IMG/VR virus record: IMGVR_UViG_3300037962_000579 | Coordinates: 1-47,480 of that record | Reading direction: 5' to 3' (one strand) | DNA length: 47,480 nucleotides | From: a virus | Taxonomy: Duplodnaviria; Caudoviricetes | In this document: in pieces, positions 1 through 47,480 of the stretch | Layout: every line of letters starts with the position of its first letter | How positions within the stretch are numbered: the stretch's first letter is position 1 | The notes under the pieces: model-generated | Database searches by the model: none | What the model was told of the DNA's origin: nothing | What the model saw: only the letters and a program-made list of their open reading frames with translations | Program-made: the position numbers and the translations under genes

Positions 1-135
1 GTAAACAAAGTTTACCTCGGTAATGTTCAAGTTGTTTGGACAAATGGTGATAATGTTGCAGCTGCACCAAGAGATGGCGAGCAAATCAAACAACCACAAC
101 CAATTAAAACAGTAGAAGAAGATTTACCTTTTTAA
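1..135 (+). CDS. Partial (3' end) probable single-stranded DNA-binding protein
   Basis: Frame 1 reads ...KVYLGNVQVVWTNG...KTVEEDLPF*; acidic DLPF tail is typical of SSBs; lies just upstream of primase-helicase. Confidence 0.55.
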   Translation, partial: VNKVYLGNVQVVWTNGDNVAAAPRDGEQIKQPQPIKTVEEDLPF

Positions 136-142
136 ATAAGCA

Positions 143-1867
143 ATGCAAGTAAATAGTACGGAGATCAATGGATTTTTGATTGACCAGTTTAATCAATATG
201 GATTAGATGTAGGTAGCACACAAGGGGTTTGTCCTAATTCTACCTCATGTAGACAACCTAAGAATCATAAAAAGCAATGCGCTAGCTATGATTGGGAACG
301 TGGTCTTGGTACTTGCCACAATTGCAGCCGCACTTTTCAACTACATACATATCAACGCAAAGGAGCTAGTGAAAAGGTTTATAAGAGACCTGAAACACCT
401 GAATCGATTATACAAGTTGATACTAAAATAAAAAAGTGGTTTGAATCGCGTGGTATATCAGAGCAAACACTTAAGGCTCTCAAAGTTACTGAGGGCCCCG
501 AGTGGATGCCGCAAACCGGTAAGACCGAGAATACCATACAATTTAATTATTATATGGGCGACCAATTAATTAATGTAAAATATAGAGATGGTCGTAAGAA
601 TTTTAAATTATATAAAGGCGCAGAAAAAGTTTTCTATAATATTAATAATATAGTTGGACACAAAGATTGTATTATTGTTGAAGGTGAAATGGACGCGCTT
701 TCTTTATATGAAGCTGGTATTGAGAACGTTGTATCTGTTCCAAATGGTGCAACCCTTAATACTAATAACTTAGATTATTTAGATAATTGCATAGATTATT
801 TTACTGATAAAGAAAAAATAATTATTGCTGTTGATAAAGACGAAGCTGGACAAGCATTACAAACCGAGTTAATTAGAAGATTAGGCGCGGAAATATGTTT
901 TTTAATAAACTTTGAAGATTGCAAAGATGCTAATGAATATTTAGTTAAATATGGAAAAGATGATTTAATTAAATGTGTTGCTGCTGCTAAACCCGTACCT
1001 TTAGAAAATGTTACAACTTTTAAAGACATAGAAGATGAAATTACAGATTTTGTTAAAAACGGTTTTAAACAAGGGTACCAAGTTGGGTTATCAAATTTTG
1101 ATGAGATATTTTCTACGTATACTGGACAGTTTATTACTGTTACTGGTATTCCTAGTAGTGGTAAGTCTGATTTCGTCGATCAAATGGTAGTTGGGTATAA
1201 TAAAAATTATAATTGGAAAACTGCTTTTGCATCACCGGAAAACGCACCAACATATTTACACGCACATAAACTTATGCGTAAAGTATGGCAAGATATGCCC
1301 AGCCGCTCTGATATAGGAACTGATAAATGGAAACAAGTAGCAGAACATGTAAATGATAACTTTTTCTTTATAGATATGGAACGCTACACATTAGAAGCAG
1401 TTCTTAGAAAAGGCGCTGAACTTGTAAAGCGTAAAGGAATTAAATGTTTAGTTATAGACCCGTTTAATAAAATACGAGATACAGATTGTAAAAGTGAAGA
1501 TGTTAATAGATATACTATGGAATATCTTACAAAAATTGAAATGTTTGCAAAAAAGTATGATGTATTAGTTTTTATAGTTGCTCACCCTACAAAAATGTAT
1601 AAAGACAAAGATGGTCAAATTGAAGAGCCAACTATGTATAATATTAAAGGTGGCGGTGAGTGGTATGATGCGAGTTATCATGGTATATTAATACATAGAA
1701 ACTACGAACAAAAAACAGTAAAAGCAAAAATATTAAAAGTTAAGTTTCAAAACTTAGGTGAAAACGGTGCTGAAGCACATTTTAAATGGGAACCCCGTTC
1801 CGGATGTTTTGTTCCACATTTAAGTGTTGTTCCAGACGAAGAACCATTACCATGGGAATCGGTTTAA
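143..1867 (+). CDS. T7 gp4/Twinkle-like DNA primase-helicase
   Basis: N-terminal Cys Zn domain (CPNSTSC...CHNC), TOPRIM (VEGEMDALS, DKDEAG), SF4 Walker A GIPSSGKS, Walker B LVIDP. Confidence 0.92.
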   Translation: MQVNSTEINGFLIDQFNQYGLDVGSTQGVCPNSTSCRQPKNHKKQCASYDWERGLGTCHNCSRTFQLHTYQRKGASEKVYKRPETPESIIQVDTKIKKWFESRGISEQTLKALKVTEGPEWMPQTGKTENTIQFNYYMGDQLINVKYRDGRKNFKLYKGAEKVFYNINNIVGHKDCIIVEGEMDALSLYEAGIENVVSVPNGATLNTNNLDYLDNCIDYFTDKEKIIIAVDKDEAGQALQTELIRRLGAEICFLINFEDCKDANEYLVKYGKDDLIKCVAAAKPVPLENVTTFKDIEDEITDFVKNGFKQGYQVGLSNFDEIFSTYTGQFITVTGIPSSGKSDFVDQMVVGYNKNYNWKTAFASPENAPTYLHAHKLMRKVWQDMPSRSDIGTDKWKQVAEHVNDNFFFIDMERYTLEAVLRKGAELVKRKGIKCLVIDPFNKIRDTDCKSEDVNRYTMEYLTKIEMFAKKYDVLVFIVAHPTKMYKDKDGQIEEPTMYNIKGGGEWYDASYHGILIHRNYEQKTVKAKILKVKFQNLGENGAEAHFKWEPRSGCFVPHLSVVPDEEPLPWESV

Positions 1868-2133
1868 AAAAAAGAAAAGGATACAAACCCATGCCGGGAT
1901 ATAACAAAAGCGAATTAGAAAGCAAAGCATATCTTTGGTGTATAAAAAATAATATTAAAATATCACCTTTTGCGGTATTAAAAAGTAACCCGCGTACGTG
2001 GTGGGTAGATGTTGAAACTAATGGCAAAGTAAAAAGAAGTCCATATAAATACGATGAAAATCAAATATGGCCTAAAATTTTTGAACTATATGCCTTTTAT
2101 TATAAAAAATATGGACTACGAAAAACAGTATAG
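1852..2133 (+). CDS. Hypothetical protein (~93 aa)
   Basis: Fills the gap between primase-helicase and thyA with short overlaps; start placed at the ATG at 1852. Confidence 0.65.
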   Translation: MGIGLKKRKGYKPMPGYNKSELESKAYLWCIKNNIKISPFAVLKSNPRTWWVDVETNGKVKRSPYKYDENQIWPKIFELYAFYYKKYGLRKTV

Positions 2134-2878
2134 AAATATATTAAATAATATAACAACCTACGGTAAATATAAAAAAGATAGAACCGGTGTTGGTTGTCAT
2201 TCATTATTTAATCAAAGTATTAATATTAGTGTAGAAAAATATTTTCCTATATTAACTGGAAGAAAAATGTTTTGTAAAATATTTAATACAGAATTTAAAT
2301 GGTTTATTAGTGGCGAAACTAATATTGAAATGTTTAAAGAAAATAATATAAAAATTTGGAACGAATGGGCTGACGAAAATGGCGATTTAGGACCAGTTTA
2401 TGGATTTCAGCTTAGAAATTATAATGGCAAAGGTTTAGACCAATTAAAAGCTATTATAAACAGCTTAAAACAAGAACCCGAAAGCCGCAGACATATTATA
2501 ACATTGTGGAACCCTTTGCAAACGCATTTAATGGCATTACCACCTTGTTATTTATATTTTCAATTTTTTGTAGATGGAAATAAATTAAATATGTTTGTGG
2601 TGCAAAGGTCGGGTGATATGTTTTTAGGTGTGCCATATGACATGGCATTATTTACAACGGTATTAAATTATATTTGTTATAAAACAAATTATACACCAGG
2701 TAAATTAAATGTTAATATTATAGATGCTCATATTTATGTTAATCATAAAAATGCAGTTGATATGTATAGATTAGAAAAAACTTTTATATTGCCTGAATAT
2801 AAATTTAATATTGAAGAAGGAGTGGAACTAACTAATTATCAATGCGGTAAGAATATAACCGCTCCAGTAGCAGTATAG
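2111..2878 (+). CDS. thyA: Thymidylate synthase ThyA
   Basis: DRTGVG, LGPVYGFQ, SRRHI, MALPPC, QRSGDMFLGVP, DAHIY motifs; probable start at the ATG at 2111. Confidence 0.95.
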   Translation: MDYEKQYRNILNNITTYGKYKKDRTGVGCHSLFNQSINISVEKYFPILTGRKMFCKIFNTEFKWFISGETNIEMFKENNIKIWNEWADENGDLGPVYGFQLRNYNGKGLDQLKAIINSLKQEPESRRHIITLWNPLQTHLMALPPCYLYFQFFVDGNKLNMFVVQRSGDMFLGVPYDMALFTTVLNYICYKTNYTPGKLNVNIIDAHIYVNHKNAVDMYRLEKTFILPEYKFNIEEGVELTNYQCGKNITAPVAV

Positions 2879-2881
2879 CTT

Positions 2882-3625
2882 ATGTATTTTTTATATCACA
2901 TACCCGGTAAAAAAATAGGTGTAACGCGTAATCTTTTTATTCGCGTTACTAAACAACAAGGCTATAAACAAAATGAATATGAAGTTCTTGAACAAAGTGA
3001 TGATATAGATTATATATCAAAACGAGAAATAGAACTTCAAAAACAATATGGGTATAGAAAAGATAATAAATTATATAAACAATTATTTAAAATGAAATTT
3101 AATGTAACGGAACAAACAACAACATTCCCTTGTCCTAAAAATAAATTAAAAGGCAACTTAATGGATAATATAGGACTTACGTGGACTACTCAATTTGGTG
3201 AGCACGTAATATCACACAAAAACATACTTTGGATACAAAAAAATTCTTTTACTTCTATGTATGACCCTAATAGATGCTTTATATATAATAAAGCTTTTTA
3301 TGAAGAAACACAAAATGAATGTATAGATATTACTTTTGATCAAATACGGCAATGGGCTGAAAAAAGAGGTATATTAGATGAAGGAGATATAAAAACACAA
3401 TATGTTAAACTACAAGAAGAAATCGGTGAACTCGCGCAAGCAATTTTACAAGATAGAAAAGCGGATATTATTGATGCTATTGGTGATGCCGTTGTGGTAC
3501 TTGCCAATCTTGCCTCTATGGCTGGTACAAATATTGAGCATTGTATTAATACTGCTTATAGCGAAATCAGCAATAGAACTGGAAATATGGTAAATGGAAC
3601 ATTTGTAAAAGACACAAAAGAATGA
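2882..3625 (+). CDS. MazG-like NTP pyrophosphohydrolase with N-terminal GIY-YIG-like extension
   Basis: C-terminal KLQEEIGELA...DAIGD MazG acidic motif; N-terminal YFLYHI..KIGVT.NL..R...RE pattern. Confidence 0.75.
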   Translation: MYFLYHIPGKKIGVTRNLFIRVTKQQGYKQNEYEVLEQSDDIDYISKREIELQKQYGYRKDNKLYKQLFKMKFNVTEQTTTFPCPKNKLKGNLMDNIGLTWTTQFGEHVISHKNILWIQKNSFTSMYDPNRCFIYNKAFYEETQNECIDITFDQIRQWAEKRGILDEGDIKTQYVKLQEEIGELAQAILQDRKADIIDAIGDAVVVLANLASMAGTNIEHCINTAYSEISNRTGNMVNGTFVKDTKE

Positions 3626-3840
3626 GAGACCCGATAATACAAAACGTAATACAAAAAATAAAACAACGTTCAGATGTTGGCTTTGCTAAATATAAAGTAA
3701 CATTAGATAACGATAATCAATCACTTGATAAATGGCTAGAACATTTACAAGAAGAACTTATGGACGCTGTTAATTATATTGAAAAAGTGCGTTCAATACT
3801 TCCTAAAAATATAGAAGTAAATGAACCGGAAGAAATATAA
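3622..3840 (+). CDS. Small helical phage protein (possible all-alpha NTP pyrophosphatase-like)
   Basis: RSDVGFAKY...WLEHLQEELMDAVNY motif; ATGA overlap with the upstream gene. Confidence 0.6.
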   Translation: MRDPIIQNVIQKIKQRSDVGFAKYKVTLDNDNQSLDKWLEHLQEELMDAVNYIEKVRSILPKNIEVNEPEEI

Positions 3841-4273
3841 AAAAAAGAAAGGTCCGGTTAGAGCAAAAAAAGTAATATATGATGGTATTAATTTTGCTTC
3901 AGGACTTGAAAAATATATGTATGTAGCTTTAAAAAAAGCTAAAATTAAAGCAGAATATGAAGGTGAAACATTTATATTAATAGAAAGCTTTAAGTTATTA
4001 AATGAAAGTTATGAAAGATGCGCTAATGGAAAGGGTGATTTTATTAATAGAGGTAATAAAAAAATATTACCTATTAAATATACACCAGACTTTATTGGCA
4101 AAGATTTTATTATTGAATGTAAAGGCAGAGCTAATGAGTCCTTTCCTATACGCTGGAAGTTATTTAAAAGGCTTATGTCACAAATAAATTCTAAAGTTGT
4201 TTTATATAAACCTCAAAATCAGTCGGAATGCGACAAAGTAATAGAGTCAATACAGACCTTGCGAAAAAAATAG
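3821..4273 (+). CDS. T7 endonuclease I-like Holliday junction resolvase
   Basis: FASGLE, EYE, YTPDF, IIECKG PD-(D/E)xK motifs. Confidence 0.75.
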   Translation: MNRKKYKKKKGPVRAKKVIYDGINFASGLEKYMYVALKKAKIKAEYEGETFILIESFKLLNESYERCANGKGDFINRGNKKILPIKYTPDFIGKDFIIECKGRANESFPIRWKLFKRLMSQINSKVVLYKPQNQSECDKVIESIQTLRKK

Positions 4274-4401
4274 CAAGACAAAAATATAAAGAAAGACAAA
4301 TTAATAAATATATTAAATGGTCAATCGAACAAAGAGGTTGCATAAAATATAAAGATATTGTAAAACAACATAATAATTTTAATATAAACGTATATGGCTA
4401 A
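4228..4401 (+). CDS. Hypothetical protein (57 aa), not in ORF track
   Basis: MRQSNRVNTDLAKKIARQKYKERQINKYIKWSIEQRG...; part of a chain of overlapping small ORFs. Confidence 0.5.
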   Translation: MRQSNRVNTDLAKKIARQKYKERQINKYIKWSIEQRGCIKYKDIVKQHNNFNINVYG

Positions 4402-4528
4402 ACAAAAATCATTTAATTATATATTTAAAACCAAAAAAAAAAGACCGGGCATTCATGCTAAGTCTAAATCTAGTAATTTAAAAAAAAGTAAAAACTATGT
4501 CAAAAAATACAGAGGCCAAGGCAAATAA
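4394..4528 (+). CDS. Small basic protein ending KKYRGQGK (44 aa)
   Basis: MAKQKSFNYIFKTKKKRPGIHAKSKSSNLKKSKNYVKKYRGQGK; the YRGQG terminus is recalled from small marine-phage proteins. Confidence 0.6.
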   Translation: MAKQKSFNYIFKTKKKRPGIHAKSKSSNLKKSKNYVKKYRGQGK

Positions 4529-4658
4529 AGCTTGGTCAATAAGTCTTGGTATGTACCCAGGAATATTATTTGGAGTACGCACGTATGATAATGAAAATTA
4601 CATGCAATATGTATTATATTTGCCTTTAATAGACGTTTCAATTGAAATACAAAAATAA
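4497..4658 (+). CDS. Hypothetical protein (53 aa)
   Basis: MSKNTEAKANKAWSISLGMYPGILFGVRTY...YVLYLPLIDVSIEIQK; TAATG coupling to nrdB. Confidence 0.55.
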   Translation: MSKNTEAKANKAWSISLGMYPGILFGVRTYDNENYMQYVLYLPLIDVSIEIQK

Positions 4659-5617
4659 TGGGATTATTTGATAAAAGAATAGCATATAAACCATTTGAAT
4701 ATAGAGATTATTATACAGAAGGGTGGTTAAAACAGGCACAAGCTTTTTGGTTGCATACTGAAATACCTATGCAAGGCGATATTAAGGATTGGAAAGAAAA
4801 GCTAAATGAAAAAGAAAAAAATCTTGTTGGAAATATATTATTAGGTTTTGCGCAAACGGAATGTGCAGTTTCAGACTATTGGACACAAAATGTAGTATCG
4901 TGGTTTCCAAAACACGAAATACAACAAATGGCTATGATGTTTGGTTCTCAAGAAACAATTCACGCAGTTGCATATAGTTATTTAAATGAAACATTAGGAT
5001 TAGAAAATTTCGAAGCGTTTTTGCATGAGCCAGCGACAGCAGATAGATTTGATAATTTAGTTGCTTACGAAGGTAAAGACCCTATAGGTATAGGTAAATC
5101 ATTAGCTGTTTTTTCTGCATTTGCGGAAGGTGTTAGCTTATATTCTGCTTTTGCAGTATTATATAGTTTTCAAATGCGTAATTTATTAAAAGGTATTGGA
5201 CAACAAATGAAATGGAGTGTTCGCGACGAATCGCTTCATAGCAAAATGGGTTGTAAACTTTTTAAAGATATGTGTAAAGAAATACCAGATTTAAAAGCAA
5301 AATGTGAAGAGCATATTATTAATGCTGCAAAAACAATGGTAGAACTAGAAGAAAAATATATTGATAAAATGTTTGAGTTAGGCGATATAGAAAATTTAAA
5401 ATCATATGACTTAAAACAATTTATAAGAAAAAGAGCTAATGAAAAACTTATTGAACTTGGTTACCTCGAAATTTTCCACTATGACAAGGAAGCAGCGAAT
5501 AATCTTAATTGGTTCTATCATCTTACTGGGGGTCACACTCACACTGACTTTTTTGCGATTAGGCCAACTGACTATAGTAAAGCAAATGAAGGCGAAAATT
5601 TTGAAGACATATGGTGA
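4658..5617 (+). CDS. nrdB: Class I ribonucleotide reductase beta subunit
   Basis: Ferritin-like ligands QTE, QETIH..AY, AEG, RDESLH; C-terminal DFFA..PTDY. Confidence 0.93.
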   Translation: MGLFDKRIAYKPFEYRDYYTEGWLKQAQAFWLHTEIPMQGDIKDWKEKLNEKEKNLVGNILLGFAQTECAVSDYWTQNVVSWFPKHEIQQMAMMFGSQETIHAVAYSYLNETLGLENFEAFLHEPATADRFDNLVAYEGKDPIGIGKSLAVFSAFAEGVSLYSAFAVLYSFQMRNLLKGIGQQMKWSVRDESLHSKMGCKLFKDMCKEIPDLKAKCEEHIINAAKTMVELEEKYIDKMFELGDIENLKSYDLKQFIRKRANEKLIELGYLEIFHYDKEAANNLNWFYHLTGGHTHTDFFAIRPTDYSKANEGENFEDIW

Positions 5618-5886
5618 TGAATACAAAAAGAAAAATAAAATTTAATATTATAAAGTTTTTAAGATATACTAATAGACTTACTGCTTGGCAAAAAGTTGCA
5701 TCTCGAATAGGATATATGGGTGCAGGATTTTTAATAGCAGCACAGTGGACTATAGAACCTATATTATACATTTTAGGTTTTACATGTGTTATAGTGCAAG
5801 TATCTTCTCGTAAACAATGGAACTTAGTTGCATTAAATTTTAATGGTCTTTTTGCATGGATAAAACATTTTATTACTAATTTATAA
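5617..5886 (+). CDS. Small integral membrane protein between nrdB and nrdA
   Basis: Two to three hydrophobic segments; TGATG and TAATG overlaps with nrdB and nrdA. Confidence 0.6.
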   Translation: MNTKRKIKFNIIKFLRYTNRLTAWQKVASRIGYMGAGFLIAAQWTIEPILYILGFTCVIVQVSSRKQWNLVALNFNGLFAWIKHFITNL

Positions 5887-7652
5887 TGTGGAATAACGAT
5901 TGGAAAAAAGGTATTGACTATCCTATATGGGGTGATACTGATGTTTATAAAAAAACTATTGCGGGAGGATACTTATTTAATGGTGAATCTCCTCGCGATG
6001 CTTATATGCGTGTTGCTAAAACTGTATCAAGGCGTTTATATAAACCAGAATTAACTAAAATATTTTTTGAGTATATTTGGAAGGGCTGGCTAAATTTAGC
6101 GTCTCCTGTGTTGTCTAATACAGGCACAGACCGAGGTTTACCTATTAGTTGTTTTGGTATTGATGTTGGTGATAGCATAACTGATATTGGAACTAAAAAT
6201 TTAGAAATGATGTTACTAGCTAAACACGGCGGGGGAGTTGGTATCGGAATAAATATGATTCGTCCTGCCGGAGCAAAAATTACAGGAAATGGAACATCAG
6301 ACGGAGTCGTACCATTCTGCAAGATCTATGATTCAACAATCCTTGCTACAAATCAAGGATCAGTTAGACGCGGAGCTGCATCGGTCAATATCAACATTGA
6401 ACACGACGATTTTGAAGAGTGGCTTGAAATACGAGAACCTAAAGGAGACGTTAACAGACAATCACTTAACCTACATCAATGCGCAGTTGTTGGTGATAAG
6501 TTTATGCGAAAACTTGAGCAAGGAGATAAAGAAGCGCGAACTAAATGGAGTAAACTGCTTAGAAAGCGAAAGTCAACTGGAGAACCGTATATTCTCTTTA
6601 AAGGAAATACTAACAAATACAATCCGCAAGCATACAAAGAAAATGCATTAAAAGTACATATGACAAATATATGCAGTGAAATAGTATTGCATACAGATGA
6701 GTCGCATAGTTTTGTTTGTTGCTTATCATCATTAAATTTATCAAAATATGAAGAATGGAAAAATACAAACCTTATTTATGACGCTATATGGTTTCTTGAT
6801 GGCGTACTTGAAGAGTTTTTACAAAAAGCTAAAGGGCTTAAGGGGTTTGGTAATGCCGTTAGGTCTGCAGAAAAAGGGCGTGCTTTGGGCTTGGGTGTTC
6901 TTGGTTGGCACACTTACTTACAGCAAAACGGTATACCTTTCGAAAGCTTACAGGCACAGTTTGAAACGAGACGTATTTTTTCACAAATTAAAATTGAATC
7001 TGAACGCGCTAGTAGAGCGCTTGCAGAAGTTTATGGAGAACCTTTGTGGTGTCGTGGAAGTGGTTTACGTAATACTCACTTACGTGCTATTGCCCCTACT
7101 GTTAGTAATAGTAAGCTTAGTGGAAATATATCACCGGGTATTGAACCGTGGGCGGCAAATGTGTTTACAGAGCAAAGCGCAAAAGGAACATTTATAAGAA
7201 AGAATAAAGAACTTATTAAAGTTTTAAGAAAAGTTGGAATTAATAATCAAGAAACGTGGGATAAAATATTATCAGATGGCGGGAGCGTCCAAGATATAAA
7301 AGAGCTCGATGATTGGGCTTATATAAATAAAAAACTTGTAAAATTATCAGAACAAGAAAATATTGAAAATGAAAGTTATGATAAAGTAAAGAATGTGTTT
7401 AAAACATTTAAAGAAATAAACCAATTAGAATTAGTAAATCAAGCTGGTATTAGACAGCAATATATTGATCAATCGGTTAGTCTTAATTTAGCTTTTCCTT
7501 CAGAAGCTACACCTAAATGGATAAATCAAGTACACTTAGAAGCCTGGAAAAAAGGGATAAAAACATTGTATTATATGCGTACAGAATCTGTATTAAGAGG
7601 AGATATAGCCGCTAAAGCTATGAGTCCGGATTGTATAAGTTGCGACGGCTAA
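5886..7652 (+). CDS. nrdA: Class I ribonucleotide reductase alpha subunit (no ATP cone)
   Basis: ASPVLSN, ISCF, GGGVG, TNICSEI, VCCLSS, APTVS, KTLYY, C-terminal CISC. Confidence 0.95.
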   Translation: MWNNDWKKGIDYPIWGDTDVYKKTIAGGYLFNGESPRDAYMRVAKTVSRRLYKPELTKIFFEYIWKGWLNLASPVLSNTGTDRGLPISCFGIDVGDSITDIGTKNLEMMLLAKHGGGVGIGINMIRPAGAKITGNGTSDGVVPFCKIYDSTILATNQGSVRRGAASVNINIEHDDFEEWLEIREPKGDVNRQSLNLHQCAVVGDKFMRKLEQGDKEARTKWSKLLRKRKSTGEPYILFKGNTNKYNPQAYKENALKVHMTNICSEIVLHTDESHSFVCCLSSLNLSKYEEWKNTNLIYDAIWFLDGVLEEFLQKAKGLKGFGNAVRSAEKGRALGLGVLGWHTYLQQNGIPFESLQAQFETRRIFSQIKIESERASRALAEVYGEPLWCRGSGLRNTHLRAIAPTVSNSKLSGNISPGIEPWAANVFTEQSAKGTFIRKNKELIKVLRKVGINNQETWDKILSDGGSVQDIKELDDWAYINKKLVKLSEQENIENESYDKVKNVFKTFKEINQLELVNQAGIRQQYIDQSVSLNLAFPSEATPKWINQVHLEAWKKGIKTLYYMRTESVLRGDIAAKAMSPDCISCDG

Positions 7653-7662
7653 TGCTATACAC
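7651..7662 (-). promoter_or_regulatory. GTGTATAGCATT motif at the convergence point of the two arms
   Basis: Fills the 11-nt gap between the nrdA and endolysin stops; same 12-mer at 47219-47230 (+) and 10-mer at 47471-47480 (+). Confidence 0.5.
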
Positions 7663-7663
7663 A

Positions 7664-8017
7664 TTAATACGTCCATAAAACATTAGGTGATTTATCAGGA
7701 TCAACATCTATATGAATAAATGTGCCTGCAACCCCTATACGATTAATTCCTAAATCTAAACAAATATCAATAATAGCAAAGCGGTCTTTTGAATTATTAC
7801 ATGCAATATCCACCGCTAATCCTTTTATATGAGACGATGAAGATGTGCCGCCAACATTAGCATTATGATTTTCGGTTCGGTATCCTGAATTTATTTTAAT
7901 AGGCTTATCAAATTTTTCTCTTAACTCATCTAGTTTATTTAAAAAATCTTTATCCATTAATTTTCCACTACCTACAACATCAGGTGAATCAAATTCACTA
8001 TAATTAAAATATTTCAT
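7664..8017 (-). CDS. Peptidase M15-family zinc peptidase (probable endolysin)
   Basis: INSGYR...SSHIKGLAVD...FIHID Zn ligands. Confidence 0.85.
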   Translation of the reverse strand: MKYFNYSEFDSPDVVGSGKLMDKDFLNKLDELREKFDKPIKINSGYRTENHNANVGGTSSSSHIKGLAVDIACNNSKDRFAIIDICLDLGINRIGVAGTFIHIDVDPDKSPNVLWTY

Positions 8018-8026
8018 ATTTTATTT

Positions 8027-8437
8027 TTAAAAAGCAGAAGCAGTATTTATTTCGTTTATTGCTTCTTGTATATCATTTAAATCTGCCGGTAAAGTTAAAT
8101 CTAATCCAGCTTTAAAACTTTCTTCTACACTACCTTCTTTAAATATTATAATAGTAGGTACCATACGAACTTTATATTTTTTCTTTGCTAAAGGTGCTTT
8201 TGCAATATCAACCCTATAATATTTAGCATTTTTTATTTTATTCCAATCATTAAAACAATTAGCTTCATTAAATTCAGCCCAAAATTCTACAACAATTGTT
8301 TCTAAATTATCATCACCAAAAGCAGAACTATTGCTTATTTTTTCTTCAAAATTATTATCGTCTATCCAATACTTATCTGGCACATCACTTGATGTTAAAG
8401 ATACTATTGCAATTAAAATAAATATTAAATTTTTCAT
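8027..8437 (-). CDS. Exported thioredoxin-fold protein lacking CxxC
   Basis: Signal peptide; VVEFWAEFN where WCxxC is expected; RVDI, MVPTIIIFKEG cis-Pro strand. Confidence 0.65.
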   Translation of the reverse strand: MKNLIFILIAIVSLTSSDVPDKYWIDDNNFEEKISNSSAFGDDNLETIVVEFWAEFNEANCFNDWNKIKNAKYYRVDIAKAPLAKKKYKVRMVPTIIIFKEGSVEESFKAGLDLTLPADLNDIQEAINEINTASAF

Positions 8438-8721
8438 TATTGATTTTTTTGTATTTCATAAAGACGCTCGTCTATTTTATCAAGCTTTTCTTTTATTTCT
8501 TCGACATCGTCTTGCGTGTCGAGTATAGTTGTTCTTACAAGTTCATCTTTTAAATCGTATTCTGTTCTTGATATTTCTGGTTTTGGAAGCTCTTTAGCTT
8601 CTGCTATATCAGATTTTAACGCAAACCACATACTAGCGGCAGTAATTACAAAGCTTATAATTATGCCAATAGTTTTAAGGTCAAGAGTTACTTTTGTATT
8701 TTCTCCAATTTGTTGTGCCAT
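8437..8721 (-). CDS. Single-pass membrane protein with coiled-coil C-terminus
   Basis: TM IGIIISFVITAASMWFAL followed by heptad repeats. Confidence 0.65.
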   Translation of the reverse strand: MAQQIGENTKVTLDLKTIGIIISFVITAASMWFALKSDIAEAKELPKPEISRTEYDLKDELVRTTILDTQDDVEEIKEKLDKIDERLYEIQKNQ

Positions 8722-8724
8722 GAT

Positions 8725-8772
8725 TTAAAACCAACAGATGCTACAACCTATGCATAAAGGACACTGTTTCAT
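8725..8772 (-). CDS. Candidate 15-aa Cys-rich micropeptide MKQCPLCIGCSICWF
   Basis: ATG overlaps the upstream stop (TAATG); stop ends 3 nt before the next start; fills the gap. Confidence 0.5.
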   Translation of the reverse strand: MKQCPLCIGCSICWF

Positions 8773-9959
8773 TATTTTAAAGTTAAATTTATTCCAAAGT
8801 TAGTTTGATATATTTTTGAATCCCAGAATTTAGTGTATTCTCCTTCAATAAATATACCTAAAGATTTAGTTACTTTCCACCCAAACATTAAACCCGCCTG
8901 GTAATCGTCCCATTGTTCAAGGCTTGAATCTTTTTTTAATCCGCCTTTACCCCAATTATTACGATTTAAGTAAGTAAAATCTTGTTCACCGGATACATAT
9001 TTATGATAAGGTAATATCCAATTACCGTAAGCATGTAACCAAAAATTATTTTTATAATGATAAAAATCAAAACCTGCAATTGGAGCAACTTCCGCAAAAG
9101 CATCAAGTCCTTCCCATACTTCTTCATTAAAACGGTTCATAAGATTACCAAATATTCTATCTCTAAAATCTCTATCACCATATGCTACTATTTCGCCTCT
9201 TTCATTACGCCAAATCCAATCAAAAAAAGTATCTCCTGTATATTCATTCGTATATGTAGTTGGCTCGTCTGTAAAACCGTAAAAATATCCTAAGCTATAC
9301 CAAGGATTTAAAGGTTCTTCTAAATTTGTTTCTGGATTTATAAATGTTTCATTTAACCATATTTCTATAGGATTATAGCCATAAGGCTTTTGATGTGTAC
9401 GATATATCGCGCCAAGTGATACACTAAATTTTTTACCAATAGGTAATCGCGCTCTTAGTTCCCCAGAAGTATATTCAAAACCTACTTTACCAGATTCTCT
9501 AGTTTCAAATTTAGCTATATGATATTTACCGGTATGTCTAACAAATAATCTTTTATTAGTAAATTTATCACCGTTTACTCTTTCTTTTTCCCAATGTAAT
9601 AAATATTCTAAACCTTTTACAGCTGCTGTAGGCGCAGATAAACCAACATTGTTTTCAGTGCCATTATAAAAATTAGGTTTACTTTCGTAACCAAACCGTG
9701 CTAATTTACGTATACCTATTCCATATCTATAATCAAATGGGTGATAAGTTGTTTCATCTATAACGTTTGGTATTGCGTATAAGTCTTCTGGATTTGTTCT
9801 TATAAAATAATCAGAAGTTTCTAATTTTGCATTAGCTATATTACCAGCTGCATAAAATGTACCGTATTTTAAAAAATCTTTATATACATTTTTAAAAAAC
9901 TGTGCGTTAGTATTAAATGATATAATTAAAGGAAATAGTACTAATATTATTTTTTTCAT
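8772..9959 (-). CDS. Putative outer-membrane beta-barrel protein
   Basis: Sec signal ...SFNTNA|QF; aromatic-rich alternating strands; terminal strand FGINLTLK. Confidence 0.6.
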   Translation of the reverse strand: MKKIILVLFPLIISFNTNAQFFKNVYKDFLKYGTFYAAGNIANAKLETSDYFIRTNPEDLYAIPNVIDETTYHPFDYRYGIGIRKLARFGYESKPNFYNGTENNVGLSAPTAAVKGLEYLLHWEKERVNGDKFTNKRLFVRHTGKYHIAKFETRESGKVGFEYTSGELRARLPIGKKFSVSLGAIYRTHQKPYGYNPIEIWLNETFINPETNLEEPLNPWYSLGYFYGFTDEPTTYTNEYTGDTFFDWIWRNERGEIVAYGDRDFRDRIFGNLMNRFNEEVWEGLDAFAEVAPIAGFDFYHYKNNFWLHAYGNWILPYHKYVSGEQDFTYLNRNNWGKGGLKKDSSLEQWDDYQAGLMFGWKVTKSLGIFIEGEYTKFWDSKIYQTNFGINLTLK

Positions 9960-10231
9960 TTTTTTCTTTTTACATTTTTAACTCTACGCGGCTTACCTGC
10001 TGGTTGACCTAATCTTTTCTTTTCTGCTATTTTTTTACGTTTTTGTGAAGCAGTCATTTCGCTTGCTGTTGTAGGTGTTTTAGAAGATACTCTTTTACTG
10101 GGTCTACAATAAGGTGTTCCTCTTTTTTCTCCTTTACGTCTGCCGCAAGGTTTACCAGTGCGAACATCTACCCACTTTTCCTTAAACCAACGTTTAAGAG
10201 CGAGTCCTTTTGCTGTTTTTCTTACTGCCAT
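9956..10231 (-). CDS. Small basic protein (LKRWFKEKWVD...CG...YCRP family)
   Basis: K/R-rich; motif recalled from marine phage and large DNA virus proteins. Confidence 0.7.
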   Translation of the reverse strand: MAVRKTAKGLALKRWFKEKWVDVRTGKPCGRRKGEKRGTPYCRPSKRVSSKTPTTASEMTASQKRKKIAEKKRLGQPAGKPRRVKNVKRKK

Positions 10232-10517
10232 TTTTATTATGTTTTTTTCTTATTGCTTCTTTACCGCGTTTAGCTATAGCTGCTTGTTGTAATTTACCTG
10301 CAACTTTTGCTCGCTGCTCTAATACAGTTAATATTTGTATTTTTCTAGCAAAGGGCTTTTTAATTCTTTTTACTTTTGCAACAGTAGCCCTAGCATCAGC
10401 AGGAGTTGCAAATTTAATGCTAACCGTATCTCTAGGGTTTTCATCTGTGTACAATCTACGGCCAGACCCTTTAGGTTTTTTACCTGTTCCAACTTTAGGA
10501 TCTTTTCTTTTTGACAT
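10194..10517 (-). CDS. Small basic protein (RRLYTDENP family)
   Basis: KDPKVGTGKKPKGSGRRLYTDENPRDTV; overlapping gene chain. Confidence 0.7.
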   Translation of the reverse strand: MSKRKDPKVGTGKKPKGSGRRLYTDENPRDTVSIKFATPADARATVAKVKRIKKPFARKIQILTVLEQRAKVAGKLQQAAIAKRGKEAIRKKHNKNGSKKNSKRTRS

Positions 10518-10755
10518 TTTTAGTTCCTAATTTTTTATTAACTATATTTCTAGTTCTTTTCATTTTAGCAGCATAGCTGGCGTTCTTGCCTCTACTAAAT
10601 ACTATTTGTTGATTTAAACTACCTATTATAGCTCGTTTATTACGTTTTCTACTACGTATTAACCAATTAGCTAGTTTTTCTGCAGAAAGCTCTTTAAACT
10701 TGCCTTTAGCATCAGGATATTTAGAATCTTTCCATGTAGGTCTTTTGCTAGCCAT
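10495..10755 (-). CDS. Small basic hypothetical protein
   Basis: 86 aa K/R-rich ORF with A-rich leader. Confidence 0.65.
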   Translation of the reverse strand: MASKRPTWKDSKYPDAKGKFKELSAEKLANWLIRSRKRNKRAIIGSLNQQIVFSRGKNASYAAKMKRTRNIVNKKLGTKNVKKKRS

Positions 10756-10773
10756 ATTATTTAATTTTATTAT

Positions 10774-11133
10774 TTATTTTTTTGTGTTTTTAAATTCAAA
10801 TTTTTCACCAGTTATAGAAAGTTTATTTATTACTTCAGTTTGAAGATTTCTTAACAACGCCTCTAATTTGTCTTTTTCTACAACCATAGAAGCCATTTTA
10901 TCTTCTAACGCTTCATTTCTAGCTTTTAGTGCCTCAACTTCTTCCGGGTTTTTACCTATAAAAGTATAAATAACCACCGATAATGAACCAACTAACATAC
11001 CTACTATAACTTTAAATATATCATTATTAGTTCCAGGTATTTCAAAAAAAGCTAAAAAAAGTAATAGTCCCATTACAAGTAAAAATACTGTAGCGGCACC
11101 TATATAACCTCTTAATTCTTTATCTTTTAACAT
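10774..11133 (-). CDS. Two-TM membrane protein with coiled coil (possible lysis protein)
   Basis: Two hydrophobic helices then heptads. Confidence 0.6.
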   Translation of the reverse strand: MLKDKELRGYIGAATVFLLVMGLLLFLAFFEIPGTNNDIFKVIVGMLVGSLSVVIYTFIGKNPEEVEALKARNEALEDKMASMVVEKDKLEALLRNLQTEVINKLSITGEKFEFKNTKK

Positions 11134-11144
11134 ATTAATTATTT

Positions 11145-11279
11145 TTATTTTTTTCTTTTACTTTTACCATAATTAGCAGCACCCATTTTACGGCACTTAG
11201 CTATAGCTCCACTTGCATATGCAGAGGGAAATACTCTATAACGAGCTTTTACTTTATAATAACATGCATCTTTCGGCAT
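11145..11279 (-). CDS. Small basic protein (44 aa, DACY...PSAYASGA family), not in ORF track
   Basis: MPKDACYYKVKARYRVFPSAYASGAIAKCRKMGAANYGKSKRKK; motif recalled from marine phage proteins. Confidence 0.7.
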   Translation of the reverse strand: MPKDACYYKVKARYRVFPSAYASGAIAKCRKMGAANYGKSKRKK

Positions 11280-11281
11280 AA

Positions 11282-14200
11282 CTATAATTTTTTAGGTTTT
11301 AATCTTTTACTTTTTAAATCGCTTTTATTTTTAGGCTTAGGTGGATCAACTAAATTTACGTCATATTTAGAATATCCAAGAGCAAGCGCAATTGATTGCC
11401 AATAATCTGTTTCTTGCCTTAACGGGGTGCTAAGGTTATCCAATTTTCTTATTACGCGGTCTGCAGGTATATTAAATAATACAGATGAAGTCTCTCCTAC
11501 GGCCATAATAGCTGGATTATCAAAGCTTATACCTTCAGTAAATATTTTTTCTCTTGATTGTTTATATGTAAATTTTCTACCAACGCTAAGAGCTTTATTT
11601 ATTTTTGAACTTATAGGTGGCGATATAGAAAGTATTTCAAGAGCGGCATTATCATAATTTGGTCTACCGCTTTTATACTGATTTATAGATTCTAAAATTA
11701 TATTTTTCCCTGCTGAAACAACTGCTCCGCCAAAACCAAATCCTCGTAAAAATCCATCTGTAACTTGGTCTGCAGTTCTAATAACTCTTTTTTGTGTTCT
11801 TTCTTCATCTTCATCTTCGTCTAAAAATGAAGCAAATACTGCAGTTTGTAAGGTATTAAATACAATTGATTGTAAAGCATAATAATAGCTAATTCTAACA
11901 ACTCTTTGCATATTACTTTGTGCTAATGTTTTGCCTTTCATTGGCCTTTTAGCTACTAAATCTTTTATATCTTTTATAGCTCTTCTGTTATATTGCATTA
12001 ATACGTTACCAAAATTTAATATAATTCTACCAGCCGGACTTGCTTGTTGTTGAGAAACTCTATCCGGTCTTGCAGATTGCTGTGTTTCTTCAGCAGTTTC
12101 TTGAAAATCTAAAAATGCAGCTTCTTCCGCTTCTTTTTGCTCAAGACCTTGTTTTTTATAAGTATTAATTCTATTGCGATAAAAACTAGCACCGCCTAAT
12201 GCTATAGCCGCGGAATCACCTAATTGTGTAAGAATAAAACCTTTTTTAAGTAAAAGAGAAGTAATAGCTTTAAGAGAATTACCGCCTTGCTCAGCTACTT
12301 TTGCAATCTCATCTGAAGCAACATCTGTTTTTACACCGGATCTTCTTTGTTTTAAAAAATTAGAATTAAATAAAAAAGCAAAATCTTTAGAAAATTGTTT
12401 AGTGTTAGCTAATGCTTTTCCTGCGGCAATAGGATTATTATCATCAAAGTTTATAAAATTAGTAAATGATATTTGCTGTAACAATGCAGAACGAGAATTT
12501 AAAAACATAATTGTACCAACCGTATCCTGCACCCAATTAAACAAAGCATTTGTTATTTTATTTTTACCAAAAGGTCTTCTTCTTCCGGTTTTCATACGAT
12601 ACAAAATATCTTGTAAGGCTTCTACATAGTTTTCACCAAATCTACCTTTTAATTTTTTTAAATTTTCTTTTGAAAACAAAGCATCAACGTTTTGTTGCCA
12701 AGGTTCTAAAAACTTTGCTCTCGCTGTTTTATTAACATAACTTAATAAATCTGTTGTTAATGTTCCCGAAGTCCAATTAGTATCCGGCTCTATATATCCT
12801 AAAGCAGTTATTTTTTTAATATTTTTAGCAAATTCTAATAAAGGCTTATTATTATTAATATATTTTATTGCTGCATTTAAATCTTTTTCTGGTATATTTT
12901 TACCATCAGTTTCTTTTATATTATATCCTAAACTATTCCATATATATAATCTTACAGCTTGTTCATTTGTAAATCCTGTTTCATTTATTTTTTTAAATTT
13001 TATTTTTTTACCTTTTTCGTCTGTAACTTTTTTAACTAATTTTTTAAGGTCTTTATATTGATTTACAGTTTGTTGTTTTGCAGCATCAAATTGAAACATA
13101 GCTTTTGCAAAAGGTTTTAATAAATTATTTTCAAAAAATTCTAAATTATTAGCACCTTGTTTTCCTTTACCTGCTATATAATATAATAAACCTGTAAAAT
13201 CATCTGCAGAAGGTGGCAATAAGCGCAATCTTTTATTTGCTTTAGCTAAATTTTTAATTCTTGCTTCACTTATATTTTCTTTTATACCAGTCGCTTCCGT
13301 TATTATTTTATCAAATTCTTTAACAGCATCTTTTAATTCATTATTTTCTTTTAAATCAAAAAATTCTAAATTATTTTTTTCTAATTCTTCTTGTACTTCT
13401 TTATTATATCTAATATCTTTAGCATCTTTTGTAAAATTATGATTTTTAGGCATTGCTGATTTTGTGCTTTTATCATATATTTTAGATAAATTAGCATCTA
13501 ATAAATCAACATGAAAATTATCTAATGATTCATTAAGTTGATTTAAATTTATATCACCTTTAACATATTGCATCATTATATTTACAGCATCATTTATAGG
13601 AGGAGTATGCTCAACTTTTAATCTTATAGGTAATTTATTATCTTTAGTTAATGATATGATTCTAAGAGGAAACATCACACGTAAAGGAGCTCTTTGGTTA
13701 GCTCTCATAGATTCTAAAAATGCACCTGCCCCCTCTAAATCTTTATTTTCTTTAAAATTTTCTAATTTTTCTAATATTAATCTTTTATTTCTTATTTGAT
13801 CCTCTTGATGTAGCTCGCTTAATAATTTAAAAGATTTTTTAAAGTTAGAATCAAAAGATTTTAATTTCTTTTTAATATTAGTTGCAGGATTAGAAAAATC
13901 TACTTTAGGTCTATATCTATTTTTTATTAGTTCGTTTAAAGATTTATGATATTCTTTTGGAACGTTAGGTTTTAAAAGATTTTTAACTAAATTGGGATTA
14001 TTATTATATTTTTCACCTATTGCAGATTTAGTTAAAACATTTTTTAATCCAGTAAAATTTAAATTTATAATTTTTTGTAAATCAAATAATTTTTGTTCAT
14101 CAGATAAATTTTTATTAGCAAAAATTTCTTTTATTTCGTTTTCAATTCTAGGAATTTCATTTTTCTCAACTTTTTGAGCTATTGTTTGTTCAGTGTTTTT

Positions 14201-17200
14201 TGCTTTTTCTTGTACAAAAACTCTAGTAGATTTAGTAAAATCTTTTTCAGTTGTATTTTCATATGAAGAAACAATAGCTTCTTGTTGAATTTCTGAAACA
14301 TTTTCTTTAGATAAATATTTTTTTAAGTCTTTTATAGCCTTTTTAACAGCGGCGCTAAATTTCATACCACCTTGAACAGAAACTTTTAAAGACTGTAAAA
14401 ATACTTTACCTGCAGCGTGAGTTAATTCCATAAGACCAAAACTTGCTCTTAAGTCGCCGGGTTCTGGTTTTAATGTATCCCACTGCGCTATCCATGTATC
14501 TATTTGATTTATAATTCTAGAACCAACACCTGCGGGCACATCTTTATCAAGTAAATCTTGTCTTTCTGAAAATTCTTTTTCAATATTAGGATCTGATTGT
14601 AAAGCTTCTCTTACACCTCTTGCGCCAATTACTTCTGCTAGTGTTTCAGCCAAACTTATTTTTCTTGCACGTAAAGTTGTATAGCCAGCACCTTCTGTAA
14701 AAAAATTAATAAACTGTTCTTTTGTAGGTGTTGTATATGTGAATATATCTTCTCCTACCGCTGTTTTAGCTCTTCCCGTTTTTACAGGATTAAATAGCTT
14801 AGAAAGTCTTTTATTTTTAGCATCATTTGAAATATTATTTATTAAATCTTTATATAGTGTATCTAATAAGCCCACATATTCACTTAATTGCGCTTCTTTT
14901 TGATTAAACTGCCCTCCCAAAGATTTTAAAACATCTTCTCTTAGCGCTACTTCGCCTGCTTTACGTATTGCAAATAAAAAACCTTGTTGTTTACCTTTAA
15001 CTCTTTCTGTAACACCGGGTAATCTACCTTTTAATATTCTTTTACCAATTTGTATAGATTGTTCGCTTGTAAAACCTAATTTTTCACCTATAATATTTGC
15101 TTCGGCTGTATTTTGTTCTTTTTCAATTTGTGTTATAAAATCCGATGCAATACCTTTTTGTTCTGTTACATCTGTTTTACCAATTATTTCTCCTTCGGCA
15201 GTTGTTTCAACTAAATCAAAATATTTTGGGGCTCTTTTAAGAAGTAGCGGTTGTACATATGCACCAAATTCTACACCTGAATCTATTTTATAAGTTCCAA
15301 TAAGTTTTGAAAATTCTTCATTAACAGCACTTAAAACATCTTCTTTAGTTAAACCGGACTGAATAGTTGGATTATATAATGTATTAACGGTTTTATTAAT
15401 TAATCCTGCATTGTTTTTAGTAATGTCATCTTTTGCTTTTGATACTTCAATTTCAGTGCTATTTTTATCTTTAATAATATTTATTAGCTCTTTATTTTTA
15501 GCAGCAATGTTTTGATTTTTTTTAGAAACTTCTTTTACTGTATTATCTACTTTTTGTCTTTCTTTTAAATATTGTTCTTTATAAACGTTTCTAGCAATAT
15601 CATATTCTTCTTTTGTGATTGTTTTATCAATTCTATATTTTTTTTGTAAATCATTTAATATAGATTGATATTTTTTAGCTAAATCCGGTAAATTAGCTAA
15701 TGTTTTTAATTGATCTTCAGCAAATAAATTAATTTCTGCATTACTTTTTTTAATTATAGCTTTAATTTCTTCTTGTCTATCTTTTATGCTTTGATTTATA
15801 GCATTTTTTACGTTTTTGCCTTTAGCACTTAATAAACTCTTTTTTAAATCAAAAATTTCATCTGTTTTTTTATTTATAGCTTCAACATCTGATTTATTTC
15901 TTAATCTGCTAGCAGCTTTTTTTATTTCAATTAAAGAAAGACTTCCGGCTAAAATACCGGATGATTCAGGTGATCCAGCAGCTGCCGCTCCTAATACTAA
16001 AGCTGTTGCTTCTTGTTTATTAGCTGTAAAACCTGTGCCAACAACACCACCTCCTATCATTCCTAAAGCAAAATCTTCAAGAGATTCCCAACTAAAAACA
16101 TAATCGTTCATAGCAGAAGCTACCTCAAAAGCACTTTTTCTTTTTGCAAGAGGTTCTTCAGCAGATTGTAAAAACCCTTGAATAGTTTCTGTTCCTCCCT
16201 CAGCTAACGCGGCATAAGCTCGTCCAGCAACTTTTTTTATAGCACCAGCATTCATTCGCTGTATAGCGTCTTTCATTTTTCCTAATCCAAATCTTTCAGA
16301 AACACCGCTTAAACTCCCAACTACTAAGGGCCCATAAAAATCAGCGTCATCGCTATTCATAAATTCTATTTCATCAACTCCTAATTCTTTTGCTCGTATT
16401 GAATTTTGTCTATAAAAACTATCTGCAAAAAAATCTGTAATTAAACCAGCACCTCCAGTAGGTGCAGCTACTGCAGCACTTGAGCCTATAGATGTTAGTA
16501 CGTCAAATATGCCTGATGCTATTTCATTTAAATCGCCTTTTTTAAATCCTTTAAAAACATCGCCTACTTTTTTTTGTGACGCAATAGCTTCAATTTTTTT
16601 CATTTCTAAAATTGCGTTTTCTACTTCTTCGTCGCTTAATCCTACTTTCCAAAAATCAGCTACATTTGGATTATTTACAAATTTATCAACTGCCTCATCT
16701 CCAAATATTTTATTTGCTACAGCTCTTGTAGTTAAAACTAATCTATCATCAAAACCACTTATACGAGCAATCATATTATCTAAAGAATTTATATAATTGT
16801 TTCTTTTCGGTTGTTTTCTTGCTTCTTGTATTGCTCTTTCAAAAGCCGCCATTTTATCTTCACGCGCTCGTCTTTCAAACTCTTCCATGTACTCATCAGA
16901 AGCAGGTTCTGAAGTTTCAGGTATAGCAGGTATACCTTCTGCAAATTCAACTATCTTAGATGGTATAGGTTTAGGTTTTAAACCACCAAATCCATCAGGT
17001 ATATATTCAACTTCTGGAAACTCCGAAGAAGTATCTACCAATTCGAATTCCGTATTCAGTTCTTCGGATGCTGGTGTTTCCTCCACAACCGCATCCGGTG
17101 TTGTGGGTGTTGGCTTTCCCAATTGAACTCTTTTTAAACCAAATCGTTTAATATATTCTTCTAGTGCAAGATTAGCCTCTGATGCCGCCGCACTAACTTG

Positions 17201-17236
17201 AGCTAAGCTATATTCTTCGCCATTATATTCAAACAT
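11282..17236 (-). CDS. Giant (1984 aa) internal virion/ejection-type polyvalent protein
   Basis: Position after tail genes; Gly/Ala hydrophobic segments near both ends; helical multi-domain layout. Confidence 0.7.
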   Translation of the reverse strand: MFEYNGEEYSLAQVSAAASEANLALEEYIKRFGLKRVQLGKPTPTTPDAVVEETPASEELNTEFELVDTSSEFPEVEYIPDGFGGLKPKPIPSKIVEFAEGIPAIPETSEPASDEYMEEFERRAREDKMAAFERAIQEARKQPKRNNYINSLDNMIARISGFDDRLVLTTRAVANKIFGDEAVDKFVNNPNVADFWKVGLSDEEVENAILEMKKIEAIASQKKVGDVFKGFKKGDLNEIASGIFDVLTSIGSSAAVAAPTGGAGLITDFFADSFYRQNSIRAKELGVDEIEFMNSDDADFYGPLVVGSLSGVSERFGLGKMKDAIQRMNAGAIKKVAGRAYAALAEGGTETIQGFLQSAEEPLAKRKSAFEVASAMNDYVFSWESLEDFALGMIGGGVVGTGFTANKQEATALVLGAAAAGSPESSGILAGSLSLIEIKKAASRLRNKSDVEAINKKTDEIFDLKKSLLSAKGKNVKNAINQSIKDRQEEIKAIIKKSNAEINLFAEDQLKTLANLPDLAKKYQSILNDLQKKYRIDKTITKEEYDIARNVYKEQYLKERQKVDNTVKEVSKKNQNIAAKNKELINIIKDKNSTEIEVSKAKDDITKNNAGLINKTVNTLYNPTIQSGLTKEDVLSAVNEEFSKLIGTYKIDSGVEFGAYVQPLLLKRAPKYFDLVETTAEGEIIGKTDVTEQKGIASDFITQIEKEQNTAEANIIGEKLGFTSEQSIQIGKRILKGRLPGVTERVKGKQQGFLFAIRKAGEVALREDVLKSLGGQFNQKEAQLSEYVGLLDTLYKDLINNISNDAKNKRLSKLFNPVKTGRAKTAVGEDIFTYTTPTKEQFINFFTEGAGYTTLRARKISLAETLAEVIGARGVREALQSDPNIEKEFSERQDLLDKDVPAGVGSRIINQIDTWIAQWDTLKPEPGDLRASFGLMELTHAAGKVFLQSLKVSVQGGMKFSAAVKKAIKDLKKYLSKENVSEIQQEAIVSSYENTTEKDFTKSTRVFVQEKAKNTEQTIAQKVEKNEIPRIENEIKEIFANKNLSDEQKLFDLQKIINLNFTGLKNVLTKSAIGEKYNNNPNLVKNLLKPNVPKEYHKSLNELIKNRYRPKVDFSNPATNIKKKLKSFDSNFKKSFKLLSELHQEDQIRNKRLILEKLENFKENKDLEGAGAFLESMRANQRAPLRVMFPLRIISLTKDNKLPIRLKVEHTPPINDAVNIMMQYVKGDINLNQLNESLDNFHVDLLDANLSKIYDKSTKSAMPKNHNFTKDAKDIRYNKEVQEELEKNNLEFFDLKENNELKDAVKEFDKIITEATGIKENISEARIKNLAKANKRLRLLPPSADDFTGLLYYIAGKGKQGANNLEFFENNLLKPFAKAMFQFDAAKQQTVNQYKDLKKLVKKVTDEKGKKIKFKKINETGFTNEQAVRLYIWNSLGYNIKETDGKNIPEKDLNAAIKYINNNKPLLEFAKNIKKITALGYIEPDTNWTSGTLTTDLLSYVNKTARAKFLEPWQQNVDALFSKENLKKLKGRFGENYVEALQDILYRMKTGRRRPFGKNKITNALFNWVQDTVGTIMFLNSRSALLQQISFTNFINFDDNNPIAAGKALANTKQFSKDFAFLFNSNFLKQRRSGVKTDVASDEIAKVAEQGGNSLKAITSLLLKKGFILTQLGDSAAIALGGASFYRNRINTYKKQGLEQKEAEEAAFLDFQETAEETQQSARPDRVSQQQASPAGRIILNFGNVLMQYNRRAIKDIKDLVAKRPMKGKTLAQSNMQRVVRISYYYALQSIVFNTLQTAVFASFLDEDEDEERTQKRVIRTADQVTDGFLRGFGFGGAVVSAGKNIILESINQYKSGRPNYDNAALEILSISPPISSKINKALSVGRKFTYKQSREKIFTEGISFDNPAIMAVGETSSVLFNIPADRVIRKLDNLSTPLRQETDYWQSIALALGYSKYDVNLVDPPKPKNKSDLKSKRLKPKKL
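17007..17236 (-). CDS. Predicted 76-aa transframe product of the -1 frameshift
   Basis: First 41 aa of the giant protein, then ANTHNTGCGCGGNTSIRRTEYGIRIGRYFFGVSRS* (TGA 17009-17007). Confidence 0.55.
17065..17120 (-). promoter_or_regulatory. Predicted -1 programmed ribosomal frameshift signal (G_GGA_AAG + H-type pseudoknot)
   Basis: In-frame X_XXY_YYZ heptamer 17120-17114; 7-nt spacer; S1 CCACAAC/GTTGTGG, S2 CGGATGC/GCATCCG. Confidence 0.75.
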
Positions 17237-17254
17237 AGTTATTAATTATTTAAA

Positions 17255-18886
17255 TTATTTTGGTAAATTACCTGTATCTATTCTACCTGTTTCAAGATTA
17301 AATCTAGGAAGAAATCTATTTTTTGTAATATTTCTTCTAGTAATTTCTTCAGGATCCATAAAATTTTTCTGAGCTTCTCTTATTATTTCTGAAAAAGCTG
17401 TACGCAGGTCGTCATTATCTTCGCCAAATTTTCCATCTCTCATTTTATTTAAGAAAGCCCCAAAACCTGCTTCTGTGGTTAAATTAAAGTCTCGGTTTTT
17501 TCCATCAACATTTAATGTAATAGTATTTCCGTCTCGACTTGTACTAACAAAAGTATCAGGGCTAAAGTTTTCTTTAACAAATAATTCAGGGTTACTGACT
17601 ATTAAATTATATTGTCGTGCAGCAAGTATTCTATCATCATCGCTAGCGCCGCCGCCACCAAAACCGCCGCCACTACCTCTTGTAGAATCGGGTTTTTCAG
17701 TTGTAACTTGACCTTTTCTAATAGCTCTACCATTTCGTTTATTATAACCAACACCCGCTCTGCTAGTTAAAAATTCTTGTTTTATATAATCGCTAACAAT
17801 ATCTAACGCAAACTGTTTATTGTTTTCAACAATTGTTTTTAATTTATCTTCTTTTATTTTACCGTTTTCGTCTAAAAATTCCTTATAAGCAGGGTTATCA
17901 GTTATATTTTTAGCTAAAACAAAGCTGCCATTATTAACTAACCCTTGCACTGTCATATATGCAGAAGGAAAATTATCATCACTAACTTCTCTAAATTGAT
18001 TTTTTGCAAAATTTTCAGCACCAGTTTCAATAGAATTATACCATGTATTAGTTGGTACGTTTGTTATTATATTTCCATCTGAATCTGTATCATATTTGGG
18101 AGTTGCTAATTGTTTAGTAAATACACTACCAAATTTTGCGTTTTGAATAGTATTATAAAAATTATATTTTAATTTAAAATTATCTTTTAAATATTCAGAA
18201 TCCATAGCTTCTGTATTAATAAAAAATACTTGCCCGTTTTTTGTTACATCAAAACCGCTTTTCATTACACCAGCTGCATTAAGCTTTCTACTTTTTTTAA
18301 TACTTTTAGGGTCAGAATTATTAATTTTAACAAAATCTATTAAAGATAAACCGGTTATCTTATTACCATTTACATCTAAAAAACTAGCATCTGAAACTTT
18401 AGAATCATATAATTGATCATCACCCACAGCTTCTAAATAAGCAGCTAAGTTTGTATATGCTTTTTTATCATTTAATAATTGACCTAATATTTGTTGTTGT
18501 GTTTCTTTATTTCCTTTTTTTACTGCCTGATTATATAAAGATTGATAATTTTTAAAATATTCTTTAGCATCAACAGATAAAAAATCATTATTTTTTAATT
18601 TAAGATATTGTCCTTCATCAAGTAAAAATTCATTACCTTCAACACTGTTAAATATATCAACCGTAGTATCTAATTTAGCAGGTTTAACAGGTTTATACTG
18701 TTCTCTAAAACTTTTTATAAAAGATTTAGCAAAAACACCTTCTTCCGGAATTATACTAATAGGTGATTCATAAGTGCTTCTAGCAGTTGTTTTAACGCTT
18801 TGAGTACTAGTAATACCTCCTATATTTGAAAGCCCTTTAACCTGATTCTTTACAAAATCGTCAATATTATTTGTGTGTTTTGACAT
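17255..18886 (-). CDS. Putative internal virion protein (543 aa)
   Basis: Located between two internal-protein-like genes; no motif recognised. Confidence 0.55.
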   Translation of the reverse strand: MSKHTNNIDDFVKNQVKGLSNIGGITSTQSVKTTARSTYESPISIIPEEGVFAKSFIKSFREQYKPVKPAKLDTTVDIFNSVEGNEFLLDEGQYLKLKNNDFLSVDAKEYFKNYQSLYNQAVKKGNKETQQQILGQLLNDKKAYTNLAAYLEAVGDDQLYDSKVSDASFLDVNGNKITGLSLIDFVKINNSDPKSIKKSRKLNAAGVMKSGFDVTKNGQVFFINTEAMDSEYLKDNFKLKYNFYNTIQNAKFGSVFTKQLATPKYDTDSDGNIITNVPTNTWYNSIETGAENFAKNQFREVSDDNFPSAYMTVQGLVNNGSFVLAKNITDNPAYKEFLDENGKIKEDKLKTIVENNKQFALDIVSDYIKQEFLTSRAGVGYNKRNGRAIRKGQVTTEKPDSTRGSGGGFGGGGASDDDRILAARQYNLIVSNPELFVKENFSPDTFVSTSRDGNTITLNVDGKNRDFNLTTEAGFGAFLNKMRDGKFGEDNDDLRTAFSEIIREAQKNFMDPEEITRRNITKNRFLPRFNLETGRIDTGNLPK

Positions 18887-18903
18887 ATTTATTTATTTAA
18901 ACA

Positions 18904-19617
18904 TTACATATCGCCCAATCCGCTGCCGCCAAAATCGCCTCTTGACTGATTGTTATTACCTGAAGTTTCGCCCATGCCACCATTATTATTACCGCCTTGA
19001 TTAAACCCGCCGCTTAAAGCAAAACCACCTAAAGCGCCAAAAGCAGTACCAAGTCCAGCAAATTGTGCTTGTCTTCCAGCTTCTGCTCGCGCCTGAGCAT
19101 TCATAATTTGTTGTTGAGCTCTATTTAATTGTTGTAATTCTCTTCTTTCTTGTTGGCCAAATACAAAGCTTCTTCCTTTAACTTCTGCTTCATAAAGTTG
19201 TCTTTGTAATGCAGCTTCTCCTTGAGCTCTTAATTGTGCGTTTTTAGCTTCTTGTTGTTCAATACTAGCTGCAACACCTTGTTTAGCTTTTAAAGCTGCT
19301 GCGGCAAGCGCTGTAGCCCCTCCTGCGCCTGTTCCTGTAGCTCTTAATGTATCTAACGCACTAGCAAGCGATAAATCTGTTTGTTGTGCCTGCATTTCTG
19401 CTGCTTGTGTAGCAACAGTTAAATTAGCAAAGGGATTTGAAAGTTGTGATGCTGCTCCTGCAAAAGGATTTATAATATCTTGTCTGCCTGCTTCAAGTTC
19501 ACTTAACCTTTGCTGTGCTTCTCTTTGTCTTCTTTGGGCTTCTCTTCTTCTTCTACCGCCGCCAATTGCTTGAAATATGCCGCCTAGAGCTTGTACACCG
19601 AGTGCTACTGGATCCAT
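18904..19617 (-). CDS. Putative internal virion/ejection protein (Ala/Gln/Gly-rich)
   Basis: MDPVALGVQALGG N-terminus, helical AQ-rich body, Gly-rich hydrophobic C-terminus, as in podoviral small ejection proteins. Confidence 0.6.
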   Translation of the reverse strand: MDPVALGVQALGGIFQAIGGGRRRREAQRRQREAQQRLSELEAGRQDIINPFAGAASQLSNPFANLTVATQAAEMQAQQTDLSLASALDTLRATGTGAGGATALAAAALKAKQGVAASIEQQEAKNAQLRAQGEAALQRQLYEAEVKGRSFVFGQQERRELQQLNRAQQQIMNAQARAEAGRQAQFAGLGTAFGALGGFALSGGFNQGGNNNGGMGETSGNNNQSRGDFGGSGLGDM

Positions 19618-19623
19618 AATTAA

Positions 19624-21039
19624 TTAGTATAATGATTGTTCATAATTAAAACCTACTGAAAATAGTTCAGCATGCTTTGTTTTATCTGTTTTATATAAAT
19701 TTGTTACAGGCTCATGCTCTAATATAACATTTGCAAAGAAACCTTTAACTCCTGTTATATCTATATTAGCAACGCCTGTTTTTACTTTTGATGATGTTAT
19801 TTGTGCATTATTATTATAAACAACTATATTGTTTTGTTTTAAATGCGCATAATATTTTTTTTCTATAGGCGTAAAACCAATATATCTATTGCCTCTTCTG
19901 CCTGTAATGCTTCCTGGTATCATATATGCAACCGCGTTGTTATCATCATCAACCGGTGCAGCAAAACTAGTCATTTTCCAGTTTTGAGTACCTTCATAAT
20001 TTATACCGCCATATTGTTTTACAAGTGACGGATTTTGATTTGTAATAAGCTCAACAATACTTGGGCTAAAAACACCGTAAAAAGTATTTTTATTATTATT
20101 AGTATAATGTTGATATACTCTTCCTTTATTACCTGTAAAAAACTTATTTTTTACGCTAACACCAAATTTAGGTTCATAACTAAAAAATGATGTCCACCCA
20201 TTTACTCTGTCATCAAAGGTAATAGTTTTATATGACTCTTGATTATTAGTTATTAAACTTGTTGTAAAATTAGTACCATTATAAGTAGTTGATATACTTG
20301 GGCGTGCAAAATTATTATTACTTGTAATTGATAAAACGTACGACTTAGTATGCACGTCAAACATTCCATAAGCTCTATGAACTTGTTTTAATGTATCTTT
20401 AAAAAAATCAGACATACCATACGATGATATTTCAGTTATGCCATCGCGTGATAATCTTAATACAACGCCTCTATCTGCATCTGTAAAATATTTTCTATAA
20501 CCAAACTGCGCAAAGCTTTCAGGATTTTTACTAATACCATATTCACCAGCATAAGGTGCTATTTGTCCTATAACAACTTTAGCTGTAGTAGATATTTGTC
20601 CGCCTTCGGCTGTAAATATAGCGTCTTTATCAATTAATGCTCTACTAACTTTATTTTCTTGAAATATAGTTAAATTAGATTCTTCAGCATATAACTTTTG
20701 TATAGAACCATCTGCAATATCAACAGCTTTTGTTATGCTTTCACCAATAGAAAACACATTTGTATCATTTACGCCTGTTCTTGCGTTAAATATACCTGAA
20801 TATATTAAAGCATTTTCTCTATGCTCGCGCTTATACTCTTTATCGACTATATAAGCTCTTAAACCTAAGCCAACAGAAGGTTCATTAAAGCCACCTTTTA
20901 TTCTTGATTCTTCTATATGAAAAGTAGGATTAACCCCTGTTGTTTCTGCACCAGCTGCTGGAAAAGCTTTTGATTGTACCTCAATGCTTTCTCTTAATAT
21001 AAAGGTGTTAAAATATTTTATTTTTAATGTAGCTGACAT
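19624..21039 (-). CDS. Tail stabilization/nozzle-like structural protein
   Basis: GEYGISKNPESFA..G..KYFTD..RG.VLRLS..GITEIS, GWTSFFSY.P; resembles crAss-like/P22 gp10-type tail proteins. Confidence 0.65.
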   Translation of the reverse strand: MSATLKIKYFNTFILRESIEVQSKAFPAAGAETTGVNPTFHIEESRIKGGFNEPSVGLGLRAYIVDKEYKREHRENALIYSGIFNARTGVNDTNVFSIGESITKAVDIADGSIQKLYAEESNLTIFQENKVSRALIDKDAIFTAEGGQISTTAKVVIGQIAPYAGEYGISKNPESFAQFGYRKYFTDADRGVVLRLSRDGITEISSYGMSDFFKDTLKQVHRAYGMFDVHTKSYVLSITSNNNFARPSISTTYNGTNFTTSLITNNQESYKTITFDDRVNGWTSFFSYEPKFGVSVKNKFFTGNKGRVYQHYTNNNKNTFYGVFSPSIVELITNQNPSLVKQYGGINYEGTQNWKMTSFAAPVDDDNNAVAYMIPGSITGRRGNRYIGFTPIEKKYYAHLKQNNIVVYNNNAQITSSKVKTGVANIDITGVKGFFANVILEHEPVTNLYKTDKTKHAELFSVGFNYEQSLY

Positions 21040-21040
21040 A

Positions 21041-24000
21041 TTATAAATTAGGGTTTAATCTTACTAAATGAACATTTGGAACATTAAATTTAATTGCATC
21101 TGAACCTTGACCTCTGCTGCTTTCAAAATATAAACGATACGCTATTCCTTCAGCGGCTTGATCTCTACTCCAACTAATAATTCCATTGCTATCTTTATTT
21201 TTATATATAATTATAGGCGTTTCATGCAAAAGATGCGTTTGAGTATCATTATCCCCAAGCACACCGCTGCTAGGTCTAGGCAAATAATTGCTAATACTAC
21301 CGGCATCATTATAAGCTAATATCGCTCCCGTGCCAGAAGCTTCAGAACCTCCATGAGTAGCTACAGATATAGTATCATTCCAGGCAAAAGACGGCATTGC
21401 TTTCTTTTTTGTTTTAGCTGTATTACTTGTAATATCAAAACCTCCAACTGAATTACCGTTTTTATCATTATATTGTTCACTAAATAAATGTATATCGCCT
21501 CCAAGCTCTCGTAAGTTTTTAACACCGTGTTTTGTAGCATCAGCGTTTTTAAAAGTACTTATAAAATTATCATAAACATATGGTGAATTATTTGTTGTTT
21601 GATCTCCAGCCGTGCCTGAAAGTCCGCTTTTGCATAAATATTCGCCATCAATATCTATTTTTAAAAAGTTATTTTCAATATTAGCATTCCCGCCTTCACC
21701 AGGTAATAAAGCAAACCCAAATAATTTATCATCATACTTATAATGATTTTGTGACATATTATTTGCACTAATTAACATAACGGCTATTGGAATATTTGCT
21801 GTTTGCGGCGATTGACCGCTTTTTTGTATACAAGTAGTATTGCTAGGATTTATTATTTTATTTATTGTTGGTAATTCATTTGTTAAATTATCTAAATCAA
21901 TTGAAAAATTACCAGAAGAAGAAGTAATATTATTAGTTCTTGTGCCTTGTCTATCTGGAAAACTATAAGCAGCAAATGTAATTCCTTTACCTTTATCAGT
22001 AATAGTATTACCGTTTTTGGTTCTTTGGTTTATTAAACCTAAATTAGGAACAGTATTTGTAACTTCATTATACCAATGTTTCGACGCGTTAGCTACATCG
22101 TTATCATTTTCTGCAAAGTTTTCTTCAGGTATTGTAAATATAGAATAGCCTTTATTATTGATTACTATTTGTTCTGTTATTTCTTTTCCACCGTTGTTTA
22201 ACGCTGAATCAATGCCTTCTAAATCAAAATTAATTACATTGTCACAAATAAATACAATTAAATCTAAATCGCCCAAAAAAACTTTTTCTAAAACTAACTC
22301 ACCTGTTTCATGGTTTATTTTAACACTGCCAGTATCATCAACATTTTGTATAGCTCCTGTATTAACATTACCTGCTCTAAAATAAAAACCTATACCTTCT
22401 TTACTAATAGGAGCTGCACCATTATTAGCATCTAAAATAGTAATTGTATCTCCAACTCCAGCGTCTTCTAAATCAAAAACATTTGTAGAGCCACTAAGGA
22501 CAATTAAAGGTCCTTCATTTGTTAAATTAGCAACAGCAGTATCTGTAAAGCTTTCATTAGTATTTTTATCAGTTACAGTAAACTTAAATTTAAAAACAAA
22601 ACTACCAGTAGTTACTCCGCTGTATACGAAGTTTTTTGTGCACTGTAAAATGTAAAGATTAGAAGTATCTTTTGTTACTTGAAAATCATTAGTAACAATT
22701 TCAGGTTGATTTTCATCTTTTACCGCTTCTGCTTTATTTAAAACTAAATCATGTGTAAGACTATTAAATGTATCTCCTAATGATGAGCCAATATTTATAT
22801 TAGCAATTTTTGTAGGCGTTGATTTTGTATAATCTTTACCTTCTGTAAAAGTATTAGTAGTATCACTAAATGATATTTTATTAGGGCTATTATATACCGC
22901 AATATCTTCATTTAATTCATGTATATATCCCGAAGTTGCCGTTTCATAATATATATCAAGCGCTGATTCAAAAGGTTCTGTTTCAAAAACGTGTAAAGTA
23001 TCGCCCGGTATATAGTTAAAAACAGGAAAATCATATGCGGTTTTTTTAGTCGCACTACTAGTTCCTATATTAAGTGTGCTATTAATAGATTTAGTAGAAA
23101 CTCCTTCATACGTTTCGACATCTATATTTCCATCAGCTGTTATTTTAGGGCTAGATATTGCAGTTACTTTAACAAGATCTTTATCTGCTCCTCTTAAAAA
23201 ATCACCTACAACTATTTTTGTTGCTGTATCAGCGGTATTACTACTTGCGGCAAAAGTAATACTTGCATCATTATCATCAATTTGTTTCATTGAATCATTT
23301 GTAACTTCAAATCTTTCATTAGCAGGTAAAGTAAAAGTATGAATAGCAGTATTTGCTTTATCAATACCAAAACTTTTTGTTTCAGAAACATACGGTATTT
23401 GTGCTAATAAATGATTCTTTTCAGGTTCAAATATAAAATTATAAACATGCCCATTTTTATTTACCAAAGATTGCTCTTTAGCGGTTCCAACACTTATAAC
23501 ATCTATAATACCACTATTGCTCTGTACTTGGTCAGAAGAAGTTCCTAAGCTTATTACTTTTGGAAATAAACGTGTTTTACTTGTGCTTAGTCCTTTTTCT
23601 TGCTCATTAGCAAATTCTTTATCTCTGGTTACTTTATTAATGCTATCACCTAATATAGGAAAATAACTTTTTTCTTCGCTAGTTTCTTGAAAATTAAATA
23701 CACCCGGTGTATATACATTATAGTAATCTTGTTCTTGTTGTTTTACGACTATTCTATAAGAATACCAACCATAAGGTGATATTTTGTATTTAAATATTAT
23801 TTTTTGTTGCCCACCTTTTATAGCGTCATGTGCTATTACATCATCACAAACTAAACGCACAGTACTAACTCCAGTAACTTTTACAAAATCTCTATACCTA
23901 CCTTTTATAAAATCGCCTACGCTAAAATTATCAGTTAAAAAAACTCCACTACCTGTGTTTATATTTTCTGCTGTAAGTTGATTACCGCTAATCATCACAA

Positions 24001-25753
24001 GAACGTCTTCTGGTATATCTATTTGAGTGCCTTGCGCGTAAGTATCTGGTATTGGTTCATTAAAAGTTATATTTAAAGCATCACCACAAAATGAGGCATT
24101 ACCAGGAGTTGTATCATTAATAACTGTTCCGTTATCCCATGAGCTAGCATTAAACGTTGAAGATTTACCTTCTACAAATACGTTACCTGCTTTTGTTGTT
24201 GAAGTTAATACAGGTGATTGTCTTCCATATTTATCAGAAAGAACAACACCTACTTCATAATTTCTTTTTTGTTTTATAGAGTGAAAACTATATTCTGTAT
24301 GTAAATAAGTTGTTGTATCAAACTTAGCGCTAGAACTAGCTACAAAATCTAAACCTGTTATATTATTACGTATAGGTAATTCTCTATCCTGTACAAAATT
24401 ACCATATACAACTCTGCTTCCAACTATTTCTTGTGCTTTTGCGTTTAAAGGTACGTTGTCATAAACTCTTGTTGTTTCTCTTTCTGGCAAAGTTTTATAA
24501 GGAAGTGTAGATTTATATGTGTATTCTAAATAATTACGAAAAAAATTTAAAGCATCTGAACCTGTTTCCTCAGGTGTCATTACTTGACTTTTAAACGTTG
24601 TATCAGGTAAACTTAATGTTTCTACAGACCTTATTAAATTATTATTAGATTCACGATATAAAATTTCTATATCAGTAATATTAAAATCTTTATTAGGTGT
24701 ACTAGAAGGCATACGAATAAACATTTTAATACTGTTTATAGAGTTAACCATACCTTTAGAATCACCAGTACTTTCGTCTTGAAAATATGGTTTACCTTTT
24801 TTAAATATTTGTTTTTGTATAGCTGTAGTAAGCTCTGTTGTTTCAGGTATAAAACAAGCTTGAGTAAACGGTGCTATTGTAGAAAATTCACCGTCTGCAA
24901 ATTTAAATCTATAAGAAAATTGTACAAATTTTTCTTTTAAAAAATCACCATTTACATCATTAGCAATAGTACCATCAGATGTTAAACCACTTTGATTTTG
25001 TACAAGCATTAATGTATTAGCATCTAATATACCTTCAGGTGGGTTTTGTTCATTGTAATTTAAAAGTTGCGGCGCAAAAAACGGTGCAAACTTCGCAACA
25101 GATATTTTATCTTCACTGTCATAATATGTATTATCTTGTAAAGCTTTTCTAACATTTATTTTTCTAGGTTGATTAAAACCATCTGTAAAAAATAATAAAT
25201 CATCTATTAAATTAACACCTGTTATTAAAAAATCTTTATGAAAATTTAAAAACTTACCTGATACAATTTTTTTAGTAATATTTTCTGTACCTATTTCAAC
25301 AACATATATTGCACAAAAGTTACTATCATCTGCCATAGAAGGTCCGATTGGCTCGCCGTTGTTATTTATTTCACCCACTAAACCTGTTGGAATTGAGCTT
25401 GTTTGATTGGTATAATTAATATTATTTATAATTGTTGTTGTATTAAACGGAAAGTCTGTAACAAAATAAAATATTCTATTATTTTTTTCATCAGCATAAA
25501 AACCAATTATTTCAGCGTTGTTTTTAACAGCAATTAAATCATTAGTTGTAAGTGCTGCTAATTCTGTTTCGCTTGCTTGATCCATGCTTACTAAAGAATT
25601 ACCTAAAACATTTTGTATAGTACCAACATCCGAATTTTCAGACGTAGTAATTTGTATGTTCTGAGCTTGTCTGTATTCTCCATTGGGCAATAATCTTGAA
25701 TCAATATCAAGATTCATTTTACCCTGAAGAAATACTTTTTTATCTTCAGCCAT
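21041..25753 (-). CDS. Large tail structural protein (1570 aa)
   Basis: FLQGKMNLDID.RL.PNGEYR.A.N start, LLFFTDGFNQPRKIN, QFSYRFKF.DGE; beta-rich. Confidence 0.65.
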   Translation of the reverse strand: MAEDKKVFLQGKMNLDIDSRLLPNGEYRQAQNIQITTSENSDVGTIQNVLGNSLVSMDQASETELAALTTNDLIAVKNNAEIIGFYADEKNNRIFYFVTDFPFNTTTIINNINYTNQTSSIPTGLVGEINNNGEPIGPSMADDSNFCAIYVVEIGTENITKKIVSGKFLNFHKDFLITGVNLIDDLLFFTDGFNQPRKINVRKALQDNTYYDSEDKISVAKFAPFFAPQLLNYNEQNPPEGILDANTLMLVQNQSGLTSDGTIANDVNGDFLKEKFVQFSYRFKFADGEFSTIAPFTQACFIPETTELTTAIQKQIFKKGKPYFQDESTGDSKGMVNSINSIKMFIRMPSSTPNKDFNITDIEILYRESNNNLIRSVETLSLPDTTFKSQVMTPEETGSDALNFFRNYLEYTYKSTLPYKTLPERETTRVYDNVPLNAKAQEIVGSRVVYGNFVQDRELPIRNNITGLDFVASSSAKFDTTTYLHTEYSFHSIKQKRNYEVGVVLSDKYGRQSPVLTSTTKAGNVFVEGKSSTFNASSWDNGTVINDTTPGNASFCGDALNITFNEPIPDTYAQGTQIDIPEDVLVMISGNQLTAENINTGSGVFLTDNFSVGDFIKGRYRDFVKVTGVSTVRLVCDDVIAHDAIKGGQQKIIFKYKISPYGWYSYRIVVKQQEQDYYNVYTPGVFNFQETSEEKSYFPILGDSINKVTRDKEFANEQEKGLSTSKTRLFPKVISLGTSSDQVQSNSGIIDVISVGTAKEQSLVNKNGHVYNFIFEPEKNHLLAQIPYVSETKSFGIDKANTAIHTFTLPANERFEVTNDSMKQIDDNDASITFAASSNTADTATKIVVGDFLRGADKDLVKVTAISSPKITADGNIDVETYEGVSTKSINSTLNIGTSSATKKTAYDFPVFNYIPGDTLHVFETEPFESALDIYYETATSGYIHELNEDIAVYNSPNKISFSDTTNTFTEGKDYTKSTPTKIANINIGSSLGDTFNSLTHDLVLNKAEAVKDENQPEIVTNDFQVTKDTSNLYILQCTKNFVYSGVTTGSFVFKFKFTVTDKNTNESFTDTAVANLTNEGPLIVLSGSTNVFDLEDAGVGDTITILDANNGAAPISKEGIGFYFRAGNVNTGAIQNVDDTGSVKINHETGELVLEKVFLGDLDLIVFICDNVINFDLEGIDSALNNGGKEITEQIVINNKGYSIFTIPEENFAENDNDVANASKHWYNEVTNTVPNLGLINQRTKNGNTITDKGKGITFAAYSFPDRQGTRTNNITSSSGNFSIDLDNLTNELPTINKIINPSNTTCIQKSGQSPQTANIPIAVMLISANNMSQNHYKYDDKLFGFALLPGEGGNANIENNFLKIDIDGEYLCKSGLSGTAGDQTTNNSPYVYDNFISTFKNADATKHGVKNLRELGGDIHLFSEQYNDKNGNSVGGFDITSNTAKTKKKAMPSFAWNDTISVATHGGSEASGTGAILAYNDAGSISNYLPRPSSGVLGDNDTQTHLLHETPIIIYKNKDSNGIISWSRDQAAEGIAYRLYFESSRGQGSDAIKFNVPNVHLVRLNPNL

Positions 25754-25756
25754 CTA

Positions 25757-26653
25757 TTAGTGTTTAATTCGTTTTGATTTTCCTCGCATAACTTGAGCTA
25801 TTTCAATAGACTTCAAATTAGACAATCTTATTTTAGCATTACGTATTGCCGCTCTTCTTTCTTTTTTATATCGCTGCACTATATATTCTGGTATACCTCT
25901 TTTATTTGAAAGTATAGCGTAAGCAATAATTTTATATAAAGCTTCTTCAGCTAATTTATTAATTCTCATTTCTTCAGTGGTAGCAATACCATCTGATATA
26001 TATTCTATGTGAATAGTTTTGCCTGATAAATCACTGCTAAAATTAAAAGAGTTTGTTCTATAATTTATAGTATAAAAACCATTAACCATAGTAATTTCAG
26101 GTTCTTTACCATATCTTTGACCAAAATTTAATTGCCCATAAAGATCTTGGTCAACATCAAAATTTAATTTATCTTGCTCTATTATATCTTCTTTTGTTGC
26201 TTCTTTAAATCTTTGTTCTGCAACCGAATCACTAGCTTCTATAACTTTACCGTCGCTTGTATATATAAAACCAAAGTTTTCATCTTGTATAGGTAAAAAG
26301 CTTGCGTTGCTTGATAATCTTGTTTTTTGTATTGGTCTTTTTACACCTGAGTCATCTATATAGTTTACAGAAATATAATTAACGTAGTCTTGCGGTATTG
26401 GTATTGCAAGCGTAGCCGTGTTTAAAGTTACTTCAATTGCTTTTTGACTTTTTAAAACGTCATAGTTTAATTCTTGCATACCTCTTTGCGCATGAAATAT
26501 AATATCTGTTCTTGATACATTATCAATAATTTTACCATCACCAACATAACCAATAATAAAATTTTCAACTATGTTTTGAAAGCTTATGTATTGATATGTA
26601 CCGAAGTTATCACCTTCGTAATATGTTTCTTGTGTATCTTTAAGTAAAGCCAT
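25757..26653 (-). CDS. Tail ring/adaptor-like structural protein
   Basis: IPQDYVNY and IEYISDG motifs; position downstream of the head genes. Confidence 0.6.
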   Translation of the reverse strand: MALLKDTQETYYEGDNFGTYQYISFQNIVENFIIGYVGDGKIIDNVSRTDIIFHAQRGMQELNYDVLKSQKAIEVTLNTATLAIPIPQDYVNYISVNYIDDSGVKRPIQKTRLSSNASFLPIQDENFGFIYTSDGKVIEASDSVAEQRFKEATKEDIIEQDKLNFDVDQDLYGQLNFGQRYGKEPEITMVNGFYTINYRTNSFNFSSDLSGKTIHIEYISDGIATTEEMRINKLAEEALYKIIAYAILSNKRGIPEYIVQRYKKERRAAIRNAKIRLSNLKSIEIAQVMRGKSKRIKH

Positions 26654-27738
26654 TAATTATTTTCTTGAGTAGTTTGTATTTGTTTTTCTTGTACTGCTTG
26701 TTGAACAATACGTATATCGTTTATAGTAATACCTGAGTATTGTAATATTCTAAGTATTAAATCTATTTCATCACTTGGGTGTAAAGTAAAATCTACACCG
26801 CTACCTGTGCTTGTATATACAGGTGTACCAAATTCACTTGTATTTGTAGTAAATGCATAATAGGGGTCTTCGGGCACACTTATATAATCTAATGTTACAT
26901 TTCCTAAACTCCAAGTGCCAGTGCTTTGTGCAGGTTCTATAACTAAATCATTATCTCTAGTATAATATACAGGAAAAGTTTCTGTTGGGGCTGTAAGTGG
27001 TGAAGAAACTAAATATGTTAGTTTATGTTTGTCTATTTTTTCTATAGACTTTGTTCTATTAGATACAGTTAAATCTATTATTTTATAAATATCAGATGTA
27101 CTAAATGCAGAATTAGTTGTACTAGATGTTGTTGTAGGCAAAGTAAATACACCTAAATCTGTAGCAATATCACCTTGTGAACTTGTATTAAAAGTTATTT
27201 GTGTATCTAAACCAGATGTGTCGCCTATGCTGCTTGCATTTATAGCTAAATTTTCAGAAGCTGCGTAACCTGAACCTGGATTTACTATAATAAGAGATAT
27301 AACTGTTTTGTTTTCAACAATTACTGTACAAGTAGCAGTTGACGTGCCTCCAGATATTTTTATTATCGGTACGTTTGTATATGTACCGTCAACATAATTA
27401 TCATTTTGTGTATTTGCAAAACTTCTAGAATTTGCATCGTCTATAAATTCTGTATTAGGTATTAATGAACCTGTAACTGTTAAACCATTAGTATTGGTTT
27501 TATAAAATACATCTATTTTATCACGTATTCTTTCGGGTATATCAGCATAATCACTGCCAACACCGCCTCTTTTTTCTCTAAATAAGGCTCTGTTATAATC
27601 TTCAAAAGCTTTTTCTAACAAATCTAACTGTGCTAACCTAGCTATTTTGTTGAAGTTGTCGGGTGTTAAGTACCCACCACCATTTTTATTTATAATATAT
27701 AAAACAGTAGTATAAACTTGGTCAACGCTTATCGCCAT
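26653..27738 (-). CDS. Tail ring/adaptor-like structural protein with a beta-rich insertion
   Basis: VYTTVLYIINK..GGYLTP..FN..A start; internal VNPGSGY segment. Confidence 0.6.
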   Translation of the reverse strand: MAISVDQVYTTVLYIINKNGGGYLTPDNFNKIARLAQLDLLEKAFEDYNRALFREKRGGVGSDYADIPERIRDKIDVFYKTNTNGLTVTGSLIPNTEFIDDANSRSFANTQNDNYVDGTYTNVPIIKISGGTSTATCTVIVENKTVISLIIVNPGSGYAASENLAINASSIGDTSGLDTQITFNTSSQGDIATDLGVFTLPTTTSSTTNSAFSTSDIYKIIDLTVSNRTKSIEKIDKHKLTYLVSSPLTAPTETFPVYYTRDNDLVIEPAQSTGTWSLGNVTLDYISVPEDPYYAFTTNTSEFGTPVYTSTGSGVDFTLHPSDEIDLILRILQYSGITINDIRIVQQAVQEKQIQTTQENN

Positions 27739-27752
27739 ATTCTTTATGTATT

Positions 27753-27786
27753 ATAGCTTTGGCCCTAATTAAAGGGCCGTTGCTAT
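27753..27786 (-). terminator. Intergenic stem-loop
   Basis: GGCCCT-AATTAA-AGGGCC with outer ATAGC/GCTAT pairing; weak U-tract. Confidence 0.45.
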
Positions 27787-27793
27787 TAGTTAA

Positions 27794-28555
27794 TTATTTT
27801 AATTTCTTTTCTATAGACTTGAAAACTTCTACGCCTTCATCTGTCTTTAGAAATGCTGCAAATGCAGAATAAGGATTTTCATCAAACGGTATTGTCATTA
27901 ATTTTTTACCGTTACTTCCCCATTTAAATGTTCTTTGATCTTGCGAAAGTTTTATAATATTTAACTCTTGAGCTTTTATAGCTAAGTTTCTAAGTTGAAC
28001 ATTATCATCATTTACAAGTTCTAAAAATAAAAGCGGATTGTTTTTAGCAAATAAATATAAATCACGCTTTAATTCTGCGCTACTCATATTACTTACTGAT
28101 GAACCCAATTCTACTCTAAGTATTGCTTCTGCTTGATCTATATCTATACTTATAGCTGTATTTAAAGCTTGCATTTCTGTTTCAATAGATATAAGATCTT
28201 CTTTTGCTTCTGCAACTTCATCTTTTTCTTCATATACATAACCTTTTTTAGGGTGATATAATGAAAGTAATTTTTGTAAAGGTTGATTTTCTTTTGGTAC
28301 ATTAAGAACACCATCTTCAAATATAATGTGGTCTAGTATTACATTGTTATCTTGCTCGTCTATAAAACAAGATTTTTGATTACTAGCATAACGTATCTCT
28401 CTGTTATAACCTTTTTCTTCATCAAACCATAATAATGGTTTTCTAGGTGTAGACTTTGAAGCCAACACATAGCTTAATGGTTCATTAGAACCTTTTAGAT
28501 AATAAAATCTATCTTTTATCTCCCATTTAGGAGCTGTTTTTGTTTTTGTTTCCAT
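27794..28555 (-). CDS. Conserved head-region protein (253 aa)
   Basis: Long ORF with typical codon usage, two genes downstream of the MCP. Confidence 0.7.
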   Translation of the reverse strand: METKTKTAPKWEIKDRFYYLKGSNEPLSYVLASKSTPRKPLLWFDEEKGYNREIRYASNQKSCFIDEQDNNVILDHIIFEDGVLNVPKENQPLQKLLSLYHPKKGYVYEEKDEVAEAKEDLISIETEMQALNTAISIDIDQAEAILRVELGSSVSNMSSAELKRDLYLFAKNNPLLFLELVNDDNVQLRNLAIKAQELNIIKLSQDQRTFKWGSNGKKLMTIPFDENPYSAFAAFLKTDEGVEVFKSIEKKLK

Positions 28556-28578
28556 AATATAATATAATTAAATAGTTA

Positions 28579-28615
28579 AAATAAAAGCCTAAGGGGCCGA
28601 AGCCCCTTTTGCTTT
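28579..28615 (-). terminator. Rho-independent terminator after the capsid genes
   Basis: AAGGGGC-TTCG-GCCCCTT (cUUCGg tetraloop) followed by AGGCTTTTATTTT. Confidence 0.75.
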
Positions 28616-28630
28616 CATTGATTAATTGAC

Positions 28631-28951
28631 TTATGTGTCAAGTGTGATTGCACAGCTTAGTATGTCTGGGTGCGCAAATACTGAGTTTACGTCATCACAA
28701 ACAACTAAAAAGTTTTCGCCGCTAAAAGATCCAATATCAGAAATAGACTTTGCTAAAGATTTAAAAACTTTTAGCTCGGTGTCAGCGGTTACAGTTAATG
28801 TAACTATATCGCCTCCATCACTTTTACCTATTGAACTTTTAAATTTTACAATTAAGGCTCCGTCGCCTGCTACTGTTAAACCTAATAGTGACTCAACTGG
28901 ATACATTGCAGCATCATCAGCTGCATCTATGAAAATTAAGAATTTACTCAT
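28631..28951 (-). CDS. Small protein after MCP (possible capsid decoration)
   Basis: 106 aa, between the MCP and the terminator. Confidence 0.55.
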   Translation of the reverse strand: MSKFLIFIDAADDAAMYPVESLLGLTVAGDGALIVKFKSSIGKSDGGDIVTLTVTADTELKVFKSLAKSISDIGSFSGENFLVVCDDVNSVFAHPDILSCAITLDT

Positions 28952-28976
28952 TTTGTTTAGTTTTTAAGGGTTAATA

Positions 28977-30425
28977 TTATGATTCTTTAAGTTGTACAAA
29001 GTTATTAGCTCCTTGAACTACTAAACATCTTTCAGATAAATAGTGAACTTCCATAATGTCATCTCCTGTATAAGTTGCAGAACCAATTGAACCAGTGACC
29101 CAAGTTTTTAATCTTCTGTCATCAGTTGATGAAGTTCTATATCTTACGTGTAAGAAAGGACGTGTCATGTTTTTACCAAGATTTTGATCGTAGACAGTTG
29201 ATGTACCGGCTGGTATTAAAGTACCAGATACGTCACCAAATCCACCTCTTGCATCTGCTTGATTTAAGTATTTCCAATCAGACTTATAAAAGTCATAAGA
29301 ACCTCTTCTAAAAGCACTGAAACCTAAGTTTAATGCCATATCAGCGTCGTTATTAAAAGTACCAAATGAAGCACCACCTTGGAAGTTTGCATTAAGACCT
29401 GCTACCATATCATCAAGAGTAAGAGCTAATGAACGATTAACATATAACATGTTTTCCTCAATAGCACCTTGCTTATCAAGATTTTTAAGTAACAAATCAA
29501 AATCACCTAGCGTAGCTAAATCTTCAAAAACATTACCTCTAGTTTCAATAGCAGCAAATAAACCTTCAGTACCAAAGTCATCACCTGCGTCAGCGAGTGT
29601 GCTATCAACAGTTGACGCTCCAGGTACACCTTTTACTGATTCAACTAATGAAGTTTCAAGATAATCTTCAAATCTTAATTTTGTTTCACCTGCAGATTTT
29701 AAGTACCAAGAATAGCCGGTTTGTCCAGCTTCATCAGTAGTTTCAACCCAACCAATTTGTGCAGTATCAGAACCAGAAATTTTAAAGTGATCTTTAATAA
29801 TTATTGGCTTATTACTAAACTGCGTAAATTCGGGTTTTAATTCTCCTGACATAGTAGAGCTACCTTTTGCAAATTCAGAACCATAAACAAAAATGTTAAT
29901 TTTTTCGCTATCAGCAAAAACAACCTGAGTGCCGTCGGCCCCAGCTAGTGTTGTTTGCTTGTAAGGTAAAGCTGTAACAGCAGTCCCACTAGAAGCAGAA
30001 ACATAGCATTGTATTGTTTTAAGTCCAGTTGCAGCATCAGTTACTAAAATAGTATTACCTACTCTAATAGAGTTATTAAGAGCACTTCCTAAAGCTATAG
30101 TATTAGCAGAAGCGTCATTAACAGTAACACCTTTATTTGATTCGTCAGAATTCTTGTATGCAATGTGTAAACGATTTTGCTCAGACCAAACAACTTGGTC
30201 AGATGTCATAGGCATTTCTGCCCCTACCATTTGTAAAAAACCAGAAATAGTACGATTACCATATCTTTCTACTTCTTGTTCATATAACTCTGGCAGATAT
30301 TGTTGCGCCCAACCGGCTGTAGCCGATGATGTAAAATCGATATAATTATTATCGCTTACAACGGGGTTTGGGGTTGGAGTAAGTGAAAATGATCCACCTA
30401 ATCCTAATGATGTATTAAAAGCCAT
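28977..30425 (-). CDS. Major capsid protein
   Basis: Portal-scaffold-MCP synteny; QQYLPELYEQEVERYGNRT...WSEQNRLH motif; downstream terminator. Confidence 0.8.
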   Translation of the reverse strand: MAFNTSLGLGGSFSLTPTPNPVVSDNNYIDFTSSATAGWAQQYLPELYEQEVERYGNRTISGFLQMVGAEMPMTSDQVVWSEQNRLHIAYKNSDESNKGVTVNDASANTIALGSALNNSIRVGNTILVTDAATGLKTIQCYVSASSGTAVTALPYKQTTLAGADGTQVVFADSEKINIFVYGSEFAKGSSTMSGELKPEFTQFSNKPIIIKDHFKISGSDTAQIGWVETTDEAGQTGYSWYLKSAGETKLRFEDYLETSLVESVKGVPGASTVDSTLADAGDDFGTEGLFAAIETRGNVFEDLATLGDFDLLLKNLDKQGAIEENMLYVNRSLALTLDDMVAGLNANFQGGASFGTFNNDADMALNLGFSAFRRGSYDFYKSDWKYLNQADARGGFGDVSGTLIPAGTSTVYDQNLGKNMTRPFLHVRYRTSSTDDRRLKTWVTGSIGSATYTGDDIMEVHYLSERCLVVQGANNFVQLKES

Positions 30426-30442
30426 TTTTTAATATTTTTAAG

Positions 30443-31714
30443 TTATTTTTTAATTTTAAATCTTAACCTAGAATTATCATCACCGCTTAAAACTCTAAAC
30501 TTAATACCGTTTGCTTCAACAACAGGCGCTGTGCGTGGAGACATATCTACATTTTTAGCTTGTATTGCAGTCTCTTTAATAGCATCAGCTTTACCTTGCT
30601 CATAAAAATGATTAACAATTTTATCAATATTTCTAGCTGAATATAAAGCTTTATGATAGCCTGGTGCATTGTTAATTAGTTGTTTATCGTCAACGAACTC
30701 GTTTACGAAATTAACAATATCGCTTTGGTATTTTTTTACACTATCAACATCTTTTATATTATAACGATACTTTTTGTTTCCAACAGTAAAATCAAAACCT
30801 TTGAAATTATCATTAAATACTTTATTGGTTTCGTTTAAAAAATGTTGCTGTTGTTGTTTTTGGTTTTCAACGATTTTGGTTTGTTCTTGGTTATATGTAT
30901 TGTAAAAGTCAATAGCTTCTTTTTGCTTAGGATCTAACTTAGACGTTAACTTAACTTCTTTGTAATACTGATCTTTCAGTCCGCCAAGAAACTTTTTGGC
31001 TTTAGCAATTTCTTCTTTGCGAGCTAATTTTTTCTTTTTAATTACTCGCGGTTCATCAACTTCTTCATCAAATGAAAAATCATCTTCCATTAAAAAAGAT
31101 ATTTCTTCATAATTAAGATGCGGTTTAGTTGATTTATAATATTCTCTTAATAAAGTATTTTCATCTACATTAGAATAATCAGCATTTAATCTTACATAAT
31201 CTTCTAATGAACCGCCTGTTTCTTTCATAAATTTAACTACTGATTGTATATTTTCGGGTAGTTGTTGCGTTTCTTTTTGCGGTAATACTTCTTCTTTTTC
31301 AGGTATAGATTCGACAGGTTTAGCATCAACAATTTCTTTTGTTTCGTTTGTTGTATCTAATTTATTTTCACTATCCTTTATTTCTTCTATTACGGGCGTT
31401 TCTTCTTTTTTACTTTCTCCGGTAATTTCTTCATTTTCTTTTTCGACGTTTTCAGTCTGTATTTTTTCGCTAGACTTGGATTCGTCGCGTAAAGGAACCT
31501 CATTTGTGCTTTGCTCTTGAACGGCATTTTCTTGAAATGTTTTTAATTTGTTTAAATCTAACTTAATAGTTCCATCTTCTTTTTTTTCAACATAATCACG
31601 ATTAACCTTTTGATTATCAGCAGGTTGTTTTTCTGTTGCTTCTTTTTGTTCTGTTGTTTCTTCTTGTTTAGTTTCTACAACTAATTCTTCTACAACTTTT
31701 TCTTCTTGTGTCAT
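30443..31714 (-). CDS. Putative scaffolding protein
   Basis: Highly acidic disordered N-half, helical C-half; between portal and MCP. Confidence 0.65.
   Translation of the reverse strand: MTQEEKVVEELVVETKQEETTEQKEATEKQPADNQKVNRDYVEKKEDGTIKLDLNKLKTFQENAVQEQSTNEVPLRDESKSSEKIQTENVEKENEEITGESKKEETPVIEEIKDSENKLDTTNETKEIVDAKPVESIPEKEEVLPQKETQQLPENIQSVVKFMKETGGSLEDYVRLNADYSNVDENTLLREYYKSTKPHLNYEEISFLMEDDFSFDEEVDEPRVIKKKKLARKEEIAKAKKFLGGLKDQYYKEVKLTSKLDPKQKEAIDFYNTYNQEQTKIVENQKQQQQHFLNETNKVFNDNFKGFDFTVGNKKYRYNIKDVDSVKKYQSDIVNFVNEFVDDKQLINNAPGYHKALYSARNIDKIVNHFYEQGKADAIKETAIQAKNVDMSPRTAPVVEANGIKFRVLSGDDNSRLRFKIKK
31390..31527 (-). CDS. Candidate overprinted 45-aa basic protein (+1 frame of scaffold)
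   Basis: MPFKSKAQMRFLYATNPSLAKKYRLKTSKKKMKKLPEKVKKKKRP; A-rich leader; local GC-rich codons. Confidence 0.6.
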   Translation of the reverse strand: MPFKSKAQMRFLYATNPSLAKKYRLKTSKKKMKKLPEKVKKKKRP

Positions 31715-31742
31715 AATATAATAATATAAAAATTAATAAATG

Positions 31743-34148
31743 TTAACGTGGATCAAACTGTTCAAGTCCAAAACCACCTAAATTATCAAACCCTGCCGAT
31801 TCAAAATTTTTAGCCGGCGCGTTTGTTTTTCTTTGTTCTATAAGTTCACTTTGCTGACTCGCTTGTATTCTAGTTCTTTCGTCTTTACGATCTTCTTTAA
31901 ACTTATCTTTTTCGTTTACTTGTTTTTTGTCAACTTCTTTTAATCTCATGTTTAGATTAAATTCTAATTGCATTAATTCTTTTTTAATCGCGGCCTCTCG
32001 CTCTAACTTTTCTAAATCAAGCTGCGCTTGTGCTTGCGCTAATTGAGCTTTTGTTTCCGCTATAGCTTGTTGTTTTTGAGTTTCAGCTAATGCAGCGGCT
32101 TGCGCGGATTGTTGATTTGCTTGTCCTTGCGCTTGAATATTTTCTTTTTGTCTTTCTCTATCAAGTGCTTCTTTTTTGGTTCTGCGTATTTTTAATAATT
32201 GATTAGCAAGTTTTATATTTCTAACTTCTCTAATATCTATTGCGTCTTCTAAATTAATACTTTTTTGTTGCAATGCTACCTGTATATTATTTTCTAATCT
32301 AGTTTTTTCTTCTTCATCAGGCGCTAATTCTATAAATATACCAAAATCATGCAAATGCAAACTTGCCATTTCTTCTAAAGTTGCAACATTAAATTTACCT
32401 AAGCTTTTAATAAAAGACTCTCTAGTGGGTGAATATTCTATTACATCTGAAACACGCATAGAAATACATTCAGCCATTGTAAGAGTTATATATAAGCTAG
32501 ACTGTAATATATGTCTTGTAGCCGTATTTGAATTTGCGGCAGCAAGTTTTTGTAAACCAACTAAAGCATTTTTATCAGGAACGCTTCCGTCTCTTGCTTC
32601 ATTTAGTCCGGTTACATCACGTATCATTTGTAAATAATATTGATATGTATTTATAAGCGATGATAGTTTTGCTTGGCCATTACTAGAAGTTAATTCAGTT
32701 ATTGGTAATCTATTACGATTCATATCACCATCTTGCGTCATTGATCTACCAATTACGCTACCCGTTTGAAAATACATATTAAGAGCTTCTTGCGGATTAT
32801 AATTTGTTCCATTGCCTAAGTCTATTTCTGCAAGTGAATCAGCATCAACATATACGCCGTCTGGCACCATACGCGACATTACCTGTTGTAATTTTAAATG
32901 CGTAAGTTGTATCATATCAGCAAAACCAGTTATTCTTTCAACAAGCGAATTTATTTTACCTCTATATTTTCTTGGCGCTACAATAGCATAACTCATTTGT
33001 GCTTTTGTAGTATCTGATTTAGGGCGCATCATATTTTTCTTTAGCTCCCATTTTAAAAGTTTATTACTACCAACTATTTTAACGCCTTCATATATAACTT
33101 CAATGGCCCTACTAACTTTTTCAAACTCTTCGCTTTTAGGCGGATTAAATGTATCATCTTTTTCTATAGCCTTATTACCACCTGTTGCTGTTTTCTTTAT
33201 TTTATATGTTTGATTCATATGTGTTTTATATTCAAAATATAAAACTGTTATAGCATTTTCGTCTTGATTATTTAAATCATAATTGCTATAGTCGTAGCTG
33301 CTTTTATTATATCCTCTATAGCTTTCAAGTTCTTCGTCTGTTAACTCAGGAAATTGTTTTTTAAGTTCGTTAACATATATTTGTTTTACTTCTCCTACAT
33401 AATATATATCTTCAAAATTAGGAGAATCAGTATAAGAATAAACTAAATCTGCGGGGTCTACATATTCAATCTTAATTCCTTCTGCTTTATTAAAAGAACT
33501 TTTTGCCGCCCCTATACCTATTACGACTAAATCATAATTTATACGTTTTATTATTTCATCGTATTTATTTTTATCAAATATACTATTTATAGCTTCTTCT
33601 TCAGCTATTTCAATACTTTGTTTATAATCTAGTTGCATGTGCAACTGTAACTCTTCATTTGTTTCAGGTAATTTAGTTTGGTCCGTATTATATATATCTA
33701 CGCCTAATTCATTAAATACCGTATCATTTAATTCTTTAGCATTCATGTCTGTTGATATAGCTTCAACATAATCTGTACGCTCTTTAATAGCTGCGGGGTC
33801 TTGCGAATATGCTTTTACATCATAAGATCTATCTGCCATACCGTTTACAACAATATCTACAAATTTTGGTATTATTGGAACTGGTTTCCAATCTAAGTTT
33901 AAATAACTTAAATCACCATTTATCGATAGCTCATCTTTATACTTTCTTACAGATTGTTCTCCTCTTGCATATAAACGTAAATTATGAAAATTTTGTCTAT
34001 AATTCATATACATATTTGAAGAAGTTGTATTACTATACCATTCATGCTCTATAGCCCTACCAACTTTTGCTCCATATTCAGCGGACATTTTTTCAGCGTC
34101 ACTTACTGCTTGACTAGGAAAAGAACCTTTAACGCCTTTATTAATCAT
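31743..34148 (-). CDS. Portal protein
   Basis: 801 aa after TerL; LDWKPVPIIPKFVDIVVNG, TGLNEARDG, coiled-coil tail. Confidence 0.82.
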   Translation of the reverse strand: MINKGVKGSFPSQAVSDAEKMSAEYGAKVGRAIEHEWYSNTTSSNMYMNYRQNFHNLRLYARGEQSVRKYKDELSINGDLSYLNLDWKPVPIIPKFVDIVVNGMADRSYDVKAYSQDPAAIKERTDYVEAISTDMNAKELNDTVFNELGVDIYNTDQTKLPETNEELQLHMQLDYKQSIEIAEEEAINSIFDKNKYDEIIKRINYDLVVIGIGAAKSSFNKAEGIKIEYVDPADLVYSYTDSPNFEDIYYVGEVKQIYVNELKKQFPELTDEELESYRGYNKSSYDYSNYDLNNQDENAITVLYFEYKTHMNQTYKIKKTATGGNKAIEKDDTFNPPKSEEFEKVSRAIEVIYEGVKIVGSNKLLKWELKKNMMRPKSDTTKAQMSYAIVAPRKYRGKINSLVERITGFADMIQLTHLKLQQVMSRMVPDGVYVDADSLAEIDLGNGTNYNPQEALNMYFQTGSVIGRSMTQDGDMNRNRLPITELTSSNGQAKLSSLINTYQYYLQMIRDVTGLNEARDGSVPDKNALVGLQKLAAANSNTATRHILQSSLYITLTMAECISMRVSDVIEYSPTRESFIKSLGKFNVATLEEMASLHLHDFGIFIELAPDEEEKTRLENNIQVALQQKSINLEDAIDIREVRNIKLANQLLKIRRTKKEALDRERQKENIQAQGQANQQSAQAAALAETQKQQAIAETKAQLAQAQAQLDLEKLEREAAIKKELMQLEFNLNMRLKEVDKKQVNEKDKFKEDRKDERTRIQASQQSELIEQRKTNAPAKNFESAGFDNLGGFGLEQFDPR

Positions 34149-34152
34149 TCGT

Positions 34153-36384
34153 TTAAATTATTTTTGATCGTACACCTCGGTTATCATATTTTTTAATACC
34201 AAGACTTATATTTTTTATTTGTTTTATTTGACTTGGCCTATACAAATTTTTATTACAAGCCATTATAGCTAATCCAGAACTAATTGATGCATCAAATTTT
34301 GTTCTATTATTAATATCAAATTTTGCCCAATCTTCTAATGTTCTTTGAAAATACATATTACCGTAATCTTCATTAATTAATCCTACATGATTTTCAATAT
34401 AAGATTCTATAGCAGCGGCATGCGCTTGCTTTATATCATAAGAAGTATTTGGTATACCGCCTATTTCTTTTTCTGATATTGATAAATTATTATATATTTT
34501 GTCAGGACGATTCATTGAAAAACCTCTATATCCTCTTCTTTTTAAATGATACAATAATCTTGGCTTATTATTTTCTGCAAGAACCGGCATACCATAAAAA
34601 ACTAATGCCATAAGTATATCTTCAAAAAATATTTCTGCGGTTTGAGGTCTTGCTACATATTCTAAAAAAAACATATTAGAAGGAGCGTTTTCCATACTAA
34701 ATTTAGTAAGACCGTGCAATGCACCGTTAGAACCAATTTTATCAACTGTACCAGATATATCATAGCTATCACAACCAAAAGCACCAATATGCTCATTTGC
34801 TGGATAACGAATACCTTGTTTTAATATTACGCGATTTTGTAAATTTATTTCAGGTATCCAGCTTATGTTAAATCTTCCTTTATTATTTGGTATAAATTGT
34901 ACTTTACTATCTTTTACACCATTTTGCCATTGAAAATTACCGCGTGTTACAACATTAGTTCTTTTTAAATCTTCATTATAATCTATTTGCTCATATATTT
35001 TAGTTAGATTAAATAAAGATTGTTTTGTTTCATCTCTAAAAGCGTGCTTTTCTGTACGCGGAAATTGTCTATAAAATTCATTTAAAGTATCTTGGTCATT
35101 CTTTAAACCTTCAACTTCATTTTCCCAATAATTAATTACACCCTGTTTGATGTTATACCCATCTGGCGTAAAAGTTTTTTCTGTTGGCGTATCGAAGACA
35201 GGTAATCCATAAGAATCAATGTATCCTTCGTAGTTCCATTCCATAGGTATGAACAAAGAATAGAGTCCTGAACTTGTTTGTCCGTTTCTATTTCGTTTAG
35301 TAACGTCTGAATCATTGTATAATTTTTTAAAATTTTCACCGCCTTTATCTAATGCATTACTAGTTGAGCCCATCATGCATTTTCCAACTATATTACTTCC
35401 TAATCTTAATGTCGTTTTGGTAACTCTCCAGTTGTTGAGTATGTTCTCTGGCTTCTCCCATTTACCTGCCTCGTCGTGGATGAGGAGAGATAGTTTCTCT
35501 CCGTCGTACGAGTTGTCGCCTGTATTCTTCCAGTCGATGGTTGTGTCGAGCCCTGTGAGCTCCTCGCTCCCCTCAATACGCTCGTTTGCCAATAATTTCT
35601 TTCTGGTGAATTTACTTGCCGGGACACGATATGCCAATTCGGTTTTTGGTCTATCCATACCGTCTTGTATGGGTTTGAAAAAAAACGGATAGTTGACGGA
35701 TATTGGTACCACTTTATCGGTAAACATCTTCTTTGCATCAGCCCCTGATTTGGACAGTATCCCGTACCGTGAGTCAGATGATATTGTTGCCAAATTGACA
35801 ATTTCACCTGAGGCCATAAAAGAGAATCCTGAACGTCTGTTTTTGAGATAGCACAGCCCGTAGCATCGCAAGTCTGCTTTGCAAGCTTCCCAGAATATAT
35901 AGAATAATCTGTTTGCTTCCCTAAAGTCTGGCTTCCCAACATCAATCTTGCTCCACTGCAAGTACATATAATGAGTCCCAGTAATATAAACAGGTAAACC
36001 TTTATTATAAAACCAAAAGCCTTCTTCGCGTCTTTTAAATTCTTCATCAATATAGTCATACCATTTATCTTTAAAATCTGCTGGATATTTATTCCAATCA
36101 AATACACTTTTAATTTTTTGCAATTGTTTAGAATATTCAAAAACTTCCCAATATTGTTCTTTAATTTTATTAGAGCGTTTATAAATATTTTCTTGTAAAG
36201 GCAAAGCTATTTTTAAATTTTGTATTTCATATATCTCACCTATCTTCCCGCTTCTACTAATAACAACAACATCGTGTTCTTCATTATAACCATATTCCCA
36301 TTTTTTATATCTATTTAAAGTTGATATAGTTTTTGGTTTTATATGATTATCTAATATTTTATATAAGCTTTGTTTGTATTTCAT
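34153..36384 (-). CDS. terL: Terminase large subunit
   Basis: LKNRRSGFS Walker A variant, LLIHDEAGK Walker B, GCDSYD nuclease motif, LAENN. Confidence 0.88.
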   Translation of the reverse strand: MKYKQSLYKILDNHIKPKTISTLNRYKKWEYGYNEEHDVVVISRSGKIGEIYEIQNLKIALPLQENIYKRSNKIKEQYWEVFEYSKQLQKIKSVFDWNKYPADFKDKWYDYIDEEFKRREEGFWFYNKGLPVYITGTHYMYLQWSKIDVGKPDFREANRLFYIFWEACKADLRCYGLCYLKNRRSGFSFMASGEIVNLATISSDSRYGILSKSGADAKKMFTDKVVPISVNYPFFFKPIQDGMDRPKTELAYRVPASKFTRKKLLANERIEGSEELTGLDTTIDWKNTGDNSYDGEKLSLLIHDEAGKWEKPENILNNWRVTKTTLRLGSNIVGKCMMGSTSNALDKGGENFKKLYNDSDVTKRNRNGQTSSGLYSLFIPMEWNYEGYIDSYGLPVFDTPTEKTFTPDGYNIKQGVINYWENEVEGLKNDQDTLNEFYRQFPRTEKHAFRDETKQSLFNLTKIYEQIDYNEDLKRTNVVTRGNFQWQNGVKDSKVQFIPNNKGRFNISWIPEINLQNRVILKQGIRYPANEHIGAFGCDSYDISGTVDKIGSNGALHGLTKFSMENAPSNMFFLEYVARPQTAEIFFEDILMALVFYGMPVLAENNKPRLLYHLKRRGYRGFSMNRPDKIYNNLSISEKEIGGIPNTSYDIKQAHAAAIESYIENHVGLINEDYGNMYFQRTLEDWAKFDINNRTKFDASISSGLAIMACNKNLYRPSQIKQIKNISLGIKKYDNRGVRSKII
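35406..36047 (-). CDS. Candidate overprinted lipoprotein-like ORF (+1 frame of terL)
   Basis: Frame open for 244 codons; MKNLKDAKKAFGFIIKVYLFILLGLIICTCSG start; terL codons turn C/G-ending in this interval. Confidence 0.4.
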   Translation of the reverse strand: MKNLKDAKKAFGFIIKVYLFILLGLIICTCSGARLMLGSQTLGKQTDYSIYSGKLAKQTCDATGCAISKTDVQDSLLWPQVKLSIWQQYHLTHGTGYCPNQGLMQRRCLPIKWYQYPSTIRFFSNPYKTVWIDQKPNWHIVSRQVNSPERNYWQTSVLRGARSSQGSTQPSTGRIQATTRTTERNYLSSSTTRQVNGRSQRTYSTTGELPKRH

Positions 36385-36653
36385 TTTGATCTACCTTCTG
36401 CAAAACCTTTAAATGAATTAGCTTTTGTTTCTATGGGCTTATCATTTAATAAAGCCTCTTCTTCTTCAATACGTCTTAGTATTTCAAACGCATCAAATAT
36501 GGCTAATTTTTTTGTAGCTGCAGCATTTTTTAAACGGTCAGCTGATATATCATCTTCTGAATCTACTATAGGTTCTTTTGCTACCTTTATTAATTCATCA
36601 ACTGCCACTTGCCCAGCTTGTATTATATTCGATTTCGTTTTTTTTGTATTCAT
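36381..36653 (-). CDS. Probable terminase small subunit
   Basis: Small helical protein overlapping the terL start (ATGA). Confidence 0.5.
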   Translation of the reverse strand: MNTKKTKSNIIQAGQVAVDELIKVAKEPIVDSEDDISADRLKNAAATKKLAIFDAFEILRRIEEEEALLNDKPIETKANSFKGFAEGRSK

Positions 36654-37203
36654 ATTTAATTGCAATATCTCTAGTTTTCATACGATATAATCTATTATTA
36701 TCTATAATAAATTCATATTCGCTATTCGGAGTAAAACATATTATATCTCCCTCGTTTACTTTAGCGGCTTTTAACGAACTATTTCCATATTTTAATATAC
36801 CAATATGCTTTTGTTCTTTATTAACGCTTAAATTGTTTTTTTCAGCAAGGGGTTTTACAAAACAAAAATCATACGGAGCTTTCCATTTATTTTTGCTTTT
36901 ATATAAAAATATTTGGTCAGGATAACAAAAATATAAATCTTCTTTAAAATAAGAAGTTGAATTTTTTTCATTACCTCTTATATCATAAAATCTTCTAAAA
37001 ACATTATGATGTACAATTACTTCATCATTTATATTAATATTTGTTTCGCCAACTAAAGGTATTGATTTTACAATACCTACGCGATTTACAAATTTATGGT
37101 CTTCAATAGAAGTATTTATGATTAATTCTTTTGCACCTATTTTAACAGTATTAGTATATCTGCCATTTTTAGGTTGAATTATAAAATTAAATAAACTTTG
37201 CAT
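36598..37203 (-). CDS. Tandem GroES-like co-chaperonin (201 aa)
   Basis: Two units of FIIQP/CFVKP...GIV/GIL...DEV/GDII..., GroES-like strand order. Confidence 0.5.
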   Translation of the reverse strand: MQSLFNFIIQPKNGRYTNTVKIGAKELIINTSIEDHKFVNRVGIVKSIPLVGETNININDEVIVHHNVFRRFYDIRGNEKNSTSYFKEDLYFCYPDQIFLYKSKNKWKAPYDFCFVKPLAEKNNLSVNKEQKHIGILKYGNSSLKAAKVNEGDIICFTPNSEYEFIIDNNRLYRMKTRDIAIKYEYKKNEIEYNTSWASGS

Positions 37204-37430
37204 TAATACTCTAAATCGTATTCAATAGAGATCGCCATGTTTTTATTAAACTTTTTCCACGGCAATGTTTCATTGTTTTTTTTAATATATATATTATACG
37301 AACTATCTTTTTCATCAAAAAGAATATTTGATATACAGTGTCCGCCATAAACATTTTGCCCTACAGAATAATGCATCGCTTCATTTTTATAATCTGTACC
37401 TATGCTTATTTTTCTAATTAACTTAGCCAT
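37203..37430 (-). CDS. Conserved hypothetical protein
   Basis: IRKISIGTDYKNEAMHYSVGQ; TAATG coupling. Confidence 0.7.
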   Translation of the reverse strand: MAKLIRKISIGTDYKNEAMHYSVGQNVYGGHCISNILFDEKDSSYNIYIKKNNETLPWKKFNKNMAISIEYDLEY

Positions 37431-37439
37431 CGGTGCTTT

Positions 37440-37685
37440 TTATTTTTTATTACTTTCTTCTTCTTTTACTTTTTCGTAAGTACCATCTTCTAAATTTACA
37501 TTTATTTTACCGTACTCTTTTTCGAGCGTATCTGCAGTTTCTTTTATTTTTTGCATTAACCCTGATAGCCCATGTAAAAGATCGTGTTTTTGTGCCTCGG
37601 CTATGCCAATAGCGTTTAAAAGCGTTTGTTTATCTGTTTGTTGTTTTTGAAGTAGCTCAAGCTCCTCTTTTTTTATTTTTTTCAT
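37440..37685 (-). CDS. Small coiled-coil protein
   Basis: Heptads; LEKEYGKINVNLEDG. Confidence 0.65.
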   Translation of the reverse strand: MKKIKKEELELLQKQQTDKQTLLNAIGIAEAQKHDLLHGLSGLMQKIKETADTLEKEYGKINVNLEDGTYEKVKEEESNKK

Positions 37686-37700
37686 TTTATTAAATTTAAT

Positions 37701-38153
37701 TTATTGTTTTCTAATTGTTTGGAACTTTTCAGCTCCACGTGAACCAAAATAGGCTACGTATACAGTTATTAAAAGCGATTTTAAAAGATCTACCCAGCCG
37801 GTACTAATTTCAAAAGGTATTTTAAAACTATCTAATAAAATTAAAATAACTAAAGATATTGTTAAAAATATAAGAGTCATAGGTCTTGTATTTTTACTTA
37901 ACCACGAATCTGACTTCATATCGCTTGACCATCTTTTTGAAACTTCTTGCATTTCAACCATATCTTGTTCTAAAAGTTTTAATGCTTTTTCTTTATCTTC
38001 AACTGTTATTGTTTCGTCTTTTGATATAAGATTTTTAACTATACCTAAAACACCACTGTTAGGTAAAACATCACCCACACCCCCTACAATATTAGGAGCT
38101 ACGTTAGATAAAAATTTGCCTACTTTAGTATCTTTAAATTTTTTCTTTGACAT
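37701..38153 (-). CDS. Putative holin (GTA 3TM-holin-like)
   Basis: RWSSD..SDSWLSKNTRP, two TM helices, YFGSRGAEK. Confidence 0.65.
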   Translation of the reverse strand: MSKKKFKDTKVGKFLSNVAPNIVGGVGDVLPNSGVLGIVKNLISKDETITVEDKEKALKLLEQDMVEMQEVSKRWSSDMKSDSWLSKNTRPMTLIFLTISLVILILLDSFKIPFEISTGWVDLLKSLLITVYVAYFGSRGAEKFQTIRKQ

Positions 38154-38157
38154 TATT

Positions 38158-38445
38158 TTAACAATTCCATTTTCTACGAGCAGCTTTTCCTCTTTCAGAA
38201 GTCCAATTTTTAGATCGAGCGCAAAATGATTTTCTTCTTTTAGCTGCTTTACTGCCTGGCTTTAATTTTGAAGGAGGAGTTGTAACAGCTGTTTTTAATT
38301 TACTTCCAGGGTTGTCTCTTCTATATTTAGCAACTCCTTTTGCGGTCATACCGCCACCAGCTTTTTTACCTCGCCCTTTACCCTTTTTTACCTTAGCATA
38401 ATAACCTAAAGATTTTTTTCTTGAAGGAGCTTTTTTACTCGCCAT
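38158..38445 (-). CDS. Small basic protein (RRKSFCAR...W.C family)
   Basis: GGMTAKGVAKYRRDNPGSKLKTAVT...RRKSFCARS. Confidence 0.7.
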   Translation of the reverse strand: MASKKAPSRKKSLGYYAKVKKGKGRGKKAGGGMTAKGVAKYRRDNPGSKLKTAVTTPPSKLKPGSKAAKRRKSFCARSKNWTSERGKAARRKWNC

Positions 38446-38459
38446 AATTATTTATTATT

Positions 38460-38690
38460 TTATAATTCTAACTTTTCAATAGATTCTTTTTGAGTTGCAG
38501 AAAGAGTTGATACAAAAAGAGGTATAGCCATTTTAATTTTAATATGGCCAACACTTTTAAATAACTCATTTTTTTGCTCATCTGTTCTAAGACTTTCGTC
38601 AATAGCTTCTATAGTTTCACAAATTTTAATATTGTCATCTATTGAAAAAACATCTTGATTAGCATTTTCTTGTGTGTATTCTAAAGACAT
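38460..38690 (-). CDS. Small acidic protein, possible fibre assembly factor
   Basis: Immediately downstream of the fibre gene. Confidence 0.5.
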   Translation of the reverse strand: MSLEYTQENANQDVFSIDDNIKICETIEAIDESLRTDEQKNELFKSVGHIKIKMAIPLFVSTLSATQKESIEKLEL

Positions 38691-38727
38691 AATTAATTAA
38701 TTTATTGTTATTATTTATTTCAAATTA

Positions 38728-40521
38728 TTATTTATTTTCTAATTCTTTTACTTTTTCAGACAACTCTTGTACTGCTTTTACAAGTATAGGGATTAGTCTT
38801 CCATATGTAGCTTCAAGTTTATTAGGATTAGAATCATAAACTAATTTAGTATATTCATCATCTATTTCTTGTAAATCTTGAGCTATAAACCCAACATCTT
38901 TTTTACCTTTATTTAAACTATTATCTCTATGATCCCATGTAAAAGTAACAGGTTTTAATTTATTTAAAAAATTAATACCGTATTTTGATTCTTTAATGTT
39001 TGTTTTATCTCTTTTATCAGATAATGAGCTTATTGATGTTACCTGAGCTCTAATAGCTGATATGTTACTATCTCCTAAAGTTATTTCATTAGACACATCT
39101 GCGGCAGATGCGGCCGCTTCAAAACCTAGTAAAATATTATTATCGCCAGTTGTTAAATCGTTTGTACCACTATCACCAGCCAAGCTTCCTATTATTGTAT
39201 TTTTTTGACCTGTTGTTACGTTAGTCCCTGCTCGAAAACCTACCGCTGTATTATTAACATTAGTAACATCACCATCTTGATTTGTTAAAGCTTCATTGCC
39301 AATTGCTACACATCTTTTACCCTCATCTTCAGTTTTCAAAGCTCTATATCCAACAGCCACATTATTACTGCCTGTAGTTATATTAGCACCTGCTTGACCT
39401 CCTATAAGCGTAAGTTCAACTGCTGTGGTAGAATCAGTACCAGCTTCATAACCAACTGCTACATTATAGGCGTGTGAAGATGTATTTTGAGTTTTTAAAG
39501 CACTATGACCTACAGCAACATTAAAGCCTTTTTCATCTTCAGTGCCTAATGCTTCATAACCAATAGCTACATTTTTTTGGCCTGTAGTTAAAGATTTACC
39601 CGCTCTTGCGCCAAGAATAGTATTATGTACACTTGTTGTTATAGACTTAGCAGCTTCATAACCTACAGCCACATTATAAGCGTGTGCGCCCGCATCTTGA
39701 GCAGCTAAAGTATGGTAACCAATAGCTGTATTTCTTCCGTGCGCGTCTTCCGCGGACAAAGCTTGTTCACCTATAGCGACATTCCCTCCACCAGTTGTTA
39801 AAGCATCACCTGCTAATCCACCAATAAGAGTATTTTGACTTCCAGTTGTAATAGATATACCTGCTTGATAACCAATAGCTATGTTATAAGCATGAGCACC
39901 TGCGTCTTGGTTTCTTAATGTTTGATAGCCTAGCGCTGTGTTTGTTCCATGCCCGTCTTCACTATAAAGTGCTTGATAACCTATCGCCACATTACCAAAT
40001 CCTGATGTTATACTAAAACCTGCTTGTCCGCCAATAAGAGTATTTTGAGTTCCACTAGTTACATCTGTTCCTGATTGAAAACCCATAGCTACATTATGAG
40101 CATATGTTAAAGTACCATAAGTTAAAGATTTAAGCGCCGCATAACCAACAGCAACATTAGCTCTTGCGTTGCTTGTACTACCCATAGCTTGAAAACCAAT
40201 AGCTATATTGTCAGAATCAGCTGCACCAGATGATAAAGCCTCTTTACCCATAGCAACATTATTAACTCCGCTTGTTATTGATTCTAAAGCCTGTATTCCA
40301 ACAGCTGTATTTGAAGTTGCACTGCTTAATGTACCTGTAGTATTATGCCCAATAATTAATGACCCTGTAAAATTAGTGCCTTCTACTTTATAGCTTAAAG
40401 CTGTAGTGCCGCCTGCATATAATTCTGTAAAATTATCATTAACAATATCAAAAGCATCTCTTAACGTAGTTCCTGTGCCGTCATTTGCGTTTGTACCAAT
40501 ATTAATTACTTGTATAGCCAT
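38728..40521 (-). CDS. Tail fibre/spike with beta-roll repeats and C-terminal intramolecular chaperone (S74-like)
   Basis: INIGTNANDGTG..LR.AF..VN.NF.ELY (T4 gp9/10-like N-terminus); NxAxG repeats; SDKRDK...GFIAQ...AVQEL. Confidence 0.8.
   Translation of the reverse strand: MAIQVINIGTNANDGTGTTLRDAFDIVNDNFTELYAGGTTALSYKVEGTNFTGSLIIGHNTTGTLSSATSNTAVGIQALESITSGVNNVAMGKEALSSGAADSDNIAIGFQAMGSTSNARANVAVGYAALKSLTYGTLTYAHNVAMGFQSGTDVTSGTQNTLIGGQAGFSITSGFGNVAIGYQALYSEDGHGTNTALGYQTLRNQDAGAHAYNIAIGYQAGISITTGSQNTLIGGLAGDALTTGGGNVAIGEQALSAEDAHGRNTAIGYHTLAAQDAGAHAYNVAVGYEAAKSITTSVHNTILGARAGKSLTTGQKNVAIGYEALGTEDEKGFNVAVGHSALKTQNTSSHAYNVAVGYEAGTDSTTAVELTLIGGQAGANITTGSNNVAVGYRALKTEDEGKRCVAIGNEALTNQDGDVTNVNNTAVGFRAGTNVTTGQKNTIIGSLAGDSGTNDLTTGDNNILLGFEAAASAADVSNEITLGDSNISAIRAQVTSISSLSDKRDKTNIKESKYGINFLNKLKPVTFTWDHRDNSLNKGKKDVGFIAQDLQEIDDEYTKLVYDSNPNKLEATYGRLIPILVKAVQELSEKVKELENK
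39202..40044 (-). repeat. Four ~210-nt (70-aa) super-repeats in the fibre gene
   Basis: CCAATAAGAGTATTTTGA at 39821 and 40031; 17+17+19+17 aa sub-units. Confidence 0.8.
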
Positions 40522-40530
40522 TTTTTATTT

Positions 40531-40680
40531 TTATGTTGTTGTTGAATCTGCTAAATATTTATCTGAATCTGCGGTAACTTCATTATAGTCTGCTGTTAAT
40601 AAACCAGCTAATCCTACATCTGGAAATATTATTCTATTATTTACCGCTGTTAACTTTAATAATGCTGTAATAAAAGGCAT
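40531..40680 (-). CDS. Small protein (49 aa) with TAD repeats, not in ORF track
   Basis: MPFITALLKL...LTADYNEVTADSDKYLADSTTT fills the gap before the fibre gene. Confidence 0.55.
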   Translation of the reverse strand: MPFITALLKLTAVNNRIIFPDVGLAGLLTADYNEVTADSDKYLADSTTT

Positions 40681-40681
40681 T

Positions 40682-41269
40682 TTAGTATAATAATATTATA
40701 TCAGTTGTAGTAGTCCCTAAGCTAAATACTCTGTCAACTTCTATAGGCAATAATGAACCAGCTGCTATATTTTGAAAAAGTATAGCTCTATAAATTTCAT
40801 AATTTTCATTACCGTCAGGAAAAGTATCTGAGTTACTATTTGAAACGTCAACTAAAGATAGTGTAGTTGCGCTATCTACAGCGCCTACAAAAGCAGCTGT
40901 ACTATCTGTTAAGTTTACAGCAATATCTCTTTTTTGTATACCGCCTTTAATAGTTGTAAAAGTTGCGCCAGAATCAATTAATTTATTAGCAGTATTTCCA
41001 TCTGCAGTACCAGTAGCAATTGGTGCGCTTTGTCCTGATAATAAAACACATAAATCCCCCGCGGTTCCTACGTATACACCAGCTTTATTTTTAGCTTGTA
41101 TTGCTGTTAATTGATCTAAGTTTAATGTATTGCTAGTAAAATCTATAGCAGCACTACCTTTTGTACTGCCATCTTTTAATACAACAGCGCTGGTTATGGT
41201 TTCAACACCTGTTCTACTTCTTGTTACATAACCATTAACAAACTCATTTGTTATATCTCCGTATGCCAT
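40682..41269 (-). CDS. Putative structural protein (195 aa)
   Basis: GVYVGTAGDL...GSLLPIEVDRV..GTT; beta-rich. Confidence 0.6.
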   Translation of the reverse strand: MAYGDITNEFVNGYVTRSRTGVETITSAVVLKDGSTKGSAAIDFTSNTLNLDQLTAIQAKNKAGVYVGTAGDLCVLLSGQSAPIATGTADGNTANKLIDSGATFTTIKGGIQKRDIAVNLTDSTAAFVGAVDSATTLSLVDVSNSNSDTFPDGNENYEIYRAILFQNIAAGSLLPIEVDRVFSLGTTTTDIILLY

Positions 41270-41271
41270 TT

Positions 41272-41718
41272 TTATCTATTTTTATCTTTATTTATTAATT
41301 TTATTGCTTTGCTTAATACTTTATCTGTATAAGTATTACCAAGCATTATTTTGTTTCTTTGTGTGCTAGTAGGTAAATCTTCTTTACCTAATAAAATTCT
41401 ATATATTCTACTTATAAGTTGTTTGCATTTAAAAGAAGTTTTATATATATTATATTTTTGGTTGGTTCTATTTCTTTTTCGCCAAACAACTATCCAACCA
41501 TTTCTTACTAATCTTTCCCACCGATGTTTATCCCAGCTCATAGCATAAACACCGTTTATATAATCTTGTCTTGTAAATAAATTTATACAATCAAAATATA
41601 TAAGTAGCTCTAAATCAGCATCTTTTAAATTATTTGTTTTACACGCCCAACGTCTTACAACTCGATAATGTTTAAAAAGCCCTATGTCTCTTAAATCATT
41701 TGGCTCTAATCTTTTCAC
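41272..41718 (-). CDS. Conserved hypothetical protein (possible winged helix)
   Basis: DLELLIYF...LVRNGWI...YKTSFK pattern; coupled to groES. Confidence 0.6.
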   Translation of the reverse strand: MKRLEPNDLRDIGLFKHYRVVRRWACKTNNLKDADLELLIYFDCINLFTRQDYINGVYAMSWDKHRWERLVRNGWIVVWRKRNRTNQKYNIYKTSFKCKQLISRIYRILLGKEDLPTSTQRNKIMLGNTYTDKVLSKAIKLINKDKNR

Positions 41719-41975
41719 AATACAATTACTACGTCTTGTTGTTTTATGACTAAATAAATTTCTTTATCTAACTCTATATTAAACCCAGCATGCTTATCAT
41801 AAAATATACTATCACCTGCTTTTACACCTTTTACAAGTTCTCCAACAGATTTTATTATACCTTTTCTATACCTTATATCTTCTTTTAATTTATCTGTAAG
41901 TAAAAGTCCACCTTTAGTTTTCGTGGGTTTTTCTTTTATTTCTTTTATAACTAAATAAATACCTATAGCTTGCAT
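41715..41975 (-). CDS. groES: Co-chaperonin GroES
   Basis: KTKGGLLL mobile loop, SVG, VKAGD, adjacent to groEL. Confidence 0.85.
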   Translation of the reverse strand: MQAIGIYLVIKEIKEKPTKTKGGLLLTDKLKEDIRYRKGIIKSVGELVKGVKAGDSIFYDKHAGFNIELDKEIYLVIKQQDVVIVL

Positions 41976-41977
41976 AA

Positions 41978-43522
41978 TTATTTTATATTATTAATTACAC
42001 AATCTGTAGATAATATTGTAGTTGCAACAGATACTGCGTTTTTTAATGCTGTTTTTGTTACAAGCACTGGGTCAACAATACCTTTTTTAAACATATTTAC
42101 CGTTTTTCCAGTAGTAACATCAACGCCATAACCTTTTTTATTATCATAAACAAAATCTATATCAGAGTTTTGAAGTATTTTAAAATAAGGTTCACTTATT
42201 GCTTTTTTAAATATATTAGCTCCCTGTGTAGTACTGCTTATATTTTTTGCAGCGTTAAGAAGAGCTACGCCGCCACCGGGCACAATACCTTCTTTAACAG
42301 CGGCTTTTGTAGCGTGTATCGCATCTTCAACACGATCTTTCTTTTCCTTATGCTCAACATCTGAGTTTGCCCCTACAGTTATAACCGCTACGTTTCCGGA
42401 AAGTATACCTAATCTTTCTTGTAGCTTATCGGTCTTTAAACTCGGGGTGTTGCTATTTAAATGCTCTTCTATAATATTAATTCTTTCTTTAGAAGCTTCA
42501 GGTATGTCTTTTATTTTTAATACAGTTGATTTTGAATCAATAACAGCTTTTTCACAAGTACCTAACATATCTGGTTTTATAAGATCTATATCATCACCAA
42601 ATTCTTCGTTAATGTGTAAAGCCCCTGTAATTGAAGCAATATCATCTAAAAAATCTTTTTTCCAAAGGTTAAAGCCAGGCGGAGTTACCACACACGCTTT
42701 TATATTACCTTTAAGTTTATTCATTATTACAGCAGCCATAGGTTGTTTTTCTAATTCAGCTATAATAAGTATTGAACGATTATTTTCAACAGCATATTCT
42801 AAAATAAACTGTATTTTTCTAATCGTAGTAATAGGAGAGCTCACGAGTAGTACTAATGGATTGTTAAGCGTGCATGTTTGTTTTGCTACGTTGGTCACAA
42901 AATTAGGGTGCGCATATCCTTGATTTATTTGTGAGCCTTTTACTACATCAACACTTGTAATCTCTGACTTAGTATCGGGGTCCATAAGAACTACCCCATT
43001 TTTACCTACTTTATTAAATGCTTCGCCAATAACACTGCCTAATTCAATATCATTGTTTGATGATATAGAAGCAACTTGATTAAGCATACTACCTTTTATT
43101 GGCACAGCTATTTTATCTAGGTATTTAACAACAGACCCGTAAGCCTTAATTATTTCATTTTTTATATCTCTTATAGAGCTTTTATCCTGTTGTTGTTTTG
43201 CATATTTTAATATTGCATGCGCAAGAACTGTTGCGGTTGTTGTACCATCACCTGCTTCACTAACTGTTTTTCTTGCAGCTTCTTTAATTAATGTAGCCCC
43301 AATATTTTCTACTGGGTCTTGCAGATTTATAGCATTTGCTACTGTAACACCATCTTTTGTTATTGTTGGTCTGCCTATTACATCTTCTAATATAACACAC
43401 TTGCCGCTGGCTCCTAATGTAGAGCCAACAGCCTTTGTGAGTTTGTCAATTCCATTAAATATCTTATCTTGAGCATTACTGCCAAAGTTAAGATCTTTAA
43501 TTTGATCTTGTGAATTTTGCAT
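41978..43522 (-). CDS. groEL: Chaperonin GroEL (phage-encoded; no GGM tail)
   Basis: ITKDGVTVA, AGDGTTTAT, RVEDA, GIVPGGG, GIVDP..V. Confidence 0.95.
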   Translation of the reverse strand: MQNSQDQIKDLNFGSNAQDKIFNGIDKLTKAVGSTLGASGKCVILEDVIGRPTITKDGVTVANAINLQDPVENIGATLIKEAARKTVSEAGDGTTTATVLAHAILKYAKQQQDKSSIRDIKNEIIKAYGSVVKYLDKIAVPIKGSMLNQVASISSNNDIELGSVIGEAFNKVGKNGVVLMDPDTKSEITSVDVVKGSQINQGYAHPNFVTNVAKQTCTLNNPLVLLVSSPITTIRKIQFILEYAVENNRSILIIAELEKQPMAAVIMNKLKGNIKACVVTPPGFNLWKKDFLDDIASITGALHINEEFGDDIDLIKPDMLGTCEKAVIDSKSTVLKIKDIPEASKERINIIEEHLNSNTPSLKTDKLQERLGILSGNVAVITVGANSDVEHKEKKDRVEDAIHATKAAVKEGIVPGGGVALLNAAKNISSTTQGANIFKKAISEPYFKILQNSDIDFVYDNKKGYGVDVTTGKTVNMFKKGIVDPVLVTKTALKNAVSVATTILSTDCVINNIK

Positions 43523-43545
43523 TTAATTTAATTTAATTTAATTTA
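43521..43545. repeat. (ATTTA)x5 tandem repeat forming the groEL leader
   Basis: Five perfect pentamers abutting the start codon. Confidence 0.85.
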
Positions 43546-43548
43546 ACT

Positions 43549-43839
43549 TTATTTAAAAGTTTTAACGACTTTAGGGCCTTTTAAAAACTCTAGCTTTTTT
43601 CCGTAGTGCGCAACTGAACTATCAATTGCTTGCTCTGCGCCTTCTAAAGTTTCACGCCTTGTAACGTCGTGCCAAGTATCTTCTTTATTAGGTTCTTGGT
43701 ATTCAGTTTGATAAAACCCGTTTGGTAATTGTACTATACGCCAGTTTGATTTATCTGAAACGTGTTTCCAAAGGTTAATGGTTTTTTCTGAAATTTGTGG
43801 TTGACTACTCCACGATTGAGTCTGGTAATAAAACGTCAT
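43549..43839 (-). CDS. Conserved hypothetical protein (96 aa)
   Basis: WRIVQLPNGFYQTE...WHDVTRRETLEGAE. Confidence 0.7.
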   Translation of the reverse strand: MTFYYQTQSWSSQPQISEKTINLWKHVSDKSNWRIVQLPNGFYQTEYQEPNKEDTWHDVTRRETLEGAEQAIDSSVAHYGKKLEFLKGPKVVKTFK

Positions 43840-43910
43840 AGTTTTAAGGTTTAATTGTTATTAATGGTTTATGCCCTATACCGGGCCGGTTTTATTTTAA
43901 TGCTAATATA

Positions 43911-44057
43911 CTATTTTTTATGCAATTTTTGTATTGCAAAATTATATGTTAAGCTTGCTCCTTTATGTTTAACAAACTTACCACTATGTTTCATAAGCTT
44001 TGGTGCTTTGCCAGGTGTTTTCATCCAATGAAAACCTTTTGGAGCTTTTACTTTCAT
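43911..44057 (-). CDS. Small basic protein (48 aa), not in ORF track
   Basis: MKVKAPKGFHWMK...KHKGASLTYNFAIQKLHKK; ATGA overlap with the upstream gene. Confidence 0.6.
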   Translation of the reverse strand: MKVKAPKGFHWMKTPGKAPKLMKHSGKFVKHKGASLTYNFAIQKLHKK

Positions 44058-44563
44058 TGTCGCTTTAAATTTGTAAGTTTCTTTTTCATTTTCTTTGCTT
44101 TAGGAAATGCATGATCTTTTGGATGCATATCTTTAGAGTGCATGTCTTTTGGCCCCTCATGTCCTATATATTTTAGCCCTTTATTTTTATTTGCTAACTC
44201 TTCAAGCCCCCTTTCATGATCCATTACTTTTTCAAACATTTCTTTTGGCTTGCCTATATTAAAATCCATAGCTTTTGCATTTTCAATATCTAATTGTTTA
44301 AAAGGCATATCGTTATTTTTTGTACCTCTATTACCCATAACTCTAAGTATTTTACCTTGCACTTTCATACCCATAGCTTTTGGATGCATATCCTTAGAAT
44401 GCATATCTTTAGAATGCATATCTTTAGAGTGCATATCTTTAGAGTGCATATCTTTAGTATGATAATCTTTTGAATGCATGTCCTTAGGATGCATATCTTT
44501 CATTTTATATTTTTCATATATTTTTGATCCCTGCAACGGCATCAATCCTTTTTTACCTGGCAT
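44054..44563 (-). CDS. Lys/Met/His-rich pentapeptide-repeat protein
   Basis: KDMH(S/P) repeats in two blocks. Confidence 0.7.
   Translation of the reverse strand: MPGKKGLMPLQGSKIYEKYKMKDMHPKDMHSKDYHTKDMHSKDMHSKDMHSKDMHSKDMHPKAMGMKVQGKILRVMGNRGTKNNDMPFKQLDIENAKAMDFNIGKPKEMFEKVMDHERGLEELANKNKGLKYIGHEGPKDMHSKDMHPKDHAFPKAKKMKKKLTNLKRQ
44381..44500. repeat. Eight tandem 15-bp repeats (KDMHS units)
   Basis: AGA(A/G)TGCATATCTTT-type units; two more near 44120-44150. Confidence 0.9.
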
Positions 44564-44568
44564 AGTTT

Positions 44569-44943
44569 CTATTTTTTATTTTTTTTTAATTTTTTTATTT
44601 TTTGTATTACTGATTCTTCCCAAGGCAAATCTCTTCTCCTTGTATCAACCAATTTTGTTGGTATTATTAAAGTAAAACCATTTACTTTAGGTTTATAATA
44701 ATAATTATTTCTATCAAACTTTAGCACACCATCTCTCATTTGTTGTAAATGCAAACGCTCGTGTGCTACTGTTTCTGCTTTTTGTTTTTCAGATAAATTT
44801 TTATTTACATCTATCCTACCATTCATATCAATCATACCACGAACTTTTTTAGGTAGTTTTGATTCAAATACAAAAGATTTTTGTTTAGAATATTTAGCAT
44901 TAAAGCCTAATAGCTCTGCAATGCTTTTCATTTTAAACGCCAT
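44569..44943 (-). CDS. Small zincin-like metallopeptidase
   Basis: VAHERLHLQQM (HExxH) and distal LPWE; probable start MAFKMK. Confidence 0.6.
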   Translation of the reverse strand: MAFKMKSIAELLGFNAKYSKQKSFVFESKLPKKVRGMIDMNGRIDVNKNLSEKQKAETVAHERLHLQQMRDGVLKFDRNNYYYKPKVNGFTLIIPTKLVDTRRRDLPWEESVIQKIKKLKKNKK

Positions 44944-44945
44944 AA

Positions 44946-46691
44946 TTATGATGTTGCAAACGGTGTAGAAGGACTGCCTGTGCAATGTATATGCCCTTCA
45001 ATATACCATTTGTCTGCTGCAAAATTTGTTATTGTGTATTTTGTACCGATAATACCAGTTGTTGTGCCGTTACTGCTTATAGCAGAAAAGCCGTCACCTG
45101 CTTGCGCCGCAAAAGTATCAAACGCATCAGATGAATCTGTATCAACACTGTGTATTTGTCCGTATAATTTTTCGTTTGTAGTATCTGTAAACACAACTTT
45201 ATGTGCATTAGATGTAGCTGTAACTCCTATTATAAAGGTATAATATACACCCAATAACGTTCCAGTTCCTGAATCAGGTAAAGTTATTACTGCGCCGTCG
45301 GCGTCATTGAATACAAATGTTTCACCAGAGTCATTAGCTGTTAAAGATGTATCACCTGTTATGTTTACTATTTTACTTCTAAGGCCATATATTCTAGCAC
45401 CTGTAGTTGATGTATTACCAATAACAGTTTTGTTTTGTCCTTCACCTGTTATGCCATAACCAATTACAATTTCATTGTTTGTGTTGTTTGCACTAGGGTC
45501 TGTACCAGAGCCAATACATATATTTTGTGCACCGGTTGTTATTACGTCACCAGCGCTAGTACCTAATGTTACGTTGTGTGTTCCGCTCCCAACTAATTTG
45601 CCTGCTTCATAACCTATAAGAGTATTTGATGTACCCTCAGCGGCATTACCGGCTTTATATCCAATCGCTGTACTATTAGTTGGTGTAGTGCTTGTTTCTA
45701 GTGCTTGATAACCTACAGCAACATTATTATTACCATCATCACACGTTTCTAGTGCGCGATAACCAATTGCTGTGTTATATAAACCAGTTTCTAAACTATT
45801 AAGAGCTTCATACCCAATCGCTACTGATTGTGAAGATCCAGTAGTAACGCTACTCATTGCACTTTGGCCTATAGCTACATTGTTTGAAGTAGTAGTCGCG
45901 GCAGTTAAAGCATTGTATCCTATAGCCACATTACTATCACCTGTTGTAATTGCATCTAATGCTGTTGTACCTAATGATACATTAAAAGATGCAGTGTTTG
46001 TTGTAGAGCTTGGATCAAATCCTACAAATACAGAATTGTTTTCTACAAGGTTTGTAAGCGTAGAAACAGTTATCCAATTAGTTGTGCTACCTGTTGAGCT
46101 TAATACTTGTCCGCTTGCGCCAGCACCGCCATCGCCGTCTAAAAACGTACCGGTTGCTTGAAGGGTTGTAAACTTACCAGTTGAATGGCTATTTGCGCCA
46201 ATCGCAGTACCGTCAATTGCACCTGAGTCGATGTCTACGGCATCTAAATACGCGGTACCATCAATATATAAATCTTGAAATTCTTTTGTTGAGCTACCTA
46301 AATCAAACGTACCGTCTGTTGGTAACAAGTCTGATAGTATGTTTGTGCTACCTGTAAGTTGTAGTGTTGTAAATTTTCCTGTTGATTCTGAGCTTGCTCC
46401 GATTGTAGTTCCATCAATAGCGCCAGCATTGATATCAACTGTTGCTAATGTAGCGGTGCCATCTACGAATAAATTACGCCAAGATGCACCAGATGATCCT
46501 AGATCTAAAGTATTATCTGCATCGGGTAGCAATGTTCCTGTGAAAGTTGTACCGGCTTGAGTAATACCGGCTATATATGTTTGTAAGCTAGTTAAGGATA
46601 TTCTTTTTGTAGTACCATCTGACTCGGTACCTAATAAAAATTCTGTTCCCGTTACCGAGCTGTCTAATGTTATGTCTTTTATTTGTGCCAT
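44946..46691 (-). CDS. Second fibre/spike-like structural protein
   Basis: Duplicated DLGSS...GAIDGT.IGA...GKFTTLQ unit, NVAIG beta-roll repeats, C-terminal beta domain. Confidence 0.65.
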   Translation of the reverse strand: MAQIKDITLDSSVTGTEFLLGTESDGTTKRISLTSLQTYIAGITQAGTTFTGTLLPDADNTLDLGSSGASWRNLFVDGTATLATVDINAGAIDGTTIGASSESTGKFTTLQLTGSTNILSDLLPTDGTFDLGSSTKEFQDLYIDGTAYLDAVDIDSGAIDGTAIGANSHSTGKFTTLQATGTFLDGDGGAGASGQVLSSTGSTTNWITVSTLTNLVENNSVFVGFDPSSTTNTASFNVSLGTTALDAITTGDSNVAIGYNALTAATTTSNNVAIGQSAMSSVTTGSSQSVAIGYEALNSLETGLYNTAIGYRALETCDDGNNNVAVGYQALETSTTPTNSTAIGYKAGNAAEGTSNTLIGYEAGKLVGSGTHNVTLGTSAGDVITTGAQNICIGSGTDPSANNTNNEIVIGYGITGEGQNKTVIGNTSTTGARIYGLRSKIVNITGDTSLTANDSGETFVFNDADGAVITLPDSGTGTLLGVYYTFIIGVTATSNAHKVVFTDTTNEKLYGQIHSVDTDSSDAFDTFAAQAGDGFSAISSNGTTTGIIGTKYTITNFAADKWYIEGHIHCTGSPSTPFATS

Positions 46692-46701
46692 TATTTATTT
46701 T

Positions 46702-46953
46702 TTAGTGCTTGCAGCCGCATCTTTTTTTTTTAGTTCCTTTACCAAACTGCCCTCTATTAGCTTTTACTGATACAAAACGCCTTTTGGTGTGATCATAGTC
46801 TTTTCCCTTAATATTATTACCTGCTTTTATAGCTTTTCTACGCTTTCTTTGGTTTTCGGCGCGCATTTTTTTTCTTCTACGCGTGTTTGCAGTCGCTAAA
46901 TCACGCTTTTTTTTAGCTATAGAAGCTTTTCTAGATAATTTTTGTTTCGCCAT
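46702..46953 (-). CDS. Small basic protein with minimal HNH-like motif
   Basis: KDYDH...VKANRG; first gene of the leftward arm. Confidence 0.55.
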   Translation of the reverse strand: MAKQKLSRKASIAKKKRDLATANTRRRKKMRAENQRKRRKAIKAGNNIKGKDYDHTKRRFVSVKANRGQFGKGTKKKRCGCKH

Positions 46954-47218
46954 ACTCTTTATATTACAAATATTCGATGTTTTTTACAAATATGACATTA
47001 GGGTGCTATTATATATCCTTAATATGCTTTTGTCGCATTACAAACAGGGAAATAAAGGGTTATATATACATATTTTACGAAAAAAAAAAATATAAAACAG
47101 CTTTTTTTTGCCCCAGGGGGCCCTTTTTTGTGCGTTTTGCCGTAAAATTTTTGCCTTTTGCCGTGTGTATTGTGATATATTATCTAGACTTACGCCTGGA
47201 AGATCGGTCGCGCCAGCG

Positions 47219-47263
47219 GTGTATAGCATTTTACAGACTAAACACGGTGCCGCACTGATAATA
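47219..47263 (+). promoter_or_regulatory. Putative phage early regulatory cassette
   Basis: GTGTATAGCATT followed by TTACAGACTAAACACGG...TGATAATA upstream of the first rightward ORF; GGTGTATAGCA repeated at 47470. Confidence 0.4.
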
Positions 47264-47286
47264 TTGTTGAACTTAAAATTATAATT

Positions 47287-47442
47287 ATGACTTATGTAAG
47301 AAGACTAGACCGAAAATCCGAAGAGCTGTACAACGTAAAGTACTGGCAGCTCGAGCGCGAACGCAGAGAAGTTGTTATCGCGGAAGTGAACAGGGACGAT
47401 ACGTTCTGGTTCAGCATCGGACTCGATCCCAACCACTGGTAA
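47287..47442 (+). CDS. Small putative early protein (51 aa), not in ORF track
   Basis: MTYVRRLDRKSEELYNVKYWQLERERREVVIAEVNRDDTFWFSIGLDPNHW; AT-rich leader. Confidence 0.6.
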   Translation: MTYVRRLDRKSEELYNVKYWQLERERREVVIAEVNRDDTFWFSIGLDPNHW

Positions 47443-47460
47443 CGGGTCCGACCGGATAAG

Positions 47461-47480
47461 CACCCGAAGGGTGTATAGCA
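47461..47480 (+). promoter_or_regulatory. CACCC-GAA-GGGTG hairpin fused to the GTGTATAGCA motif
   Basis: Perfect 5-bp stem with GAA triloop; truncated by the window end. Confidence 0.4.

Follow-up and report, generated by a model that had tools for sequence, protein, structure and literature searches.

GGGAAAG is the slippery site at which phage lambda makes gpG and gpGT. In that system a −1 shift yields products that share a domain at a set ratio, and the part read in the new frame docks on another partner; G_GGA_AAG is highly shift-prone in Escherichia coli, and G_GGA_AAG, NNA_AAG, G_GAU_UUU and runs of nine A residues are all documented shift or slippage sites (PMC5009743). The E. coli copA gene shifts near its 5′ end, where a −1 shift produces CopA(Z), a short protein of 70 aa that shares the N-terminus of the 834-aa full-length protein (PMC5009743, PMC6771820). 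In dnaX, the tau and gamma products depend on a ribosomal shift in E. coli and on transcriptional slippage at a 9-base run in Thermus thermophilus, and recoding in phage virion genes is described for T7 10B, T3, A2 and Listeria PSA, A118 and A500, with a pseudoknot in PSA (PMC5009743).

Here we analyzed a 47,480-nt stretch of phage DNA (the window) in which a candidate −1 shift site lies at codon 40 of a 1984-codon virion-type gene. This locus differs from each described system. The lambda shift lies near the 3′ end of its gene and gives a longer product, whereas the product here is short; lambda G/GT serves long-tail assembly between the major tail and tape-measure genes, whereas the neighbours here are a 543-aa gene, a 237-aa gene and virion structural genes. 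CopA(Z) represents premature termination with its function in the shared domain, unlike the selected 35-residue new-frame tail of this phage virion-type gene. Gamma of dnaX ends one codon past the shift and has no conserved new-frame domain, in contrast to the 31–58 selected open codons of the window-type cassettes. The phage capsid and tail cases produce C-terminal extensions, often Ig-like, at gene ends, unlike the early shift in the window.

Comparative sequence evidence indicates that the cassette is real and widely conserved, representing a known recoding mechanism in a new setting; its hidden product appears to be selected, and we infer a function for it below. A literature search, with few subscription papers within reach, found no paper describing a frameshift of this type; the word "frameshift" is absent from the main text of the Panino (PMC11590407), crAss001 (PMC10172136) and methylation papers and had zero occurrences in the North Sea paper. 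PRFect tests overlaps between consecutive genes (PMC10274946), and it would overlook this product, as gene callers do, because the short protein lies wholly inside a longer ORF. If the interpretation is true, phage recoding would comprise a further class next to tail chaperones and capsid extensions, found in a large group of marine phages.

A candidate frameshift cassette at the start of the giant gene

The first-pass annotation had proposed a pseudoknot-stimulated −1 frameshift on the minus strand, making a hidden 76-aa protein from the start of the giant gene. All of its coordinates were reproduced: the heptamer, the spacer, both stems and loops of 2, 1 and 11 nt (Table 1). Both 7-bp stems are perfect. 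In the −1 frame 37 codons can be read before the stop, giving the predicted product of 41 shared and 35 new residues, and the described GC-rich island likewise held up, the 60-nt segment starting at the element being the GC maximum of the gene (0.57 versus 0.30).

Table 1. Features of the giant gene and its predicted frameshift cassette in the window
Feature	Position	Strand	Remarks
Slippery heptamer G_GGA_AAG	17114..17120	-	Codons TTG GGA AAG, in frame at codons 39–41
7-nt spacer	17107..17113	-	5–7 nt in 49/53 cassettes (sample 3)
Predicted H-type pseudoknot	17065..17106	-	S1 17106–17100/17089–17083, S2 17097–17091/17071–17065
−1-frame tail	17007..17120	-	37 codons, stop at 17009–17007
Conserved core YGIRIGRYFFGV	17019..17054	-	Predicted amphipathic beta-hairpin, three invariant glycines
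Giant 1984-aa virion-type gene, 0 frame	11282..17236	-	Third of three putative ejection genes
Shared N-terminal module, codons 1–41	17114..17236	-	Acidic, pI 5.2; exchangeable between relatives
543-aa gene	17255..18886	-	Second putative ejection gene; gene-order context
237-aa gene	18904..19617	-	First putative ejection gene; independent bait for relatives

A scan for perfect 7 + 7-bp H-type layouts gave two matches on the minus strand (this element and one at 24739) and seven register variants at three sites on the plus strand; because the scan also matched other sites, such a layout is by itself rare, not unique. Under an author-made stacking-energy score that leaves loops unscored, the pseudoknot was equalled by 1 of 500 base shuffles, and a nested-only fold of the element gave z = −2.55. 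No Rfam covariance model reached its gathering score in positions 16800–17400 or in six related loci, and blastn of the element against GenBank phages returned chance matches only. Three sequencing runs without a flag as the source gave contigs X4, X5 and X8, whose letters are identical to the window across most of the element. Contigs from four RNA libraries include short pieces touching the region at depth 2–3, from which neither expression level nor slippage is readable.

The window carries an in-frame heptamer of the X_XXY_YYZ type, a covarying predicted structure within the 5–9 nt spacing range and an open −1 frame without a start codon, an arrangement that, as far as sequence can tell, is the canonical layout of programmed −1 frameshifting. 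During translation of the giant gene, the predicted pseudoknot very likely makes ribosomes pause and slip back one base on G_GGA_AAG. In the window phage a fraction of them would very probably shift by −1 with tRNA-Gly and tRNA-Lys in place.

Conservation of the cassette among related phages

Relatives were collected as three samples, picked by the stem pattern (sample 1), by the neighbouring 237-aa gene (sample 2) and by the tail pattern (sample 3). The loci are related and the samples partly overlap; the counts below are not independent events. The stem-pattern search, which did not include the heptamer, retrieved 28 loci, 25 of them distinct. All 25 carry the tail motif, with 33–42 open −1 codons, and the heptamer position holds GGGAAAG (17 loci), GGATTTT (7) or GGGAAAT (1). 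Single-base codon differences in the tail were synonymous and non-synonymous in a ratio of 848:513 in the −1 frame versus 157:1240 in the 0 frame. Across 40 sequences of the same geometry, 95.9% of stem cells are paired, with 6 pairs and 20 cells changed on both sides; this paired share was reached by 0/500 shuffles, and slid controls pair at 29–57%. The variation seen in this set is limited, because most of the sequences came from patterns overlapping the stems. The heptamer, spacer and stems, on which the first step of the proposed mechanism rests, are thus not only present but kept by covariation.

The 237-aa bait yielded 108 loci, 84 of which reach the giant gene; 75 were kept after L121, whose start was not found, and near-duplicates were dropped. 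The tail motif occurs in the −1 frame within codons 1–150 in 46 of the 75 non-redundant phages (41 when the expression was made stricter); the +1 and 0 frames, four segments further along and the upstream gene lacked it in all 75. In 45 of these 46 loci a predicted H-type pseudoknot follows an in-frame slippery site, and the stems differ widely in sequence between loci. The slippery sites are GGGAAAG in 12, AAAAAAG in 8, AGTAAAG and GGATTTT in 6 each, AAAAAAA and AAATTTT in 4 each, GGAAAAG and AGCAAAG in 2 each and TCAAAAC in 1. The predicted structures would thereby supply several dozen frameshift pseudoknots from natural bacterial systems, their stems exchanged throughout. The mean pseudoknot score was −25.9 versus −9.7 for 3023 control heptamers, a comparison that favours the observed scores over single controls because each is the best of 1–11 candidate heptamers per locus; 41 of the 45 scores were reached by at most 3/60 shuffles. 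The −1 frame opens a median of 5 codons before the heptamer and then stays open for 31–58 codons. The motif expression fixes the glycines; at positions that it leaves free, the synonymous to non-synonymous ratio of the −1 frame in these 46 loci was weaker, 1104:1551 versus 469:2254.

These data bear on the alternative that no recoding occurs, in which the structure would have some other RNA role, or the −1 motif would be a shadow of 0-frame constraint or a separately started overlapping gene. Non-synonymous variation is found in the 0 frame where the −1 reading is preserved, different slippery sequences replace one another at a single position, and no ATG, GTG or TTG precedes the motif in the −1 frame in any of the 46 loci, all of which speak against it. 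Its support comes from L148, which has no heptamer, and from the cysteines of the tail, which may follow from the stem sequence; on balance it is highly improbable. In L148 (7379–7680) the −1-frame tail motif lies in a 9-codon open stretch that contains no slippery heptamer; the cassette may be in decay there, or the frame may be entered by some other route.

By eye, the other 29 of the 75 phages fall into 10 in which heptamer and pseudoknot accompany an aromatic tail of variant form and 19 that lack all three. The 19 are scattered on a quick 237-aa tree (15 changes versus 17 when shuffled), with only 3 of the 15 changes forced by strong branches. This scatter suggests repeated loss or recombination, and the absence of the cassette from 19/75 phages means that its product is not universally required.

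Sample 3 used a DNA pattern for the tail alone and shares about ten contigs with the earlier samples. Among 120 loci, 42 were short-flanked and 7 redundant, leaving 71 for analysis. Over the searches as a whole, L097–L100, with weak genome matches, were left out, and L004, L005, L085–L089 and L091–L094 were rejected as unrelated. The tail pattern had caught L085–L089 and L091–L094 as unrelated phage proteins with a cysteine-rich end bearing two CGCGC motifs. Each of the 71 tail matches is read in the −1 frame close to a gene start, and the open stretch that holds it also contains a slippery site. The surrounding 0 frame is open for at least 100 codons in 70 of them and closes after 42 in L234; none of the tails stands alone. 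About 550 stored IMG/VR stretches are estimated to match one tail pattern. L096 is a full cassette on a 117-kb contig binned as a Flavobacteriaceae MAG; the bin may have taken in a phage contig, which hints at the host group.

The heptamer and pseudoknot test was passed by 53 of the 71 loci, and the remaining 18 comprise 3 weaker pseudoknot-like, 4 hairpin and 11 A-run loci. The four hairpin loci combine G_GGA_AAG with a 5-bp hairpin at 6 nt that shows exchanged pairs. The eleven A-run loci have a run of A9–A10, no consistent structure and no cysteine cluster; runs of at least nine A residues occur a single time in 168,720 nt of giant-gene body, and such a run stands before the tail in 11/11 of these structure-less loci. 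One shift signal can thus stand in for another: the place is taken by any of several heptamers followed by a pseudoknot, by G_GGA_AAG and a hairpin, or by an A9–A11 run alone. The first-pass annotation had named homologues without the heptamer, stems or open −1 frame as evidence against itself; its claim survived this comparison in three samples, and the homologue alignment that it had called for revealed a retained slippery site of varying sequence, stem covariation and −1-frame conservation.

The predicted product of the −1 frame

The 35 new-frame residues are basic (pI 10.1), and the core motif is matched once only across the six frames of the window. Among the 46 tails of sample 2, motif positions 1, 3, 5, 8, 9, 10 and 12 are hydrophobic in 96–100%, positions 2, 6 and 11 are glycine, as the search expression demanded, and basic residues flank the motif. 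AlphaFold placed strands at 21–27 and 30–36, forming a two-strand hairpin with a local pLDDT of about 70 and leaving the remainder unstructured; the whole-tail model is weak (mean pLDDT 57.5, pTM 0.24). The hairpin register sets glycine 2 opposite glycine 11, a pair that is replaced by two cysteines in MW202828. The strands are about 5–7 residues long in the window clade, and the tails of phi38:1 and Gundel form longer alternating hairpins. Selection on the tail is visible in the substitutions, and its folding as a basic amphipathic beta-hairpin is predicted. Taken together, the −1 tail is very probably a functional selected peptide.

The tail had been described in the first-pass annotation as carrying a CGC motif and an aromatic stretch. 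The aromatic tail is general; the cysteines did not prove to be a universal part, since the 11 A-run loci lack the cluster. At least two cysteines occur in 44/45 pseudoknot loci, and T precedes Ala/Val codons in 143/242 cases versus 1700/4637. A required cysteine metal site was rejected, as it is inseparable from the stem constraint and the cluster is missing from the 11 A-run loci. The constant part of the product is a predicted amphipathic beta-hairpin, around which the cysteines and the N-terminal domain vary.

Searches of the ESM Atlas gave no usable match for the N-terminal module (N-module) or the tail. Eight database proteins of 70–100 aa match the tail profile, and seven of these (P0121–P0124 and P0126–P0128) join the N-module and tail in one frame. 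They are probably assembly errors or rare mutants, and possibly natural fixed forms, and carry no weight here because the six looked up were clusters of 1–2 members.

Aromatic C-terminal clusters can serve as protease tags, and the tail might accordingly be read as a degradation tag that clears aborted product, with the shift doing nothing more than lowering output of the giant protein. The small numbers in which giant ejection proteins are needed, about six of each in crAss001 for example (PMC10172136), would suit this reading. A stop directly after the site would suffice for that purpose, as in dnaX, and the three invariant glycines, fixed register and Cys–Cys replacement point to a specific fold; we consider the degradation tag very unlikely.

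Cultured relatives carry an A-run form

The window phage is related to phages of Bacteroidota. Its terminase is 65% identical to that of MW202828 (an uncultured record), 46% to those of Flavobacterium elemo phages, 43% to that of Maribacter phage Panino and 38% to those of Cellulophaga phages. The Pervagoviridae, Pachyviridae, Elemovirus and Panino have terminases 31–46% and capsids 25–42% identical to those of the window, and they share its small-medium-giant gene order. An aromatic tail stands at the same place in these groups, preceded by an A-run; the window clade, of which the collection searched has no cultured member, has a heptamer and a predicted pseudoknot there. BLAST comparison of the window giant protein with the giants of these four groups gave no match.

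Ten GenBank records were compared (elemo, phi38:1, Calle_1, Gundel_1, MW202828, Panino, phi13:2, phi18:3, phi19:3 and phi46:3). All ten have an A9–A11 run 33–66 codons into the gene; beyond it, one frame behind the giant ORF, lies a basic, Gly/aromatic-rich stretch, which is diverged and was recognized by eye. The A-run form is present in the cultured phages phi38:1, Calle, elemo and Gundel. Polymerase slippage or an unstimulated shift is the likely way into the −1 frame in these A9–A11 relatives, an apparent interchange between ribosomal and polymerase slippage of the kind that dnaX displays between E. coli and T. thermophilus.

In the records of Panino (L101) and of phi13:2, phi18:3, phi46:3 and phi19:3 (L104, L136, L137 and L138), the giant gene is split at A9 or annotated without its N-module. 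The cassette would account for this split in the four Pachyviridae records and in Panino. Homopolymer under-calling is the most likely cause; the four Pachyviridae records presumably derive from 454 sequencing, and in Gundel_1 an A10 run keeps a homologous N-module in frame. Obligatory slippage that makes the giant protein from A9 in these five phages was judged less likely, because Panino was sequenced by Nanopore only (PMC11590407), and the podoviral phages Gundel and Calle, sequenced by Illumina (PMC8776804), have A10 in frame.

Proteomics of phi38:1 covering infected cells and virions is public (PXD066074 / MSV000098485; PMC13288928) and would allow a direct test of recoding. The −1-frame tryptic peptides of phi38:1 gp101 would be AFGIEFYLWSGSFK and FGWFR; supplementary file 3 of PMC13288928 contains no gp101 peptides.

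Giant gene, N-module and proposed function

Residues 1300–1984 of the giant protein have 2129 homologues at E ≤ 1e-10, and a model of this part (mean pLDDT 61) matches, among predicted structures and with low TM-score, the giant structural protein of Gundel_1 (E 1.2e-6) and polyvalent proteins. A PDB search with this model gave no match, the giant protein has no Pfam or PHROG match, the N-module has no Pfam match, and the 237-aa profile matches no solved structure. That profile (A3) does match Gundel gp72, phi38:1 gp99 and Panino gp72, and the small-medium-giant order after the tail-region structural genes recurs in cultured relatives. The designation "ejection protein" from the first-pass annotation draws support from gene order and the predicted fold match; because the matches are to predicted structures and the PDB search gave none, the ejection role is used here as a putative one.

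The N-module, in which the first-pass annotation saw a possible packaging or targeting tag, occurs in several types that are swapped freely among close relatives and often tandemly duplicated. It has been exchanged between giants that are 81% identical in their C-terminal part (P0007), a copy sometimes lies inside the giant, L112 and L189 have a second copy just after the cassette, and L129 and L206 have the same N-module without a cassette. In contigs from other phages, similarity to the window begins at the first bases of the heptamer and extends through the stems, with divergence just upstream; the cassette boundary therefore coincides with the shift site.

We tentatively favour a role for the 76-residue protein inside infected cells, where it would accompany the giant protein by binding membrane or would serve it as a docking adaptor, a reading that we hold at somewhat below even confidence. 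Within it, the hairpin would bind a membrane face or a conserved assembly surface and the N-module would pair with the N-module of the giant, a step that we consider slightly less likely than not. The adaptor step draws on the alternating hydrophobic pattern, the basic flanks, the hairpin model, the Cys–Cys pair of MW202828, N-module exchange and the lambda G/GT precedent; a complex prediction with two N-module copies scored 0.01 and carries no weight either way. Frameshifting would fix the ratio of the two partners and keep them matched upon module swap.

The product might instead be packaged and ejected with the giant protein, its hairpins inserting in the host envelope to seat or open a DNA channel. 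It shares its N-terminus with a virion-type protein, the longer alternating hairpins of phi38:1 and Gundel would fit insertion, and membrane channels are built from ejected cargo in T7, with the same expected for crAss001 (PMC10172136). Window-clade strands are short for a bilayer, however, and the cassette is absent in 19/75 phages. The phi18:3 record, in which the syntenic giant ORF gp123 has an MS/MS note and the N-module ORF gp122 is only "hypothetical", argues weakly against a high-copy virion component. We regard ejection of the peptide as unlikely.

Repeated all-or-none loss, the rapidly exchanged N-module and the membrane-like tail would also suit an accessory factor that acts on the host, such as a decoy tethered to the membrane that blocks ejection by kin phages or absorbs a host sensor of the giant protein. 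Such a factor would come from a structural operon and would probably be made late, and the short protein has no match among the Pfam families searched, defence-system libraries lying outside that search; this explanation is quite unlikely.

A broader reading is that many aquatic phages of Bacteroidota have a fourth ejection-module protein, hidden in the first 100 codons of the giant gene and made by lineage-specific recoding through a pseudoknot, a hairpin or poly-A. Its amphipathic beta-hairpins would oligomerise in the membrane and anchor or open the DNA channel, with the N-module as a self-recognition code; taken jointly, these proposals are unlikely to hold in full. The question bears on how short-tailed phages recruit and position ejection proteins.

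Three further features of the minus strand of the window were recorded. Downstream of the giant gene lie three small, very basic ORFs of 91, 107 and 86 aa (9956–10755). Positions 8772–9959 encode a 395-aa protein without a PHROG match, which has a signal-like N-terminus and an aromatic C-terminus resembling that of outer-membrane proteins. Positions 41978–43522 encode a phage GroEL chaperonin (PHROG 5725).

Follow-up and report, generated by a model that had tools for sequence, protein, structure and literature searches.

The window analysed here, the whole 47,480-nucleotide stretch of IMG/VR virus record IMGVR_UViG_3300037962_000579, carries on its minus strand a 423-aa gene (30443..31714) that lies downstream of the terminase gene and between the portal and major capsid genes. 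The upstream neighbour (31743..34148, minus) encodes a portal protein (phrog_6547, E 2e-147), and the downstream neighbour (28977..30425, minus) matches the virion structural protein family phrog_13704 (E 3.4e-95) and is likely, from its size and position, the major capsid protein gene. The 423-aa product comprises an acidic, variable N-terminal arm (residues 1-150; 31265..31714, minus; 43 D+E, 23 K+R) and is predicted to be elongated, with long helices and a flexible arm (mean pLDDT 77, pTM 0.39). Sequence searches of Pfam, PHROG and PDB, and a Foldseek search of the PDB with the C-terminal domain, gave no match to it, and the capsid protein, the portal protein and this C-domain gave no meaningful PDB match by sequence; the ESM Atlas offered PF09306 as a lead (score 0.80, 15% of members). 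Homologues are labelled 'structural protein' in the records of the elemo phages and phi38:1. The gene position, the acidic arm and the helical model point to a likely scaffold or head-core protein, referred to below as the host, as its arm holds a nested ORF.

The closest cultured relatives of this phage are the Flavobacterium elemo phages, Maribacter phage Panino and Tenacibaculum phage Gundel_1, with Cellulophaga phage phi38:1 as a weak relative; its reads come from marine samples, and it is a Flavobacteriia-type phage. It also encodes GroEL (phrog_5725) and two GroES-like genes (41715-43522 and 36598-37203, both minus). The ATG of the host gene follows an AT-rich leader that is conserved. 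A host-frame motif of the DG-x-x-K-x-D-L type (residues 47-54; 31553..31576, minus) recurs ahead of the nested start, as judged by eye and without a count, even in homologues that lack the nested peptide, which suggests that translation of the host frame begins at its own ATG.

Within the host gene, an ATG-started ORF of 45 aa (31390..31527, minus) occupies the +1 frame and spans host codons 63-108. An initial annotation had placed a small ORF at these positions in the +1 frame and was silent on the strand; the ORF was confirmed with an identical sequence, its strand is minus, and a plus-strand reading was ruled out by the stops present. The encoded peptide, designated type A and PHROG 1375-like, is basic (18 K+R, 1 D+E), and the overlapped host segment is acidic (13 D+E, 6 K+R). 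When the host segment was re-coded synonymously 20,000 times, 6.9% of the versions contained an ATG-started open 45-codon +1 frame, so the bare ORF is unremarkable and could be due to chance; its conservation is not. The initial annotation had also argued that a Glu-rich frame automatically yields a Lys-rich +1 frame but leaves the N-terminal motif unexplained; the 20,000 re-codings recovered at most 13 of the first 17 peptide residues, with a mean of 6.3.

The nested ATG is preceded by the leader CAAGAAAATG (31528..31542, minus), which is A-rich, T-poor and without a Shine-Dalgarno sequence, and which likely serves as an internal translation start; A-rich start sites are typical of Bacteroidota. 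Positions -2, -5, -6 and -8 are A in 86-96% of 97 nested starts vs 37-42% of 2,193 other +1 ATGs, an enrichment that is only supportive, the compared sequences being related and the host frame rich in Glu and Lys. RNA libraries X15-X17 contain contigs over parts of the ORF, which give no strand, start or level and possibly derive from DNA. The peptide is predicted to fold into three short helices (residues 6-15, 17-26 and 29-33) followed by a Lys tail (pLDDT 92); in Foldseek searches this model matched uncharacterised viral proteins only, with no match in the PDB.

Conservation of the overlap was assessed in 81 loci, namely the window and the best 80 of 597 confirmed IMG/VR homologues of the host gene. 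An ATG-started relative of the peptide was present in the +1 frame at host codon 43-65 in 59 of the 81 loci, and in 56 of 76 distinct host CDS once identical and incomplete CDS had been removed; the ATG and ORF, on whose conservation in related scaffold genes the initial annotation had staked its reading, are thus kept. Peptide subtypes occur, one of them with two Cys. Locus L014 alone carries the motif without the ATG, and six further 'no ATG' flags proved to be pattern mismatches, evident in the output. Because 20 of the 76 host genes are devoid of the peptide, it is, judging from these sequences, dispensable or replaceable; host genes without the nested ORF are shorter (median 391.5 vs 408 aa). 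On a FastTree tree of the host C-domain, peptide presence changed 10 times, with 8 changes forced by well-supported branches, indicating that the peptide has been gained or lost repeatedly, through at least eight changes. Two pairs of loci (L020 and L030, L019 and L029) combine near-identical host C-domains with differing N-arms and peptide subtypes, which suggests that the N-arm recombines as a module.

A second retrieval was based on a peptide pattern whose query was built from nested copies, and yielded 80 loci, 77 of which were parsed. The ATG was present in all 77 and the host frame was open over the peptide in 76; among these 76 open frames, 74 run for at least 150 codons and two are cut by contig ends. 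The sole exception, L257, exhibits a host-frame TAA inside the peptide region.

The pattern of nucleotide change in 35 disjoint pairs distinguishes the two frames. Per 1,000 possible changes, we counted 90.8 that were silent in the peptide, 24.1 that were silent in the host and 28.7 that were silent in neither, so that peptide-silent changes were 3.8 times commoner than host-silent ones (p 2.7e-13 for the peptide-silent contrast), and host-silent changes compared with doubly non-silent ones gave p 0.43. The subfamily filter removed no pair, and the mixed-subfamily pairs among the 35 lower, rather than raise, the contrast. These rates indicate that the peptide frame is under purifying selection and that the overlapped host residues are under none, changing freely apart from the avoidance of stops. 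The same substitution comparisons speak to the atypical host codons listed in the initial annotation. The conservation of synonymous sites that the initial annotation had proposed to look for was likewise found, host third positions differing at 0.068 in the peptide core vs 0.185 in the upstream arm, 0.287 in the downstream arm and 0.187 in the C-domain.

Stop avoidance was evaluated at at-risk sites, where a peptide codon that ends in T and is followed by AA, AG or GA creates a host-frame stop. T-ending codons were found at none of 924 at-risk nested sites vs 175 of 1,243 safe sites, and at 90 of 271 at-risk sites of stand-alone genes; in the second retrieval they were again absent (0/645). 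The equivalent -1 frame is open in 2 of 24 stand-alone genes, and re-coding of the window peptide leaves the host frame open in 1 of 5,000 cases. The host frame was open in 96 of 96 nested copies, a count that was made after omission of L115 (a frameshifted contig) and L120 (a contig end) and that is partly circular, the nested set being partly defined by the host ORF. The codon counts indicate that stops are avoided in the host frame beyond chance and that this frame is kept open through the overlap. On sequence evidence, we consider real dual coding of the stretch to be very likely.

The initial annotation had pointed to a family of small stand-alone phage ORFs, and such a family exists. The window peptide matches phrog_1375 (E 3.8e-5, residues 3-44), as do 23 of 28 aligned members, and it has 13 database homologues of 43-67 aa with identity of up to 75%; its identity to stand-alone loci of other phages is 53-70%. 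The family profile retrieved 4,035 clusters (50% identity), and the peptide search added 79 new loci, comprising 50 nested in the scaffold-like gene, 4 nested in another gene and 25 stand-alone copies from unrelated phages of 33-60% GC. A tblastn search of cultured phages with the window peptide gave no match; other family members did find cultured phages. PHROG 1375, which includes Mycobacterium phage Barnyard gp9 (E 3.1e-24), shares with the window peptide its size, its basic character and the FxSxxQ and LP elements, whereas Barnyard gp9 is an annotated stand-alone gene and the window peptide lies entirely within another gene, out of frame, and has no annotation.

The surroundings of the stand-alone members were surveyed with 80 proteins, a selection of the flanking ORFs, and placed a terminase, portal or major head protein near 14 of 23 loci; other stand-alone members lie beside tail-fibre, ParA, nuclease or glycosyltransferase genes. 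Barnyard gp9 has gp7 on one side and the genes for protease, scaffold and head proteins on the other, and its relatives in cluster B mycobacteriophages are located near 60 kb in 68 kb genomes. The 023Pt_psg01 member lies within a run of basic ORFs between the portal and head genes, and in the cultured phage S-CBS2 the copy lacks an annotation and sits among basic ORFs that follow the head gene. Runs comparable to these are found in the window, which has stand-alone small basic ORFs at 38158-38445, 43911-44057, 44054-44563 and 46702-46953 (all minus), one of them a DUF6321 protein and one with KDMHS repeats. Unannotated family members are present in the deposited genomes NC_015463 (34225-34335), HQ332139 (near 7034, minus) and OQ984151 (near 34579).

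The motif also heads long proteins. Among the best 150 representatives of the family, of which 148 were parsed, 51 extend at least 100 residues past the motif, and the motif is placed no later than residue 3 in 49 of these 51 and is internal in none. K-x-A occurs within 16 residues after the leader in 27 of the 51 long members vs 25% of shuffled sequences, a pattern picked after viewing, and E-[SGA] follows the leader in 21 of 51 vs 34% of shuffled sequences. In the long members P0017-P0162, K-x-A, E-S or G-G often come after the leader and recur in the cargo; these motifs are possibly lineage-specific prohead protease sites. A more distant branch is formed by PHROG 16759, 22033 and 25121 (201phi2-1 gp383, CBB_322 and RaK2 gp156), whose members start with MPSKSxxQ and match the family profile at E 3.4e-10 to 8.3e-4 (Z=1000). 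The gp383 model matches the peptide model by Foldseek (prob 0.85), although members of this branch are longer, contain an insertion and are not nested, and the window peptide does not match these PHROGs. A profile search of the phiKZ and RaK2 genomes gave nothing at first look, although RaK2 has a distant member.

Several other assignments were discarded. DUF3008 (PF11450) is the nearest Pfam-bearing ESM Atlas cluster (score 0.85, 37% of members) and is a lead only, with none of 28 members matching it at E up to 10. With an E cut-off of 10, none of 28 type A and none of 11 type B peptides matched ArfA (PF03889), and PDB sequence matches of the family profile were rejected as sums of weak repeats in beta-propellers.

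The term type B denotes a second nested +1 peptide downstream of type A in the same arm, which is intact in 18 of the 81 loci (L004:1850-1963, L021:3284-3397 and 16 more) with a tail of the TPHRN-KKYYRKKKH type. It weakly resembles DUF7230/phrog_6310, with a weak DUF7230 match in 6 of 11 peptides. The window contains a degenerate 29-codon +1 ORF (31237..31326, minus) that keeps only the KKYYRKKK part and is probably a type B remnant. Short Lys-rich +1 ORFs with an ATG (21-29 aa, host codons 48-99) are seen in L041, L048, L050, L051, L055, L059, L060 and L062; those of L041, L050 and L060 occupy the type A position.

The type A cassette is also found in a second, unrelated host, 500-1,200 codons deep in giant ORFs, with 4 such loci in the first peptide search and 12 in the second retrieval. 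It lies there in the +1 frame, as in the scaffold-like host, and its host-frame reading is likewise of the DAVQ..ST type. In Flavobacterium phage elemoF 6-3D, an unannotated nested ORF of 42 aa (NC_055853 52379-52507, L171:7001-7129; profile E 9.3e-14) is located inside gp18 (48718-59802), a protein of 3,694 aa labelled 'structural protein'. The tblastn match to the cassette is shared by 68 elemo records, one of which (elemoF 6-3D) was inspected, and the elemo scaffold-like gene has no nested copy. MW202828 carries a nested copy at 9593-9724 (minus) inside UOF82488 (3,859 aa), and further copies in giant genes (1,800-3,900 aa) are present in L117, L127, L142, L148 and a subset of L185-L258. 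A partial second copy (DAVQKQ) lies ahead of the cassette in the host frame of L171, which suggests a duplicated or decayed cassette. The genomes of Panino and phi38:1 gave no peptide match, and the 1,984-aa ORF of the window showed neither similarity to the giant hosts nor a cassette copy. Four giant-host copies group together in a peptide tree (support 99/99), which, built on 43 columns, lacks the resolution for counting nesting events or deciding on a single origin of the nested copies. The occurrence in two unrelated host genes, together with the patchy presence, suggests that the peptide is a movable cassette.

With regard to function, we lean towards a reading in which this stretch, conserved in two frames, encodes a separately started basic peptide that is predicted to enter the head and bind packaged DNA. 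Ribosomes would start at the A-rich internal ATG on a late head mRNA; the conserved helical N-terminal part (P2, F3, S5, Q8, A20 and P36) would act as a head-targeting or docking element on the prohead; and the Lys tail would bind and neutralise the packaged DNA. A head role is supported indirectly by the head-module context, by the N-terminal position of the motif on diverse cargo and by the presence of distant fusions in virions. CBB_322 was identified in virions by mass spectrometry with 30 peptides and 43.57% coverage (PMC5259590), and RaK2 gp156 with 2 peptides and 6.2% coverage (PMC3622015). Both are distant-branch fusions that match the profile weakly (E 2.8e-4 and 8.3e-4, Z=1000), and their mass-spectrometry peptides may come from the C-terminal domains. 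A closer short member, 201phi2-1 gp383 (E 3.4e-10), carries no mass-spectrometry note, its neighbour gp382 carries one, and a term search of PMC11512511 returned no mention of gp383. The members located outside head modules, and the host genes devoid of the peptide, likewise weigh against a head role. The internal proteins of T4 are diverse, share only a common targeting sequence and contact DNA through lysines (PMC3012670). The likeness lies in a conserved N-terminal element on diverse cargo and in basic proteins, which in T4 lie inside the head with lysines on DNA phosphates (PMC3012670); unlike the T4 capsid targeting sequence, the element here spans ~40 aa and mostly stands alone, and the comparison is an analogy.

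Other readings of the overlap were weighed against this one. An untranslated +1 ORF, arising as a side effect of a Glu-rich motif conserved in the host or left over from an inserted gene, would account for the Lys-rich composition and for the open ATG-started frame seen among the re-codings; the 3.8-fold excess of peptide-silent changes strongly disfavours it, as do the identity to database homologues and stand-alone loci and the same frame being kept in two unrelated host genes, and we regard it as very improbable. The mirror-image proposal, in which the host N-arm is untranslated and the peptide is an ordinary small gene before a shorter scaffold starting further down, appears equally remote: it would fit the lack of purifying selection on the overlapped host residues and the shorter cultured homologues of elemo and Manatee (339 and 357 aa), but it is at odds with the purging of host-frame stops in both locus sets, with the conserved AT-rich leader at the host ATG and the upstream host-frame motif, with the ordinary third-position variation in the flanks, and with the window's arm, whose first Met does not come before residue 163. 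A fusion product, with the host N-arm joined to the basic tail through a programmed +1 frameshift or slippage of the polymerase in an A-rich run, is also quite unlikely, if less so. In-frame joins of host N-arm and peptide do exist in four database proteins (P0006, P0015, P0018 and P0089), A-runs precede the nested ATG, and L014 has the motif without an ATG. A frameshift would not need the Met, however, which is nearly invariant (77 of 77 in the second retrieval, with L014 the one exception), the cassette also lies deep in giant genes, and the junction points differ; L115 (2931-3330) exhibits a one-base deletion in the same region, resembling assembly indels, and the four fusions are probably indel errors in A-runs.

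The remaining alternative accepts a real gene and has the peptide act in the infected cell on the ribosome, RNA polymerase or nucleoid of the host, the head operon merely providing late, high expression. RNA binding is common among small, Lys-rich helical peptides, the family occurs in phages whose capsid proteins differ widely, as would fit a universal host target, and gp383 of 201phi2-1 lacks a virion note. Against this, the 28 type A and 11 type B peptides matched no ArfA or ribosomal-protein family, even at E values as high as 10, the motif forms the N-terminus of long, diverse proteins, two distant ones of which occur in virions, and head-module neighbours dominate. We therefore rate a host-directed role as unlikely, though well worth keeping in mind, and continue to lean towards the head-internal, DNA-binding peptide.

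The overprinting proposed in the initial annotation stands in that both frames are constrained; its polarity is probably the reverse of the usual one, and the term scaffold rests on position and the helical model. The breadth of the family and the asymmetry of selection, with a constrained peptide frame and free host residues, suggest that the peptide gene probably came first and that the acidic host segment was overprinted on it. Because Lys codons read one base earlier give Glu, Gln or Lys, the host protein would tolerate the cassette as a disordered acidic linker after removal of its host-frame stops. In phiX174, gene E is a small gene lying out of frame (+1) in scaffold gene D with an internal start; it encodes the lysis protein and is usually read as the newer frame. 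The window peptide is likewise nested in what is likely a scaffold gene and probably starts internally, but unlike E it has thousands of stand-alone relatives, a constrained frame, repeated gain and loss, and two hosts. A wider generalisation, which we put forward as speculative and rather doubtful, is that Lys-rich peptide genes of tailed phages travel as cassettes concealed in the +1 frame of genes for virion proteins, their -1 frame providing an acidic linker, that the acidic arm encoded by the same DNA captures the basic peptide and takes it into the head, and that MPFKS is a capsid-targeting leader common to tailed phages as different as podophages and jumbo phages.

Genes nested within other genes have precedents in phages, where they as a rule arose in a single lineage and in the newer frame. 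What sets the present case apart is a large stand-alone family (4,035 clusters) that is nested in the same frame in two hosts, under constraint, and that shapes the host sequence; a literature search, incomplete in coverage, found no description of the nested overlap, and a match to 'MPFKS' in one phage paper (PMC12919940) was a chance match. An estimated ~3,400 IMG/VR stretches match the host-gene patterns, so that many copies are likely missed by gene callers; if the wider generalisation is true, a whole layer of genes within the acidic linkers of phage structural genes would have been overlooked systematically. The stand-alone, nested, lost and fused copies provide a natural series for the evolution of overlaps, and the elemo phages on Flavobacterium sp. 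BAL314 offer a cultured system with an unannotated nested copy in which these proposals are directly testable. Should the leader direct cargo into heads, a huge unknown family would gain a function, and phage engineering a tag.

Follow-up and report, generated by a model that had tools for sequence, protein, structure and literature searches.

The stretch of DNA analysed here (the window; 47,480 nucleotides) is a 47-kb piece, 82% complete, of a phage genome that encodes a portal protein, GroEL/GroES, a primase-helicase and a ribonucleotide reductase in addition to the terminase large subunit. The terminase gene, terL (34153..36384, minus strand; 743 aa), matches phrog_6681 (E 1.2e-170), has an intact frame and hosts two nested ORFs on its own strand; a PDB sequence search with terL returned no match. 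By terL, the nearest named relatives are MW202828 (64.6%) and Elemovirus (45.7%), followed at 31-43% by Maribacter phage Panino, Pachyviridae and Pervagoviridae. The host is probably flavobacterial and the habitat marine, given these named relatives, seawater runs and several Bacteroidota bins with related contigs, next to many bins that are unrelated. The number of stretches of this phage group stored in IMG/VR is estimated at about 9,300. The two halves of terL yield different trees, so recombination does occur.

The +1 frame of terL runs without a stop for 266 codons (terL codons 60-325). This is the longest same-strand alternative-frame run among the 22 large genes tested, the second-longest being 153 codons in nrdA. 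A preliminary description of the locus had drawn attention to a stop-free ORF of 244 codons nested in terL (35406-36140, with a TTG start) and to a patch of C/G-ending codons, and ORF and GC3 counts confirm both. Among the 500-base bins of the window, 35501-36000 has the highest GC content (0.44), and GC3 per 25 codons is 0.36-0.68 across terL codons 126-325 versus 0.04-0.24 in codons 1-125 and 426-743. Under the codon usage of terL outside this region 14.8 +1 stops are expected, and the probability of none in codons 110-325 is 10^-11.4, or 10^-10.9 if the codon usage is taken from relatives without the ORF. Even with a null adjusted to the observed GC3, 13.3 stops are expected (P of none in codons 115-325, 10^-9.9).

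Comparison with relatives narrows the ORF to a gene of 217 aa, ORF1 (35406..36059, minus strand; the +1 frame of terL codons 109-326). Its upstream extension (36060..36140) is open in the window and unconserved, most relatives carrying +1 stops at terL codons 88, 91 or 102. The start had been placed at ATG 36047; the nested ORF itself stands, with its conserved start four codons upstream at ATG 36059, which has G at -3 and is present in 41/46 carriers of the open frame versus 9/20 non-carriers.

Conservation and origin of ORF1

The window and 80 relatives of its terL at 74-99% identity gave a sample of 81 sequences, reduced to 66 when dereplication at 95% dropped 15. A long +1 frame is retained in 59 of the 81, ending at codon 298-328 in 49 of them and at 264-276 in ten; two further sequences keep the ORF1 leader and end at codon 196. 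In the dereplicated set, codons 115-263 are free of +1 stops in 46 of 66 sequences and contain 3-8 of them in the other 20, none having one or two; a second sample, overlapping the first, gave 57/82 with no stops and 25/82 with 3-8. The absence of +1 stops that the preliminary description looked for in related terL genes is therefore found in 46 relatives of 66, and the scattered stops that it held would speak against a gene are not seen, stops being all-or-none. Carriers have a median nucleotide identity of 77%, and the GC-matched null expects 485 stops summed over the 46. At sites 149, 196 and 225, +1 stops occur in 0/46 carriers versus 9/20, 9/18 and 7/20 non-carriers. TTA/TCA codons, which close the antisense frame, persist in carriers. 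Stop avoidance is specific to the +1 frame, and an antisense ORF at 35315-35692 was rejected as the selected frame on the same evidence. A programmed frameshift from terL is not favoured either, as no fitting slippery site was found by eye and the ATG is enriched.

The GC patch follows the nested frame. GC3 falls to background right after the +1 stop of each length class, from 0.63 to 0.23 (stop at 298), from 0.68 to 0.14 (321-328) and from 0.33 to 0.12 (264), so a recombination tract, the other origin that had been proposed for the patch, is very unlikely to be its cause. The shift tracks the +1 stops because third positions of terL are second positions of the +1 product, where C/G converts Ile, Leu or Met to Thr, Pro, Ser or Arg. 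In the body of ORF1 the strong signal is a directional shift in codon choice, not lowered synonymous diversity. The suppressed synonymous variation anticipated by the preliminary description is present in the leader (0.67-0.70 of expectation) and near the end (0.76-0.84), but not in the body (1.07-1.28), suggesting that exact sequence matters little there.

ORF1 occurs in forms of 87, 155-167, 186 and 210-220 aa, in five length classes, and its state changed at least six times on starred branches of the clade tree, a count that does not separate gains from losses. In independent pairs, ORF1 accompanies a T-C-S motif (described below) in 5.6/6 and raised GC3 in 5.9/6. Outside the clade the frame is closed: none of 54 outgroup terL loci below 70% identity and none of six isolate records has it open, and an outgroup gene with GC3 of 0.63 retains four +1 stops. 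As terL is the older frame, ORF1 arose by overprinting inside this clade. With openness beyond chance, a narrower distribution than terL, shifted codons and a disorder-biased product, ORF1 is very probably a de novo overprinted gene and the overlap a real one.

Several further analyses covered the surroundings of the overlap. RNA contigs (best share 0.20) overlap 35673-36450, though contigs carry no reading-frame information. A promoter and terminator scan stayed at chance level (11 vs 8.4), an Rfam search gave no match, and no gene exclusive to non-carriers, as a possible compensation, was found within 10 kb upstream of terL. A whole-contig association (17 carriers, 20 non-carriers) returned mainly the ribonucleotide-reductase class and was set aside as a clade effect of non-carriers picked by pattern.

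The ORF1 product and a second nested frame

The preliminary description had read from the letters a basic n-region, a hydrophobic h-region, the motif LIICTCSG and a tail rich in S, T, R and Q, all of which are present in the ORF1 product. The start codon and n-region (residues 1-20; 36000..36059, minus strand) carry a net charge of +4, and the h-region (residues 21-31; 35967..35999) is selected in carriers, with a mean hydropathy of 2.75 versus 1.74 in non-carriers. The caution that T-ending codons make +1 frames hydrophobic by default does not account for this, since carriers fix T-ending h-region codons (T135 as ACT in 42/42, T137 as ACT in 46/46) where non-carriers drift (7/20 and 12/20). 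The h-region is followed by T-C-S (residues 33-35; 35955..35963), in which Thr is found in 44/46 carriers versus 5/20 non-carriers, Cys in 46/46 versus 7/20 and Ser in 42/46 versus 4/20. Cys34, the candidate lipid acceptor, is fixed in carriers through codons that are rare elsewhere in terL (TTG 0.07, CTG 0.02); Cys32 is forced by terL and hence uninformative.

ORF1 thus has the n-region, h-region and conserved Cys of a bacterial lipoprotein (an SPII substrate), and export or membrane anchoring of its product is highly probable. The suggestion of an overprinted lipoprotein holds as far as an overprinted, selected and membrane-targeted gene is concerned, but the lipobox misses the consensus. 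A spanin survey gives that consensus as [LVI][ASTVI][GAS]C and reports working deviations (PMC6139136); neither the I/T-C-T-C at Cys34 nor the L-I/T-I/T-C at Cys32 fits it, and the box also differs from those of the phages' own lipoproteins, which are canonical. The Tyr codon of terL allows only Thr or Ile at -1 of Cys34, and the choice of Thr in 44/46 argues that lipidation at Cys34 is favoured despite the mismatch. Gln is enriched after SPI cleavage sites in Bacteroidetes, at more than 60% in P. gingivalis (PMC5837995); in ORF1 the residue after C-S-G is instead P (25), L (8) or V (8) in most of the 46 carriers.

Past the leader the product is predicted to be basic and disordered. The tail, rich in S, T, N, Q, P and R (terL codons 263-325; 35409..35597, minus strand), is confined to long forms and is the source of the GC peak; it consists of 43% STNQ, 17.5% KR and 1% DE, with a hydropathy of -1.04 versus 0.03. 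Hydropathy past the leader as a whole is -0.25 to -1.04 versus about 0.0-0.2, which argues that composition is selected, and the mature part has a net charge of +16. The AlphaFold model of ORF1 has one N-terminal helix (residues 2-41) and no fold, residues 38-209 having pLDDT below 50. Searches with ORF1 gave no match in Pfam, PHROGs or NCBIfam and a best score of 0.77, below usable, in the ESM Atlas, and tblastn against phage records found only the terL of MW202828, whose +1 frame has seven stops. A protein search returned 200 matches, none with Pfam or an informative name; the eight longest are nested forms or frameshift chimeras with terL, and none is a stand-alone homologue.

Downstream in the same +1 frame lies ORF2 (35136..35315, minus strand; 59 aa; terL codons 357-416), with a constrained core at about 35194-35280. 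The frame is open in 66/66 sequences, in which the four other frames are closed, but this openness is weak evidence because stops can arise at no more than two sites (P 10^-0.8 for each sequence). Codons 369-397 have the lowest synonymous diversity of terL (0.35-0.59), in ORF1 carriers and non-carriers alike. Y385 is TAC in 66/66 (background 0.23), F378 is TTC in 65/66 (0.09) and L377 is TTG in 61/66 (0.07); G373 (GGA), P380 (CCT) and P395 (CCT) are fixed in all 66; and I389 is never ATA (background 0.72), which would create a +1 stop. An ATG stands at terL codon 357 in 57/66. Outgroups use codons freely in this region and have stops in 36/54, and a few in-group loci at 71-75% likewise lack the constraint. 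RNAalifold gave a consensus of -6.4 kcal/mol with compensatory change in 0/16 pairs; several fixed positions are unpaired in this structure, and one hairpin keeps all its pairs. The ORF2 protein has 27 matches, none with Pfam, and no similarity to the stand-alone lipoprotein described below. We consider a protein of 46-70 aa the probable product of this region, an RNA or DNA element being less likely.

ORF1, the lysis cassette and a stand-alone lipoprotein

In relatives, a lysis or envelope cassette lies about 27-37 kb downstream of terL and comprises genes for a 94-aa single-pass protein, a thioredoxin-like exported protein, an exported protein of 350-400 aa and often an M15 endolysin. The window carries the endolysin gene, our marker of the cassette (7664..8017, minus strand; PF08291, E 1e-19; phrog_894, endolysin), and the 94-aa gene (8437..8721, minus strand). 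The 94-aa protein, which has a single hydrophobic segment at its N-terminus and a charged C-terminal portion, is a candidate i-spanin-like partner; its family occurs in 35/64 records and matches no spanin family. Directly upstream of the 94-aa gene, relatives G002, G027, G040 and G041 carry a gene for a stand-alone lipoprotein that is absent from the window. It has a canonical [GAS]C box, a Tyr-rich middle and a low-complexity basic S/T/N/P/K tail whose make-up resembles that of ORF1, and its model contains a short predicted beta-hairpin (pLDDT 58). Its family has 752 matches without Pfam or name and an Atlas cluster of 1017 viral members. HHalign detects no homology between ORF1 and the lipoprotein beyond the leader (probability 15%).

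We read the distribution of the lipoprotein from 36 contigs plus further records, leaving out G031 and G092, to which no ORF1 form was assigned. Among genomes found via terL, the lipoprotein is present in 1/17 with a long form of ORF1 (G036, which has both), 4/5 with a short form and 1/13 without ORF1; the other 12 of these 13, chosen regardless of the lipoprotein, have neither, and 11 of the 12 form one clade. Conversely, 34 contigs were found via the lipoprotein, of which six had no terL match, three were unreadable and one (G054) was frameshifted; the 24 readable ones comprise 15 without ORF1, nine with the short form and none with the long form, as against 49 long forms among the 81 sequences of the terL sample. 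On a 49-row tree, for which nine rows close to others were dropped, G038 was added and 24 rows had entered via the lipoprotein search, the long form goes with absence of the lipoprotein in 6.1/7 starred pairs and with its presence in 0.0 (median p 0.031); an earlier tree from a shorter alignment gave 3.8/4 pairs (p 0.125). The outgroup rows of the 49-row tree have the lipoprotein and lack ORF1. Long ORF1 forms and the stand-alone lipoprotein thus alternate among sister lineages, and the exclusion is incomplete. Of the two roles suggested in the preliminary description, the spanin-like one draws indirect support from this alternation, and the exclusion factor draws none from these data.

It is somewhat probable that the long form functionally replaces the lipoprotein. 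Outer-membrane disruption is the likeliest shared role, a tentative proposal suggested by gene order and topology, since the lipoprotein adjoins the i-spanin-like gene near the endolysin. Our preferred reading, to which we give a probability of about 0.45, is that ORF1 encodes an envelope protein that takes the place of the stand-alone lipoprotein, its task probably being to breach the outer membrane of the host during lysis. Ribosomes would initiate internally, at ATG 36059, on the late terL mRNA, and Sec would export the product; Lgt and Lsp may then lipidate and cut it at Cys34, a step that we favour slightly. The long tail would provide a low-complexity basic segment like that of the lipoprotein, which could consequently be lost. 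Either protein might form a spanin-like pair with the 94-aa membrane protein encoded next to the endolysin, although this is more doubtful than lipidation.

Two alternatives keep the product in the envelope and are each unlikely, though still to be reckoned with. T5 Llp, like Cor, represents a type of superinfection-exclusion lipoprotein that blocks adsorption when expressed. An exported or lipid-anchored ORF1 product might similarly replace the lipoprotein but mask a receptor or alter the envelope late, preventing re-adsorption or excluding other phages. The selection and alternation data are equally compatible with such a function, repeated gain or loss suits an accessory, host-dependent role, and the thioredoxin-like and 350-400-aa exported proteins of the cassette are not standard lysis genes. 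However, the lipoprotein adjoins the i-spanin-like gene near the endolysin, no receptor-binding gene adjoins it or ORF1, and weak sequence constraint poorly suits specific receptor binding. Alternatively, ORF1 could be an inner-membrane protein held by an uncleaved, unlipidated signal anchor. Its tail, disordered, cationic and located in the periplasm, would then time lysis or weaken the outer membrane through its charge. The non-canonical lipobox, the 17 uncharged residues between the last Lys of the n-region and the next Arg or Lys, the +16 of the mature part and the P, L, V or A that follows C-S-G in most carriers in place of an SPI-enriched Gln are in line with an anchor; but an anchor would need neither a Cys34 fixed in 46/46 through rare codons nor the smaller of the residues available at -1.

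Less probable still is that ORF1 is a young, weakly functional gene, translated but kept harmless instead of being useful, its product lacking a tail prone to aggregation and being removed by export, and that its alternation with the lipoprotein reflects shared ancestry and sampling. At least six state changes, five length classes and the unlowered synonymous diversity of the body would fit, and the lipoprotein test is affected by ascertainment. Yet carriers at a median identity of 77% avoid stops wholly against a strong A/T bias, when losing the start would be a cheaper route to harmlessness, and the tree test found 0.0 opposite pairs. That no protein is made, the frame being open by accident through a nucleic-acid constraint or a GC-rich tract brought in by recombination, is very improbable: the region is GC-rich and the halves of terL differ in their trees, but a GC-matched null still expects 13 stops, the elevated GC3 ends at each +1 stop, the h-region fixes T-ending rather than C/G-ending codons, the outgroup gene with a GC3 of 0.63 has four stops, and Rfam finds nothing.

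Should ORF1 indeed replace the lipoprotein, it would allow a test of how Bacteroidota phages cross the outer membrane; phages of Bacteroides and Croceibacter are among those for which the spanin survey lists no spanin (PMC6139136). A broader and rather speculative possibility is that this clade uses the +1 frames of essential genes as a gene nursery, with two nested genes in terL and a third in nrdA. ORF1, lengthened by loss of stops (87, 155, 186 and 217 aa), would then have displaced an unrelated lysis lipoprotein, which was lost repeatedly in sister lineages. Were this so, living lineages would show how an old gene is functionally supplanted by one born de novo through overprinting. Whatever the function, carriers and non-carriers of several lengths on one tree make a natural series for the birth, lengthening and loss of a gene, and one that also shows how an overlap inside a catalytic domain bends the codons of its host gene. 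Any codon statistics computed on terL of this clade are skewed by the two overlaps. Gene callers annotate nothing but terL at this locus, so that an abundant group of marine phages appears to carry unannotated genes.

Comparison with known systems

The separate elements all have precedents, namely overprinting, lipoprotein genes nested in other genes, and ORFs within terL (PMC6139136, PMC8227390, PMC8776804, PMC5837995, PMC7693330), and embedded lysis genes are described for ssRNA phages (PMC7693330). A literature search, with subscription papers and the supplements of flavobacterial phage papers outside its scope, found no report of this terL overlap.

In architecture ORF1 resembles lambda Rz1 in Rz and T7 18.7 in 18.5, which are likewise nested out of frame and combine a signal peptide and Cys with a disordered mature part rich in Pro, Ser and Thr (PMC6139136). 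Their host gene, however, is the i-spanin gene, and it is in such genes, rather than in terL, that the o-spanins of the survey are embedded (PMC6139136). ORF1 lies instead in terL, neither inside nor overlapping an i-spanin gene, and its candidate partner is 27 kb away. ORF1 also has a non-canonical box, is missing from roughly a quarter to a third of the relatives, unlike embedded o-spanins, and is about twice as long as two o-spanins in rows of the survey supplement (95-106 aa; PMC6139136). Nor does it resemble a unimolecular spanin of the T1 gp11 type, as its tail is hydrophilic and variable, without a C-terminal helix or transmembrane segment. The stand-alone lipoprotein shares with ORF1 a leader with Cys, an aromatic middle and a low-complexity basic tail, and differs in its canonical lipobox, its predicted beta-hairpin and its position as a gene of its own in the cassette.

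As a gene born by overprinting, ORF1 shares with the de novo viral genes of a curated set, described in a review (PMC8227390), a distribution restricted relative to an old host gene, shifted codons, a disorder-promoting composition and an accessory character. That set comes from small or medium eukaryotic viruses (PMC8227390), whereas ORF1 overlaps the ATPase of a tailed dsDNA phage over 217 codons; ORF1 also differs from the set in having several length classes and a link to the loss of another gene.

In layout, the two nested ORFs parallel a pair in phage T7. T7 19.2 and 19.3 belong to an unrelated phage, are 85 and 57 aa long, where ORF1 and ORF2 have 217 and 59 aa, and show no detectable homology to them (HHalign 0.1% and 0.3%). 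Annotated as hypothetical and beginning at offsets of 646 and 1183 from the start of gene 19 (NC_001604), both are nevertheless +1 ORFs that lie wholly within a terminase large subunit gene, as ORF1 and ORF2 do in terL.

Further +1 frames in terL and nrdA

Besides the nested gene at 35406-36059 (-), terL (34153-36384, -) contains a second +1 ORF of 59 aa, ORF2, at 35136-35315 (-). This frame is stop-free in 66 of 66 dereplicated terL relatives, and it is at ORF2 that synonymous constraint within terL is strongest; the element may be a protein or a nucleic-acid element. Two +1 runs are also hosted by nrdA (5886-7652, +). Over codons 133-254 or thereabouts, the nrdA +1 frame carries no stop in 11 of 13 genomes, where 7.8 stops would be expected, and the 120-aa ORF in this frame at 6289-6651 (+) is a candidate for a third overprinted gene. 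The additional run, of 149 aa at 6748-7197 (+), is stop-free in the window and in 3 of the 12 other genomes, and is interrupted in the remaining ones.

The terL N-terminus and other genes of the window

In Elemovirus, Panino and phi38:1 (terL loci L082, L083 and L085), the terL record runs to 877-880 codons, with an N-terminal extension at the place of the window's separate 94-aa gene (36381-36665), making a terS-terL fusion possible in these phages. Just upstream of terL lies a 201-aa GroES-like protein (36598-37203, -; phrog_13932); a small GroES-like gene (41715-41975, -) is paired with GroEL (41978-43522, -). A 169-aa protein (44054-44563, -) contains repeated K-D-M-H-S/P units.

Envelope and lysis genes

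The cassette's own 94-aa gene, an i-spanin-like candidate at 8437-8721 (-), is directly followed, in a conserved position, by an exported thioredoxin-fold protein (8027-8437, -; PF00085), which might target cysteines of envelope proteins. An exported protein of a 350-400-aa family (8772-9959, -) has a plain signal peptide in the window and a lipobox in six genomes lacking the nested ORF (G008, G010, G013, G014, G022 and G024), and could there take the place of the stand-alone lipoprotein. Near the 94-aa gene, G006, G007, G008, G009, G012, G013 and G014 encode further exported proteins, 224-920 aa long, which are confined to the clade with neither nested gene nor stand-alone lipoprotein; their C-termini look like type IX secretion signals.

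In the window, 30 kb separate the holin (37701-38153, -; phrog_3427) from the endolysin (7664-8017, -), whose location differs from relative to relative. At terL loci L100 and L118, the holin is adjoined by a membrane protein of 140-146 aa, about 2.5 kb upstream of terL in L100, which we take to resemble the gliding/T9SS motor protein GldL.
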